Positions 1-46,835 of a stretch of DNA of 46,835 nt are shown one piece after another. Positions within the stretch are counted from its first letter, which is position 1. The number at the start of each line of letters is the position of its first letter. The DNA is from Patescibacteria group bacterium (GTDB lineage: Bacteria; Patescibacteriota; Minisyncoccia; UBA6257; 02-FULL-45-10c). The notes beneath the pieces are model-generated. The model was not told the DNA's origin, searched no databases, and worked only from the letters and a program-made list of their open reading frames with translations. Both the position numbers and the translations under genes were made by a program. Where the stretch lies: positions 1-46,835 of the forward strand of contig JAGWKK010000001.1 of NCBI GenBank assembly GCA_028865335.1, given 5' to 3'.

Positions 1-1340
1 GTAAGGACGTCAACGATATCGCCTGATTTCAATTGGTAATCAAGGGAGACGATCTTGCCGTTCACTTTCGCGCCGGTGCATGCATCGCCGATGGCGGTGT
101 GGATCTGATAGGCGAAGTCGATCGGCGTGGCGCCGACGGGCAAATCGATGACTTCGCCTTTCGGGGTGATGGCGAAGATCCGGTCCTTGAAGAAGTCGAT
201 TTTGAGCGATTCCAGGAATTCTTCCGGCGTATTGAATTCCTTCTGCCAGTTGCGCAGCTGGTTCACCCACTGCAATTCCTTTTTGTCGGCATTGATCGCC
301 TTCTTTTCTATATATTCCTTACTGCCCTTCGCCTGTTCATATGCCCAGTGGGCGGCGATACCTGTTTCCGACTCATCATGCATTTCCTGCGTGCGGATCT
401 GCACTTCCAGAATCCGGTTATCCACGCAGAACACGGTGGTGTGGATGCTGCGATATCCGTTCGGTTTCGGCAAAGCGATATAATCCTTGATCCGGTTGGG
501 GAGCGGCGGCCAGAGATTGTGGACCACGCCGAGCGCGGCATAGCAGTCGGCGATGGTCGGGACGACGATGCGGAGCGCGACGAGGTCGTAGATCTTGTCC
601 ACGTCCATGTCGTAGCGGAGAAGTTTCTTGTACAGGCTGGCGTAGCGTTTCGCGCGCGAATCAACGAGCAGAACGGGGATGCCCGCTTTGCGCAGCGCTT
701 CGATGACCATCGGTTTTATCTTTTCGGTATAGCGTTCGCGTTCCTCGTATTTCTCCTTCACGGTGCTGAGCAGCCAGCGATATTCCTGCGGATAGATGAA
801 GGGGAACGCGAGGTCTTCCAATTCGCCGCTGATTTTCTGCATCCCGAGCCGGTAGGCGATCGGGGAATAGATTTCCATGGTTTCCAGGGCGATCCGCTTC
901 TGTTTCTGCGGCGGAAGCGCGCCGAGTGTTTCCATATTATGCAGCCGGTCGGCGAGCTTCACGATGACGACGCGGATATCCTGGCTGAGCGCGAGAATCA
1001 TCTTGCGGAGATTCTCCACCTGCCGCTCCACGCCGCGGTATTTGATCTTGCCGAGCTTGGTGACGCCGTCCACGAGGAAGGCGACCTCATCTCCGAATTC
1101 GCTCCGGATTTCCTCCAGGGAATAATCCGTATCTTCCACAATGTCGTGGAGAAGTCCCGCAATGATGCTGGTCGGCCCCAGGCCCCATTCCGCGATGTAC
1201 TCGGCCGTCATCAGCGCATGATTGAAATACGGCTCGCCGGTCTTGCGCTTCTGGCCCTGGTGCAGTTTTTGGGAAAGCTCATATGCCCGGCGAATGGATT
1301 CGTCGGTCTTGATCATCTGTTCTATCTTCGGAGCGCGCAT
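1..1340 (-). CDS. rel: bifunctional (p)ppGpp synthetase/hydrolase RelA/SpoT family, N-terminal ~446 aa. The C-terminus runs off the left edge.
   Basis: My reverse-strand translation from ATG (rc of cat at 1338-1340) reads MRAPKIEQMIKTDESIRRAYELSQKLHQGQKRKTGEPYFNHAL...HDIVEDT (HD hydrolase). It continues through the synthetase motif ...YRSIHTTV... and a TGS-like region. It is absent from the ORF track because the stop lies outside the window. The listed +strand ORF 33..1379 is its antisense shadow. Confidence 0.85.
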   Translation of the reverse strand, partial: MRAPKIEQMIKTDESIRRAYELSQKLHQGQKRKTGEPYFNHALMTAEYIAEWGLGPTSIIAGLLHDIVEDTDYSLEEIRSEFGDEVAFLVDGVTKLGKIKYRGVERQVENLRKMILALSQDIRVVIVKLADRLHNMETLGALPPQKQKRIALETMEIYSPIAYRLGMQKISGELEDLAFPFIYPQEYRWLLSTVKEKYEERERYTEKIKPMVIEALRKAGIPVLLVDSRAKRYASLYKKLLRYDMDVDKIYDLVALRIVVPTIADCYAALGVVHNLWPPLPNRIKDYIALPKPNGYRSIHTTVFCVDNRILEVQIRTQEMHDESETGIAAHWAYEQAKGSKEYIEKKAINADKKELQWVNQLRNWQKEFNTPEEFLESLKIDFFKDRIFAITPKGEVIDLPVGATPIDFAYQIHTAIGDACTGAKVNGKIVSLDYQLKSGDIVDVL

Positions 1341-1375
1341 ATTTTCAGTATATCCGAAGATATGCGGCAGCGATA

Positions 1376-3439
1376 CTAGGCGGAGTCGGGTTCTGATTCC
1401 GGACTTGGGGCTTTCTCCTGAGTCGGCTCAGCCGCGGATTCGGCTTCTTTCGGCTTCTTTTCTTCGGGGGGATTGAGCGGATTGGTCCAGCTTGCGTAAT
1501 CGCAGTCCGGGTAGCGGTTGCAGCCCCAGAATATCTTTCCGCGGGCGCGGCCGCGGGTGACGCGGCGTTCGATGACGTCGCCTTTTCCGCATTTCGGACA
1601 GACGAGGCCGATCTTTTTCTGCTCACTCGGGATCTTCTTGGTGTTTTTGCAGTCGGGAAATCCCGAGCATGCCATGAACCTTCCGAATCGGGAGAATTTG
1701 ATGATCATCGGCTTTCCGCACTTTTCGCATACCACGCCGGTCGGCTCCGGTTCCGGCTGCTGGGTCTTTTCCACGACTTTGTATTTCTCTTCCAGGTTTT
1801 TTTCGAACGGCCCGTAGAAATTCCGGATGATGTCGTGCCAGTCCTTGCTCCCTTCCGCGATTTCATCGAGTTCGTTTTCCATGGTCGCGGTGAAATTGAT
1901 GTCCACGATCTGCGGGAAGTGCTCTTTCAGGACGTTGGTCACGATGATGCCGATGTCGGTCGGCACGAAGCGGCCGCCTTCCTTGATGACGTAATTGCGG
2001 CTCTGGATGACCGACAGCGTCGGCGCATAGGTGGATGGCCGGCCGATGCCGTGTTCTTCGAGCGCCTTGATCAAGCTGGCTTCGTTGAAACGTGGCGGCG
2101 GTTCGGTGAAATGCTGCTCCGGAGCGAATGCCTGCAGGGAGAGTTTTTCGTCCGCGGCCACTTCCGGCAGTTCGGTTTCCACGAACTTCTGCTTCCATAC
2201 CTTGAGGAAGCCGTCGAATTTGAGCATAGTTCCGTTCGCGCGGAAAAGATAGTCGTGTCCGCCGCCGGAGGCGCTGATGTCGATCTGCGAGGAATGGAAT
2301 TCCGCCTGCGGCATCTGGGTTGCGGTGAATCGCGACCAGATCATGTTGTACAGTTTTTTCTCGCCCGGATCCTCCGCGGTGATAGAGTCGGGTTCGTTGG
2401 CGATATCGGTCGGTCGGATGGCTTCGTGCGCTTCCTGTGCGAGACGCGATTTGGTCGTAAAGGTGCGCGGGGTCGGAAGTGCGTATTCCTCACCGAGGTT
2501 CTTGGTCAGCCAGGTCTGCGCCGCGGCAAGCGATTCCTTGGAAAGATTGACCGAATCGGTACGCATGTAGGTGATCAAGCCGCGTTCATACAGGCGCTGG
2601 GCGAGCAGCATGGTCTTCTTCGCGGAAAAGCCGAGACGCTTGGATGAGGTCTGCTGGAGGGTGCTGGTCGTGAACGGCGGAAGCGGATTTCGCTTCAGCT
2701 CCTTTTTCTCGACGTTCGCCACGGTGAAATCCGCATGGGCGAGCGCGTCGGTGACTGCGCCGATATCCTTGTTCGCGCGGAAGGTGAACCGCTCGACGGA
2801 TTCGTTGTCGATCTTGCTGAGATTCGCCTGCAGCGGTTTTTGCGCCGGCGTAAGGAGGTTCGCTCCCAGCGTCCAGTATTCTTCAGGGACGAATTTCTTG
2901 ATCTCCTCTTCGCGTTCGACGACGAAACGGACGGCGACGGACTGCACGCGTCCGGCGGAAAGTCCGCGGGCGATCTTCTTCCAGAGGAACGGCGAGAGTT
3001 TGTAGCCGACCAACCGGTCGAGGACGCGGCGTCCCTGCTGGGCGTTTACGAGCGCGAGATTGATTGTGCGCGGATGTTCCAGCGCGGCTTTGATCGCCGA
3101 CTTGGTGATTTCATGGAAGACGATGCGTTCGGTTTTTGTCTCATCGATGCCGAGCGCATGCGCAAGATGCCAGGCGATCGCTTCTCCTTCGCGGTCCTCA
3201 TCAGTCGCCAGAATGACCTTGTCGGCCTTCTGGGCTAGTTTCTTCAGTTTGGTGACGTTCTTTTTCGCCTTGGTCGGGATGATGTATTGCGGTTCGAAAT
3301 TATGATCCACGTCGATGCCGAGTTTGCTCTTCGGAAGGTCGCGAATATGGCCGTACGATGATTCGATCGTATAGCCTTTTTTGACGAACTTCGATATGGT
3401 TTTTGCTTTTGTCGGTGATTCGACGATGACGAGTTCCAT
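1376..3439 (-). CDS. topA: DNA topoisomerase I
   Basis: 687 aa. N-terminal Toprim MELVIVESPTKAKTISKF, topo IA core, and C-terminal Cys4 zinc-ribbon repeats (CEKCGKPM...CSGFPDC, CPKCGKG...CNRYPDC). Confidence 0.95.
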   Translation of the reverse strand: MELVIVESPTKAKTISKFVKKGYTIESSYGHIRDLPKSKLGIDVDHNFEPQYIIPTKAKKNVTKLKKLAQKADKVILATDEDREGEAIAWHLAHALGIDETKTERIVFHEITKSAIKAALEHPRTINLALVNAQQGRRVLDRLVGYKLSPFLWKKIARGLSAGRVQSVAVRFVVEREEEIKKFVPEEYWTLGANLLTPAQKPLQANLSKIDNESVERFTFRANKDIGAVTDALAHADFTVANVEKKELKRNPLPPFTTSTLQQTSSKRLGFSAKKTMLLAQRLYERGLITYMRTDSVNLSKESLAAAQTWLTKNLGEEYALPTPRTFTTKSRLAQEAHEAIRPTDIANEPDSITAEDPGEKKLYNMIWSRFTATQMPQAEFHSSQIDISASGGGHDYLFRANGTMLKFDGFLKVWKQKFVETELPEVAADEKLSLQAFAPEQHFTEPPPRFNEASLIKALEEHGIGRPSTYAPTLSVIQSRNYVIKEGGRFVPTDIGIIVTNVLKEHFPQIVDINFTATMENELDEIAEGSKDWHDIIRNFYGPFEKNLEEKYKVVEKTQQPEPEPTGVVCEKCGKPMIIKFSRFGRFMACSGFPDCKNTKKIPSEQKKIGLVCPKCGKGDVIERRVTRGRARGKIFWGCNRYPDCDYASWTNPLNPPEEKKPKEAESAAEPTQEKAPSPESEPDSA

Positions 3440-3452
3440 AGGTCTGATATTA

Positions 3453-4466
3453 TTATGCGATGCAATACTGCTGGCCCAATTCTTTTATTATACCTTTAAT
3501 GCTCAGCAAGGCGAGCGCCTGGTTGACTTCCGTGATGTCCTTGCCGGTTTTTTCAGCGATGGCATCGGCGGTGGCGGATCCTCCGGCATCGCGGATGGCG
3601 ATGACGATGTCGCGCTCGTCTCCCGTGACCAGATCTTCCGGAGATGCGCCCTGATGTTCCGTCAGGCCGTAGTGTTCCAGGATGTCTTCCGGTTCGGTGA
3701 CCAGCATCGCGCCGCTTTTGATGAGCGCATGGGATCCTTTGTAATTCGTGAGCTGGGTACTTCCCGGGATGACGAAGATGTCGCGGTTCTGTTCCAGGGC
3801 GAAGCGCGCGGTGGCGAGAGAGCCGGACCGCTCGGGCGCTTCGATGATCAGCGCTCCGGTCGAGAGTCCGCTGATGATGCGGTTGCGGACCAGGAAGTTG
3901 GACGGATTGTATCCGTGGCCGAATGCGAATTCGGAAACAATCGCTCCGCCGCTCTTAAGGATTTCGTCCGCAAGCCGGACATGGGCGCGGGGATAGATAT
4001 AGTCGAGCGGCGTGCCGAGGATGGCGATGGTCTTGCCGCCGACATCCAGTGCACCGCGGTGCGCTTCGGCATCGACACCGAGCGCGAGTCCGCTGATGAT
4101 CGGCACGCCGGCTCCGGCGAGCGCCGTTGCGAATGATTTCGCGAGTGTTTTGCCATGCGGAGTCGCCGCGCGGGTTCCTACGACCGCGATGGCGGGCTGA
4201 GCATAGGCGATATCGCCAAGGACATAGAGGCCGTGGGGCGGAAAGGGGATTTCCCGCAGAAGCGCGGGATATTCCGGATCATCTTTCAGGATGAGCCGGA
4301 CGCCCAGCTTGGCGACAGGCGCGAATGACTGCTCTGGATCGGGCGCATCCTTGGTGGCCGCCCACGATTCCTTCCAGGATCTGTGTTTTTCAAAAAGCTT
4401 CGCGAGCTTGCCGTGGTTTCCCTTCAGCCCGATCGCGAGCGCATTATAATAGAAAGCTTCATGCAT
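3453..4466 (-). CDS. dprA: DNA-processing protein DprA (natural transformation)
   Basis: 337 aa. Rossmann-like DprA core with GLALGVDAEAHRGAL and IVSEFAFG motifs, plus a C-terminal winged-helix-like tail. Confidence 0.9.
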   Translation of the reverse strand: MHEAFYYNALAIGLKGNHGKLAKLFEKHRSWKESWAATKDAPDPEQSFAPVAKLGVRLILKDDPEYPALLREIPFPPHGLYVLGDIAYAQPAIAVVGTRAATPHGKTLAKSFATALAGAGVPIISGLALGVDAEAHRGALDVGGKTIAILGTPLDYIYPRAHVRLADEILKSGGAIVSEFAFGHGYNPSNFLVRNRIISGLSTGALIIEAPERSGSLATARFALEQNRDIFVIPGSTQLTNYKGSHALIKSGAMLVTEPEDILEHYGLTEHQGASPEDLVTGDERDIVIAIRDAGGSATADAIAEKTGKDITEVNQALALLSIKGIIKELGQQYCIA

Positions 4467-4577
4467 ACATGTGCCTGGCTACTGATAATGGATATTATAG
4501 TAGTCGGTTTGCGTCCGGAAGGCAAGCTGCGCGGGTTGCGGAGCGGAAAATCTGATACAATAAAGGAAAGGACTTCT

Positions 4578-5102
4578 ATGCAGGACGCAGATTTCAAAGA
4601 GTGGCTGATGTGGCATGCCGGCGGTGGCGCGGTTCTTTTGATTGTATTGGGTGTCATCATTCTTTGGGTCGGATCGGACATCGCGTCACGGGTGACCCAG
4701 ATCCAGGCCCAGCGCCAGCAGCTTGAAAATCGACTTGCCGCGCTCGATTCCCTGGTGGCGCTCCGTTCGGGCGAGGAACAGGCCGCGGCGATGCTTCCGC
4801 AGCTGCAGGCGGCGCTTCCGTCCAAGGATCAGCTGATCAATTTTTCCCAGTTCCTTCAATCTCTCGCTGCCGCCGATAAACTGACGCTCGGTTTTTCGTT
4901 CGGCGCGGAAACGGCATCAACGGCGCAAATGCCGGGATCGGCCAGCTTCACGGCGACCCTTTCCGGGTCGTACGCGAACTTTCTGAAATTTCTGAGCGCC
5001 GCGGAAACCGGTCCGTATTATATCGACACGCATTCGATTGATGTGACGAGCGAAAACGGAAAGACGGGCATCATCGTGCACGGGAGCGTGTACTCCCAAT
5101 AA
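4578..5102 (+). CDS. PilO-like single-pass membrane protein (paralog-like to 15706..16275)
   Basis: Trimmed from ORF 4383..5102, which would overlap the dprA start. ATG 4578 follows aaaggaaagg. The layout is TM helix, then coiled coil (QAQRQQLENRLAALD), then a C-terminal alpha/beta region, as in the pilO-like gene of the pilus operon. Confidence 0.4.
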   Translation: MQDADFKEWLMWHAGGGAVLLIVLGVIILWVGSDIASRVTQIQAQRQQLENRLAALDSLVALRSGEEQAAAMLPQLQAALPSKDQLINFSQFLQSLAAADKLTLGFSFGAETASTAQMPGSASFTATLSGSYANFLKFLSAAETGPYYIDTHSIDVTSENGKTGIIVHGSVYSQ

Positions 5103-5106
5103 TCAT

Positions 5107-5310
5107 ATGGAACTGAATTTCAAGAACAAACGAGAATTGACTTTTCTCAGCATTGGTATTTTAATGGTAATCATGGTTTCTTTGTCGGCTGCCGGAATGA
5201 TCTATTTCCTGCTTGCCAACGTCAACGGCGCGCTGACGAAACAGGCCGCGGCACCGCAGGGAACCGTGAGATTCGAACTCAATGCGGCTACGGCATTGAT
5301 TAAGAAATAG
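5107..5310 (+). CDS. small single-TM hypothetical protein (67 aa)
   Basis: ORF begins 4 nt after the previous stop. It has a hydrophobic helix LTFLSIGILMVIMVSLSAAGMIYFLL. No recognisable family. Confidence 0.4.
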   Translation: MELNFKNKRELTFLSIGILMVIMVSLSAAGMIYFLLANVNGALTKQAAAPQGTVRFELNAATALIKK

Positions 5311-5317
5311 AAATGAA

Positions 5318-5437
5318 GGGTGACTAGTTCCCGCCTGTGGCGAGGCTCGCCCATAGGGCGGCAGTGGTAGAACGCTGTCCTGATAAGACAGACCTGCCTG
5401 CCGGCAGGCAGGGGTCATAGGTTCGATCCTATTCCAT
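5318..5437 (+). pseudogene. decayed copy of tRNA-Ile(GAT) carrying two insertions
   Basis: gggtgactagtt...cagtggtagaacgctgtcctgataagacaga matches the intact tRNA at 5502, apart from a 32-nt hairpin insert (5330-5362) in the D stem and the 20-nt palindrome (5393-5412) after the anticodon stem. The T arm (ataggttcgatcctat) has a 1-nt shorter loop. The 3' acceptor strand is missing (ccatttt does not pair with gggtgac). Confidence 0.65.
5393..5412. repeat. 20-nt perfect palindrome CCTGCCTGCCGGCAGGCAGG, copy 1
   Basis: Exact self-complementary 20-mer. The corresponding position in intact tRNA-Ile (between 5544 and 5545) lacks it. Confidence 0.9.
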
Positions 5438-5501
5438 TTTTACGACAACGCGTCTAGAGTTAATATCAGGGTAGGGGTCGAGGTTCGATTCCTTTTAAAT
5501 C

Positions 5502-5573
5502 GGGTGACTAGTTCAGTGGTAGAACGCTGTCCTGATAAGACAGAGGTCGCAGGTTCGATTCCTGCGTCACCCA
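5502..5573 (+). tRNA. tRNA-Ile (anticodon GAT)
   Basis: Manual cloverleaf: acceptor gggtgac/gtcaccc, D stem gttc/gaac, anticodon stem ctgtc/gacag with loop ctGATaa, T arm gcagg-ttcgatt-cctgc, discriminator A. CCA is not encoded. Confidence 0.9.
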
Positions 5574-5580
5574 CAAATAT

Positions 5581-5607
5581 AAAAAACCGGACTTGTTCCG
5601 GTTTTTT
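5581..5607. terminator. rho-independent terminator, bidirectional shape
   Basis: aaaaaaccgga-cttgt-tccggtttttt: a 5-bp GC stem flanked by an A6 run and a T6 run. Confidence 0.7.
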
Positions 5608-5610
5608 ATA

Positions 5611-5761
5611 TTTTGCGCAGGAATCGAACCAGCCGCACCCCATATCAGGAAGGAATGGGAAACCGCAGGTGTCCCAGAAGGGGGTCGGGGTGCGGCGTGG
5701 TTCGAGTGAGCGAGCGGGCTATCCAGCCGCGAGTGAAACTTTCATTCCTGCGTCACCCACA
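5611..5761 (+). repeat. structured module bounded by inverted and direct copies of the tRNA-Ile 3' end
   Basis: 5615-5630 gcgcaggaatcgaacc is the reverse complement of the tRNA T arm (15/16 match). 5744-5761 attcctgcgtcacccaca repeats tRNA positions 5558-5575 exactly (18 nt). Inside, cgaaccagccgcacccc pairs with ggggtgcggcgtggttcg. A gggaaacc...gtccc hairpin is homologous to the module at 33436-33572. Confidence 0.7.
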
Positions 5762-5772
5762 GAAATGACGAT

Positions 5773-5801
5773 TTGACTTATAGCATATAATATGCTATAT
5801 T
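5773..5801 (+). promoter_or_regulatory. sigma70-type promoter of the orphan gene 5871..6359
   Basis: TTGACT (5773-5778), 17-nt spacer, TATATT (5796-5801). Confidence 0.6.
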
Positions 5802-5870
5802 CTACTCAGCAGTACATCACGGGCAACCGTGAAATCCTGGATGCCGAAAGGCACATGAAGGGAGGAAGTC

Positions 5871-6359
5871 ATGACGAACGAGAACGAGAAGGTCGTCAAC
5901 GGGCACCGCGTCAAGACGGGCGAGCCCGGCGAGAACGGGACGAAGTCCAACGAGCGGCACATCCTCAGGCAGATCCACGAGAAGCGCAAGCAGGACAAGC
6001 TGCAGCTCGTGAAGGTCAACGAGGCCGCGCGGGCGCTCCGGTCGCCGGCGGACCAGATGGCCGTCTTGGACGACCGGCTCGGCGAGGGCATGGGCGCGAA
6101 CAAGGAGCGGCTGCGTCTCGAGATCGCGAGGGCGGAGCTGAGCCTGAAGGGGCTCGACGGCCGCAAGGGTTCGATGGACCCTTCGTACCTCAAGAGGGAG
6201 ACCGCGTACCTCCAGGACTTCATCCGGCGCCGCAAGGCGGAGCTCGAGAAGGTCAAGCTGGAGAACCGCGGCTACCGCGAGATGCGGAAGTTCGGCCTCC
6301 GTCCGCGCGAGCACGCGTACGAGGAGATGCCGGCGACGGCCCTCGCCCAGGTCGCCTAA
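5871..6359 (+). CDS. hypothetical protein (162 aa, K/E/R-rich), orphan cassette C1
   Basis: Strong SD gaagggaggaagtc before the ATG. It has its own promoter and terminator. The segment is GC-rich, so three other long ORFs overlap it on both strands. This frame was chosen because of the SD and a plausible composition. Confidence 0.55.
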   Translation: MTNENEKVVNGHRVKTGEPGENGTKSNERHILRQIHEKRKQDKLQLVKVNEAARALRSPADQMAVLDDRLGEGMGANKERLRLEIARAELSLKGLDGRKGSMDPSYLKRETAYLQDFIRRRKAELEKVKLENRGYREMRKFGLRPREHAYEEMPATALAQVA

Positions 6360-6375
6360 GCAGTAAGGTTTTCCG

Positions 6376-6410
6376 GCCGGTTTTTCCTTAAAAACCGGCT
6401 TTTGTTTTTT
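6376..6410 (+). terminator. rho-independent terminator
   Basis: gccggttttt-cctt-aaaaaccggc (10-bp stem) followed by ttttgtttttt. Confidence 0.75.
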
Positions 6411-6464
6411 CATGTTGCCGAAAATATCCTTTTTTGATAAGCTGGATACAGGTTTTTCAAGCAT

Positions 6465-6565
6465 GCGCGTTTAGCCCCTGCCTTCGGTAGACAGGCCTGC
6501 CTGCCGGCAGGCAGGTCAGTAGGTAGAGCGGTCGCCGACGGCGACAGGTCGGAGAAAGGTTCTTT
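6465..6565 (+). pseudogene. decayed copy of tRNA-Val(GAC) with 40 nt of palindromic units in the D arm
   Basis: gcgcgtttagc + [6476-6515 insert] + tcagtaggtagagcg parallels gcgcccttagctcagtggtagagcg of the intact tRNA at 6584. An anticodon-like gtcg-ccGACgg-cgac follows. The T arm is degenerate and there is no 3' acceptor strand. Confidence 0.55.
6476..6515. repeat. tandem pair of palindromic units: degenerate unit (6476-6495) then perfect unit (6496-6515), copy 2
   Basis: 6496-6515 is exactly cctgcctgccggcaggcagg. 6476-6495 ccctgccttcggtagacagg resembles the variant at 11431. Confidence 0.85.
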
Positions 6566-6583
6566 TTATAGATAATAATGTTT

Positions 6584-6658
6584 GCGCCCTTAGCTCAGTG
6601 GTAGAGCGTTTCATTGACATTGAAAAGGTCGGAAGTTCGATCCTTCCAGGGCGCACCA
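6584..6658 (+). tRNA. tRNA-Val (anticodon GAC), CCA encoded
   Basis: Acceptor gcgccct/agggcgc, D stem gctc/gagc, anticodon stem tttca/tgaaa with loop ttGACat, T arm ggaag-ttcgatc-cttcc, then ACCA. Confidence 0.9.
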
Positions 6659-6685
6659 ATAACAAATAAAAATATAAAAGAATAT

Positions 6686-6714
6686 TTGACTTTCGTCTGA
6701 TATTTTCTTAAGCT
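6686..6714 (+). promoter_or_regulatory. sigma70-type promoter of orphan gene 6749..7009
   Basis: TTGACT (6686-6691), 17-nt spacer, TAAGCT (6709-6714). Confidence 0.45.
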
Positions 6715-6748
6715 AGCCCCAGGACATCGTTTCCAAAAAGGAGGGTGT

Positions 6749-7009
6749 ATGGCGGATATGCCGGATGATACCTGGCGAGATGGCTATGTGCACTATGCAG
6801 TTGAGTGTTATCAGTCTTCTCCGGACGCAGGCATGGCATGCGGGATCCGACTCTCAACATGGGCGACTCCTGAGCGAATGGCTTCCTGGCCAAAGCAAAA
6901 GACCAGCCCCAATTCAGAAACCGACCTCGGCTATACCTGGGCCAAGAAGAGAGTGACGTGTCCGAAGTGCCGTTCTGAGATCGAAAAGAACAAGTACCGC
7001 GGTCCCTAA
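6749..7009 (+). CDS. hypothetical protein (86 aa) with C-terminal CPKC motif, orphan cassette C2
   Basis: SD aaaggaggg 5 nt before the ATG. It has its own promoter, and its terminator overlaps the stop codon. Confidence 0.5.
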   Translation: MADMPDDTWRDGYVHYAVECYQSSPDAGMACGIRLSTWATPERMASWPKQKTSPNSETDLGYTWAKKRVTCPKCRSEIEKNKYRGP

Positions 7010-7024
7010 AGGGGCCGCTTTTTG
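6999..7024 (+). terminator. rho-independent terminator
   Basis: gcggtccc-taaa-ggggccgc followed by ttttt. Confidence 0.65.
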
Positions 7025-7064
7025 TTTGTTGCTATTAGTTTGAAAATGAAGCAAAATATATTTA

Positions 7065-7652
7065 ATGATGGACTCCCAACACGAAATGAAGGACGAAGAG
7101 GTTCTGCGGAAGGCGATGGAAGATCCGTCGTATTTTTCGCTGCTCGTCGACCGGTATGAGGACGCTTTTCTGCGGAAGGCGATGGGCGTCGTGCATAACC
7201 GGGAAGAATCCGAAGACATCGTCCAGGAGACGTTCACAAAGATCTACCGCTACGCGGGGAATTTCAAGAAACAGAAAGGGATAGAATTCAAAAGCTGGGC
7301 GTACAAGATCCTGATGAACACGTCGTTCACGCATTATCAGAAGCTGAAAAAGAGCAATGCGAATACGGAATATCTGGATCCGGTGCTGTATGAGGACAAA
7401 CCGGAGGAGGGAGGGCAGGATTTCGCGGTCATGCACGACGCGCGGCAGGCGGTGAACGAAGTGATCACGCAGATGCCGGAATATTTCGCCCGGGTGCTGA
7501 AGTTATATTATCTGGAAGACAAGTCCTATGCGGATATCTGCAAGACCGAGAAGATATCGCTGCCGACCCTGAAGATGCGCTTGTTCCGTGCCAAGCGGCT
7601 GTTCGAAAAATTAAGCGCGGAAACCGAAAATCAACATGGAAACACCCACTAA
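7065..7652 (+). CDS. RNA polymerase sigma factor, ECF (sigma-24) family
   Basis: 195 aa. Region 2 motif EDIVQETFTKIYRY...SWAYKILMN. Region 4 LYYLEDKSYADICKTEKISLPTLKMRLFRAKRLF. Confidence 0.85.
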   Translation: MMDSQHEMKDEEVLRKAMEDPSYFSLLVDRYEDAFLRKAMGVVHNREESEDIVQETFTKIYRYAGNFKKQKGIEFKSWAYKILMNTSFTHYQKLKKSNANTEYLDPVLYEDKPEEGGQDFAVMHDARQAVNEVITQMPEYFARVLKLYYLEDKSYADICKTEKISLPTLKMRLFRAKRLFEKLSAETENQHGNTH

Positions 7653-8004
7653 CCCGACCCTGCGCCAGTTTCTGAAGAACCGTATCTTATGGAAGGTCTA
7701 TACGATGTGGTTTTTGCGCCGCATCGTTCCGTTGATCGTCCTGCAGGTCGCGGCGATCGCGCTGGCCTTGCAGATTTTCGCGAAGAACGTGTTTGTGAGC
7801 ATGGTATTCAGGAACGCCGCCGTCGCTTCGGAACAGGGATACTGGGCGTTTCTCGGATATCTCTGGTACGCCTTTTTGAATACCCGTCCGCTCGTGCAGG
7901 TTACTGTCCTGGTGATCCTGGGCGTCGTGGCGTTGCTGATCCGGGACGTTGTCCGCATGGTCATGACGTATGCCACTCTGAAGGTCCGGGGTGACCGGGG
8001 GTAG
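7636..8004 (+). CDS. multi-pass membrane protein, possible anti-sigma partner
   Basis: 122 aa. It overlaps the sigma gene by 17 nt (translational coupling) and has hydrophobic helices. The anti-sigma role is inferred only from position. Confidence 0.5.
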   Translation: METPTNPTLRQFLKNRILWKVYTMWFLRRIVPLIVLQVAAIALALQIFAKNVFVSMVFRNAAVASEQGYWAFLGYLWYAFLNTRPLVQVTVLVILGVVALLIRDVVRMVMTYATLKVRGDRG

Positions 8005-8025
8005 GGTAACTGGCCTGCGGCCAAA

Positions 8026-8047
8026 TTCCTAATTACTAATAACTAAT
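8026..8047. repeat. degenerate heptamer array ttcctaa-ttactaa-taactaa
   Basis: 7-nt periodicity directly after the 7636..8004 stop. It is related to the tcctaat array at 31054-31090. Confidence 0.5.
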
Positions 8048-8056
8048 GTCGGGTGG

Positions 8057-8075
8057 CTAGTGACGGGGTGAAACC
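8057..8075 (+). repeat. repeat motif ctagtgacggggtgaaacc, copy a
   Basis: Identical 19-mer at 8222-8240. Reverse-complement copy at 20733-20751 with one mismatch. Confidence 0.8.
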
Positions 8076-8200
8076 CCGCACTGAGCCGAGCGCTTCGTTT
8101 TTCACACCGCTTCAGAAAAGCCCCGCGTTAGTGCCAGGCTGTTGCTTCTGCAAATCAAGCTGATAGGAGAAGAAAAACGGCAATGCGGTGCGGCGCTCGA

Positions 8201-8220
8201 CCTGCCTGCCGGCAGGCAGG
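8201..8220. repeat. 20-nt perfect palindrome, copy 3 (24-nt palindrome with flanks, 8199-8222)
   Basis: cggcgctcga|cctgcctgccggcaggcagg|tctagtgac. The paralogous sequence at 20733-20762 (reverse complement cggcgctcga|tctggtgac) lacks exactly these 20 nt. Confidence 0.9.
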
Positions 8221-8221
8221 T

Positions 8222-8240
8222 CTAGTGACGGGGTGAAACC
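8222..8240 (+). repeat. repeat motif ctagtgacggggtgaaacc, copy b
   Basis: See 8057-8075. Confidence 0.8.
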
Positions 8241-8379
8241 TTTCTGCTTAGTATCCAGTTACACTTAATAGATCCAGCGATTTTAGAGTAGACTGTCGGT
8301 GCTTCGACCGGTATCGACTACCTCATAGATACTCTAAAGTTTCCAGATCTCTATTTTACAGTTAGTTCATATCTTTCTT

Positions 8380-8401
8380 AAAAGCCCCGTCGGGGGCTTT
8401 T
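8380..8401. terminator. bidirectional rho-independent terminator, serves the minus-strand DUF4012 gene
   Basis: aaaagcccc-gtcg-ggggctttt. Confidence 0.75.
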
Positions 8402-8407
8402 AAGTAT

Positions 8408-10477
8408 CTATTGTTTCACGAGAGTGGCGGTGACGGTTTCACGGGCGGCGAGCTGTTCGGTGTCGTAGGTAAAAGTTGGCGACCCCGACTCTTTCCATTG
8501 GTACCCCGGCGGTGCGATGAGGGTATATTCCAGCGATCCGTCCACGCCGGATTGTTTTTCGAATACGAAGGTGTAGGTCATGCCGTCATGGATCGGAAGC
8601 GGGTTGCCGCTTTGGTATTGCACGGTGAGCGTCCGGGTCTTTTGCGGATCGGTAGTCAGCCACGCGCCGAATGATATCTTGTTCCATTCGGATCCGACGA
8701 GCGTCTGCATCGGCCGGTTAAGCGTTTCGGACGATTCGATGCGCGCGAGGTCGGGATCGATACTCAATTCCGGTGCCGGCGGAACCGGCGTGCGCGCCGC
8801 ATCATTGCCGGTCAGCGCCAGAAGCTTTGAGCCGGGCGGCGTGAGTATCGTTATGAAATCCTTGTTCGGAACCAGGTAATACCAGTCGGTCTGATTCGTG
8901 TCCTGGAAGTCGCGGGTGACCGCGAGCTGGTCGATGACATTGCCGTCCGCGTCGATCGTGCTGGTGAGCGCGACGTGCTGGTTGATCAGTGCGTCGGTTT
9001 TTCCGCCGGCAACATTGGCGTTCACGACGGCCAGGTAATCTCCGGTGAAGTCGTCGGGCAGTGCGTAGACGCTACCGGCCACATCGGCGGTATTGAGGAA
9101 TTCCTGCAGACGACTATCGCTCGCATAGGCCATGATGTCTTTGGTTTTCACGTGATCAGCGAGCGTTGCGACGAGCTGCGATTTTTGATCCGCGGTGAGC
9201 GTGTGGAGTTTCTGCATCAGAAGCGGCATCAGGACGGAAAGGATCTTTTTCGGATTCTGTCCCGGTTTCTTGTCGGGACCCAGCTCCACTTCGTGCTGGA
9301 GTTCGGGCAGGAAATTCTGTTCGGTGATGGTCAGGTTGTAATCGGGAAGATCGATCGGTCCGGTGATGCCGAGAATGGATTGGAGGACGTTGGTGTTGAT
9401 GCCGACGACGGCGCTGAAGAATATATGCGTCGGCTGATAGAGATTGGAGTCCTGGAGCAGGGACGCCACCTTTTTCGCCGAGGTCGGGAAATCGAAGAAC
9501 CAGTTCGCGTCGCGGGCGCCCCAGGTCGGCGTGATACCGCTGAGCTGTTCCGGCGGAGCGATCTTGAGATCGAGCTGACGGTCGGCGTTATAGATGTCAT
9601 CGACATTGATGGCGGTGATGTTGCCCTGATTGAGCACGACGTCGCCGTAACTTCCCAGGAATCCGCCCGCCGGGCGGATCTCGGTCGGGTTCTGGAAGAG
9701 GACGAGGATGTGCTGGTCGCCGGGGGCGGTCAGGAGCGTCCGGAGTCCGGCGATGCCCGAGCTTGCGGCGGCGAAATCAGGTTCGATGCGATTGTATTCC
9801 TGCGAGACGAGCTTTGCGGCGGATGCGAGCGGGCCGTTGCTCAATGCGATTCCTGATGCCTCGGCCGCGAGGTTGTCGGCGATCAGCTTCGCCGAAGAGA
9901 CGTTGTTGTCGATGCGCGTCACGGCTGCGACCAGTTCGTCGCCATGGCCCGAGGTCGCAAGTCCGAGCGCGTTGTTTTTAAGGAAATCCACATCTTTTGA
10001 AATGTCAGCTGCTTTCTGGTTGAGCGCTGCGCCCTGCGCGACTGCGTCGGGAAGCATGCCGGCGCCCGGAATGAAGGCGTTTGCGATGCCGGTCAGCAGG
10101 GATATGCCGGGTGCGTGCGCTTGCCGGTCCAGCGCGGTGAAGTCGGCGGAGAGTGATTGGAGCTCGGTACTGAGGTTGCCGGTATTCAGGGTCGTCGCCG
10201 CGGTTTTGAGTCCCGGCAGCTGTGCCTTGATGCGGGCGATGATAGCCAGGGCATTATGGGCGAAAAAGAAAAGCGAAAAGAAAATGAAAGAAACGCCTGC
10301 CGCGATGCCGATGGTGACCGGTTGGATGCGGGTCGGGGTATTCGGTTTCCGGTGAAGTACGCGCTCATGCTCCCGGGCCGCTTCCGCGCGCTTGAGTTCG
10401 GGCGCATAGCGCTTGCGGGGGAGCGGCTTGTGCACGTCGCGCATGGTTTTTCGGGGCTGGGGTGTCGGCTGATGCAT
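8408..10477 (-). CDS. DUF4012 domain-containing membrane-anchored protein
   Basis: 689 aa with an N-terminal TM helix. The motif FQNPTEIRPAGGFLGSYGDVVLNQGNI is, from memory, characteristic of the DUF4012 family that is common in CPR genomes. Confidence 0.75.
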   Translation of the reverse strand: MHQPTPQPRKTMRDVHKPLPRKRYAPELKRAEAAREHERVLHRKPNTPTRIQPVTIGIAAGVSFIFFSLFFFAHNALAIIARIKAQLPGLKTAATTLNTGNLSTELQSLSADFTALDRQAHAPGISLLTGIANAFIPGAGMLPDAVAQGAALNQKAADISKDVDFLKNNALGLATSGHGDELVAAVTRIDNNVSSAKLIADNLAAEASGIALSNGPLASAAKLVSQEYNRIEPDFAAASSGIAGLRTLLTAPGDQHILVLFQNPTEIRPAGGFLGSYGDVVLNQGNITAINVDDIYNADRQLDLKIAPPEQLSGITPTWGARDANWFFDFPTSAKKVASLLQDSNLYQPTHIFFSAVVGINTNVLQSILGITGPIDLPDYNLTITEQNFLPELQHEVELGPDKKPGQNPKKILSVLMPLLMQKLHTLTADQKSQLVATLADHVKTKDIMAYASDSRLQEFLNTADVAGSVYALPDDFTGDYLAVVNANVAGGKTDALINQHVALTSTIDADGNVIDQLAVTRDFQDTNQTDWYYLVPNKDFITILTPPGSKLLALTGNDAARTPVPPAPELSIDPDLARIESSETLNRPMQTLVGSEWNKISFGAWLTTDPQKTRTLTVQYQSGNPLPIHDGMTYTFVFEKQSGVDGSLEYTLIAPPGYQWKESGSPTFTYDTEQLAARETVTATLVKQ

Positions 10478-10677
10478 ACCACGTAGTGAGCCTGCGATAC
10501 TCTTCGCAGAATTTAATTTACTTTGAATTATAACTGATTACTGTTCGTACGATAAACATTTCTGCCAGGCAGACACGGGGCGAAGAGGATTAAATTCCCA
10601 TCGCAGGTCTACTACATGGCATATATATAAAAATACCATTTTTGTAGGACGCCCCCTAATGAGTATTTTTTTGAAAA

Positions 10678-10706
10678 TTGACAGAATCATATATAGATGA
10701 TAGTAT
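10678..10706 (+). promoter_or_regulatory. consensus sigma70-type promoter of orphan gene 10832..11419
   Basis: TTGACA (10678-10683), 17-nt spacer, TAGTAT (10701-10706). Confidence 0.65.
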
Positions 10707-10712
10707 GTTTCT

Positions 10713-10831
10713 AATCGTCGAGGGCTGCGAAGTCCCGACGGAGACGTACTTTGACGTTGGTTGCGGAAAGCAATCACCCTCAGCTCGCGGGCAGCGAGAA
10801 GTCGTCCGGCTAACAGCCGGAGGAGAGTGCC
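10713..10831 (+). promoter_or_regulatory. structured 5' leader (three hairpins), homologous to 29396-29494
   Basis: Stem 1 is cgtcg (10716-20) with cgacg (10736-40). Stem 2 is ctcgc (10784-88) with gcgag (10794-98). Stem 3 is tccggc (10805-10) with gccgga (10816-21) and overlaps the SD ggagg (10819-23). Compensatory changes relative to the second copy are described in the findings. Confidence 0.55.
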
Positions 10832-11419
10832 ATGAAATACGGAGACCTGACACTTGGAAAAGCGGAAGCGATCGTGAACAAGCTTGGCGGCATGGAGGGC
10901 GTGAAGCGCTTCCTGGCCGGGGAGTTGGAGTTGGTGGAAGCAGCTAAGCCAGCCTTCCCCACCTGGAGGACCGTCAAGCTCGGCACCGGCCTGAAGACCG
11001 CCACTGACTTCCGCAGCGCCCTCATGATGCACGGATACGAGGTGAGCGTCTACGCCAACAACCTTCTCGACAAGGTCGCGGTGGCGAACCAGGAGATCGA
11101 TGTGAACCTGGTGGATGTCTCGGCCGCGGAGCTCGGTTTTCCCAGGGGAGCCACCCGTGCGGAAATCTACCGTCGTGCCCACAAGCGTGGTCTGGAGCTT
11201 TGCCCTGCGGAAGTCGGTCCTCAGCTCCGTCTGCAGTACCCGGATCAACCGGATAACGAGTGGCGTCTGATCGCCATGAAGCCGCTGAACGGATCGGGCA
11301 GAGACTTCAGTACGTTCGTCGTCACTCGCATTGGCCCTAATCGATGGCTCAACGACTTCCTCATCGACCCCGCCCGTGTCTGGAACGCCGCCGCCCGGTT
11401 GGTGTTCGTCCGTCACTAG
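10832..11419 (+). CDS. hypothetical protein (195 aa), orphan cassette C3
   Basis: Own promoter, leader, SD and terminator. The N-terminal LGGMEGVKRFLAGELELVE resembles LGTAEGIKALLRGELVVRT of 29495..30058. From memory, the C-terminal LELCPAEVGPQLRLQY...RLVFVR resembles uncharacterised metagenomic proteins. Confidence 0.6.
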   Translation: MKYGDLTLGKAEAIVNKLGGMEGVKRFLAGELELVEAAKPAFPTWRTVKLGTGLKTATDFRSALMMHGYEVSVYANNLLDKVAVANQEIDVNLVDVSAAELGFPRGATRAEIYRRAHKRGLELCPAEVGPQLRLQYPDQPDNEWRLIAMKPLNGSGRDFSTFVVTRIGPNRWLNDFLIDPARVWNAAARLVFVRH

Positions 11420-11430
11420 AAGCGGACCAA

Positions 11431-11450
11431 CCTGCCTATCGGTAGGTAAA
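11431..11450. repeat. degenerate palindromic unit cctgcctatcggtaggtaaa
   Basis: Shares cctgcct..cggtag with the degenerate unit at 6476-6495. It lies between the stop codon and the terminator. The relationship is tentative. Confidence 0.4.
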
Positions 11451-11458
11451 CCTCGGTT

Positions 11459-11506
11459 CCTTCCGAGAAAGTGAAATCTTTCTCGGAAGGGCCGGGGTCT
11501 TTTTAT
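11459..11506 (+). terminator. terminator hairpin (13-bp stem) with a downstream T run
   Basis: ccttccgagaaag-tgaaat-ctttctcggaagg, then gccggggtcttttt. The loop and stem sequence resemble the terminator at 30066-30119. Confidence 0.6.
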
Positions 11507-11557
11507 TTATGTCGGGTGTTGACCGAAAAAGGGTTATACGCTATACTCATAATCACT

Positions 11558-11884
11558 ATGATCGCTGAAGCAATCTTGCCGAAAATCAAGCCGGGAGCCA
11601 TGGTGAAGGTTTTCGAAAAAGTGAAAGAAGGGGATAAGGAGCGCCTGTCGCAATTTTCCGGCCTGGTTTTGGCGCGGAAGCACGGATCCGAGACCGGAGC
11701 GTCCTTTACGGTCCGCTCGACGATCGCGGGTGTGAGCGTGGAGAAGGTATATCCGATCCATTCGCCGGTGATCGAGAAAGTTGAAGTGCTCAGCGCGCCG
11801 AAGAAGGTGCATCGCTCAAAACTGTACTATGTCCGCGAGCTGTCCCGTAAGCAGACCCGCCAGAAGATCGGAACGGTGAAGTAG
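11558..11884 (+). CDS. rplS: 50S ribosomal protein L19
   Basis: MIAEAILPKIKPGAMVKVFEKVKEGDKERLSQFSGLVLARKHG...KVYPIHSPVIEKVEVL. Trimmed from ORF 11471. TTGACC-17-TATACT (11519-11547) lies just upstream of ATG 11558. Confidence 0.9.
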   Translation: MIAEAILPKIKPGAMVKVFEKVKEGDKERLSQFSGLVLARKHGSETGASFTVRSTIAGVSVEKVYPIHSPVIEKVEVLSAPKKVHRSKLYYVRELSRKQTRQKIGTVK

Positions 11885-11974
11885 CGCATCGCATACAGCA
11901 AGAAGTGAACAGCTCCCTCGGGAGCTGTTTACTTTTCATGATTCTTTGGTCTACAATAGTGAAAGCAGTATTTG

Positions 11975-12035
11975 CAATGCGCAGGTGGCGAAACTGGCAG
12001 ACCTGCCTGCCGGCAGGCAGGCGCACTACCTGAGG
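11975..12035 (+). pseudogene. duplicated 5' half of tRNA-Leu (through the anticodon loop), interrupted by the 20-nt palindrome
   Basis: caatgcgcaggtggcgaaactggcaga[20-nt palindrome]cgcactacc-tgagg, compared with caatgcgcaggtggcgaaactggcagacgcactaccttgagg at 12289-12330. There is no 3' half. Confidence 0.8.
12002..12021. repeat. 20-nt perfect palindrome, copy 4
   Basis: Exact cctgcctgccggcaggcagg. The intact tRNA-Leu lacks it between 12315 and 12316. Confidence 0.9.
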
Positions 12036-12046
12036 CGACAGAATAT

Positions 12047-12328
12047 ATGTATTCTGATTACGTTCTCAAAAGTATCAAGCGCTCTTATTTGTATGTCGGA
12101 ATGACGAATAATATTAATCGTCGTTTTTTTCAACACCAGTATGGCCGCGAAAAAACTACCGCGCCCTATCGACCATTTAAACTGCTCATTGTTGAAAAAT
12201 ATGATACGCGTAAATCGGCACGAGTTCGTGAAAAGTATCTAAAATCAGGAGTTGGCAAAGAGTGGATAAAGAGGTATGATTTTGAGCACAATGCGCAGGT
12301 GGCGAAACTGGCAGACGCACTACCTTGA
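12047..12328 (+). CDS. small stand-alone GIY-YIG (URI-domain) nuclease family protein, 93 aa
   Basis: MYSDYVLKSIKRSYLYVGMTNNINRRFFQHQYG...PFKLLIVEKYDTRKSARVREKYLKSGVG fits the GIY..YIG..R..H..G...E pattern. The start was trimmed to the first ATG after the tRNA fragment. The last 12 codons and the stop lie inside the tRNA-Leu gene. The gene looks AT-richer than its neighbours by eye. Confidence 0.75.
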   Translation: MYSDYVLKSIKRSYLYVGMTNNINRRFFQHQYGREKTTAPYRPFKLLIVEKYDTRKSARVREKYLKSGVGKEWIKRYDFEHNAQVAKLADALP

Positions 12329-12376
12329 GGTGGTAGCGCCCGCAAGGGCTTGGAGGTTCGAATCCTCTCCTGCGCA
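12293..12376 (+). tRNA. tRNA-Leu (anticodon GAG), type II with a long variable arm
   Basis: Acceptor gcgcagg/cctgcgc, anticodon stem ctacc/ggtag with loop ttGAGgt, variable arm cgcccgcaagggct, T arm ggagg-ttcgaat-cctct, discriminator A. Confidence 0.9.
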
Positions 12377-12466
12377 CAAAGTATAAATGACCGAAGTCCG
12401 TCCGGTTGTGCAATTCATGGGCTTTATCAGAAACGAGCAGGAAAAAGGCTGATTGGGTCGCATGTT

Positions 12467-12495
12467 TTGACGCGCGGTTTTCTATTTGATACGCT
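12467..12495 (+). promoter_or_regulatory. sigma70-type promoter of 12523..13209
   Basis: TTGACG (12467-72), 17-nt spacer, TACGCT (12490-95). Confidence 0.45.
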
Positions 12496-12522
12496 AGACG
12501 CAGTACATCAGAAGGAGTGATC

Positions 12523-13209
12523 ATGTCCGATCGGAAATGGGCTCTGCTGATCGTGGGGAAGTCCTTTGCGATGATTTTCCTGCTGCTGGGGATAGTCGCG
12601 CTTGCCGGCCACTATCAGGGGCGCGCTCGCACCCGCCGCGTCCATATGGTCGTCTCGCTGCGCGAGCCGTGGGATGACGCAGTGAGCTGGGACCGGGAGA
12701 AGGGGACGCAGCGGAAATATCGGAATCCCTCGTCGGATCCGATGGGAGAGCTGATCATGGGCGATTCCCGTACCTATTACGGGATGCCCGACGTCCGGAC
12801 GTATTTCCGGTTCCATGTGGGATTTCCGCGGGATGCCCGCGTGGAGAATGCGTATCTGCTGCTGCGCTGTTCGGCGAGCGGCCAGACGCAACCGAAGCTG
12901 TCCATCGCCATGATCGAGCGTGATTCCTTCCGGCTGAACCACGTCCCGTGGTCGCTGCCGCTTTCGCGGATCCGCGTCGGATGGAAATACGACACGGCGG
13001 ACTGGAAGTGGGTGAAGTACGGCGCATATCGCACGCCGGATCTGGCCACGCTCATCCAGAATCATATCGAGCGGCATCCCGATTCGCAGATGATCGGTTT
13101 TGTCATCATCAATCGTCCCGAGAATCACGACGCCTTCAAAGGCATCTGGTCGTTCGACGACAAGCCCGGATACGCCGCCAAACTGATCGTGGTTTATTCC
13201 GCGCCCTGA
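12523..13209 (+). CDS. membrane-anchored hypothetical protein (228 aa), orphan cassette C4
   Basis: SD gaaggag 5 nt before ATG 12523. N-terminal TM helix ALLIVGKSFAMIFLLLGIVALAG. No family recognised. Confidence 0.55.
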   Translation: MSDRKWALLIVGKSFAMIFLLLGIVALAGHYQGRARTRRVHMVVSLREPWDDAVSWDREKGTQRKYRNPSSDPMGELIMGDSRTYYGMPDVRTYFRFHVGFPRDARVENAYLLLRCSASGQTQPKLSIAMIERDSFRLNHVPWSLPLSRIRVGWKYDTADWKWVKYGAYRTPDLATLIQNHIERHPDSQMIGFVIINRPENHDAFKGIWSFDDKPGYAAKLIVVYSAP

Positions 13210-13228
13210 CCGGGCGCTTTTTGTTTTT
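13201..13228. terminator. bidirectional terminator between convergent genes
   Basis: gcgccc-tgacc-gggcgc followed by tttttgttttt. Confidence 0.6.
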
Positions 13229-13937
13229 ATGCCTTCGCAACAGTGAAGGCGACAATCTTTTTTGCACCGGCTGCGCGCAGGGCGCGGACGGCATCGGTCA
13301 TGGTGGCGCCGGAAGTGAAGACGTCATCCACGAGCAGGACATTCTTTCCCGCTAGTCCATGGCCGTCGTGCACCGCAAATGCATCGGCGACATTCTGTCT
13401 TCGCGCGGAGCGGTCGCGCAGTTCTGCCTGCGACTTCGTTTTTTTGATACGCACAAGCGCGCCGGCGTCGATCGGCAGCGAAAGGATATCGGCGACATTG
13501 CGGGCGATGAGCTCCGCCTGATTGAATCCGCGTTCACGTTTGCGCGCCGGATGGAGCGGAACGGGGACGACGACAAGATTTTCGGTTGAAAGCGGCAGGG
13601 AGCGGAGCGTGACGGCGAGAAACGGACGGAGCGTGTCCGCGACCGAAGTCCATCCGCGGTATTTGAGCTGGTGGATCAGCGGTTTCACCGGTTCGTCATA
13701 GGCGACGCAGGCGGCCAGGATATATGGAACGCTTTGGTGGCACATTTTCCGCGCATCGGGGATGCGTGCCTTGCAGGAAGGACAGAAGAAGGTGGTCAGC
13801 GGCCGGATCGACGCCGCGCACGCGGCGCACAGATGCGGGTTGGCATCTCCGGCGCCGATGAGTGCGCCGCAATTCAGGCACGATTGCGGAAAGAAGAGAT
13901 CGAGCAGGATATTTTTTAGGGCAGTGAAGTATTGCAT
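13227..13937 (-). CDS. comFC: ComF family protein (phosphoribosyltransferase-like competence protein)
   Basis: 236 aa. N-terminal Cys-rich zinc-finger region (CLNCG...CAAC...CPSC) and PRTase motif VLLVDDVFTSGATM. Confidence 0.85.
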   Translation of the reverse strand: MQYFTALKNILLDLFFPQSCLNCGALIGAGDANPHLCAACAASIRPLTTFFCPSCKARIPDARKMCHQSVPYILAACVAYDEPVKPLIHQLKYRGWTSVADTLRPFLAVTLRSLPLSTENLVVVPVPLHPARKRERGFNQAELIARNVADILSLPIDAGALVRIKKTKSQAELRDRSARRQNVADAFAVHDGHGLAGKNVLLVDDVFTSGATMTDAVRALRAAGAKKIVAFTVAKA

Positions 13938-14048
13938 ACAATACCTGAATTCACCGGCCCGGCGGTTCGCGCCGGAAACCGGGAAGCGATATCAGCATAC
14001 CAGAAAGGTGTGATATAATAAAGCTAAGAAAAGAGGGCTTGTCAAAGA

Positions 14049-15146
14049 ATGGAAGCCCCGATGCGTCCTATGCTCGATATTCTGAAAAAAATCTTTCCCA
14101 AGAAAACCTACCTAGGTGTGGATATCGGAACCACTTCGATCAAGGTGGCCGAATTGCGCCGGGAAAATGCGATCCTGGAGCTGATCAACTACGGATTCCT
14201 GGAGAGTTACGGACACCTGGAGCGCCTGAATAACGCGCTGCAGACCAGTACGCTCAAAATGCTCGATCAGGACATCATCGAGCTGCTGAAGATCCTCGTG
14301 AAGGATAGCGGCCTGAAGAGTACCGACGCCGTCGCTTCCATTCCCGCCTTTTCCGCATTCACGACGCTCCTGGAAATTCCCATCATGTCGCAGGCGGACA
14401 CGGCGCGCGCGATGCAGTTCCAGGCGAAGCAGTATATCCCGCTGCCCATCGCCGCGGTGACCATCGATTGGCTGAAGGTGGGGGAGCGTACCGATCCGCA
14501 GGGCAATAAGATCCAGCAGGTGCTGCTGGTATCCGTGCCGAATGAGCAGATCCAGAAATACAAGACCATTTTCAAAGCCGCAGGCCTGAATCTGATGTCG
14601 CTCGAGATCGAAGGACTGAGCTCGGCCCGCATCCTGACCGATGGCAACAAGGAGACGACGCTGATCCTGGATATCGGGTCGCGTTCCACCAGCATCTCCA
14701 TCGCCAAGGACGGGTACCTGAAGTTCGTCGGACAGACTGATTTCGCCGGCGGATCGCTGACGCAGACCATCGCTTCGGGACTCAATATCCGCGTGCGCCG
14801 GGCCGAAGACCTGAAGAAGCTCCGCGGCCTGCAGGGGACGGGCGGGGAATATGAACTGTCCACCCTCATGCTGCCGATCATGGATGTTATAATAAATGAA
14901 GCCCAGCGGGTTCGAAATAATTATGAAAAGGGGTATACTGATAAGGTAGGTCGGGTGGTGGTTTCGGGCGGCGGTGCGAATCTGATCGGGGTCATCCCGT
15001 ATATCCAGGACCAGATGGGTCTTCCGACGACGAAGGCCGATCCTTTCTCCCGGATCCGGTATCCTTCGACCATGCAGCCGCTGGTGAGCGAGCTTGGCCC
15101 TGAATTCACCGTCGCGATCGGACTCGGGGTGAAACTTTTGAGTTAA
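14049..15146 (+). CDS. pilM: type IV pilus assembly protein PilM (actin-like ATPase fold)
   Basis: 365 aa with the GVDIGTTSIKVAEL phosphate-1 motif. First gene of the pilus operon. The start codon choice among three nearby ATGs is uncertain. Confidence 0.85.
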   Translation: MEAPMRPMLDILKKIFPKKTYLGVDIGTTSIKVAELRRENAILELINYGFLESYGHLERLNNALQTSTLKMLDQDIIELLKILVKDSGLKSTDAVASIPAFSAFTTLLEIPIMSQADTARAMQFQAKQYIPLPIAAVTIDWLKVGERTDPQGNKIQQVLLVSVPNEQIQKYKTIFKAAGLNLMSLEIEGLSSARILTDGNKETTLILDIGSRSTSISIAKDGYLKFVGQTDFAGGSLTQTIASGLNIRVRRAEDLKKLRGLQGTGGEYELSTLMLPIMDVIINEAQRVRNNYEKGYTDKVGRVVVSGGGANLIGVIPYIQDQMGLPTTKADPFSRIRYPSTMQPLVSELGPEFTVAIGLGVKLLS

Positions 15147-15154
15147 TTGGCGAC

Positions 15155-15709
15155 ATGCCTCAGCAATTTGTACAAAATCCGATGAATCAGTTTGAGTCCG
15201 AGCGGCTGCCGGTAGGCTGGCCGTGGCGGTTTTTCATGGTCTCATTCGTGATTTTTCTGGTGAGCATCCTCGGCTACGTCGGATTGGCGTTCGGCTACGA
15301 GCCGTTTTTGAATACGAAAGTCGCTTCGCTGGATCAGAACATCACGCAGGGGGCGGCCGAGGTTTCCTCCACCCAGCAGCAGCAATTCATCCAGGTGTAT
15401 TCGCAGATCGTGAACCTGAAGAGCCTGGTCGGCGATCACGTGTTCTCATCCAACGTTCTCTTCCTGTTGCAGAGCGTCACGTATCCGCAGATTTATTACA
15501 CGCATGCGGATCTGAAGACGGCCGAACGCACGCTGACGCTGGACGGCGTCGCGCCGACGTTCGACATCCTTTCGCAGCAGCTGGCTGTTTTCTCCCAGAC
15601 GTCCGCCGTCACGGGTTACACGCTTGATCAGTCCCAGCTTAACAACAATCAGGTGCAATTCCGCGTGACACTGAAATTAGCCCCGTCGGTTTTTTCACTC
15701 TCTTCATGA
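15155..15709 (+). CDS. pilN: PilN-like pilus assembly membrane protein
   Basis: 184 aa with a single TM helix after a short cytoplasmic N-terminus. It lies between the pilM and pilO-like genes. Confidence 0.55.
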   Translation: MPQQFVQNPMNQFESERLPVGWPWRFFMVSFVIFLVSILGYVGLAFGYEPFLNTKVASLDQNITQGAAEVSSTQQQQFIQVYSQIVNLKSLVGDHVFSSNVLFLLQSVTYPQIYYTHADLKTAERTLTLDGVAPTFDILSQQLAVFSQTSAVTGYTLDQSQLNNNQVQFRVTLKLAPSVFSLSS

Positions 15710-16275
15710 AATCCTCAACCAAACGCGCATTAAGCCTGCTGCTCTCCGCCGCGCTGCTCATAGCCGCGCTGGCGATTTATGCGACGCTCATCGTGCCGGA
15801 ATACGACGTGATCCAGGGATTGCGCGGGACGATCGAAGCGAAAACCCAGGTGCTTGATCTGGAAACGAAAGCGGTCCAGCAGGTGAAGAGCCTGATCGTG
15901 AATCTGAAGAATATCAGCAACATCAGCGCTTCGCTCTCATCCGCGCTTCCTTCCGATCAGCAATTGGCGACCGCGGTGGCGCAGCTGAACGCGTTGGCGC
16001 AGGTGCATGGCCTGGCGGTGCAGGGAATCGGTGTGACGTTGCCGCCGGTGATGCCGTCGCCGGTCAGCCAGTCGTTCGCGAAGAACATCGGCACGCTCCG
16101 TTTTGACGTGAAATTCGCCGGCACCTACTCGGGCATGCGGGATTTCCTGTACGATGTCGAGCGCAATCTGCGGATCATGGACGTGCAGGGCCTGACCGTC
16201 GATTCCTCCACAAAATCGGGACAAGATCTGGTGACGTTCTCGGCCGTCATCGATACCTATTATCAAACTCCTTAA
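15706..16275 (+). CDS. pilO: PilO-like pilus assembly membrane protein
   Basis: 189 aa with TM helix, coiled coil and a C-terminal alpha/beta domain. It overlaps pilN by 4 nt. Confidence 0.55.
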   Translation: MKSSTKRALSLLLSAALLIAALAIYATLIVPEYDVIQGLRGTIEAKTQVLDLETKAVQQVKSLIVNLKNISNISASLSSALPSDQQLATAVAQLNALAQVHGLAVQGIGVTLPPVMPSPVSQSFAKNIGTLRFDVKFAGTYSGMRDFLYDVERNLRIMDVQGLTVDSSTKSGQDLVTFSAVIDTYYQTP

Positions 16276-16278
16276 TCT

Positions 16279-16569
16279 ATGGCCATCGTGCTTGAAGAAA
16301 AACAACCGTTTCACTGGGGCGCACTGCTGGTTTTCCTCGCCGCCATCATCGTCGTGGTCGGCGCGGCCTATTTCCTGTTCTTCTCCCCGTCGCCGGCGGC
16401 GGAAGAGATCATTCCGCTGAATGTGAAATCCACGACGGAACTTTCCACAGTGGTGCTGAGTCCGAACGACGTGCTCCAGAACAAGACGTTCCAGATTCTG
16501 AAACCGTACGGCGCTCCGGCCGCCGCGGCGAATCCGGGAGCGAATCTGAATCCGTTTCTTAAACCCTAA
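16279..16569 (+). CDS. small membrane protein of the pilus operon (96 aa)
   Basis: TM helix ALLVFLAAIIVVVGAAYFLFF. Tightly packed between the pilO-like gene and pilB. Confidence 0.5.
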   Translation: MAIVLEEKQPFHWGALLVFLAAIIVVVGAAYFLFFSPSPAAEEIIPLNVKSTTELSTVVLSPNDVLQNKTFQILKPYGAPAAAANPGANLNPFLKP

Positions 16570-16580
16570 CCCTCCCACCG

Positions 16581-18311
16581 ATGGACGAGAAGAAATTATT
16601 CGAAAACCTGGTCGCTGACGGACTGCTGACTGACGCCGTGGCGCAGAAACTCCTTTCCGAAGCTTCCTCCTCCGGCCGCCGCGCGGAGGATTTGCTGTAT
16701 GACCGCCATCTCGTCCCGGAAGAGGACATCGCCCGCGCGAAAAGCGCGCTGATGAAGATCCCGTTCAAGAAAGTGGCGCTCGCCGATCTGACGAAGGACC
16801 TGATCGCCAGCATTCCGGAGGAAACCGCACGGAACTACAAAGTGATCCCGCTGTCGCGCACGAAGGACATGCTGGTGGTGGGCATGGTGAATCCGACCGA
16901 TCCGCAGGCGCAGGAGGCGCTGCGGTTCGTCGCCAAACAGCAGAAGATCAATCTCGGCGTCTATCTGATCACGCCGGGCGATTTCGATCTCGCGCTCCAG
17001 AAATATTCCCCGTACAAGGACGTCGTGGACGCCGCGATCCGCGGACTGAACATCCGTCCCGGCCAGAAAAAAGGCGACTCCGGCGAAAAGCTGGTCCAGC
17101 TGGAAGCGGGCGTCGCGGTTTCCGAGGAGGCGCCGATCATCAAGCTGGTCGCCTCCACGCTGAAAGAGGCGGTGAACCAGCGCGCATCCGATATCCATAT
17201 CGAACCTCAGCGCTCCTCGCTCCGCATCCGGTTCCGCGTTGACGGCGATCTCAAGGAAGTCAGCAAGATGCCGATCGAACTCCACCAGCCGATCGTCTCC
17301 CGCGTCAAAGTGCTCGCGAACCTGAAGCTGGATGAGAACCGCATTCCGCAGGACGGACGGTTCCGCACGATCATTTTCGGACGCGACATCGATTTCCGCG
17401 TCGCGACGTTTCCGACGCCGGCAGGGGAGAAGGTCGCGATCCGCGTATTGGATCCGACCACCGGCCTGCGCACGCTGAACGATCTCGGACTGGTGGGCAC
17501 GAACCTCGCCACCGTCAAGGAAGCGATCGAGAAGCCGTACGGCTTGGTGCTGATCAGCGGACCGACCGGTTCCGGTAAGACGACGACGCTCTATGCGCTG
17601 CTGCAGCTTTTGAATAACGAGGCATCCAACATCGTCAGCCTGGAGGATCCGGTGGAGTACTATATAGACGGCATCAACCAGTCGCAGGTGCAGCCGGAAA
17701 TCGGCTACGACTTCGCGTCCGGCTTGCGCCAGATCCTGCGGCAGGACCCCGATGTGATCATGGTGGGTGAAATCCGCGATTCCGAAACGGCGCAGCTGAC
17801 GATCCACGCGGCGCTGACCGGTCACGTCGTGCTTTCCACGCTCCACACCAACGATGCGGTCGGCGTCATTCCGCGCCTGATCGATATGAAAGTGGACAGC
17901 TTCCTGATCCCTGCATCCGTGAACGTCATGATGGCGCAGCGGCTCGTATCCAAGATCTGCCAGAGCTGCCGCAAACCGGAACCGCTTCCGGCGAAGATCG
18001 CGGATCTCGTGAAAAAGGAATTGGAGCATGTGCCCGAGGGCATGCTGCCGAAAGACCGGACAAAACTCTGGCATGCGCCGGGTTGCGAGGTATGCAAGGG
18101 CCGCGGCATCACGGGCCGCGTCGCCGTCTTCGAAGTGTTGCGGATGACGCCGCAATTGGAGGGCGTCATTTCGGCCGGCGTCACGGAACAGAAGATCATC
18201 GAGGAGGCGCGCCGGCAGGGGATGATCACGATGCGCCAGGACGGCATCATCAAAGCATTGAACGGCCTGGTCAGCATGGAGGAAGTGCTGCGCGAGACAT
18301 CGGAGATATAG
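16581..18311 (+). CDS. pilB: type IV pilus assembly ATPase PilB (GspE family)
   Basis: 576 aa. Walker A GPTGSGKTTT, Asp and His boxes, tetracysteine CQSC...CEVC, N-terminal GspII_E-like domain. Confidence 0.95.
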   Translation: MDEKKLFENLVADGLLTDAVAQKLLSEASSSGRRAEDLLYDRHLVPEEDIARAKSALMKIPFKKVALADLTKDLIASIPEETARNYKVIPLSRTKDMLVVGMVNPTDPQAQEALRFVAKQQKINLGVYLITPGDFDLALQKYSPYKDVVDAAIRGLNIRPGQKKGDSGEKLVQLEAGVAVSEEAPIIKLVASTLKEAVNQRASDIHIEPQRSSLRIRFRVDGDLKEVSKMPIELHQPIVSRVKVLANLKLDENRIPQDGRFRTIIFGRDIDFRVATFPTPAGEKVAIRVLDPTTGLRTLNDLGLVGTNLATVKEAIEKPYGLVLISGPTGSGKTTTLYALLQLLNNEASNIVSLEDPVEYYIDGINQSQVQPEIGYDFASGLRQILRQDPDVIMVGEIRDSETAQLTIHAALTGHVVLSTLHTNDAVGVIPRLIDMKVDSFLIPASVNVMMAQRLVSKICQSCRKPEPLPAKIADLVKKELEHVPEGMLPKDRTKLWHAPGCEVCKGRGITGRVAVFEVLRMTPQLEGVISAGVTEQKIIEEARRQGMITMRQDGIIKALNGLVSMEEVLRETSEI

Positions 18312-18356
18312 CGGTGTTCGTTGGCTATTCAGCGCGGGAAATTCTATAATAAAGAC

Positions 18357-19439
18357 ATGGCGGAAAACGCTTCTTATAAAACAAAACTGGAGGACCTGCT
18401 TTTGACGACGGCGAAACAGAACGCGTCCGACCTGCATCTGGCGGTCGGCCGACGCCCGACGCTCCGTTTGGACGGCGTGCTGATCGGTCTCCAGAAAGAA
18501 CCGATCCTGACGCCGGAAGCGATGGAGGGGCTGGTTACGGCATTGCTGACTTCGGAACAGAAAGAGCGATTTTTAAAGGACAAACAGCTGGACTTCGCGT
18601 TCGCGTATGAAGACAAGGCGCGGTTCCGCGTGAACGTTTTCTATCAGCGCGGGTATATGGCCGCGGCGCTCCGTCTGATTCCGGCCCAGGTGAAGACGAT
18701 CGAGGAACTCGGACTTCCGCCGATTCTGCATGACTTCGCCCGCTTGTCGCAGGGATTCGTGCTGGTGGTGGGTCCGGCAGGCCACGGAAAATCGACCACG
18801 CTTGCGGCGATTCTGGATGAGGTGAACCATCAGCGTACCGACCACGTGATCACCATCGAAGACCCGATCGAATATCTGTTCGTGCAGGACCGCTGCATCA
18901 TCTCCCAGCGCGAAGTGGGGAATGATACGCCGAGTTTTCACGATGCGCTGAAGACATTGCTCCGCCAGGACCCGGACGTCGTGATGATCGGTGAAATGCG
19001 CGACCGCGAATCCATCTCCACGGCCATGACCGCCGCGGAAACCGGCCACCTGGTCTTTTCCACCCTGCACACCAACTCCGCTTCCCAGACCATCGACCGT
19101 ATCATCGACAGTTTTCCCGCCGATCAGCAGGGCCAGATCGTTTCCCAGCTCTCCGCGACGCTGGTGGGTATCGTCTCCGAACGTCTCATTCCGAAAATCG
19201 ACGGCGGCCGCGCTCCGGCGTGTGAAATCATGCTGGTGAATTCCGCGATCCGCAACCTGATCCGCGAACGGAAAACCTATCAGATCGACCTGGTGATCGA
19301 AACGAGCATGCAGGAAGGCATGGTCACGCTGAACCGCTCGCTCGCCGAGCTGATCCGCAAGAAACAGATCTCGCTGGAGAACGCGGAACTCTATTCGCTC
19401 AATCCGTCGGAGTTGAGAATATTATTGGAGCGCGGTTAA
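18357..19439 (+). CDS. pilT: twitching-motility/retraction ATPase PilT
   Basis: 360 aa from ATG 18357 (the ORF track starts at a TTG at 18321). Walker A GPAGHGKSTT and AIRNLIRE motif. TATAAT at 18345-18350 lies 6 nt before the ATG. Confidence 0.9.
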   Translation: MAENASYKTKLEDLLLTTAKQNASDLHLAVGRRPTLRLDGVLIGLQKEPILTPEAMEGLVTALLTSEQKERFLKDKQLDFAFAYEDKARFRVNVFYQRGYMAAALRLIPAQVKTIEELGLPPILHDFARLSQGFVLVVGPAGHGKSTTLAAILDEVNHQRTDHVITIEDPIEYLFVQDRCIISQREVGNDTPSFHDALKTLLRQDPDVVMIGEMRDRESISTAMTAAETGHLVFSTLHTNSASQTIDRIIDSFPADQQGQIVSQLSATLVGIVSERLIPKIDGGRAPACEIMLVNSAIRNLIRERKTYQIDLVIETSMQEGMVTLNRSLAELIRKKQISLENAELYSLNPSELRILLERG

Positions 19440-19442
19440 ACG

Positions 19443-20651
19443 ATGAAATTCCAATACACGGCGCGAACGAAACAAGGGGAGCTGCAGACGGGATTCGTGG
19501 AATCGGTCAATCGGGAAGCGGCGGTGAACATTCTGGTCGGACACGACCTTTTTGTGTTATCAGTGACGGCTGCCGAGGCGCCGAAGTGGTACGAGCCGTT
19601 CGTGAATCTGCTCAACCGGGTGAAGCCGAATGACCTGATGATATTCACGCGGCAGTTCGCGACACTGCTGGAGGCGAAGATCTCGCTCGGCGATTCGCTG
19701 CGCAACCTGTACCGGCAGACCCATAATTCGATCCTGAAGGAAGTCATCTCCGACATCACGTCGGATGTGGACTCGGGCCTGCTGCTGTCGCAGGCGCTGG
19801 AGAAGCACTCCAATATCTTTTCGCAGTTCTATGTGAGCATGGTCCGTTCGGCGGAGGTGACCGGGCGTCTGGAGGAAGTCGTCGGCTTCATGGCCGATTA
19901 TCTGGAAAAGGAAGTCGGCCTGCTCGGCCGCGTCCGCGCGGCGCTGATCTATCCGGCGGTGATCGTCGCCCTTTTCGTCGTCGTCGTCGGCATCATGATC
20001 GGCGTGGTGTTTCCGCAGCTGGAACCGGTGTTCGCGGAATCCAATGTCCAGCTTCCGCTGGTGACGCAGATCCTGCTCGGGACCGGAAATTTCGTGGCGC
20101 AGTGGTGGCTGGCGCTCCTGATCGTCCTCGTCGTCTTCGCGATGATCCTGTATGACTATCTGCAGACCGCCGAAGGGAAGATCGTGGTGGATGAATTGCG
20201 CGTGCGGATGCCGGTGCTGGGTGAACTGTATAAGAAGGTGTATGTCGCCCGGTTTGCGGAATCGTCCGCGGTATTGATCCGCGGCGGCATTCCGATCGCC
20301 CAGGCGCTGGAGATTTCGGGCCATACGATCGGCAGCATCATCTACCGCGACGTGCTCCACGAAGTAGCCGAGGCGGTGCGCGGCGGACAGCTCATGTCGC
20401 AGGCGCTTGCCGAACACGAGGAATATTTCCCGCCGCTGGTCCATCAGATGGTGTCGGTGGGGGAATCGACCGGAAAATTGGAAGCGCTGCTTTCCCGCAT
20501 CGGAGCATTCTATACGCGCGATGTGGATACCATGGTGGGGAATCTGGTTGACCTCATCCAGCCGGCGCTGATGGTGGTCATCGGCATACTCGTCGGCCTG
20601 CTCTTCGCCGCGGTGCTTCTGCCGATCTACAACTTGGCGCAGTCGTTCTAA
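19443..20651 (+). CDS. pilC: type IV pilus inner-membrane platform protein PilC (GspF family)
   Basis: 402 aa with a duplicated T2SS-F domain architecture and three TM segments. Confidence 0.9.
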   Translation: MKFQYTARTKQGELQTGFVESVNREAAVNILVGHDLFVLSVTAAEAPKWYEPFVNLLNRVKPNDLMIFTRQFATLLEAKISLGDSLRNLYRQTHNSILKEVISDITSDVDSGLLLSQALEKHSNIFSQFYVSMVRSAEVTGRLEEVVGFMADYLEKEVGLLGRVRAALIYPAVIVALFVVVVGIMIGVVFPQLEPVFAESNVQLPLVTQILLGTGNFVAQWWLALLIVLVVFAMILYDYLQTAEGKIVVDELRVRMPVLGELYKKVYVARFAESSAVLIRGGIPIAQALEISGHTIGSIIYRDVLHEVAEAVRGGQLMSQALAEHEEYFPPLVHQMVSVGESTGKLEALLSRIGAFYTRDVDTMVGNLVDLIQPALMVVIGILVGLLFAAVLLPIYNLAQSF

Positions 20652-20732
20652 AGGGTCCGCCCGGGCGAGTATGGTATACTAAAGGTATTATCGGTTATAA
20701 TCACTATTATGCATAAAAAAGGATCTAAATCG

Positions 20733-20762
20733 GGTTTCACCCCGTCACCAGATCGAGCGCCG
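20733..20762 (-). repeat. repeat motif copy c with the adjoining cggcgctcga segment (empty site for the palindrome)
   Basis: The reverse complement cggcgctcgatctggtgacggggtgaaacc equals 8191-8240 minus the 20-nt palindrome, with one mismatch. Confidence 0.8.
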
Positions 20763-20818
20763 AAACGCCCCCTCGATGTCGACGATAGTAATCCTTTCGA
20801 GTAATAATTATATATTTT

Positions 20819-21301
20819 ATGACAAAACAATCATTACGAGATAAGCGTTTAAAAAATCGCAGCGCTCGGCTCGGTGCGGGGTTCACCCTTATTGAAGTTC
20901 TCGTCGTCGTTTCCATCATCGGCTTGCTTTCAGCCATCATCCTGGTCGGCTTGAGCGGATTCCGCGCGCGCGGCCGCGACACCCGGCGCATCGCCGATCT
21001 GAAGCAGGTCCAGAACGGCCTTGAGCTTTTCTATGCGAAGAACGGCAACTATCCGGCGTCCCTGAGCGACATGCTGACTGCGAATATCGGCGTCACCCAG
21101 CTGCCGAAGGATCCGTCCACGACGCAGGATTATTTCTACAGCTACCAGACATCCGACAAGCAGGGATATGTTCTTGCCGCGAAACTGGATGCAAGCAGCG
21201 GCGACGCCATCTTCAATGACAGTGCGACTTCGGTTACCATCGGGAACTACACGGGATCGGTGACCAGCTGTGCCCAGCCCTACTACTGCGTTACGTTTTA
21301 A
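20819..21301 (+). CDS. pilA: type IV pilin (prepilin-type N-terminal cleavage/methylation domain), likely major pilin
   Basis: 160 aa. Class III signal ...RLGAG|FTLIEVLVVVSIIGLLSAIIL with Glu+5. Confidence 0.85.
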   Translation: MTKQSLRDKRLKNRSARLGAGFTLIEVLVVVSIIGLLSAIILVGLSGFRARGRDTRRIADLKQVQNGLELFYAKNGNYPASLSDMLTANIGVTQLPKDPSTTQDYFYSYQTSDKQGYVLAAKLDASSGDAIFNDSATSVTIGNYTGSVTSCAQPYYCVTF

Positions 21302-21313
21302 TCCGGTATTGCG

Positions 21314-22180
21314 ATGATGACCGCTTTCATTTCGGTCCTCCTTTTCGCCTTCGGCCTCATTTTCGGCAGTTTTCTGAACGTCGTCATTTTCCGATATCAT
21401 CCTGACCGGTCATTATTTGCGGCGGGTCCGCTGGGCGGGCGTTCGCATTGCCGGTCCTGTAACGCGCAGCTCGCATGGTATGAGCTGATTCCGGTGGTGA
21501 GTTTCGCGATCCAGCGCGCGCGGTGCCGCCATTGCGGAGCGCCGCTGTCCTGGCAATATCCGTTGGTGGAGCTGCTGACCGGATTCATTTTCCTGACCCC
21601 GCTTTATTTCTATGACGCGCATGCGACCGTCTTTTCTTTGTGGACCGGCGGTATCTGGACCGTCGCCTTCGCGTCATTCCTGGTGCTCGCGGCGATCGAC
21701 TACTACTGGTTCATCATTCCCGACGAACTGAACATCTTCATCGCGGCTCTCGGCGCGGTCCGCATCGCGGTTGAATATTATTTCCATACCTTCGGCGCTT
21801 TCGCGGGATCGTTCATCGGGAGTTATGCGGAACTGTTCGGATTACGCGGAGATGTTCTCACGAACCATATCGCCGGCGCGCTGTTCGGCTTGGCGCTGAT
21901 CGGCGTGATCATCGCCGTGACGCGCGGCCGCGGGATGGGAGTGGGCGATCTGAAACTCGCCGGCGCGCTCGGCGTCCTGTTCGGCTGGCCCGATGTCATA
22001 TTCGTTCTCGCATTCGGATTCGTTCTCGGGTCCCTGTATGCGGTCGGCGTCCTGGTACGGCGGAGCAAGGGGATGAAAGATTCCGTTCCGTTCGGTCCGT
22101 TCCTGGTCGCGGGCGCGACCGCGCTGGTGTTCTACGGACATGCGATTTTGACCTGGTATTTCGGCATTTTCCTCTCATAA
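21314..22180 (+). CDS. pilD: prepilin peptidase (A24 family) PilD
   Basis: 288 aa polytopic membrane protein. N-terminal CxxC...CxxC zinc motif (CRSC...CRHC) and GMGVGDLKL catalytic Asp motif. Confidence 0.9.
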   Translation: MMTAFISVLLFAFGLIFGSFLNVVIFRYHPDRSLFAAGPLGGRSHCRSCNAQLAWYELIPVVSFAIQRARCRHCGAPLSWQYPLVELLTGFIFLTPLYFYDAHATVFSLWTGGIWTVAFASFLVLAAIDYYWFIIPDELNIFIAALGAVRIAVEYYFHTFGAFAGSFIGSYAELFGLRGDVLTNHIAGALFGLALIGVIIAVTRGRGMGVGDLKLAGALGVLFGWPDVIFVLAFGFVLGSLYAVGVLVRRSKGMKDSVPFGPFLVAGATALVFYGHAILTWYFGIFLS

Positions 22181-22210
22181 CCGCGTTCATTTTGTGGTAC
22201 GATAGAGATA

Positions 22211-22726
22211 ATGAAGACTCGGCAGTTCTCTCAACGGGGGTTCACGCTTGTGGAAACGCTGGTTGCCATCAGTGTTTTGGTGATGTTGAGCGGAGTCATG
22301 GTGGTGTATAACCGGTCCAGCGAGCAGGAAATCGTGATGCTGCGCGAACAGGCGAAACTTATTTCGTTCGTGTCGCGGGCGAAATCATTCGCGCTCCAGA
22401 CCTATCTCTCGGGAACGCCGGCGTGCGGCTACGGCATCCACGTGGATCAGGCGCAGAACTCCGTCATCCTTTTCCGCGATCTCGCGGCGAAGTGCCCGGG
22501 TGACAATAAATATACCGACTCCAGCGAGCTGGTCGACAGTTACCAGCTTCCGGCGACGGTCCATATCGCGTCGGCGTCGTTGACTGACGTCCTGTTTGTG
22601 CCGCCGGATCCGGACGTGATATTTACGCCGTCTCAAAATCAGGGGACTGTCACGCTGCAGACCTTAAGCGGCGGCATGGAGACCTCGATCACGATCAGTA
22701 ACGCGGGGCAGATAACGACCCGCTAA
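22211..22726 (+). CDS. minor pilin / pseudopilin (GspH/FimT-like)
   Basis: 171 aa. Leader MKTRQFSQRG|FTLVETLVAISVLVML. Confidence 0.75.
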   Translation: MKTRQFSQRGFTLVETLVAISVLVMLSGVMVVYNRSSEQEIVMLREQAKLISFVSRAKSFALQTYLSGTPACGYGIHVDQAQNSVILFRDLAAKCPGDNKYTDSSELVDSYQLPATVHIASASLTDVLFVPPDPDVIFTPSQNQGTVTLQTLSGGMETSITISNAGQITTR

Positions 22727-22731
22727 TATAT

Positions 22732-23214
22732 ATGCGACATTCCTCCCGCTGCGGACAAATGATGATTGAAGCCATGGTGGCGCTTTCGATCGTACTCGTC
22801 GGTCTTTTGGGCATCTTCTCGCTGGTGTCGCGCTCGCTCAGTCTGAACCGGGTGGCGACGGAGCAGTATACCGGCGCGAACCTTGCCGCGGAGGGCATTG
22901 AGATCGTCAAGAATATTCTGGATGCGAACGCGCTGCAAAAGAACGCATGGAACATGGGAGTGGCGCCGGGGGAGTACCAGGTGGATTATACTTCCGCCTC
23001 GCTGGCGCAATATGGCGGAGTGCCGCTTCATTATGATCCCGCGACCGGCATGTATTCCTATGCCGGCCCCGAGACCACTTCCTACAACAGGAAAATAACC
23101 GTCAGCCAGCCGTCGCCTGATGAGATCGTCGTGGATTCCACGGTCAGCTGGACCACGCGCGACAGCGGGCAGTTCCAAGTCGATCTGGAAGATCATTTCT
23201 TTAATTGGCGATAG
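22732..23214 (+). CDS. minor pilin (PilV-like)
   Basis: 160 aa. CGQMMIEAMVALSIVLVGLLGIFSL resembles a class III signal plus hydrophobic helix with Glu+5. Confidence 0.6.
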   Translation: MRHSSRCGQMMIEAMVALSIVLVGLLGIFSLVSRSLSLNRVATEQYTGANLAAEGIEIVKNILDANALQKNAWNMGVAPGEYQVDYTSASLAQYGGVPLHYDPATGMYSYAGPETTSYNRKITVSQPSPDEIVVDSTVSWTTRDSGQFQVDLEDHFFNWR

Positions 23215-23227
23215 ATGGGGAGCGCGC

Positions 23228-23255
23228 AGCGGTTAGCGTAAAGCGGTTAGTGCTA
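23228..23255. repeat. heptamer array agcggtt-agcgtaa-agcggtt-agtgcta (4 x 7 nt)
   Basis: An inverted, imperfect counterpart of the array at 23631-23658 (the reverse complement of taacgct is agcgtta). Confidence 0.65.
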
Positions 23256-23268
23256 AAACACAAAGCAT

Positions 23269-24147
23269 ATGTATATAGAATCCTATAAGAAATTCATTGT
23301 CTGGCAGAGGTCAATGGAGTTGGCGAAAGAAATCTATGGCGTTACTGAAAAATTACCCGGGCACGAGCTATATGCTTTTGTGTCCCAAATGCGCCGCGCC
23401 GCAATATCCATACCGTCCAACATTGCCGAGGGATACAAAAGAAGCGGTATCGGAGAATTCCTGCATTTTTTGAGCATTGCCGATGCTTCGGCGGCTGAGC
23501 TGGAAACGCAACTGCTCTTGGTGAAGGATATATACCGTAAAATTGATTTTACGAAGTGCGAGGAATTGCTCCTGGAAGTTCAAAAGATGCTCATCGTAAT
23601 GATAAAGAAATTGAGAGATAAGAAGTCGCTCAACGCTCAACGCTTAACGCTTAACGCTCGAAAAGGTTTCACCTTAGTCGAGCTTTTGGTGACCATGACG
23701 TTATTCCTGGTGGTCGTAAGCATCGCCACGAGCGTATTCATCAGCACGCTCCGCACGCAGCGGGAAACTGTCGCGCTGATTGCGGCGAACAGCAATGCGT
23801 CGCTGACGCTGGAACAGATGTCGCGTGAAATTCGCACCGGCACCGGCTTTGTCATGAAAGGGTCCGATCTCGCATTCACGAACGCGAAAAGCGAAAGCGT
23901 GGAATATCATCTGGATTCCGGAACCCATACGCTGCAGCGCAGTACTGACGGGGGAGCGACGTTCCTGCCGCTGACCGCGGATAATGTTAGCGTGCAGCGG
24001 GCGACGTTCCGTCTGTGGAACGGCGATCCGGCGGTGCCGTATCCGCCGCGCATCACAATCGCGCTGGGCGTCGGGGCTGTCGGCGTTCCGTTTACGACTT
24101 CAGTCGCGAACCTGGAGGTGTCGGTCAGCGCGCGGTCATTGCAGTAA
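23269..24147 (+). CDS. in-frame fusion: four-helix-bundle protein (23S rRNA intervening-sequence protein family) joined to a PilW-like minor pilin
   Basis: 292 aa. Residues 1-115 (FIVWQRSMELAKEIY...QMRRAAISIPSNIAEGYKRSGIGEFLHFLSIADASAAELETQLLL) fit the TIGR02436-type four-helix-bundle family, from memory. Residues about 131 onward (KG|FTLVELLVTMTLFLVVVSIA) are a class III pilin signal. No stop codon separates the two parts. Confidence 0.7.
   Translation: MYIESYKKFIVWQRSMELAKEIYGVTEKLPGHELYAFVSQMRRAAISIPSNIAEGYKRSGIGEFLHFLSIADASAAELETQLLLVKDIYRKIDFTKCEELLLEVQKMLIVMIKKLRDKKSLNAQRLTLNARKGFTLVELLVTMTLFLVVVSIATSVFISTLRTQRETVALIAANSNASLTLEQMSREIRTGTGFVMKGSDLAFTNAKSESVEYHLDSGTHTLQRSTDGGATFLPLTADNVSVQRATFRLWNGDPAVPYPPRITIALGVGAVGVPFTTSVANLEVSVSARSLQ
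23631..23658. repeat. heptamer array caacgct-caacgct-taacgct-taacgct (4 x 7 nt) inside the CDS at the fusion junction
   Basis: Perfect 7-nt periodicity. TAA triplets are out of frame in the current register. Confidence 0.85.
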
Positions 24148-24181
24148 GGTCGCGGGGCGTTTGTGATATACTGGAAGTATT

Positions 24182-24463
24182 ATGATGCGCGTACGGGATT
24201 TTCTGAAAAAACGGTGGGTCAAAGCGATTCTCGTCGCTTTCGGCGTTGCAGTACTGGCGGCGCTGCTTTGGAATCGGTATCAGGATGCGACCACGAGTTC
24301 CTTCTACGGCGCCCTAACTGTTGCGCAGAGGGACTGCATCGTGTCAAAGACGAGCCAGCAGTTTCTTGACCGCCTGAAGGTCCGCGGAGAACATTTCACC
24401 GATTCGGATCAGTCGATGATCAGGGCCATGACCGGCTGCATTTCAGGTCAATTCTACCAATAA
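24182..24463 (+). CDS. membrane-anchored hypothetical protein (93 aa)
   Basis: N-terminal TM helix AILVAFGVAVLAALLW. Lies within the pilus operon. Confidence 0.5.
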   Translation: MMRVRDFLKKRWVKAILVAFGVAVLAALLWNRYQDATTSSFYGALTVAQRDCIVSKTSQQFLDRLKVRGEHFTDSDQSMIRAMTGCISGQFYQ

Positions 24464-24464
24464 C

Positions 24465-26216
24465 ATGAAACGAACTCTTCTCAGCATCCTTGTTATCGCG
24501 GGGACGGGCGTCGCGCTATACGCGGCGCAGGCGGCGTATGTTGATGTCGCCGGTGCGTGTAATTATGTTTCCTTCACCGCCGCATCGGGATCGTTAGGCA
24601 TGGATCAGGTCGCCAAAGATGATCCGGGCGCATTCATATATAATTCCGCGGTGGTATACGGCAATCCGCGGATCGGCAGCCTGCTGGATTACGGATATAA
24701 CAATCCAAACTACAATCCGTATTATTACGGACAGGCGTTTCCCGAACCGATCATTCCGAACAATACCTATTCATATACCGTGACCAGCGAAGTCCCGGGC
24801 AGCAGCCGGACCTGTATTCTTTCCTACTGTTTCGGCACTCCCGATGTGGTCACCGAGCAGTACCAGGCGAAGAGCGTCTGTCAGGCGAATGTTTCGGTGA
24901 CGAGTAACGCGGTCAGTACCGCCCCGGTTCCGAGCGTGAACACCAGCAACGATACGAACCTGGTCAGCGTCACCTCGCCGAAGCAGACGAATACGAGCAT
25001 TTCATTGGGTATCGACGTGAGTAAGCTGAATCTGGGACACTACCAGACTTTCAATGATGTGAAGGAAGGGGTGCTGACGGTGACATATCAGGATTGGTGG
25101 GGATGGACGACGGGATGGCAGAGCCAGATCTGGGACTCCTCATTCAGCTGTTCCCTGACGTCGTGCGATACGAGCGCGAGCCAATTGCTGTCGCTTGCTC
25201 CGGCCGGCGATCCGAATCTCGGTTCAAGCGGCGCGTTCTGGCAATACAGCTACAACACGCTTTCCTTTGATGTGTACAAACTCTCTTCTTCAAATCAGGT
25301 GGCGATTCCGACAGACGCGACCTATGACCTTCTGCGCAATGGACAGGAGATTGCGACTAATCTCCCCGCAACGCAGACGTCCTATACTGACAGCGGACTT
25401 GAGCAGGGCGTTTCGTATGCATACACAGTCCGCGCGCCGAGCATCTATGCCCGAAATAATGCCACGAATATTCCTACCGCGGTAACGGGGGCATATCAGC
25501 CGGGCTTCTATCTCTTCCCGCAGGGATCGGCGCCTTCGTTCGCGACCGCTCCGATTCCGCTCGCTCCGTCGCAGTTCAAGAGCGCGATATTCGGCACGAA
25601 CGGAGTGTATGTTCCGAAAGCATCGATCGGCCTGCAGATCAGCATCCCGGATAACGCCGTCGGCGAATATCGGACGCCGGGCGTCTTCTCTCAGCAGGCA
25701 AGCGGAGGCGTGGCGTGCGTCGCCGTCAACCACAATTCGAGTTCCTGTATTTGGAATTGGAATACGCCGACGGTTGCCACGGTTTCGTATGACAAGACCT
25801 ACGACATTCTGCGCCAGGTCGGCAGCAGCACGCCGCAGGAAATCGCAAGCAAGATTTCCATCACCCAGCAATCATATTACGATACAAATCTGACGCCGGG
25901 TACGACCTATACCTATACCATCCGGATGCCGAGCATCCACAGCCGCGATGGCATCAGCGGAGGGACATTCATTCCGCTGGGCTCAAGCACTCCGCAGCCG
26001 CTTCCGGCGCTCGCTTCTCCGACTGACACGACGCTGACGGTCACGACTGTCGGGGTCCAGCCGAAGCCGCAGCCTCAACCGCAGCCGCAGCAACCGCCGC
26101 AGACAGGAACCGGACTCGGACCAGGGAGCGGGAGCGGATCGGGAGGCGCTTCCGGATCCACTTCCACGCAGCCTGGCTTCACGCCGGGTGGCGTGCAGGA
26201 GGTATTGCCTCAATAG
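24465..26216 (+). CDS. large secreted/surface protein with two FN3-like repeats and a PQ/GS-rich tail, possibly pilus-associated
   Basis: 583 aa with a signal/anchor LLSILVIAGTGVALYAAQA. Repeats YDLLRNGQEIATNLPATQTSYTDSGLEQGVSYAYTVRA and YDILRQVG...ITQQSYYDTNLTPGTTYTYTIRM. Tail PKPQPQPQPQQPPQTGTGLGPGSGSGSGG. Confidence 0.6.
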   Translation: MKRTLLSILVIAGTGVALYAAQAAYVDVAGACNYVSFTAASGSLGMDQVAKDDPGAFIYNSAVVYGNPRIGSLLDYGYNNPNYNPYYYGQAFPEPIIPNNTYSYTVTSEVPGSSRTCILSYCFGTPDVVTEQYQAKSVCQANVSVTSNAVSTAPVPSVNTSNDTNLVSVTSPKQTNTSISLGIDVSKLNLGHYQTFNDVKEGVLTVTYQDWWGWTTGWQSQIWDSSFSCSLTSCDTSASQLLSLAPAGDPNLGSSGAFWQYSYNTLSFDVYKLSSSNQVAIPTDATYDLLRNGQEIATNLPATQTSYTDSGLEQGVSYAYTVRAPSIYARNNATNIPTAVTGAYQPGFYLFPQGSAPSFATAPIPLAPSQFKSAIFGTNGVYVPKASIGLQISIPDNAVGEYRTPGVFSQQASGGVACVAVNHNSSSCIWNWNTPTVATVSYDKTYDILRQVGSSTPQEIASKISITQQSYYDTNLTPGTTYTYTIRMPSIHSRDGISGGTFIPLGSSTPQPLPALASPTDTTLTVTTVGVQPKPQPQPQPQQPPQTGTGLGPGSGSGSGGASGSTSTQPGFTPGGVQEVLPQ

Positions 26217-26223
26217 AAATGAG

Positions 26224-26252
26224 AAGAACCGGGCTCGTGCCCGGTTCTTTTG
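26224..26252 (+). terminator. rho-independent terminator
   Basis: aagaaccgggc-tcgt-gcccggttctt followed by tt. Confidence 0.7.
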
Positions 26253-26279
26253 TTGAGGCATTTCATCTATAATGAAGGT

Positions 26280-28739
<2,460 letters not shown>

Positions 28740-28773
28740 ACCCCTAGCATCTAAGACGTTCACAGGAGGGGAT

Positions 28774-29220
28774 ATGAAGAAGCTCGCACTGGCGTTCGCC
28801 GCGTTCATCGCGTGCGCGTTGCCGGCTCAGGCGCTGCATCTCGACGAAGCGGTCAAGCTGCTGCCGATGACGAACGAGCAGGTGGTCACGCAGATCGACG
28901 ACGATCAGTTCGCCGCGGCCGTGGTCGCGAAGATCAGGGCGGGGCAGAGCGTCTCGCAGGATGATCGCGCCCGCGCGGTCGGGTACTGCGCCGGGGAGTA
29001 CGCCCTGCTCCGGACGAACCGGATGCGCCGGAAGGAGGTTCGCAAGCTCATGAAGCCGATCAACCGTCAGATCCTCTACCTGATCGGCGAGCACTACGTT
29101 CACTTCGACGAGTTCACGGGGCGGCTCCTCTCGATGAGGATCGCCAACCGGCTCAGCTCCTACCTGGACTTCAAGGCGGAGCGCTACCGCGCTTTCCTGG
29201 CGGTCCTGGGGAGCGGTTGA
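28774..29220 (+). CDS. secreted hypothetical protein (148 aa), orphan cassette C5
   Basis: SD caggagggg. Signal peptide MKKLALAFAAFIACALPAQA. Own promoter and terminator. Confidence 0.55.
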   Translation: MKKLALAFAAFIACALPAQALHLDEAVKLLPMTNEQVVTQIDDDQFAAAVVAKIRAGQSVSQDDRARAVGYCAGEYALLRTNRMRRKEVRKLMKPINRQILYLIGEHYVHFDEFTGRLLSMRIANRLSSYLDFKAERYRAFLAVLGSG

Positions 29221-29229
29221 TCCGCATGG

Positions 29230-29265
29230 CGCCTACGCAGACAGCATCGCGTAGGCGTCTTTTTA
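29230..29265 (+). terminator. rho-independent terminator
   Basis: cgcctacgc-(10-nt loop)-gcgtaggcg followed by tcttttt. Confidence 0.7.
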
Positions 29266-29360
29266 TTTCTTCTCCATAAGGAGAAGAAATTATCCTCCAT
29301 AGCTCAGCCGATAGGGACTGAGCGACGGCGGATTTCATTGCGTTATAATCCCCTTATAGT

Positions 29361-29389
29361 TTGACACCGAAATGGATATATGATATATT
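29361..29389 (+). promoter_or_regulatory. consensus sigma70-type promoter of 29495..30058
   Basis: TTGACA (29361-66), 17-nt spacer, TATATT (29384-89). Confidence 0.65.
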
Positions 29390-29395
29390 ACCTCC

Positions 29396-29494
29396 AACCA
29401 TCGAGGGTCACGAGATCCCGATGTTTGTACCTTGAGTACCCTTACTCGCGGATAGCGGGGAAGGATGTTCGGCGACTAGCCGAAGGGGTGTGTC
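29396..29494 (+). promoter_or_regulatory. structured 5' leader, second copy of the motif at 10713-10831
   Basis: Stem 1 is catcg (29399-403) with cgatg (29419-23). Stem 2 is ctcgc (29445-49) with gcggg (29455-59). Stem 3 is ttcggc (29468-73) with gccgaa (29479-84) and overlaps the SD gaagggg. Confidence 0.55.
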
Positions 29495-30058
29495 ATGGGT
29501 CAGGTCAATGCGTTGAAGGACTTCAAGCGCGGGCAGTTGGATGCCGCGCTGATGAAGATCGGTCAGGAGGCGGGGCTAGGAACCGCTGAAGGAATCAAGG
29601 CTCTTCTCCGCGGTGAGCTCGTCGTGAGGACGCTGGCGAGGTCTTTCAAGCATGACAAGACCTTGGTCGGCTGGAGTCTTCTTATCCCTGGTCCGAAGGT
29701 CGAAGAAGATTTCAGACCCGGCATTGTGGAGTTCCTCGATGGCGAAAATTCCATTTGCGACGAGGAGCTGAGGAAGCGGGCTCGGAATTTGGGAGCGAAT
29801 CTGGGCCAGGCCCACGCCGAGTATCTTCTGGAACGCCAGAACCGGATTCCGTGGGAGTACCGGGGGGATGACCTGGTTTTTCCGGCAACGGTTTGGAATC
29901 CGTCGGGCGGCGACCGTTACACCTCTGATTGCTACAGCCCGATCCTCGTTTGGAACGGTAGTTTTTGGGATTTGGGCTTTAATCGACTCGGGAACGGCTG
30001 GAATCATCACGCCCGCCTGGTCAAGGCTATGCAGCCTTTTCGTCGGAAGGCGAAATAA
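29495..30058 (+). CDS. hypothetical protein (187 aa), orphan cassette C6
   Basis: Its N-terminal segment is similar to 10832..11419, and it shares that gene's leader and terminator style. The C-terminal domain differs (W/G-rich ...VWNPSGGDRY...VWNGSFWDLGFNRLGNGWNHHARLV). Confidence 0.6.
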   Translation: MGQVNALKDFKRGQLDAALMKIGQEAGLGTAEGIKALLRGELVVRTLARSFKHDKTLVGWSLLIPGPKVEEDFRPGIVEFLDGENSICDEELRKRARNLGANLGQAHAEYLLERQNRIPWEYRGDDLVFPATVWNPSGGDRYTSDCYSPILVWNGSFWDLGFNRLGNGWNHHARLVKAMQPFRRKAK

Positions 30059-30065
30059 TCAACTC

Positions 30066-30119
30066 CCGGATCCCCTCAAGGAAGAGAAATCTTTCTTGGA
30101 GGGATCCGGCCCCTTTTTA
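30066..30119 (+). terminator. long-stem rho-independent terminator
   Basis: ccggatcccctcaaggaag-agaaat-cttccttggagggatccgg-type hairpin with 19 paired positions (1 mismatch, some G-U), then cccctttttat. Confidence 0.7.
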
Positions 30120-30190
30120 TTTCATGAGTAAATATTGGAATTATTCGTAAAGATTGAAAGACTCCTTTTCGTATTTGGTATACTCATTAT

Positions 30191-30715
30191 ATGGATGGAA
30201 GAATCATTATAAATATTTCCGGCAAATCAACATCTGGCAAAACGACTTTAATGAGAGAATTGGCGTCAAGGAATATTGGCTGGTATTCACTTTTTCGGGA
30301 TAGGGTGAAAAAACAGTTTTCAGGATACAGCAGGGAACGTGATCGAGAAGTTATAGAGAAGGTGGTATTCGGGTTTTATTGCGTGCTTTGCGAAAAAGGA
30401 CTTCCTATCCTACTTGATGCGTCTATTGATACGAGAGATGCCTATTCAGAGTATTTAAAAGTTGCAGAAAAGAATCATTATAAATTTTTATCGATCAATC
30501 TTGATATTCCTCAAGGCGTGGCGCTTAAAAGGTTTCGCGAAAGAGTGAGGAGGGCAAAGGATCAAGGTGATAAGATTTCAGTAACGGACGAAGACACTTT
30601 TTTAAGGAATCAAAATAAAGAGCACTTCTATCCCTCTGACGCGCTTAGCTTTGACACATCCAGGTTAACTGTAGAAGAAATTGCCAGTGATATTATGGAT
30701 AAGATTGTTTTATAG
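30191..30715 (+). CDS. P-loop NTPase/kinase (AAA_33 / zeta-toxin-like fold), 174 aa
   Basis: Walker A GKSTSGKTT and Walker B-like ILLDAS. Conspicuously AT-rich compared with its neighbours, by eye. TATACT at 30179-84 lies 6 nt before the ATG. Confidence 0.6.
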   Translation: MDGRIIINISGKSTSGKTTLMRELASRNIGWYSLFRDRVKKQFSGYSRERDREVIEKVVFGFYCVLCEKGLPILLDASIDTRDAYSEYLKVAEKNHYKFLSINLDIPQGVALKRFRERVRRAKDQGDKISVTDEDTFLRNQNKEHFYPSDALSFDTSRLTVEEIASDIMDKIVL

Positions 30716-30770
30716 ACAAGCGGTTATTTTGCCCCTTTTTTTATATTCAGATTCGCTTTATAATTTGCAT

Positions 30771-31052
30771 ATGCTTTCAAAGAAAGAACTTGAACACCTC
30801 GCGGAACTTGCGCGCATTGAACTGAAGGAAGGGGAAGAGGAAAAGCTTGAGAAAGACCTCGGGGCCATTTTGGATTACTTCAAGGAACTGCAGGCGGTGG
30901 ATACGGAGAAGGTTGCGCCCATGACCGGCGGTACGCAGCTGATGAACGCGCTGCGTGAAGATGTGACGGGATCGACCGATGATACCGGCAAAGGCGCCGC
31001 GGGTTTTCCGGACAAACAGGACGGCTACCTGAAAGTACCTCCTGTCTTCTAA
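30771..31052 (+). CDS. gatC: Asp/Glu-tRNA amidotransferase subunit C
   Basis: 93 aa from ATG 30771: MLSKKELEHLAELARIELKEGEEEKLEKDLGAILDYFKELQAVDT. TATAAT at 30759-64 lies 6 nt before the ATG. ORF 30681 would overlap the previous gene. Confidence 0.85.
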   Translation: MLSKKELEHLAELARIELKEGEEEKLEKDLGAILDYFKELQAVDTEKVAPMTGGTQLMNALREDVTGSTDDTGKGAAGFPDKQDGYLKVPPVF

Positions 31053-31053
31053 T

Positions 31054-31090
31054 TTCCAATTCCTAATTCCTAATTCCTAATTCCTAATTC
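31054..31090. repeat. heptamer tandem array (tcctaat x4 perfect, with degenerate flanking units)
   Basis: ttccaat tcctaat tcctaat tcctaat tcctaat tcacac fills the whole gatC-gatA spacer and gives TAA in all three frames. Confidence 0.9.
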
Positions 31091-31096
31091 ACACCC

Positions 31097-32560
31097 ATGT
31101 CATCTCCATTACACTTTCTCACGCTGAAGCGTTTCCACGAAGGACTTCTGAACAAGGAATTCTCCGCGCTCGAAATGGCGCAGGAGCATTTCACATACAT
31201 CGAATCCCGGGATCCGGAGATCGGGGCGTATCTGGCACTCCATCGCGATGAGGCGATGCGGCAGGCGGAGGCGGCCGATCTTGCGGTTGCGCAGGATAAG
31301 GAGATGAGCGCATTGGCCGGAGCTCCGCTCGCGATCAAGGACAACATCCTGATCGAGGGGACGCGGACGACATCAGCCGCGCAGATTCTCAAGGACTATA
31401 TCGCGAACTATGACGCATCGGTGATCACGAAGCTGAAAAAAGCAGGCGCGGTGTTTCTGGGGAAGACGAACATGGACGAATTCGCGATGGGTTCTTCCAC
31501 CGAGAATTCTTCGTTCCAGAAAACGAAAAACCCGCATAGCACTGCGCATGTCCCCGGAGGTTCCTCCGGCGGTTCAGCTGCGGCGGTCGCGGCGCATATG
31601 GCGGTCGCGTCATTGGGGTCCGATACCGGCGGTTCCATCCGCCAGCCGGCGGCATTCTGCGGCGTCGTGGGCTTGAAGCCGACGTACGGTTCGGTATCGC
31701 GTTCAGGCCTGATGGCGATGGCGTCCAGTTTGGATCAGATCGGTCCGTTCGCGAAAACCGTCGAGGATGCGGCGATTCTGTACAATGAAATCAAAGGATA
31801 CGATCCCTTGGACGCGACCAGCGATCCGCGGGCGGATGCTGATGTATCAAAAGCATTGCTCAATCCGACATTGGGCCAGATCAAGAAATTACGCGTCGGC
31901 ATTCCGGAGGAATATTTCATCGACGGCCTTGATCCGCGCGTCCGGACGAAAGTGGAAGAGGCGATCGGGGTTCTGAAGAGTCTCGGCGTCGAGGTGAAAC
32001 CGGTAAGCCTGCCGCACACCAAGTACGCGCTCTCCTGCTATTACATCGTCATGCCGGCGGAAGTCAGCTCGAACCTGGAACGGTTCGACGGAATCCGATA
32101 TGGGACGCGTCATCCCGCGGACACTTTGCTGGAACTCTATAAGAAAGACCGCGAATCAGGATTCGGTCCTGAAACGAAACGCCGCATCCTGCTCGGCACC
32201 TTCGTGCTCTCGTCCGGCTACTATGATGCGTATTACGCGAAGGCGCAGAAGGTGCGTCGGCTGATCGCGCAGGATTTCGATGAAGCGTTCAAACAGGTTG
32301 ATGTATTGGTGACGCCGGTGACTCCGACGCCCGCATTCAGGATCGGGGAGAAGATGAGCGATCCGCTTTCCATGTATCTTTCGGATATCTTCACGATTCC
32401 GGTGAATCTTGCCGGTCTGCCGGCGGTGTCCATTCCGGCGAAAGGATTCGTGGACGCGGACGGCGCGTCATTGCCGGTCGGATTCCAACTGATCGGCCGG
32501 AGGTGGGGCGAGGCGGATATTCTGGGACTCGGACAATATTACGAAAAGGCGGTACAATAG
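31097..32560 (+). CDS. gatA: Asp/Glu-tRNA amidotransferase subunit A
   Basis: 487 aa. Amidase signature GGSSGGSAAAVAA...GSDTGGSIRQPA. Confidence 0.95.
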   Translation: MSSPLHFLTLKRFHEGLLNKEFSALEMAQEHFTYIESRDPEIGAYLALHRDEAMRQAEAADLAVAQDKEMSALAGAPLAIKDNILIEGTRTTSAAQILKDYIANYDASVITKLKKAGAVFLGKTNMDEFAMGSSTENSSFQKTKNPHSTAHVPGGSSGGSAAAVAAHMAVASLGSDTGGSIRQPAAFCGVVGLKPTYGSVSRSGLMAMASSLDQIGPFAKTVEDAAILYNEIKGYDPLDATSDPRADADVSKALLNPTLGQIKKLRVGIPEEYFIDGLDPRVRTKVEEAIGVLKSLGVEVKPVSLPHTKYALSCYYIVMPAEVSSNLERFDGIRYGTRHPADTLLELYKKDRESGFGPETKRRILLGTFVLSSGYYDAYYAKAQKVRRLIAQDFDEAFKQVDVLVTPVTPTPAFRIGEKMSDPLSMYLSDIFTIPVNLAGLPAVSIPAKGFVDADGASLPVGFQLIGRRWGEADILGLGQYYEKAVQ

Positions 32561-32607
32561 GAGTAAAGATATCTTTTGTTTTTATATTTTTACTTTTTAA
32601 TTCTTTC

Positions 32608-33258
32608 ATGGCCGACAAGAAGCCCGCAAAGGGAGGCGGAGGGACGAACAACAGCGCTTTGGAGCTGCTGGTCTTCGGCGCGCTCGCGCTGGTGGTTCTG
32701 ACCTGGCTCAGCAGCTATCTCAAGCTGTTTTTCGACCCGATCGGATTTCTGTTGGGCATCCGGAATTATTTCGCGCCGTGGTTTCTGCATAACATCTGGT
32801 GGGTTGAGGTGGTCTCAGCCCTGATTTCCGCGATTCTCCTGTACAGCACGATTTCCATGATGCGCCGGACGCATTATTCGACGCTGAAGCGGGAGCAGGT
32901 GATGGAGTATCTCGCGAAAGAGAAAGTGCCGCATCATCGGTCGCTCAAGCTGTGGAATCAGATCCGGCGCCGGCTTGATTCTGAAAATCAGAACGATCTC
33001 CGCCTTGCGATCCTGGAGTGCGATCATTTATTGAACGAAATTCTGAAAATGTCCGGTTATCTGGGGCGCATGGACGAAAAGCTCAAGCTTCTCGATCCTT
33101 CCCAGCTTTCCAACATCGAAGACGTGAAGCGCGCCCACGCCTTGCGGGATAAGATCGCGCAGGATCCGACGTACGCGATCACGCAGGAAGAGGCCCGTGC
33201 GGCGGCGGATATTTACGGACAGGCATTCAAGGAATTCAACCTGATCCGCGAGGATTAG
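32608..33258 (+). CDS. membrane hypothetical protein (216 aa)
   Basis: Trimmed from ORF 32503, which overlaps gatA. Two to three TM helices followed by a helical soluble domain. Confidence 0.5.
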   Translation: MADKKPAKGGGGTNNSALELLVFGALALVVLTWLSSYLKLFFDPIGFLLGIRNYFAPWFLHNIWWVEVVSALISAILLYSTISMMRRTHYSTLKREQVMEYLAKEKVPHHRSLKLWNQIRRRLDSENQNDLRLAILECDHLLNEILKMSGYLGRMDEKLKLLDPSQLSNIEDVKRAHALRDKIAQDPTYAITQEEARAAADIYGQAFKEFNLIRED

Positions 33259-33321
33259 ACCGCCGAGCGATTGCGGAAAAAAGAGGTTTCTGATAAATTG
33301 ATACTAGTCATTTTTGACGAT

Positions 33322-33396
33322 GCGGTAGTAGCTTAGCTGGCCTAAAGCGCCTCCCTGTCACGGAGGAGACCGTGGGTTCAAATCCCATCTACCGCG
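33322..33396 (+). tRNA. tRNA-Asp (anticodon GTC)
   Basis: Acceptor gcggtag/ctaccgc, anticodon stem cctcc/ggagg with loop ctGTCac, T arm gtggg-ttcaaat-cccat, discriminator G. Confidence 0.9.
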
Positions 33397-33397
33397 C

Positions 33398-33434
33398 AAA
33401 TTTAAAACACCTCTTTGGGGGTGTTTTAAATTTT
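33398..33434 (+). terminator. rho-independent terminator (14-bp AT-rich stem)
   Basis: aaatttaaaacacc-tctttgg-ggtgttttaaattt. Confidence 0.6.
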
Positions 33435-33435
33435 A

Positions 33436-33572
33436 TGTCCGCGATGGGATTTGAACAGAAGGGGAAGGGGTCGGGAAACGGGAGTTTCCCGTGTCGGAAG
33501 GATTGGGAAAACCGAGCCTGCCTACCGACAGGCAGGGGTTTCCCAGTGTTCTTACTCCCATCTACCGCGCAC
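33436..33572 (+). repeat. structured module bounded by inverted and direct copies of the tRNA-Asp 3' end
   Basis: 33441-33456 gcgatgggatttgaac contains the reverse complement of 14 nt of the T arm. 33556-33571 tcccatctaccgcgca repeats tRNA positions 33383-33398 exactly (16 nt). The interior has gggaaac-ggga-gtttccc and gggaaaacc...ggtttccc hairpins homologous to 5611-5761. The second hairpin's loop carries a palindromic unit. Confidence 0.7.
33517..33536. repeat. palindromic unit variant cctgcctaccgacaggcagg (18/20 match to the perfect unit)
   Basis: Located in the loop between gggaaaaccgag and ggtttccc. Confidence 0.7.
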
Positions 33573-33642
33573 TACTTCGCCTATGCAAACTGCCGCATCT
33601 GGGCTGATTTGAATTTCTTCCTCTTTAGGTTTATAGTGAACA

Positions 33643-33717
33643 CGCGGGGAAGAGTACCGGTTGCTCGCAAGGCTCATAACCTTGAGGTAGTGGGTTCGAC
33701 TCCCACCCCCGCAACCA
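33643..33717 (+). tRNA. initiator tRNA-fMet (anticodon CAT), CCA encoded
   Basis: Starts CGCGGGG and ends CCCCGCAACCA, giving the C1-A72 mismatch typical of bacterial initiators. Anticodon loop ctCATaa, T arm gtggg-ttcgact-cccac. TTGAAT-17-TATAGT lies upstream (33610-33638). Confidence 0.85.
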
Positions 33718-33723
33718 CTATTC

Positions 33724-33847
33724 GCATTCTTCTGTCGGGCACCGGGTCCGCCTCTCCTGCGGTCTGCGGACTCTACGCTCTGCTTCAAAATTCCGATACT
33801 CGGAACCGTGCATTTTGAAGCTCCGCAGTTGCCCGGCAAAAGAATGC
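33724..33847 (+). ncRNA. candidate structured RNA: about 124-nt multi-tier hairpin directly after tRNA-fMet
   Basis: The outer stem 33724-33741 pairs with 33830-33847 (18 positions, 1 mismatch, 1 G-U). The middle stem is ctgcgg (33757-62) with ccgcag (33823-28). The inner stem is gcttcaaaat (33782-91) with attttgaagc (33812-21). The tip is tccga-tac-tcgga. Both bulges lie on the 5' side. The class is unknown. Confidence 0.4.
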
Positions 33848-33919
33848 TCATATAAAAGAGGATGCCGCCGGGCTTTTTGCTTTTTCGGATTCTTTTGTAT
33901 ACTATAGTCAGAAGGTTTC

Positions 33920-33991
33920 GCCTCTGTAGTTCAACGGTTAGAACGGAGCATTCATAACGCTCAGAAGATGGTTCGACTCCATCCAGAGGCA
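33920..33991 (+). tRNA. tRNA with CAT anticodon (elongator Met or lysidine-modified Ile2)
   Basis: Acceptor gcctctg/cagaggc, D stem gttc/gaac, anticodon loop ttCATaa, T arm gatgg-ttcgact-ccatc, discriminator A. Met and Ile2 identity cannot be separated by eye. Confidence 0.8.
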
Positions 33992-34031
33992 CAACAAATA
34001 AAAATCCCCAATCGGGGATCTGGTTGGGGAT

Positions 34032-34193
34032 TTACTGCTCGTAGAGCGAGACGACAAGTATGATGGCGCCTGATTGATTTATAGTGCACCAGATCACATC
34101 CTTGAGGTCGTAGACGCCCAAGAGCATCGCGACAAGGCTGCATATCATGAGAAGAATCCATACCGATAACCCGATCTTTTCAAGACGCGTCAT
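34032..34193 (-). CDS. small two-TM membrane protein (53 aa), not in the ORF track
   Basis: My translation is MTRLEKIGLSVWILLMICSLVAMLLGVYDLKDVIWCTINQSGAIILVVSLYEQ. SD ggaggg lies 4 nt upstream of the ATG (rc of 34191-34193). It is followed on its strand by the hairpin aaatccccaa...ttggggattt plus a T run. Confidence 0.5.
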   Translation of the reverse strand: MTRLEKIGLSVWILLMICSLVAMLLGVYDLKDVIWCTINQSGAIILVVSLYEQ

Positions 34194-34350
34194 TCGCCCT
34201 CCGGGCTTTTCTCAGATTGATGTTCTGACACAACTATATAGCATATATCTTCATAAGTCGATATATCGAGATCAACTTTCCATGCTTGCTTGCGCCAATG
34301 GATCCAAATTGAATCTTCCCTCGGGATTTCGTATACTCAATACATCGGTC

Positions 34351-34968
34351 ATGCGACAGTATTTTGGAATCATAGCAATTATCGTTATCGGAGGCATCGC
34401 GGTCTATATGGCGCTGGCCGCCGGTTCTTCCTCCGGCCATCCGGCGCCTTTCAGTTTCGGCTCGGTTAATGTGCAGAATCGGATTGCCAGCACCACTGCA
34501 GCCGCCGGCAAGCTGTTGACGGATCAGGCATCCACGACGATGCAGCACGTTACCCAGCAGGTGAATGATGCGGTAGGAACCGTGGTGAATGATGCGCAAA
34601 CCGCTGTGACGAACGCGATCAAGGATGCAGTCGCCCAGAAGCTGACGCAGGTCGCCCAGAGCATCAGTCCTTCGGCTCCGGCCGAAACAGGATCCCCGGT
34701 ATCGGCGACAACCGCCGCTCCGGACCCGGTTTCGATTGCGGTTCACTCAGGCACCTTCGCATTCTTCACGATCAAGAACGCTGAGTCGGTTGATGAATCG
34801 TATGTGATCGACTGGAAGGATGGAACTGCGGAGAAGGGAACAATCGCAGCGGGCACTACCAAGACCGTTTCGCATTCCTGGAATACCGCCGGTGAATATC
34901 CGATCTCGTTCACATTGACCTCCTCAAAAGGAACCACGCAAAACACCGTAACCATTTCCATATTATAA
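34351..34968 (+). CDS. membrane-anchored protein with a C-terminal PKD-like Ig domain (205 aa)
   Basis: Trimmed from ORF 34147, which would overlap the small minus-strand gene. TM helix FGIIAIIVIGGIAVYMALAA. C-terminus YVIDWKDGT...TVSHSWNTAGEYPISFTLTS is PKD-like. Confidence 0.6.
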   Translation: MRQYFGIIAIIVIGGIAVYMALAAGSSSGHPAPFSFGSVNVQNRIASTTAAAGKLLTDQASTTMQHVTQQVNDAVGTVVNDAQTAVTNAIKDAVAQKLTQVAQSISPSAPAETGSPVSATTAAPDPVSIAVHSGTFAFFTIKNAESVDESYVIDWKDGTAEKGTIAAGTTKTVSHSWNTAGEYPISFTLTSSKGTTQNTVTISIL

Positions 34969-34970
34969 TC

Positions 34971-36038
34971 ATGCAAAAGCAGGACATCGCGCATCTCGCG
35001 CAGGAAGCGAAAAAATCCATCCAATCCGCGAAGACCGCGGCTGAATTGGAGGCCTTGCGCGTGCGGTTCATCGGCCGGAAGGATGGTGAGGTCACGAAGC
35101 TGATGAAACAGCTGCCGGCGCTGTCGGTGGAGGATCGGCGGACGGTAGGTCCTGCGCTCAATGCGCTGAAGAACGAAGTGGAACAGCTCCTGACTGCGCG
35201 CGTGAAGGATCTCGCCGATGAGGCGGATCGGCGCCAGGCGATCGATGTGACGATGCCGGGCAAGAAAGTGGCGACCGGTCATTTGCATCCGCTGACGCTG
35301 GTGGAACGGGAGATCCGCGACGTGTTCAAGGCGATGAACTTTTCGGTGGTGGAGGGTCCCGAAGTGGAATCCGAACACTATAATTTTGACGCGCTCAATA
35401 TTCCGGCGAATCATCCGGCGCGGGATATGTGGGATACGTTTTGGTTAGCGACAAGTGACAAGCGACAAGCGACAAGTAAGAAAAATAACATGTCCCATGT
35501 CGCTGACCGCCTTTTACTAAGGACGCACACGAGTCCGGTACAGATCCGCTATATGGAACAGCACCAGCCGCCGTTTCAGATCGTGGTTCCGGGACGCGTG
35601 TTCCGGTACGAGGCGACCGACGCTTCCCATGAGATCAATTTCTATCAGGTGGAAGGGCTGATGGTGGGGAAGGATGTGACGCTCGCGAATTTCAAGTTCG
35701 TCATCGGCGAGTTTTTCAAACGGCTGTTCAAAAAGGACGTTTCGATCCGGCTGCGCCCGAGCTATTTCCCGTTCGTGGAACCGGGACTGGACGTGGATGT
35801 GGAGTGCGTGAAATGCGGCGGCAAAGGATGCAATATCTGCAAAGACAGCGGCTGGCTGGAAGTGATGGGCGCCGGCATGGTGCATCCGCATGTGTTCGAA
35901 GCGGCGGGATACGGACCGCATGAATACCAGGGATTCGCGTTCGGACTGGGCCTGGAACGCATTGCCATGATCAAATACAACATTCCCGACATCCGGCTGT
36001 TCTACTCCGGCGATTTGCGGTTCATTAAACAATTCTAA
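34971..36038 (+). CDS. pheS: phenylalanine--tRNA ligase alpha subunit
   Basis: 355 aa. HPARDMWDTFW, LLRTHTSPVQIRYM and class II motif 3 GAGMVHPHV...GFAFGLGLERIAM. Confidence 0.95.
   Translation: MQKQDIAHLAQEAKKSIQSAKTAAELEALRVRFIGRKDGEVTKLMKQLPALSVEDRRTVGPALNALKNEVEQLLTARVKDLADEADRRQAIDVTMPGKKVATGHLHPLTLVEREIRDVFKAMNFSVVEGPEVESEHYNFDALNIPANHPARDMWDTFWLATSDKRQATSKKNNMSHVADRLLLRTHTSPVQIRYMEQHQPPFQIVVPGRVFRYEATDASHEINFYQVEGLMVGKDVTLANFKFVIGEFFKRLFKKDVSIRLRPSYFPFVEPGLDVDVECVKCGGKGCNICKDSGWLEVMGAGMVHPHVFEAAGYGPHEYQGFAFGLGLERIAMIKYNIPDIRLFYSGDLRFIKQF
35450..35477. repeat. heptamer array gacaagt-gacaagc-gacaagc-gacaagt (4 x 7 nt) inside pheS
   Basis: Encodes part of ATSDKRQATSKK in the variable loop between the FWL and LLRTHTS motifs. 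Confidence 0.85.
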
Positions 36039-36340
36039 TCCCACACATAACTTACACTGCTTTCCATTATGTTCCACGTATATTTATTACAATCTTTGAA
36101 GAACAAATCCTTATATGTAGGCTATACTTCCGACTCGGAAAGACGCCTTAAGGAACATAATGGAAACGAGTCCGGCTATACGAAGAAATATAGCCCGTGG
36201 GAATTGGTATATTGTGAAGGATATAAATCGGAAAAAGATGCTCGGGGTCGCGAGCAGAAATTAAAACTGCACGCACAGGGATTGCGAAGGTTGAAAGAAA
36301 GACTTCGCGAGAGCCTTACGGTGTAAGTTATGTGTGGGAT
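36038..36340 (+). mobile_element. 303-bp cassette: GIY-YIG ORF enclosed by perfect 20-bp terminal inverted repeats
   Basis: 36038-36057 atcccacacataacttacac is the exact reverse complement of 36321-36340 gtgtaagttatgtgtgggat. The left repeat starts at the last base of the pheS stop codon. The right repeat ends at the second base of ATG 36339 of the next ORF, overlapping that start codon by 2 nt. Confidence 0.6.
36069..36326 (+). CDS. small stand-alone GIY-YIG nuclease family protein, 85 aa
   Basis: MFHVYLLQSLKNKSLYVGYTSDSERRLKEHNGNESGYTKKYSPWELVYCEGYKSEKDARGREQKLK fits the GIY-YIG/URI pattern. AT-richer than pheS and pheT by eye. Confidence 0.75.
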   Translation: MFHVYLLQSLKNKSLYVGYTSDSERRLKEHNGNESGYTKKYSPWELVYCEGYKSEKDARGREQKLKLHAQGLRRLKERLRESLTV

Positions 36341-36788
36341 GGAAACTCCGGAGAAAAAAATACCGATGCAGGAACATACTGAGTCGGAACACGAAGCTCA
36401 CCTGATTGAGCAGGCGCGGAATGATATGGCCGCTTTACAGGAGAAATCCCTTCATGCGATTGATGAAAAGAAAACAACGAAAGAAGAGCCGTTGCTTCTG
36501 TATCATCTCGACCGCATCCGTTTGGATACCGTTGATGCCGCCCTGGCTCATCTTTACGATCTCGCGAAGAATGCGACCGGGGAAGTTGCGTACAGAATCT
36601 TTATGAACGACCTTAAGAATTACCGCTTGAGTAAACTTGCGGGAAGGACTGAAGGGGCAACGAGAAGCGAGACTACTGATGAAGAAAAATCAATCGGAGC
36701 CATTCTTGATTATCTGAGCAATCTCGGGGCGGGGATCATAGCCCGGACATACGCGCAAGAAGACGCCGAAAAAGCAAAAAAGAACTAA
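36339..36788 (+). CDS. hypothetical acidic protein (149 aa) between pheS and pheT
   Basis: Open frame with no recognisable family. The start is uncertain (36339 or ATG 36366). Confidence 0.45.
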   Translation: METPEKKIPMQEHTESEHEAHLIEQARNDMAALQEKSLHAIDEKKTTKEEPLLLYHLDRIRLDTVDAALAHLYDLAKNATGEVAYRIFMNDLKNYRLSKLAGRTEGATRSETTDEEKSIGAILDYLSNLGAGIIARTYAQEDAEKAKKN

Positions 36789-36791
36789 CCT

Positions 36792-38759
36792 ATGAAATTC
36801 AGTTTTTCACTCATCAAACGGATAGCTCCCGGATCGTACGGGAAGGAGGAATTGGTGGAGCGGCTGAACCTGCATTCCTTTGAGGCGGTTGATCTGGGCG
36901 GCGACGTGCTGGAAATCGCGGTGACGCCGAACCGGTTCGCCGATGCGGCATCGCATATCGGTATCGCGCGCGAAGCGGCGGCGATTTTCAACCTGCCGTT
37001 TTCCGATCCTGCCGAGAAAGCCCCGAAGTATGCCTATCGCGACCAGGGCGTGTTCCGCGTGAATATCAAAAACAGCAAGCTGTGCCGGCGCTATATGGCG
37101 GCATATGTGGACGGCGTATCGGTGAAGAAGACGCCGGAGTGGATGAAGGGCGTTCTGGAGTCCTGCGGCCTCCGTTCCATCAACGCGGTGGTGGATATCA
37201 TGAACTACGTCATGCTGGAAGTCGGACAGCCGCTCCATGCGTTCGATGCCGAGAAGGTGAGCGGCGGACTGACGGTCCGGAACGCGAAGAAAGGGGAGAA
37301 GATCGAAACAATCGACAATCAGAAATTCACGCTTGATTCTGACGTGCTGGTGATCGCTGATGCCGATAAGCCGCTCGCCATTGCCGGTATCAAAGGAGGA
37401 AAATCAAGCGAAGTCACGCTGGGGACGAAGCACCTGCTGGTTGAGGCGGCGCATTTTGACAGTACGCATATCTATGCGACGTCGCGCCGGCTGGGATTGC
37501 AGACGGACGCTTCCGCGCGCTTTGCGCATGCATTGAGTCCGGCGCTCGTGGAACGCGGCATGAACCGCGCACTGCAGCTGCTGCAGGAGATCGTCGGAGC
37601 GAAGGCGCACCGGCCGGCGGATGACTATCCGCGGCCGCAGTCCAAGGAAATCCTGCCGTTCTCGGCGACCGCGATGCAGCGGCTTCTCGGAGAACATGTC
37701 ACGGCCGACGGCGCTGCGCGCCTGCTGAAGAAACTGGGGTTCGCAATCCGCGGAAAGAAGATCGAGGTGCCCCTGGTCCGTACGGACGTCAGCGACGTCG
37801 AGGACATCGCGGAGGAAGTCGCCCGTATGAAGGGGTATGCCGCATTGACCGCGCAGCCGCCGCACGTGGCGCTGGGGGTCGCGTCCGAAGACGAACTCAT
37901 AGAATTCAAGGATCAGATCCGTGATTTTCTGACCGGTGTCGGTTACAGCGAAACATACAATTACTCACTCGTCGCCGAATCCGACTGCAGCCGCTCGCCG
38001 GCCATCATCCGGAGCCGCGACGGAAAAGTGATCCATCTCGCGAATCCGATGAGCGCCGAGATCGCCGTGCTCCGCGACAGTCTGGCGGCAGGCCTGGTGA
38101 AAAATCTCAAGAGCAACAAACGCTTCTTTGACGCGGTCCGCGTATTTGAAATCGGCCACGTGTTCCAGGAACTGCAGGGGAAGGTGTCCGAAAAGACGGT
38201 TCTCGGCATGGCGATCGCCGCGCCGGAGGGCTTCTTTGAAGTGAAAGGGATTGTGGATATGCTGCTGAAGCGCCTGGGGGTGACGGATTATACATTGGCA
38301 CCGTTTGATAATGCCGACGGCTATCTGAAGCCGCTTGGCGCGCTGACCATCGAAATCGGCAGGAAATCCGTCGGATATATCGGATCGCTGGCATCGCTGG
38401 AAGGCGGACTGATGGAATTGGACCTTGGGATGCTGCTTGCGGAGACCGACGAAGAGCGCGAATACGCGCCGATCGCGAAGTATCCGGCGATTGAACGCGA
38501 CCTGTCGTTCTTAGTGGACCAGAGCGTCCGCGTCGGCGAGATTCTGGCGCTGATGCAGGGTGCAGGCGTTCATCTGGTTGAAGATGTCGACCTGGTGGAC
38601 TGGTATCAGGATGAAAAACTGGGCGACCACATGAAGAGTCTGACGTTTAGGATCGTGTTCCGCGCCGATGACCGGACGCTGACAGATGCGGAAGTGGACA
38701 AGGAAATGGCGGCGATCACGAAGGCGGTTGTCGACAAATTTGATGTCGAATTGAGGTAA
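36792..38759 (+). CDS. pheT: phenylalanine--tRNA ligase beta subunit (short form)
   Basis: 655 aa with B3/4, B5 and FDX-ACB-like C-terminal regions (…DLSFLVD…SLTFRIVFRADDRTLTDAEV). Confidence 0.9.
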   Translation: MKFSFSLIKRIAPGSYGKEELVERLNLHSFEAVDLGGDVLEIAVTPNRFADAASHIGIAREAAAIFNLPFSDPAEKAPKYAYRDQGVFRVNIKNSKLCRRYMAAYVDGVSVKKTPEWMKGVLESCGLRSINAVVDIMNYVMLEVGQPLHAFDAEKVSGGLTVRNAKKGEKIETIDNQKFTLDSDVLVIADADKPLAIAGIKGGKSSEVTLGTKHLLVEAAHFDSTHIYATSRRLGLQTDASARFAHALSPALVERGMNRALQLLQEIVGAKAHRPADDYPRPQSKEILPFSATAMQRLLGEHVTADGAARLLKKLGFAIRGKKIEVPLVRTDVSDVEDIAEEVARMKGYAALTAQPPHVALGVASEDELIEFKDQIRDFLTGVGYSETYNYSLVAESDCSRSPAIIRSRDGKVIHLANPMSAEIAVLRDSLAAGLVKNLKSNKRFFDAVRVFEIGHVFQELQGKVSEKTVLGMAIAAPEGFFEVKGIVDMLLKRLGVTDYTLAPFDNADGYLKPLGALTIEIGRKSVGYIGSLASLEGGLMELDLGMLLAETDEEREYAPIAKYPAIERDLSFLVDQSVRVGEILALMQGAGVHLVEDVDLVDWYQDEKLGDHMKSLTFRIVFRADDRTLTDAEVDKEMAAITKAVVDKFDVELR

Positions 38760-38907
38760 AAATGACCCTGAAAAACCGTCCACAGGAGGCGGTTTTTTTG
38801 TTTGCGTTGAGGTGCTGTTTTTGCTATACTGATAGGGTACAAAAAGAGGGAAAAGGCGTGGCCTTTTTTAGGTTGAGGCGCATAATCTTACTTATTTTTT
38901 TATCACC

Positions 38908-40887
38908 ATGGCAAAAGAAAAAGAGGAACAGAAGTCATCATATTCGGCGAAAGATATTTACGTATTGGAAGGGTTGGATCCGGTCCGCAAGCGTCCGGGC
39001 ATGTACATCGGTACGACCGATTCCGCGGGTTTGCACCACCTGATCTGGGAAGTCGTGGACAACTCCATCGATGAAGCGATGGGCGGTTACGCGCATAATA
39101 TCCGCGTGGATCTGTTGCCGGGCAATAAAGTGAGCGTGACTGACGACGGCCGCGGTATTCCGGTGGAAACGCACAAGCAGACCAAGAAATCGGCATTGGA
39201 AACGGTTCTGACGACGCTGCACGCCGGCGGTAAGTTCGGCGGCGGTTCGTACAAGGTATCCGGTGGTCTGCACGGCGTCGGTGTTTCCGTGGTCAACGCG
39301 CTTTCCGAATGGGTGGAAGTGCAGGTTTCACGCGACGGATATGTCTGGGTCCAGGAGTACAAGCGCGGAAAGCCGCAGTACAAGGTGAAGAAGACGACGA
39401 AGACGGATCGCACGGGCACGAAGGTCTCGTTTCTTCCGGATGCGGAGATCTTCGCCAAGATCGAATGGGATCTGAAGCGCATCGTGGATCATTTGCGCCA
39501 GCAGGCGTTTCTGACCAAGGGCGTGAAGATCGAGATCGTCGATCAGCGTAAATTGCCGGCCGCATACCAGGGATTCTATTTCGACGGCGGGCTGCTTTCA
39601 TTCATCAAATATGTGACGCGCGGCGAAAAGCTGATCCAGGATGATCCGTTCTATGTCCACAAAGAACTGGACGAGATCGAAGCCGAAGTTTCCTTCCTGT
39701 ACAACGAAGACATCGAAACGCGCGAGCTGAGTTTCGCGAACAATATCTATACGCCTGACGGCGGCATGCACCTGACCGGTTTCCGTTCCGCCCTGACGCG
39801 TACGCTGAACGACTATGCAAGCGGTGAGGGGTATATCAAAGGGAAAGATGAGAATCTGACCGGTGATGACGTCCGGGAAGGATTGACGGCGATCGTGTCG
39901 GTCCGTTTGCGCGAACCGCAATTCGAAGGCCAGACCAAGGCGCGTCTCGGCAATCCGCCTGCGCGTACCGCGGTGGAATCGATCGTGGGCGAAGCCATGA
40001 AGGATTGGCTGGAGCGGCATCCTGCAGACGCGCGGCATATCATCGAGAAGTGTCTGTTGGCCGTGAAGGCGCGCAAGGCCGCAAAGGCGGCGAAGGATAC
40101 GATCCTCCGCAAAGGTGTGTTGGAAGGACTGACCTTGCCGGGGAAGCTCGCCGACTGCAGTTCCCGCAATCCGGAGGAATCGGAACTTTTCATCGTTGAG
40201 GGAGACAGTGCAGGCGGCAGCGCGAAACAGGGACGCGATCGCCGGACGCAGGCCATTCTTCCGCTCAAGGGGAAGATTCTGAACGTGGAAAAGTCCCGCA
40301 TCGACAAGATGCTGGTGAACAAGGAAATCAAGGCGCTGGTGGTCGCATTGGGAACCGCGATCGCGGATTCATTCTCGCTTGAAAATCTGCGGTATCACAA
40401 GATCGTGATCATGACCGATGCCGATGTGGACGGCGCGCATATCCGGACGCTGCTACTGACGCTTTTCTACCGCTACTTCCAGCCGCTGATCACAAACGGC
40501 TACGTCTATATCGCGCAGCCGCCGCTGTATAAGGTGCAGCGCGGGAAGGAATTCCGCTATGTGTTCAGCGACGCGGAAAAGGAAGCGGCCGTGAAGGCGC
40601 TTTCCAAGGGCGGAGCGGTCGTTGAGGCGGCTGAGGAAGGGGATGAAAAGACAGCCGAGAAGAAATCCGGCGTAAGCATCCAGCGCTATAAGGGTCTCGG
40701 TGAAATGAATCCCGAACAGCTCTGGGAAACGACCATGAATCCGGCATATCGCGTCCTGAAACAGGTCACGGTGGATGATGCGGTCGCGGCGGACAAACTG
40801 TTCGATGTCCTGATGGGATCGGAAGTGGAACCGCGCAAGAACTTCATCCAGGCGCGTGCGCAGTATGTGAAAAACCTGGATATCTAG
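38908..40887 (+). CDS. gyrB: DNA gyrase subunit B
   Basis: 659 aa. GLDPVRKRPGMYIG, GHKL ATPase, Toprim EGDSAGGSAKQGRDR, PLKGKILNVE, and C-terminal QRYKGLGEMNPEQLWETTMNP. Confidence 0.95.
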   Translation: MAKEKEEQKSSYSAKDIYVLEGLDPVRKRPGMYIGTTDSAGLHHLIWEVVDNSIDEAMGGYAHNIRVDLLPGNKVSVTDDGRGIPVETHKQTKKSALETVLTTLHAGGKFGGGSYKVSGGLHGVGVSVVNALSEWVEVQVSRDGYVWVQEYKRGKPQYKVKKTTKTDRTGTKVSFLPDAEIFAKIEWDLKRIVDHLRQQAFLTKGVKIEIVDQRKLPAAYQGFYFDGGLLSFIKYVTRGEKLIQDDPFYVHKELDEIEAEVSFLYNEDIETRELSFANNIYTPDGGMHLTGFRSALTRTLNDYASGEGYIKGKDENLTGDDVREGLTAIVSVRLREPQFEGQTKARLGNPPARTAVESIVGEAMKDWLERHPADARHIIEKCLLAVKARKAAKAAKDTILRKGVLEGLTLPGKLADCSSRNPEESELFIVEGDSAGGSAKQGRDRRTQAILPLKGKILNVEKSRIDKMLVNKEIKALVVALGTAIADSFSLENLRYHKIVIMTDADVDGAHIRTLLLTLFYRYFQPLITNGYVYIAQPPLYKVQRGKEFRYVFSDAEKEAAVKALSKGGAVVEAAEEGDEKTAEKKSGVSIQRYKGLGEMNPEQLWETTMNPAYRVLKQVTVDDAVAADKLFDVLMGSEVEPRKNFIQARAQYVKNLDI

Positions 40888-40903
40888 GGCAGTGCGGAAG
40901 TGA

Positions 40904-40932
40904 TTGACAGGGGTAAATTAATCGTATATACT
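40904..40932 (+). promoter_or_regulatory. consensus promoter of secE-nusG, 7 nt before the secE ATG
   Basis: TTGACA (40904-09), 17-nt spacer, TATACT (40927-32), ATG at 40940. Confidence 0.65.
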
Positions 40933-40939
40933 ATAAACC

Positions 40940-41128
40940 ATGTTTGAGAAACTCAATTCATTTTTACAGGAATCGCGTCAGGAGCTTTCGCACGTGAACT
41001 GGCCGACGCGCCAGGAGACCGTACGGCTGACAATCGTGGTAATCATCATTTCGCTGGCGATTGCCGCGCTTTTGGGCGCTTTTGACGGTCTTTTTTCGTA
41101 TCTCTTAAAATTAGTCATCCTGCGATAA
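40940..41128 (+). CDS. secE: preprotein translocase subunit SecE
   Basis: 62 aa. ESRQELSHVNWPTRQETVRLTIVVIIISLAIAALLG. Located immediately upstream of nusG. Confidence 0.85.
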   Translation: MFEKLNSFLQESRQELSHVNWPTRQETVRLTIVVIIISLAIAALLGAFDGLFSYLLKLVILR

Positions 41129-41131
41129 CCT

Positions 41132-41719
41132 ATGGCGGACACGAACCATAACAACGAGGAGAAAAAAAAGATGGTGGAAGTCAAGAACAAGGAGCGGCAT
41201 TGGTATGCGGTGCATACCTATTCCGGCTATGAAGACGCGGTTGCGCGATACCTCCGCCAGCGCGTGGATTCACTGTCCATGAACGACAAGATTTTCAATG
41301 TTCTGGTTCCGAAGGAGACGAAAATCAAGATCAAAAACGGCAAACGCCGCACCGCCCAGGAAAAGATCTACCCGGGTTATGTGCTGGTGGATATGATGCT
41401 GACGGAAGATTCCTGGTATGTCGTGCGCAATACGCCGCGCGTGACCGGATTCGTCGGTCCTGACTCGACCACTCCGGTACCGCTTTCCACGGAAGAGATC
41501 GACATGCTGATGGCGCGCATGGGCACCGGCGAGGAAAAGAAATTCAAGGTGGATGTTGCGGTGGGCGATATGGTCAAGGTCATCGACGGTCCGTTCAAGG
41601 ACTACGATGCGAAAGTTTCCGAAGTGGACAACGAAAAGGCGAAAGTGAAGGTGCTGGTGCCGATCTTCGGCCGTGACACTGTCGTGGAGCTCGATTCGTT
41701 GCAAATTCAGAAGATGTAG
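41132..41719 (+). CDS. nusG: transcription termination/antitermination factor NusG
   Basis: 195 aa. NGN domain WYAVHTYSGYE and KOW motif GDMVKVIDGPFKDYDAKV. Confidence 0.95.
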   Translation: MADTNHNNEEKKKMVEVKNKERHWYAVHTYSGYEDAVARYLRQRVDSLSMNDKIFNVLVPKETKIKIKNGKRRTAQEKIYPGYVLVDMMLTEDSWYVVRNTPRVTGFVGPDSTTPVPLSTEEIDMLMARMGTGEEKKFKVDVAVGDMVKVIDGPFKDYDAKVSEVDNEKAKVKVLVPIFGRDTVVELDSLQIQKM

Positions 41720-41728
41720 GATACCATA

Positions 41729-41800
41729 ATACGAACGGATAAAATCATACGAACACCACAAACAAGCCTCTTTGTTCGTAGTGTTCGTGTCAGTTCGTAT
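41729..41800 (+). promoter_or_regulatory. structured rplK leader built from acgaac/gttcgt repeats
   Basis: The outer stem is atacgaacgg (41729-38) with cagttcgtat (41791-800), 9 of 10 paired. The inner stem is atacgaacac (41747-56) with gtgttcgtgt (41781-90). The tip is aacaa/ttgtt. Confidence 0.45.
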
Positions 41801-41823
41801 ATTCGTATTAGCATATAAAACAT

Positions 41824-42249
41824 ATGGCAAAACCAATCAAAACAGTACTCAAATTGCAGATTGAAGCGGGGAAGGCGAATCCGGCTCCGCCGATCGGTCC
41901 GGCGCTCGGTCAGCATGGCGTGAACATCCAGGACTTCTGCAAGAAGTTCAATGACGCGACCAAAGACATGATCGGCGACGTCGTTCCGGCGGAAATCACC
42001 ATTTACGAGGACCGCAGTTTCGATTTCAAACTCAAAACCCCTCCGGCATCGGCATTGCTCAAGAAAGCGGCCGGCATCGAAAAGGGAGCGGCTGATCCGC
42101 TGAAGCAGAAAGTCGGGAAGGTGACGAAGGCCGACCTGCGCGCGATCGCCGAGAAGAAGATGGTTGACCTGAATGCCTATGATGTGGACGCGGCGATGAA
42201 GATCATTGCCGGCACCGCGCGGAACATGGGTATCGAAGTGACCGACTAA
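41824..42249 (+). CDS. rplK: 50S ribosomal protein L11
   Basis: 141 aa. [34 protein letters not shown]. Confidence 0.95.
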
Positions 42250-42253
42250 CGAA

Positions 42254-42276
42254 GCGCCCCTCACGGGGCGTTTTTG
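42254..42276 (+). terminator. rho-independent terminator directly after rplK
   Basis: cgcccc-tcac-ggggcg followed by ttttt. Confidence 0.75.
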
Positions 42277-42287
42277 GTTGCGCGAAA

Positions 42288-42316
42288 TTGACGCGGAGGA
42301 GCGTGTCGCCTATACT
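42288..42316 (+). promoter_or_regulatory. sigma70-type promoter of 42353..42832
   Basis: TTGACG (42288-93), 17-nt spacer, TATACT (42311-16). Confidence 0.6.
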
Positions 42317-42352
42317 TAATATCGGAACTTCGTATAAATGGAGGGGGCATAC

Positions 42353-42832
42353 ATGGAAGACTCGAGGATGTGGATTCTTTTGGGGACGGCGCGAGTGCAC
42401 GCCGAGACGCTGAAGCGCTATCTGCAGAAGGCACATTATTGGATCGCGTACGACCGTAAGACCGCCCAGCTGTCTCTGTGGGCGAACCATGGCGATGGAG
42501 GAGGAGTCATCCTGGAAGCCGATCAGGTTCCGTTCGAGACGGCGGAGAGATTCGCCAAAGAACTGGGCCTGTATCAGAAAATATCCGATGGTTGGTCGAA
42601 ATGGAACCCGTCGGTGCGGCTCTATTCCGATGGCAGCCGGGATGCGCTGGAGCTCAAGAGAACGATCCTTGAGCTTGGAATTCCGCTGAATTTCCATGAA
42701 GGGGCAGCGCAGTGGGAATTCAGCGATGGTCATTTCGCATATCATCCACCTACGTGGACTAAGAATAAGGTCGTGGAAATTATCCGCGAGATCGCCCTTC
42801 GGTATCAGAAAGATCTGTCCACGCTTCCGTAG
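42353..42832 (+). CDS. hypothetical protein (159 aa), orphan cassette C7, where rplA would normally sit
   Basis: SD ggaggggg 5 nt before ATG 42353. The ATG at 42338 is embedded in the SD. Own promoter, and a terminator at 42840-42863 (aacggctc-acc-gagccgtt tttt). Confidence 0.55.
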   Translation: MEDSRMWILLGTARVHAETLKRYLQKAHYWIAYDRKTAQLSLWANHGDGGGVILEADQVPFETAERFAKELGLYQKISDGWSKWNPSVRLYSDGSRDALELKRTILELGIPLNFHEGAAQWEFSDGHFAYHPPTWTKNKVVEIIREIALRYQKDLSTLP

Positions 42833-42923
42833 TGGAGAGAACGGCTCACCGAGCCGTTTTTTATTTGCGAAGACCGGGAATAATGCGATACACTTATGCG
42901 AAGACATTAATCTCTGAGAAATC

Positions 42924-43604
42924 ATGAAAAAGGGAAAACTTATCATCATCGAAGGGACTGACGGCACGGGCAAGGGTACGCAATTTGCGAAACTCATCGA
43001 GCGTATCAAGCGCTCGGGCAAGAAGGTTGCAACTTTTGATTTCCCGCAGTACGGGAAGCCATCCGCATTTTTTGTCGAGCAGTATTTGAACGGCAAATAT
43101 GGAACCGCCAAGCAGGTGGGCCCGTACAAGGCATCGCTTTTTTATGCGATGGATCGGTTCGATATCGCGCCGAAAGTGGCCGAGGCGCTGCGTGAGGGGA
43201 AGATGGTCGTCTCCAATCGGTATGTGGAATCCAATATGGGCCATCAGGGCGCGAAAATCGCCGACCGCGCGAAGCGGATGCGGTTTTTCAGATGGGTGAA
43301 AGATACCGAATACGGACTTCTGGATATTCCGAAACCCGACCTCTGCATCATTCTGCATATCCCCGCCGAAATCGCGCAGCAACTCGTGGATAAAAAGGCG
43401 AGCCGGAAATACATCCATGGCCGCAAGCGCGACATTCACGAGGCCGATCTCGGTCACCTGAAGCTTGCCGAGCGCGTATATCTTGAGATCGCACGGCTCT
43501 TCCCGAAGACGCACGTCGTGATCGAGTGCGTGGAGAAGGGAAGATTGCTTTCGATTGACGAAGTGCATGAGAAAATCTGGCGTGCCGTTAAAAACAGGAT
43601 ATAG
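42924..43604 (+). CDS. tmk: thymidylate kinase
   Basis: 226 aa. P-loop IIIEGTDGTGKGTQ, DRF motif and lid region. Confidence 0.9.
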   Translation: MKKGKLIIIEGTDGTGKGTQFAKLIERIKRSGKKVATFDFPQYGKPSAFFVEQYLNGKYGTAKQVGPYKASLFYAMDRFDIAPKVAEALREGKMVVSNRYVESNMGHQGAKIADRAKRMRFFRWVKDTEYGLLDIPKPDLCIILHIPAEIAQQLVDKKASRKYIHGRKRDIHEADLGHLKLAERVYLEIARLFPKTHVVIECVEKGRLLSIDEVHEKIWRAVKNRI

Positions 43605-43627
43605 AGCCGCTTTCCAGCGGCTTTTTC
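43605..43627 (+). terminator. rho-independent terminator
   Basis: agccgc-tttcca-gcggct followed by tttt. Confidence 0.7.
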
Positions 43628-43667
43628 GTCTCTAGGAAAGCCCTGCAAAATTATCTATACTATATAT

Positions 43668-44972
43668 ATGAGCGCAAAATTACCTCATCAGAAGATCGTC
43701 TCCGACCCGATTCTGGGTCTGATCGACATCAGCAAGGTTCTGCCGATGATCGATACGCAGCAGTTCCAGTCGATGGCGTACAAATACCAGCTGGGCCTGG
43801 CATTCCTTCTGTTCCCGTCCGCGACCCATACGCGCAAACAGCATTGTCTGGGCGCCTATCAGCGGACGAAAGATCTGATGCGACGCTGGGTGGAGGCCGG
43901 CATGGTGACGCGCGAAGAGGCGGACGCGACAACAGCGTTCGCGCTGTACCACGATATCGGCCACGGACCGTTTTCGCATACCGTGGAGCCGCTGTTCGAT
44001 CTGATTCCGGGCGCGAAGAAGAGCAAATTGCGCGCGGACGATGCGATGGGAATCGATATCGCGCGGAACATGAAGAAGGAGATCGAGGCATCCGGCGTGA
44101 ACTATGAACTGATGATGTCCATTTTCGAGCACAAGAATCCGCTGTATCTCGCGGTCCATGACAAAAACCTGGGCATGGAGAAGTTCGACTACCTGACGCG
44201 CGACGCATTCTATACCCTCCGTGAAATGCCGGGCGTGGAATACCTGTCCCGCTATATCTATTTCGTGGACAAACAGTCGGTGGTGGACGAGCGCGTGCTG
44301 GACCAGGCGAAGGCGATCCAGGATTTCTATATCAAGATGTCCAAGCACGTGTATCTCCGCAAGAAATCGGCGATCCTCCAGCGGATGATCCAGAAGATGG
44401 CATACGCGCTGGTGCTGGACGGCGTTTCGGTGCACGACATCTGGAAGTTGACCGATTTCGGATTGCTGGGCAGGTTTGAAGTATCCGAGAATCCGCTCAT
44501 CAGGCATTATTACGACCGGCTCATGGCGGGGAACTATCCCAAGATGGCGATCGAGATCAAGTATGAGCAGTTCGTCCAGGGCGACCGTGTCCACGAGGAC
44601 AAGGCGCTGAAGACCTTTGGCCTGCCGGAGAAGACGCTGGATGCGATTTTGGAGCAGGAGGACGTTTCCAGCGTGAAGCGCCTTGCCGAATTCGAAGACG
44701 GCATTGCGAAGCTTGCCGGCATCCCGAAAGAAAGCGTGGTGGTGGTCCCGCAGATTTCACATCATCGGTTCGTGCCGGAGGACGTGAAGGTGTACGGCAA
44801 GAATGGCGCTATCGTGAAGCTCAGCGATTTCTATCCGAACCACTTCGCATCGCTCGTGGAATACGGCCGCTCGCATCAGGTGCTGCGCATCTGTGCGTTC
44901 CCGGAATATCGTGATAAACTGAGCCAGCATGCCGAGAGCATCAGGGATTATCTGGTCCGTTCGGTATCCTAA
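43668..44972 (+). CDS. HD-domain phosphohydrolase (dNTP triphosphohydrolase-like)
   Basis: 434 aa. HTRKQHCLGAY...ALYHDIGHGPFSH...D.L.RD pattern. TATACT at 43656-61 lies 6 nt before the ATG. Confidence 0.8.
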   Translation: MSAKLPHQKIVSDPILGLIDISKVLPMIDTQQFQSMAYKYQLGLAFLLFPSATHTRKQHCLGAYQRTKDLMRRWVEAGMVTREEADATTAFALYHDIGHGPFSHTVEPLFDLIPGAKKSKLRADDAMGIDIARNMKKEIEASGVNYELMMSIFEHKNPLYLAVHDKNLGMEKFDYLTRDAFYTLREMPGVEYLSRYIYFVDKQSVVDERVLDQAKAIQDFYIKMSKHVYLRKKSAILQRMIQKMAYALVLDGVSVHDIWKLTDFGLLGRFEVSENPLIRHYYDRLMAGNYPKMAIEIKYEQFVQGDRVHEDKALKTFGLPEKTLDAILEQEDVSSVKRLAEFEDGIAKLAGIPKESVVVVPQISHHRFVPEDVKVYGKNGAIVKLSDFYPNHFASLVEYGRSHQVLRICAFPEYRDKLSQHAESIRDYLVRSVS

Positions 44973-44975
44973 CGT

Positions 44976-46433
44976 ATGAAATACCATCCTACCATCGGTC
45001 TTGAAGTCCATGCGGAGCTGAAAACGGCGACGAAGATGTTTTGCGATTGCCCGAATGATCCGTCCGAAGAGCATCCGAACGTGAACACCTGCCCTATCTG
45101 CCTCGGCCATCCGGGCGCGCTGCCGACCATCAACAAAAAGGCGGTGGAATCCATGATCAAGATCGGTTTCGCGATCGGCGGAACGATCAACAAGCGCTTC
45201 AAGTTCGACCGGAAGAACTATTTCTATCCGGACCTTCCGAAAGGATACCAGATCTCCCAGTTCGATGAACCGGTGGTGGCCGGCGGTTCGCTGGATGTTT
45301 CCGCGCGGATCGGAGAGCCGAAAATGGTCCAGATCGACCATGTCCATTTGGAAGAGGATGCGGGCAAGCTGGCGCATGCAAGTGATGGCACGTCATCGCT
45401 TGTGGATTTCAATCGCGGCGGCGTGCCGTTGATGGAGCTGGTGACCAAGCCGGACATGCATAGCGTGAAAGAGGCGGTGGCATTCGCGCGGGAGTTGCAG
45501 CTTATCCTGCGGTACCTGGGCGTTTCCGATGCCGACCTGGAGCATGGCCAGATGCGCGCGGATGCGAACATTTCCATGAGTCCCGATGATTCACTCGGTA
45601 CGAAGGTGGAAATCAAGAACCTGAACTCGTTCAGCGCAATCGAGGCGGCTATTCTGCATGAAATGGAGCGGCAGACGGAAATGCTGGAAGCGGGCGAGCG
45701 GGTGAAGCAGGAAACGCGCGGCTGGGACGACATCAAACAGAAGACCGTCAGCCAGCGCTCCAAGGAGGAGGCGCAGGATTACCGTTATTTCCCCGAACCG
45801 GATCTTCCGCCGCTGGATCAGTCGGCATTCGACATGGAGGTACTCAGATCGGCGGTTCCCGAACTTCCGCAGGCGAAGCGGGAGCGGTTGGCGAAGCAGT
45901 ATGAACTTAACAGCGATCAGGTCAACCTGCTGATCGAGGATCGCGACATGGCGGAATATTTCGAGGAGGCGGTTTCGGAGTGGGAAGCGGATCTGCAGCA
46001 TCCGACCGATGCCAAGCAGCGGACGACATTGTTCAATTACCTGAATACGGACCTGCGCGGCCTGATGGCGAACTACGGCGTCGGGTTCAAGGGGCTTCGC
46101 ATCGCGGCGGAGAACTTCGCTGATCTGATGGATATGCTGACGAAGAACGAGATTTCCAGCCGGACCGGAAAGGATCTGCTGGTGCGGATGTATGAGCGCG
46201 GAATCGATCCGCGGGATATCGTCAAAGACGAGGGTCTCGGACAGGTTTCGGACGAATCAGGCCTGGTGGAGACGGTCCGGAAGGTGATCGCCGAAAATCC
46301 GAAGGCGGTGGAGGACTTCAGAAAAGGAAAGACGAACGCGCTCCAGTTCATGGTGGGTAAATCCATGGCGGCTCTGAAGGGGCGAGGGAACCCGGGCGTT
46401 TTGCAGGACCTCTTCAAAAAAGAACTCGGATAA
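44976..46433 (+). CDS. gatB: Asp/Glu-tRNA amidotransferase subunit B
   Basis: 485 aa. IGLEVHAELKTATKMFC, CPICLGHPGALP, FDRKNYFYPDLPKGYQISQ and a C-terminal GatB/YqeY domain. Confidence 0.95.
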   Translation: MKYHPTIGLEVHAELKTATKMFCDCPNDPSEEHPNVNTCPICLGHPGALPTINKKAVESMIKIGFAIGGTINKRFKFDRKNYFYPDLPKGYQISQFDEPVVAGGSLDVSARIGEPKMVQIDHVHLEEDAGKLAHASDGTSSLVDFNRGGVPLMELVTKPDMHSVKEAVAFARELQLILRYLGVSDADLEHGQMRADANISMSPDDSLGTKVEIKNLNSFSAIEAAILHEMERQTEMLEAGERVKQETRGWDDIKQKTVSQRSKEEAQDYRYFPEPDLPPLDQSAFDMEVLRSAVPELPQAKRERLAKQYELNSDQVNLLIEDRDMAEYFEEAVSEWEADLQHPTDAKQRTTLFNYLNTDLRGLMANYGVGFKGLRIAAENFADLMDMLTKNEISSRTGKDLLVRMYERGIDPRDIVKDEGLGQVSDESGLVETVRKVIAENPKAVEDFRKGKTNALQFMVGKSMAALKGRGNPGVLQDLFKKELG

Positions 46434-46448
46434 TATAGGATAGTATTT

Positions 46449-46730
46449 ATGAGCAAGGAATCATTTGAATTCAAGAAAATAACAAAACCGACGCCGGAGG
46501 AGATACTTGCTGCTCAGCGCGCAGCCGATATTGCAGCGCGGGAAAAAGCCGAGGTGCGGAGACAGTATCAGGAGGAAGTCGCTGAAACCGAGCGTCTGGT
46601 GCGTCTGCAGCAGGACGCCCAGGATGAAGCTGAAGGAAAGAAAAAAGGAGGTAAATACGTCATTGGCGATCAGGCGAAAAAGGACCTGAAAGAAGTGCTC
46701 GATTTCGAAAAGAAGAAAGGCCGGAAATAA
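46449..46730 (+). CDS. hypothetical K/E-rich coiled-coil protein (93 aa)
   Basis: Open frame packed tightly after gatB. No family recognised. Confidence 0.4.
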   Translation: MSKESFEFKKITKPTPEEILAAQRAADIAAREKAEVRRQYQEEVAETERLVRLQQDAQDEAEGKKKGGKYVIGDQAKKDLKEVLDFEKKKGRK

Positions 46731-46731
46731 T

Positions 46732-46835
46732 ATGGAGCAGTTCAAGAAAGAACCGCCGAAAGAACTCGCGGAAATAAAAGCATTGCATGAACGGCATATG
46801 GCTCGCTTGCGCGAACAGGCGATCCGCGAAACGGA
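46732..46835 (+). CDS. hypothetical protein, N-terminal fragment (runs off the right edge)
   Basis: ATG 46732 lies 1 nt after the previous stop. MEQFKKEPPKELAEIKALHERHMARLREQAIRET... stays open to the window end. Confidence 0.3.
   Translation, partial: MEQFKKEPPKELAEIKALHERHMARLREQAIRET

Follow-up and report, generated by a model that had tools for sequence, protein, structure and literature searches.

The 173-bp non-coding insertion that lies 3' of tRNA-Asp in our window (the whole 46,835-nt stretch of DNA that was analysed) belongs to a widespread and apparently undescribed family of such insertions in groundwater ultra-small (CPR-like) bacteria. Matches to the pattern of its conserved core occur on at least 120 metagenome contigs, and at every locus compared, whether the adjoining gene encodes a tRNA or a protein, the sequences flanking the core match the local gene end. 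Rfam 15, with its ribozymes and introns, returned only tRNAs at gathering threshold for the whole window, and at E values up to 10 the two module regions gave scattered matches far below the gathering scores of the respective families. A literature search that included the core sequence found no description; subscription journals were mostly outside this search, so novelty is unproven.

The window covers part of a bacterial chromosome in which housekeeping genes lie (GatA, GatB, PheS, PheT, LigA, GyrB, TopA, DprA and type IV pilus genes), with a GC skew that is positive on the plus strand over its entire length. ARAGORN places six tRNA genes in it, all on the plus strand, and two of these six (Asp and Ile, about one in three) are followed by a module. 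By GatA, the nearest genome in a species-level genome collection is a Parcubacteria MAG whose tRNA-Asp has no module; because even this best GatA relative is only 64% identical, the window probably comes from a CPR/Patescibacteria bacterium that has no close sequenced relative. A look-up of the exact GatA protein found no recorded entry.

The element consists of a palindromic hairpin, an inverted arm (a'), a core of about 70 nt (GGGGUC, hairpin P1, a purine-rich joiner and hairpin P2) and a left half-site with an altered centre, and it lies between two copies of the gene end, of which a1 is contiguous with the gene and a2 with the native downstream DNA (Table 1). All the features that the original prediction had assigned to the Asp module were recovered, with coordinates agreeing to within 1-4 nt. 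Among them is the proposed exact 16-nt repeat of the tRNA-Asp 3' end, present as a 16/16 direct repeat; by an arithmetic estimate, about 5e-8 recurrences of an exact 16-mer are expected by chance within 200 nt. The inverted T-arm at 33443-33456 is complementary to 33376-33389 at 14 of 14 positions, and CGCG extends the arm to its full length. In the a2 half-site the altered centre TTAC takes the place of native AAA, in keeping with a family-wide AA-to-TT rule. The hairpin next to the tRNA is terminator-like and belongs to the inserted DNA, being missing from the empty site of the relative L211; hairpins of similar style occur in the Ile module and in the relatives L210 and L211. Each of the window's two modules is predicted to fold into a single long hairpin whose closing stem is made by the flanks (z of -2.1 to -5.0 against shuffles).

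Table 1. Features of the Asp and Ile modules in window positions; R1 is the covariance model of the core.
Feature	Position	Strand	Evidence
tRNA-Asp(GTC), host target gene	33322-33397	+	ARAGORN; Rfam tRNA 68.6 bits
Copy a1, T-loop-to-3'-end segment of tRNA-Asp	33376-33398	+	
AT-rich perfect palindromic hairpin AAATTTAAAACACC / GGTGTTTTAAATTT, then T-run	33398-33433	+	inverted repeat 14/14
Arm a', inverted native target (T-loop and 3' strand of T-stem, then CGCG)	33440-33456	+	
Conserved core, canonical order	33462-33547	+	R1 63.8 bits, E ~1e-14
GGGGTC of Asp core	33467-33472	+	
Hairpin P1 of Asp core, GGGAAAC GGGA GTTTCCC	33473-33490	+	covaries across family
Purine-rich joiner GTGTCGGAAGGATT of Asp core	33491-33504	+	
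Hairpin P2 of Asp core, GGGAAAACCG...GGTTTCCC	33505-33544	+	
20-nt palindromic unit, 18/20 variant, in P2 loop	33517-33536		pattern search
3' strand of proximal helix (TGTTC pairs with GAACA) and altered centre TTAC	33545-33555	+	fold
Copy a2, exact 16-nt repeat of tRNA-Asp 3' end	33556-33571	+	identical to 33383-33398, 16/16
Native downstream flank CTACTTCGCC	from 33572	+	L211 joins tRNA-Asp directly to CTACTTCGCC
Sister module after tRNA-Ile(GAT), core permuted	5575-5761	+	R1 24.1 bits, E ~1e-4
Hairpin of Ile module	5575-5613	+	
a' of Ile module	5615-5630	+	
P1 5' strand, Ile module	5631-5641	+	
Joiner, Ile module	5642-5656	+	
P2, Ile module	5657-5675	+	
AGAAGGGGGTC, Ile module	5676-5686	+	
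P1 3' strand, Ile module	5687-5697	+	
a2 left half, Ile module	5698-5705	+	
39-nt extra hairpin, Ile module	5706-5744	+	
a2 direct repeat, Ile module	about 5744-5761	+	

Relatives that share GatA, a 216-217-aa protein and tRNA-Asp (L208-L211) were compared with the window. As the closest relatives of the upstream 216-217-aa protein are at most 58% identical, there is no strain-level filled/empty pair, and family-level synteny across these four loci was used. In the syntenic L211, an identical tRNA-Asp 3' end is joined directly to the downstream flank seen in the window, giving a clean empty site; judged by this sequence comparison, the window's Asp module is an insertion relative to L211. L208 and L001 likewise have no module, and at tRNA-Asp L210 has one with a different core. 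At tRNA-Met, L210 carries a canonical core (60.8 bits), the window carries none and L211 carries a degenerate module. Such gain, loss and decay among relatives, as read from their sequences, is the turnover expected of mobile DNA. With more than 115 related cores, locally matched flanks and the empty site in L211, these data lend support to the earlier suggestion of a site-adapting or trans-mobilised miniature element.

The same architecture had been claimed for the modules after tRNA-Asp and tRNA-Ile, with cores related to each other. The relatedness is borne out by covariance-model scores and by a local alignment of the two cores that beats 999 of 1000 shuffles (score 27; 1000 dinucleotide shuffles gave 15.8 +/- 2.4, and one reached 27). 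The shared layout also stands, including an inverted T-arm in the Ile module (5616-5633, 17 of 18 matching), but collinearity does not hold for the cores: that of the Ile module is circularly permuted, with the P1 loop opened and both P1 strands running on into the flanks. AG and GGGGGTC are continuous in the Ile type and split by the flanks in the Asp type. The extended P1 of the permuted type covaries among independent loci, with the strand pairs CAAGCCCCC/GGGGGCTTG, GCATGCCCCC/GGGGGCATG, CGCACGCCCCC/GGGGGCGTG and GCCGCACCCC/GGGGTGCGGC. The eight permuted matches listed comprise the window's own, five independent loci (L101, L130, L139, L183 and L184) and L092 and L199, which share one nested 1.5-mer sequence; L183 has nearly the layout of the window's Ile module. 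The covariance model R1 gave no convincing third core copy in the window. Three points go beyond the original prediction: the permuted core, the protein-gene targets, and the rule that the inverted arm fits the native target whereas the centre of the distal copy is changed.

The metagenome collection was searched with a pattern for the segment common to both cores, with P2 closure required. A looser core pattern had given seven matches on viral contigs, all in coding DNA, and the pattern was therefore tightened. Among the 126 matches listed, 107 are canonical (Asp-type), eight are permuted and 11 are chance or degenerate, and many of the named samples among these matches come from groundwater or aquifers, such as 0.1-um filtrates from Hainich. 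The canonical consensus is GGAAAGGGGTC-GGGAAAAC..GTTTTCCC-GTGGAGGAAGGAWT-GGGAAAACCGNGGGTTTCCC-AG. In 67 aligned copies the joiner is nearly invariant; P2 is invariant in the same copies, although most of it was demanded by the search pattern. Compensatory changes in P1, of the types AU-to-GC and AU-to-CG, were counted in 20 and 31 sequences, and none of 500 shuffles reached the observed covariation. The covariance model R1 was built from metagenome copies only. An assembly artefact had been named as an alternative; independent assemblies from many samples, which share the architecture, speak against it.

Of the 115 cores listed, 72 follow a tRNA on the same strand that ends no more than 200 nt away (median distance 76 nt), and for seven more the contig edge is too near to judge tRNA linkage. 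At least 26 tRNA anticodons are targeted. At tRNA loci the T-loop and T-stem recur in inverted form as the 5' flank of the core, and the 3' end of the same tRNA recurs as its 3' flank. The core also follows the L33 gene (at least eight loci) and the S9 gene (about four loci), and at four loci (L096, L116, L128 and L150) it lies at the 5' end of an opposite-strand gene, antisense to the host gene. The proposal of related cores whose ends come from the respective tRNA extends well beyond the window, as the flanks track the host gene across at least 26 anticodons and three kinds of protein gene.

Between 15 and about 60 nt of the gene end are duplicated, and at tRNA and L33 loci the duplication ends at the gene boundary, that is, at the discriminator base plus 0-4 nt or at the stop codon; at the S9 locus L165, similarity appears to continue into the terminator. 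The duplication spans the distance from insertion point to gene boundary, with slight overshoot in some copies, so the gene is kept intact. A mechanistic target-site duplication was considered and dropped, since the duplicated length tracks the gene boundary and is not fixed. The sequence of a' is complementary to that of the native target (GTTCAAATCC, GTTCGAATCC, TCCAAGTCC, CTGCAAATGGT or CCACAATGGTC), and in 64 of 75 tRNA-linked copies it complements the tRNA (a1) better than it does a2 (median 11 vs 6 nt; p = 3e-12). In a2, two to four central bases are replaced, mostly AA by TT, such that native C-AAR-T reads C-TTR-T; other a2 centres have a tandem G.A or an additional mini-hairpin (AGCGAAGCG, for example), and that of the Ile module has the 39-nt hairpin. 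As a' fits the native target and the a2 centre is altered, the stem formed by a' and a2 reproduces the target duplex except at its centre, where the strands are mismatched. The proximal helices (GAAC/GTTC, GCAG/CTGC, GTGG/CCAC and others) are likewise copied from the target, and the targets themselves, tRNA T-loops and coding-gene ends, share just a loose YC|RA motif.

An integrase-bearing element with the same core had been suggested as something to look for, and none was seen among the loci listed. Where the direct repeat reaches 11 nt or more, its distance to the core is 50-190 nt in 61 of 67 copies; the other six exceed 260 nt and may stem from a second copy of the tRNA or an oddity of the contig. 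Among at least 120 loci, the copies inspected included no long version with genes. The window ORFs that were scanned gave no recombinase or transposase match, and no TnpA, TnpB or RAYT gene was found in the window or in the loci inspected. ORF clusters within 4 kb of cores contained only syntenic host genes and one HTH/LAGLIDADG-like ORF; the latter occurs near tRNAs in about eight loci and was set aside as a candidate, its position relative to the module not being constant.

Several strand asymmetries bear on the nucleic acid involved. Basal-stem G.T wobbles number 113 on the strand shown and 54 on the other, and in the flanks GTGAG is strand-biased (53 vs 14) and GCGAAGC occurs 15 times on the core strand against three for its complement; as DNA, d(GCGAAGC) forms a mini-hairpin of unusual stability. 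Of 47 long loci, 40 have a positive GC skew when read along the core strand, a count confounded with the co-orientation of tRNA genes with replication. No promoter was predicted for the module, which sits after a terminator-like hairpin. The strand biases, the antisense loci, the preceding terminator-like hairpin and the absence of a predicted promoter lean toward single-stranded DNA and are not proof of it.

The loci at L33 present a puzzle of their own. Across seven of them, a1 and a2 differ by 56 synonymous vs seven amino-acid codon differences, a2 is always in frame with a stop codon, and a1 and a2 share lineage-specific residues. A dead remnant would not keep its frame, which implies that a2 is still used or that a1 came with the element. 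GC3 is about 0.70 in a2, about 0.63 in the gene body and about 0.50 in a1, placing a2 nearer to the body; taken together, the a1/a2 identities across L33 loci and GC3 do not separate out the native copy. Either precise (frequent) excision keeps a2 in use, or a1 was recently imported from a sister species.

Of the mechanisms weighed, the one we favour, at a probability of roughly 0.45, is a trans-mobilised element that would act as a folded single strand, its stem mimicking the target with a mismatched centre. It is ranked first because the order a1 - hairpin - a' - core - altered centre - a2 matches the outcome of a single strand exchange. The strand involved would be the one shown, most likely as DNA, and its stem of a' and the a copy would reproduce the double-stranded target save for the mismatched centre. 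Because the complementarity of a' to the native target is complete, a single-stranded target, on the lagging-strand template or in a transcription bubble, could then displace the mismatched arm. A single exchange of strands immediately 3' of the centre, with replication completing the product, would yield the observed order. The enzyme would be supplied in trans, and the conserved core may serve as its binding or assembly platform. Several observations sit uneasily with such a DNA mechanism. Neither an enzyme nor a circular or single-stranded intermediate was observed; with at least 26 anticodons and three kinds of protein gene targeted, each element must carry a matched set of a', half-site and gene end, and the origin of new sets is left unexplained. 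The core is also RNA-like: its purine-rich joiner is invariant, it has a bulged A and G.U pairs, and it occurs circularly permuted. In addition, the L33 a2 copies have kept a coding constraint not expected of a dead remnant. A bolder proposal, which we consider unlikely, is that of a minimal programmable mobile unit, in which a' would pick the target by base pairing and the mismatched arm would be lost by toehold displacement; the 70-nt core would itself catalyse strand transfer, or would recruit a host single-strand nuclease or topoisomerase, and insertion and precise excision would be reversible, which would account for the coding selection on a2.

An RNA or ribozyme-type mechanism is ranked second and is a serious rival, possible in our view though with the odds against it. 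Here the core would be a small catalytic or protein-binding RNA and a' an internal guide pairing with the ligated-exon sequence. Its variants, regarded with the same degree of doubt, are a self-excising or reverse-splicing intron-like unit and a replacement of the transcript 3' end, with the gene using a1 or a2. The covarying P1, the invariant single-stranded purines, the G.U pairs and the two circular permutations all suit an RNA. Circular permutations are known in hammerhead and twister ribozymes, and group I introns form P1 and P10 pairings with ligated-exon sequence; a' is indeed complementary to the uninterrupted native sequence. The L33 a2 constraint (56 vs 7) is what would be expected if a2 joined the gene body after excision, and the tandem or nested 1.5-mers in L092 and L199 recall rolling-circle RNAs. 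Yet there is no Rfam ribozyme or intron match at E up to 10, and self-splicing cores as small as the 70 nt seen here are, to our knowledge, not known, all being far larger. A terminator-like hairpin precedes the module, no promoter is predicted for it, and in four loci it is antisense to the host gene. Moreover, attachment of the a'/a2 helix differs between the permutations, so that it cannot be a substrate helix of fixed geometry, and spread as RNA would require a reverse transcriptase, of which none was seen nearby.

The remaining explanations stand far behind these two. That the module is a host-beneficial structure, acting as a strong bidirectional terminator and a stable protective or insulating 3' structure for tRNA and ribosomal-protein transcripts and spread by local duplication and gene conversion without active mobility, would suit its confinement to the ends of genes that are always intact, its terminator-like hairpins and the failure to find a mobility enzyme. 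We judge it improbable all the same, as local duplication cannot explain why dozens of unrelated gene ends carry nearly the same 70-nt core, the presence, absence and decay of modules among relatives speak against it, and the inverted target copy with its mismatched centre is left without a reason. Direct repeats of a tRNA 3' end are the classic scar of integrase islands and prophages, and the repeat found here invites the same reading, a decayed attL-plus-attR remnant of an integrase-encoding island or prophage in tRNA-Asp. This is very improbable, given that over 100 loci, at many tRNAs and at protein genes, share one 70-nt core and one overall size, that the search of at least 120 loci turned up no long integrase version, and that an inverted target copy is present; we know of no classical att site with such a copy. 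Chance resemblance or an assembly artefact, for which the window's status as a single assembly could be cited, is hardly credible when independent assemblies from many samples agree and the statistics are strong.

Compared with known systems, the element is not a full member of any family considered. Among the close parallels to the favoured single-strand DNA mechanism is integration of the CTX type. CTX-phage attP(+) engages dif by strand exchange between the target and a folded single strand, and integron attC is related. CTX-type IMEX (XerCD at dif) share with our element, as modelled here, a folded single strand whose stem is a double-stranded target with an unpaired centre, a recombinase that the element does not encode, and a predicted order of regenerated site, rest of the element, inverted arm, loop and hybrid site, which corresponds to a1 - hairpin - a' - core - a2. 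In contrast to them, the element described here uses many gene ends rather than dif, has no conserved XerC/XerD half-sites, is only about 170 nt long and gene-free, carries a gene-end copy, and has a highly conserved structured core as its loop. Integron attC sites likewise form an imperfect single-strand hairpin of helix, unpaired spacer, second helix and terminal structure, in which structure counts above sequence in recognition. However, the R''/R' motifs (RYYYAAC / GTTRRRY) are missing here, as are an integrase, attI and cassette ORFs (the neighbours are GatA, PheS/PheT, GyrB, LigA and pilus genes), and here the stems copy the local target and the terminal structure is conserved instead of variable.

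Other mobile elements resemble this one in part. tRNA-targeting integrative elements also insert at the 3' end of a tRNA, carry a copy of that end and leave a direct repeat, but they have an integrase, measure kilobases rather than about 170 bp, use one or a few targets where a single core family here uses at least 26 anticodons and protein genes, and lack the extra inverted target copy. IS200/IS605 elements and their miniatures (PATEs, REP/REPIN) are similar in being small, hairpin-rich units that act as single strands, as would our element, with two similar hairpins in direct order and a bias to the lagging-strand-template strand; here there is no fixed 4-5-nt target, the duplication is a gene end of 15 to about 60 nt and the arms derive from the target. 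Like a MITE, the element is small, non-coding, multi-copy and polymorphic between relatives; MITEs, however, have constant terminal inverted repeats and a target-site duplication of fixed length, whereas the inverted arms here vary with each copy to match the local target and the duplication length is variable. The guides of group I and II introns (IGS, EBS/IBS) share with a' complementarity across the insertion point of an uninterrupted target, whereas the core of about 70 nt is unlike intron catalytic cores, the gene is uninterrupted (a1 completes it) and some loci are antisense. The bridge RNA of IS110 elements is encoded beside a DEDD recombinase gene and presents its target and donor guides in internal loops; here, a' and a2 pair mutually over both half-sites, and no recombinase gene was found in the window. 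On sequence reading, the hammerhead, the hairpin ribozyme and the BHB intron were dropped because required motifs or geometry are absent, as were retron a1/a2 repeats, the TnpB/IscB guide RNA and the bridge RNA.

If the favoured single-strand DNA mechanism is correct, ultra-small groundwater bacteria would harbour a multi-copy element of about 170 bp, with no protein of its own, that inserts precisely into essential genes without damaging them and seems to be addressed by the hairpin copy of the target that it bears, a strategy distinct from integrases, transposases, CRISPR-associated transposons and bridge RNAs. The programmable-unit proposal, if true, would add guide-directed insertion without a dedicated protein gene in very small genomes. 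For annotation, conserved structures of about 70 nt near tRNA genes and the adjoining partial gene copies are currently nameless. The selection seen on displaced gene ends also raises precise excision, at the DNA or the RNA level, as a testable question.

Finally, the Asp module has itself received an insertion. A 20-nt palindromic unit with five occurrences in the window sits in this module exactly between CCGAG and GGTTT, and its excision in silico gives CCGAGGGTTTCCC, a common family variant. The P2 loop measures 3 nt in all 67 aligned copies and 3 + 20 nt in the window's Asp module, and the covariance-model alignment places a 22-nt insert in the Asp P2 where the family has 2-3 nt; P2 of the Ile module is without the palindrome. 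The filled/empty comparison first offered for the palindrome on the basis of the Ile module alone is thereby upheld on a much larger set. Because removing the palindrome restores the family P2 loop, we read it from these alignments as secondary, a second and later insertion into an already inserted element.

Ahead of each of three true tRNAs in the window stands a broken copy bearing the 20-nt palindrome. The tRNA-Ile-like copy found upstream of tRNA-Ile is identical to the true tRNA over the first 13 nt and in the D and anticodon region; about 31 nt are inserted in its D-loop, its variable loop is broken by the exact 20-nt palindrome, and a further fragment resembling a T-arm follows. Two further occurrences of the palindrome, at 12002 and 6496, lie within or beside partial tRNA-like copies. 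One of these copies is a tRNA-Leu 5' fragment split between ggcaga and cgcact; the other precedes tRNA-Val and resembles the D and anticodon region of a tRNA. Palindromes akin to the window's unit, CAGCCTACCTGTTGGCAGGCAG and CCTGCCTGCGCAGGCAGG, are present in metagenome contigs L103 and L128, and one of them interrupts the joiner of a core, the purine-rich stretch between hairpins P1 and P2. These relatives show that the palindrome family is itself widespread and lands repeatedly in modules of this kind.

A relative (contig L210) has, at the corresponding tRNA-Asp position, a module with the same outer architecture and a different core, ordered as GGGTC, a long AT-rich hairpin and then a stretch beginning GAAGGAGGAGCGAG, suggesting that the element family may belong to a wider superfamily. 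The GAGCGAG...GTGAAA segment of this module is similar to the extra 39-nt hairpin found in the Ile module of the window. In the flanks of cores from L088 to L207, the heptamer GCGAAGC and loops closed by CGAAG are enriched and strand-biased; this is true of the spacers and equally of the altered center of a2, the distal copy of the gene end.

In L092 and L199, the two contigs that share this sequence among the matches listed, a complete permuted (Ile-type order) unit stands in place of P1 of a canonical core, yielding a nested or tandem 1.5-mer. Truncated or degenerate modules in L201 and L211 are without GGGGTC and P1 and retain the joiner, P2 and flanks. The 4-kb contig L119 holds two near-identical units of tRNA-Ile(TAT) plus module in inverted orientation; the arrangement is either a genuine inverted duplication or a product of assembly.

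Beside tRNA genes and modules, an ORF of about 200 aa is found repeatedly, in L105 and, among the matches listed, in L107, L127, L132, L140, L149, L190, L024 and L076. Pfam identified an N-terminal HTH in this ORF and nothing besides, and a LAGLIDADG-like motif, YWGEGDK, was read from the sequence. Because its placement relative to the module varies between contigs, the ORF may be an independent homing-type gene. Finally, the covariance model built from metagenome copies gave a weak match (14.7 bits, E 0.04) within the coding region upstream of the window's tRNA-Asp, which is probably due to chance.

Coordinates of the features described, by contig
Feature	Contig	Position	Strand
tRNA-Ile-like copy with the fragment that follows it	window	5318-5495	
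T-arm-resembling fragment	window	5464-5495	
Partial tRNA-like copy, palindrome 12002	window	11972-12050	
Partial tRNA-like copy, palindrome 6496	window	6480-6560	
Related palindrome	L103	about 5395-5433	
Related palindrome	L128	upstream region	
Module with different core	L210	2773-2955	
1.5-mer	L092	1330-1480	
1.5-mer	L199		
Truncated or degenerate module	L201	downstream of L33 gene	
Truncated or degenerate module	L211	3100-3170	
Inverted unit	L119	966-995	-
Inverted unit	L119	3020-3049	+
HTH ORF	L105	650-1312	
Weak model match	window	33059-33104	-

Follow-up and report, generated by a model that had tools for sequence, protein, structure and literature searches.

What is a small nuclease gene enclosed by perfect inverted repeats doing between pheS and the gene that follows it, fitted so closely that the repeats touch a stop codon on one side and a start codon on the other? 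The arrangement lies on the + strand of a 46,835-nt stretch of DNA from a Patescibacteria group bacterium, which was analysed as a whole and is called the window below. The upstream host gene, pheS (34971-36038; Pfam tRNA-synt_2d, E = 3e-100), ends in a TAA stop at 36036-36038 that abuts the core of the element, and the stop has the same position in three relatives (L052, L054 and L056). The final A of this stop is base 1 of the left arm, ATCCCACACATAACTTACAC (36038-36057), and the exact reverse complement, the right arm GTGTAAGTTATGTGTGGGAT, occupies 36321-36340. An earlier, sequence-only reading of the locus had described perfect 20-bp inverted repeats around an 85-residue ORF with an 11-nt spacer, the left repeat starting at the last base of the pheS stop and the right one overlapping the ATG at 36339 by its AT. 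Every one of these coordinates holds: the arms are complementary at 20 of 20 positions, with 263 nt between them. The 20-mer is found at only these two places in the window, even when 3 mismatches are allowed, and has zero matches in 100 shuffles. Within the left arm, the core that is invariant in the family is TCCCACACATAACTTACAC (36039-36057), and the element measures 301-303 bp, with a core unit at 36039-36339. The 46.8-kb window contains one copy.

Between the arms, the 11-nt spacer (36058-36068, + strand) carries no Shine-Dalgarno-like sequence ahead of the ATG of the nuclease gene (36069-36326, + strand), and the last codon and TAA stop (36324-36326) of this gene are shared with the right arm, as its initial 6 nt. 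Further along the same arm are an in-frame ATG (36330) and, at its end, the first two bases of the host ATG at 36339. A second, inner stem lies over the nuclease ATG at 36069: its 5' strand (36056-36075, + strand) is complementary at 18 of 20 positions to a 3' strand (36152-36171, + strand) within the codons for E-H-N-G-N-E. The impression that the nuclease ORF is AT-richer than its neighbours is borne out by a GC content of 39-46% across the element, as compared to 55-66% in pheS and pheT. Nothing promoter- or terminator-like was detected inside the element on the + strand, and Rfam, searched at gathering thresholds and at E up to 10, returned no intron, ribozyme or other family within it.

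The gene directly after the element is an orphan ORF and not pheT. This downstream host ORF (36339-36788, + strand; 149 aa, lineage-restricted, no Pfam family) matched only itself in a homologue search of a protein database, and the element core ends on the A of its ATG. Its syntenic orthologue in L052 is 29% identical and starts MEHPEK, where the window protein starts METPEK; the start given by NCBI at 36366, 27 nt later than 36339, is probably too late. The pheT gene follows in the same operon (36792-38759, + strand), after which comes the first terminator-like site on the + strand (38770-38798).

The enclosed ORF is a GIY-YIG gene, as had been proposed, matching Pfam PF01541 with E = 2e-16 and a score of 60.4 bits (cutoff 22.6). 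The window protein retains all of the active-site residues Y5, Y16, R26, H30 and E62; across 21-24 homologues, Y16, G18, R26, H30 and E62 never vary, and conservation is at least 90% at Y5 and N31. An AF2 model (pLDDT 92) has a beta-beta-alpha-beta-alpha fold for which Foldseek returns UPF0213 (1zg2) and Slx1 as the top matches (E 1e-3 to 1e-2, 33-40% identity), with I-TevI and UvrC far weaker (E above 0.3). A sequence search of the PDB agrees that Slx1/UPF0213 is nearest. Judging from these matches and the model, we place the window protein in the Slx1/UPF0213 branch of the GIY-YIG superfamily, with a predicted nuclease activity. It consists of the catalytic domain only, with no DNA-binding or NUMOD domain; no NCBIfam family scored above its cutoff, and an exact-protein lookup returned no record. 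The substitution pattern by codon position indicates that the gene is under purifying selection. It is the sole ORF of the element, which encodes no transposase of a known class (DDE, HUH, serine or tyrosine).

A view of the same junction without the element is provided by L052, the nearest syntenic relative, whose PheS is 76% identical and whose gene order is that of the window (PKD, pheS, orphan, pheT, x, gyrB). The pheS junction in L052 reads caattcTAAttATGGAACAT, an empty site TAAttATGGAA where the window has TAA[element]TGGAA. The sequence-only reading had proposed a clean insertion at a gene boundary and had suggested looking for empty sites in relatives, and this junction is such a site. 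The element is also absent from L056, in which the pheS TGA and the pheT start form TGAtATG. A search for the arm 20-mer in other assemblies recovered further GIY-YIG copies flanked by inverted repeats. The same arms surround diverged nuclease genes (61-85% DNA identity) at 11 gene junctions, including NYN/pnp, x/gyrA, holB/frr, nusA/tig and folD/dagK, and these occupied sites, together with MITE-like derivatives, agree with the notion of selfish cassettes that settle at gene boundaries. All 11 full-length copies are co-directional with the host genes (P = 5e-4 for random orientation), nucleases that are 78-86% identical occur in unrelated gene neighbourhoods, copies lie between more than 20 unrelated flanking gene pairs, and more than 25 distinct flank pairs were counted. 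The hosts are mainly Patescibacteria, plus one Omnitrophota MAG. The matches listed when a genome collection was scanned with the nuclease were all relatives no more than 55% identical, which gave variant arms as well as rRNA and tRNA contexts, and two related cassettes with inverted repeats of other sequence and a GIY-YIG gene (L011 and L013) lie inside 16S rRNA genes. A scan of viral contigs with the 19-mer gave 0 matches and thus no sign of a phage vector. Compared across assemblies in this way, the sequences indicate that the element is mobile, and the unit at 36039-36339 is very probably best explained, as a whole, as a very small mobile element in intact form. A full-text literature search found no description of this element type, in keeping with the suspicion that such a class had not been described, and the family is apparently undescribed.

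Eight distinct full-length copies have identical 19-bp arms, and the arms of 14 short copies are nearly identical to these. Since the metagenome loci came from an exact 20-mer search, which inflates the apparent conservation of the arms, the constraint was recomputed on four copies that were found by protein similarity; here 38 of 38 arm columns are invariant, against 66% of internal columns and 35% of third codon positions (P = 1.4e-7). In relatives at a greater distance the arms have other sequences, are complementary throughout and have YCCCNCAC in common. Of 27 copies, 16 are flanked by an exact 4-bp duplication. It is TGAA or another TGNN and includes the host start codon, and it differs by site (TGGA in L008, TGAG in L030), so that it must come from the target; variant-arm copies and bare hairpins add the duplications TCAA, TAAA and TTTA. 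The window copy has no target duplication, as had been stated, and falls with about eight others into a second class that sits between an upstream TAA and a downstream TG and is not flanked by a duplication. Several cleavage geometries were tried, and none convincingly accounts for both the copies with a duplication and those without. A 2-bp AT duplication at TAATG was rejected because it leaves the ATGAA..ATGAA copies unexplained, an element-borne ATGAA is refuted by the site-specific TGGA and TGAG duplications, and an IS200/IS605-style insertion beside a fixed tetranucleotide was rejected because the same arms occur with different flanks.

A further feature is the relationship of the element to start codons. 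In 26 of the 27 copies the right end (...GGGA) together with the host TG regenerates an ATG (GTG in L058), from which downstream frames of 19-1231 codons are open. Among the genes that begin in this way are pnp, gyrA, tig and pheT, and their N-termini match those of homologues. The nuclease stop lies within the right arm, 10-13 nt before the regenerated start codon. At the other end, 12-14 of 120 homologue clusters start MNPTHNL..., which corresponds to translation from the host ATG through the duplication and the left arm, in frame with the nuclease. Some copies have no start codon of their own and are read from a captured host ATG through the arm, which ties the ORF to the geometry of insertion. 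A 4-bp target is far too weak to account for the near-exclusive location at start codons, and selection after insertion must be invoked.

Short ORF-less derivatives of about 120 bp are present at 10 or more further sites, and bare hairpins also exist. Compared with full-length L044, fourteen short copies lack the same two internal segments, and they lie at different sites, which indicates that they were mobilised in trans after the deletions had arisen. A rival explanation is a MITE-type transposon that is moved by an unlinked transposase, with the GIY-YIG gene as a passenger or a homing-type invader of the hairpin loop. This explanation can point to the metagenome matches, among which short ORF-less copies outnumber full-length ones, to the bare hairpins, to a nuclease that lacks a DNA-binding domain, and to the transposon Tsy, in which a GIY-YIG protein is a dispensable accessory (PMC10293859). 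The short copies, however, retain two recognisable pieces of the nuclease ORF and hence derive from full-length copies and not the reverse, the nuclease is the sole ORF in full-length copies of every arm subfamily found, and the nuclease ORFs that are read from a captured host ATG through the arm are difficult to reconcile with a passenger. We also know of no IS family with YCCCNCAC ends. For these reasons we consider this explanation unlikely.

A classical free-standing homing endonuclease gene, spreading only between alleles of a single site by double-strand-break repair with the repeat being incidental, is highly improbable. GIY-YIG is a classic homing endonuclease fold, and TIGR01453, a group I intron endonuclease model, matches weakly (17 bits against a cutoff of 56), but homing would not account for the unrelated flanking gene pairs or for the target duplications, and it sits poorly with a protein of only 85 residues that has neither a DNA-binding nor a NUMOD domain, whose structure is closer to Slx1/UPF0213 than to I-TevI, and whose element matches no intron model. 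We give a very slim chance to a resident repair-nuclease gene that is vertically inherited and immobile, with a hairpin that is regulatory or a terminator. In prokaryotes, Slx1-like GIY-YIG proteins that stand alone have been interpreted as repair enzymes passed on vertically (PMC1564403), yet such a gene is contradicted by the empty site in L052, the lower GC content relative to the flanking genes, the closely similar nucleases in unrelated neighbourhoods and the truncated derivatives; the stem is also not followed by a T run, on which ground a terminator or attenuator was rejected. An integron attC cassette was rejected as well, there being no integrase and the repeats lying on both sides of the ORF. 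Finally, the chance that the repeat is an assembly or chimera artefact is negligible: repeats of 120-300 bp can mislead short-read assemblers and L049 does join the left flank of L040 to the right flank of L044, but the same architecture with intact reading frames on both sides is seen in NCBI MAGs and in ENA, JGI and Logan assemblies from different samples, which contradicts the artefact that the sequence-only reading had allowed for. The elements do shift start-codon calls, and chimeric assembly of CPR MAGs can also result from them.

With the mobile element as the preferred explanation, its stems deserve closer attention. Mismatches in the arms, read on the sense strand, comprise 11 G·U pairs and 1 A·C (P = 0.003), a bias that indicates that the stem matters in RNA. 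The comparison of the transcript helix to rRNA intervening sequences, made at the outset, is supported by this bias of 11 to 1 and by the related cassettes inside 16S rRNA genes. The inner stem over the nuclease ATG is conserved in 8 copies with compensatory changes, which occur in 6 of 12 pairs; 89.6% of cells are paired as compared to 32-48% in slid controls, and the observed score was reached by 0 of 500 shuffles. Folding of the window element gives -111 kcal/mol (z = -8.9). The outer and the inner stem are thus both maintained on the sense strand. Initiation at an AUG that is paired at the base of a 20-bp stem should be impeded as long as the stem is neither opened nor cut. Additionally, in very small genomes the element inserts precisely on start codons and at stop/start junctions in operons that are essential (pheST, pnp, gyrA, tig, frr), and the operons survive it; this suggests that the insertion is neutralised at the RNA level, through the stem together with a translational relay or processing.

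These features can be joined in a proposed mechanism. The element would be co-transcribed with pheS, the downstream ORF and pheT, and the 20-bp stem would loop the insert out of the RNA while the host gene is still expressed. Ribosomes terminating at the end of the upstream ORF, or of the nuclease ORF within the right arm, could reinitiate at the regenerated AUG; an RNase III-type cut of the stem could instead free the downstream message, by analogy with rRNA intervening sequences. We regard the translational relay and the RNase III cleavage as equally good readings. The inner stem may serve to hold translation of the nuclease low. As for movement, we infer that the GIY-YIG nuclease, a member of the structure-specific Slx1 branch, is the mobility enzyme; it would probably recognise the hairpin or cruciform formed by the conserved YCCCNCAC termini and probably nick each target strand on the 5' side of a T, with the two nicks 4 or 0 bp from one another.

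In its fullest form, which we put forward tentatively as a possibility, the proposal is that these elements are a new class of autonomous prokaryotic transposable element, at about 300 bp among the smallest, in which an 85-residue Slx1-like GIY-YIG protein acts as a structure-specific transposase on its own hairpin or cruciform ends. The class would be adapted to start codons, borrowing the ribosome-binding site and ATG of the host and returning a regenerated ATG by way of the mRNA stem, and the non-intron GIY-YIG insertions in CPR rRNA genes would derive from it. To our knowledge, a catalytic domain of 85 residues acting alone as a transposase has no precedent, and no insertion-sequence family is known to rely on a GIY-YIG enzyme. 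Should the nuclease prove to drive movement, it would represent a new catalytic class for prokaryotic transposition and would give a function to at least a CPR subgroup of the large bacterial UPF0213/Slx1-like family. Non-intron GIY-YIG "insertion sequences" have been reported in CPR rRNA genes, in a description that makes no mention of inverted repeats, duplications, non-rRNA copies or short derivatives (PMC11270868). The cassettes L011 and L013 inside 16S rRNA genes fit with these reported insertions (PMC11270868), which, if the proposal is true, would be landings of a general element and not rRNA-specific features.

The window also contains a second cassette of a different type (11975-12377, + strand). 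It carries a 93-aa GIY-YIG paralogue (12047-12328; 39% identical) and is flanked by a 28-nt direct repeat of the 5' half of tRNA-Leu(gag), and its ORF ends at a TGA in the anticodon loop of the intact tRNA-Leu (12293-12377). Of the two companion cassettes named in the sequence-only reading, this tRNA-Leu-associated paralogue is present; the other, a four-helix-bundle (23S_rRNA_IVP) cassette, was sought among 29 ORFs of the window and not found.

Several known systems share part of this architecture. rRNA intervening sequences are cut out by RNase III, and like the element they are inserts closed by a long stem that form part of a host transcript and sometimes hold a small ORF. The window copy, in contrast, lies in an mRNA between protein genes and not in an rRNA helix, the element regenerates a start codon, and most copies have target duplications. 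The Correia elements of Neisseria and the enterobacterial ERIC/IRU elements are 100-150 bp long, with terminal inverted repeats and short target duplications in transcribed intergenic regions, and their transcripts fold into long hairpins, which RNases process and which affect expression of neighbouring genes. The element resembles them as a small inverted-repeat unit with short duplications in transcribed intergenic regions, but its short copies can be shown to derive by deletion from a coding element of 300 bp; for Correia and ERIC/IRU we know of no autonomous nuclease-encoding parent and of no exact placement on start codons. The REP/REPIN-RAYT systems likewise combine a small gene between inverted palindromic repeats with many dispersed ORF-less hairpins. 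RAYTs, at about 150-300 aa, belong to the HUH (IS200/IS605-like) enzymes and are usually single-copy and vertically inherited, whereas here the enzyme is GIY-YIG without an HUH domain, the coding copy is itself dispersed, and the duplications are 4 bp.

Among systems with a GIY-YIG enzyme, the free-standing and intron-encoded homing endonucleases (I-TevI, Seg/Mob of T4) are likewise products of selfish genes between genes, and as appears to be the case here from the inner stem, RNA structure over the start codon damps their translation. They differ in having 200 aa or more, DNA-binding modules and one conserved site, with no terminal repeats and no duplication, and they belong to the UvrC/HE branch, while the nuclease of the element belongs to the Slx1 branch. 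The only prokaryotic transposon with a GIY-YIG component found in the literature search is Tsy, which is moved into comM by tyrosine recombinases and can dispense with its nuclease (PMC10293859). Unlike in Tsy, the nuclease of the element is its sole encoded protein. The best sequence and structure matches remain Slx1 and bacterial UPF0213 (1zg2, 1ywl), which have the same minimal GIY-YIG core, lacking the C-terminal Asn. Slx1 has a repair role with Slx4, and we know of no Slx1/UPF0213 protein that is bounded by inverted repeats. Bacterial Slx1-like/UPF0213 homologues have been regarded as vertically inherited (PMC1564403). Slx1 itself cuts branched DNA, which is what the inverted repeats of the element, once extruded, would offer.

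The 303-bp element is delimited by a left arm, ATCCCACACATAACTTACAC (36038–36057, + strand), and a right arm that is its exact reverse complement (36321–36340, + strand), with 20 of 20 positions complementary and 263 nt separating the two. After an 11-nt spacer comes an 85-codon nuclease ORF (36069–36326, + strand) that matches Pfam GIY-YIG (E 2e-16), as the sequence-only reading had proposed. Its description of the boundaries is also correct: base 1 of the left arm is the final base of the TAA stop (36036–36038) of pheS (34971–36038, + strand; Pfam E 3e-100), and the right arm opens with six bases that form the final codon and TAA stop of the nuclease ORF and runs onto the AT of ATG 36339. 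The AT-richness noticed by eye is reflected in a GC content of 39–46% over the element vs 55–66% in pheS and pheT. The ORF directly after the element has 149 codons and no family match and is not pheT, which starts at 36792 (+ strand). In the window, a contig of a Patescibacteria MAG, the arm 20-mer has no further site with up to 3 mismatches allowed (0 in 100 shuffles), and an exact scan of metagenomes returns 26 loci.

Junctions lacking the element in relatives bear out the proposal of a clean intergenic insertion. The closest PheS in databases (76% identity) is encoded on L052 (GCA_018969615.1), where the gene order is that of the window (PKD-domain protein, pheS, a 139-aa ORF, pheT, a small ORF and gyrB) and the junction reads ...caattcTAAttATGGAACATCCTGAAAAA vs ...caattcTAA(TCCCAC...GTGGGA)TGGAAACTCCGGAGAAAAA in the window. 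The downstream ORFs of the two are 29% identical, with N-termini MEHPEK (L052) and METPEK (window); because the syntenic orthologue starts alike, we take ATG 36339, which the element rebuilds, as the true start of the downstream ORF, and the public NCBI start of this orphan ORF at ATG 36366 (140 aa) is probably too late. A further locus, L056, reads pheS TGAtATG pheT, with neither element nor orphan ORF. In a Harrisonbacteria relative (L054/L055, PheS 73%), a 131-nt ORF-less element (4078–4208) with arms TCCCTCACCCTTGAAGGAT occupies precisely the interval from the pheS TAA to the pheT (A)TG. This decayed element retains a remnant of the nuclease's AQGLR codons and belongs to the same superfamily as the window element; since its arms are different, the pheS junction was hit at least twice in related lineages.

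The suggestion of a selfish cassette spread over gene boundaries is upheld by nucleases 78–86% identical to the window's, which occur between unrelated housekeeping genes of other assemblies. Copies with arms exactly as in the window, co-directional with their neighbours, lie at the NYN/pnp junction (L002–L007), upstream of an intein-containing gyrA (L001), and at holB/small ORF, frr (L008/L009); two further full-length copies, their arms slightly different, occupy nusA/tig (L068) and folD/dagK (L058–L067). All 11 of 11 full-length sites are co-directional with host genes (P = 5e-4 under random orientation). The sample is of modest size, with 27 distinct copies and 8 aligned full-length copies, and its metagenome loci were ascertained by the exact arm 20-mer. 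Elements with these arms form size classes of ~296–303 bp (nuclease ORF intact), ~199 bp (ORF truncated), ~103–131 bp, and bare hairpins of 35–40 nt. Aligned to full-length copy L044 after their flanks were used to orient them, 14 short copies have two internal deletions common to all and retain the codons for KSLYVG and REKSLKLH. Because these same two deletions occupy at least 10 different sites, the short copies spread after the deletions, and mobilisation in trans is therefore required. Judged by this computational comparison of loci, this is a 300-bp, inverted-repeat-bounded element with one nuclease gene that has been shown to have moved many times, with non-autonomous derivatives.

Several loci carry further arrangements of these repeats. 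Bare 35–40-nt hairpins with the family termini are present at L001 3894–3928, L046 1957–1996 and L047 6091–6128, two of which are flanked by 4-bp repeats (TAAA, TTTA), and a 65-nt element with CCCCACACATAAAA arms is nested within another copy (L027 395–459). In comparison with L040/L042 and L044/L048, L049 has the L040 locus on its left (flank and truncated element) and the L044 right flank on the other side, the result of recombination between two copies or else of chimeric assembly across the repeat. Other selfish elements that neighbour cassette copies include the intein in the gyrA immediately downstream, LAGLIDADG genes and a phage-type integrase (L001 4256–7951; L003 362–994; L058 1–105).

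When the 27 distinct copies are oriented with the nuclease or its remnant reading left to right, 26 have the right end GGGA/TG (GGGG/TG in L058), which supplies an ATG or GTG opening a frame of 19–1231 codons, some of these extending past the contig end. The genes with a rebuilt start include pnp, gyrA, tig and pheT, and their N-termini match homologues; the sole exception, L015, lies in non-coding DNA. In 16 of the 27, the four bases left of TCCC equal the four right of GGGA (TGAA in 14, TGGA in L008, TGAG in L030). This 4-mer differs between sites and therefore derives from the target by duplication instead of belonging to the element, which is then a symmetric TCCCACAC...GTGTGGGA, and the start codon is rebuilt from the element's last A and the duplicated TG. 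L037 has TTGAA at the left copy and ATGAA at the right. Variant-arm copies and bare hairpins add the duplications TCAA, TAAA and TTTA; all conform to T-N-N-A, TGAG excepted, which explains why the repeat appears to be 20 bp rather than 19. Nine copies, including the window's, read TAA/TCCC...GGGA/TG with no repeated flank, in agreement with the duplication-free site first described. In five of these nine (window, L002, L039, L051 and L010), and also in L054, a long upstream gene truly ends at this TAA, and their empty site would be a stop/start junction of the TAATG type. Either class corresponds to cutting each strand 5' of a T, with 4 or 0 bp between the cuts; no single mechanism that we considered yields both. 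Across the oriented copies, the element is shown to land so that the downstream start codon is rebuilt.

The left end can also capture a start codon. A TGNN duplication at a start codon leaves a left host ATG that reads ATG NNT CCC ACA CAT AAC TTA CAC, and in L068 and L058 this frame continues straight into the nuclease (MNPTHNYRQYFVYV... and MKMNPTHNLQYVY...). An N-terminal MNPTHNL... is found in 12–14 of 120 homologue clusters, and the variants MSPTHNLH and MHPTHK are those expected from TGAG and TGCA duplications. Where the nuclease has its own ATG, as in the clade of the window copy, the captured frame ends at a TGA just past the arm and 8 nt short of that ATG. The nuclease stop lies inside the right arm, 10–13 nt ahead of the regenerated host ATG, in every subfamily, and a further ATG within the main-family right arm (36330; MCGM...) is in the reading frame of the host gene.

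To assess constraint, arm conservation was recomputed on the window, L001, L002 and L008, which were found by protein similarity and not by the 20-mer; 38 of 38 arm columns are invariant vs 66% of internal columns (P = 1.4e-7). Of 84 internal columns at each codon position, 63 (first), 74 (second) and 29 (third) are invariant; the ORF is thus under purifying selection, and constraint on the arms is no weaker than on second codon positions. On the sense strand, mismatches of imperfect arms comprise 11 G·U vs 1 A·C (P = 0.003), with every G·U in the C/A-rich left arm; selection for transcript pairing would predict such an excess, unlike a purely double-stranded DNA site. RNAalifold on 8 copies predicts a 12-bp inner helix (36056–36075 paired with 36152–36171) that joins the nuclease start region aTTATG to its E-H-N codons, with 89.6% of cells paired vs 32–48% when the partner is slid, compensatory changes in 6 of 12 pairs, and a score reached by 0 of 500 shuffles. 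The predicted folding energy of the window element is -111 kcal/mol (z = -8.9), in line with the helix originally envisaged in the transcript, and its + strand contains no Rfam family, promoter-like or terminator-like site; the first terminator-like site on this strand comes after pheT. Covariation and mismatch patterns thereby show two RNA stems under selection.

The AF2 model of the nuclease (pLDDT 92) has a beta-beta-alpha-beta-alpha fold followed by a long basic C-terminal helix, and Y16, G18, R26, H30 and E62 are invariant across the family. Slx1 is a structure-specific nuclease. By both sequence and structure search the closest proteins are Slx1 and bacterial UPF0213 proteins (1zg2, 1ywl), with I-TevI and UvrC far weaker matches. 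The most conserved part of the gene, here and in homologues, is the C-terminal helix codons (HAQGLRRLKERL, window 36240–36300). A standard phylogenomic survey regards prokaryotic stand-alone Slx1-like proteins as vertically inherited and places the origin of selfish GIY-YIG enzymes in the other lineage, that of UvrC (PMC1564403).

The tRNA-Leu-associated paralogue reported earlier is indeed present, in a second cassette of a different kind (11975–12377). It encodes 93 aa (12047–12328), is 39% identical, and is flanked by a perfect 28-nt direct repeat (11975–12002 = 12289–12316) that matches the 5' portion of tRNA-Leu(gag). Its upstream copy, which ends in the anticodon loop, is a dead tRNA 5' half, and the ORF enters the intact tRNA-Leu to stop at the TGA of its anticodon loop; this looks like an anticodon-loop insertion that supplied a replacement 5' half. 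The residues of this paralogue that match the C-terminal helix (HNAQVAKLADAL) have their codons in the 5' half of the tRNA itself. A separate REP-like repeat family is represented by the perfect palindrome CCTGCCTGCC/GGCAGGCAGG, which is present three times (6496–6515, 8201–8220 and 12002–12021), once within the dead tRNA-Leu half. At 5549–5633, the 3' part of tRNA-Ile (GCAGGTTCGATTCCTGCG) recurs inverted 50 nt downstream, with a perfect 17-bp hairpin (5575–5613) between the copies. The proposed IVS-type four-helix-bundle cassette was not found among 29 window ORFs scanned against Pfam.

Among the matches listed, nucleases 46–55% identical to the window's, from MAGs of Omnitrophota, Amesbacteria, Uhrbacteria, Campbellbacteria, Saccharibacteria and Staskawiczbacteria, are also bounded by 19–26-bp inverted repeats, whose inner sequence is divergent yet fully complementary and whose termini share YCCCNCAC. 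The Omnitrophota copy (L010) repeats the window design exactly, as the TAA of a 419-codon ORF abuts TCCC and a 161-codon ORF begins GGGA/TG. The likeness to rRNA intervening sequences gains substance from the Amesbacteria and Campbellbacteria copies, which lie within 16S rRNA genes (the Rfam SSU model spans 1–1533 across copies); in L011 the insert takes the place of what we read, in E. coli 16S numbering, as the helix 17 tip. Evidently these copies are what has been reported from CPR rRNA genes as non-intron GIY-YIG 'insertion sequences' (PMC11270868). Inverted repeats are absent, among the matches listed, around small GIY-YIG homologues of non-CPR bacteria (L017–L023, from Bacteroidota, Terriglobia, Akkermansia, Leptospirales, Desulfobulbaceae, Bifidobacteriaceae and Zixibacteria; genes at about 1250–1500 in most, 125–198 in L020). 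Five of these seven begin 3–52 nt after a tRNA gene, the gap being ~175–230 nt in L020 and L021.

We regard it as evenly balanced whether the nuclease is the mobility enzyme; it would then recognise structured, conserved termini instead of a long target sequence, and selection in gene-dense genomes would leave mostly start-restoring, spacer or rRNA-helix-tip insertions. Some RNA-level neutralisation of the insert we mildly favour. The element would be co-transcribed, with the insert isolated by the outer stem and nuclease synthesis limited by the inner one, and the host gene could be served in two ways: ribosomes terminating in the right arm or at the upstream stop may reinitiate at the nearby AUG, or, as originally suggested, RNase III-type cleavage may free the downstream message. 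Such cleavage is plausible for the rRNA copies.

Full-text searches of the literature outside subscription journals returned no account of GIY-YIG genes that carry terminal inverted repeats, are flanked by target duplications or insert at start codons, in keeping with the view that this element class had not been described. The nearest reports are the CPR rRNA insertions (PMC11270868) and the Tsy transposon, in which a GIY-YIG nuclease is a dispensable accessory (PMC10293859), whereas the nuclease is the one gene that the window element carries.
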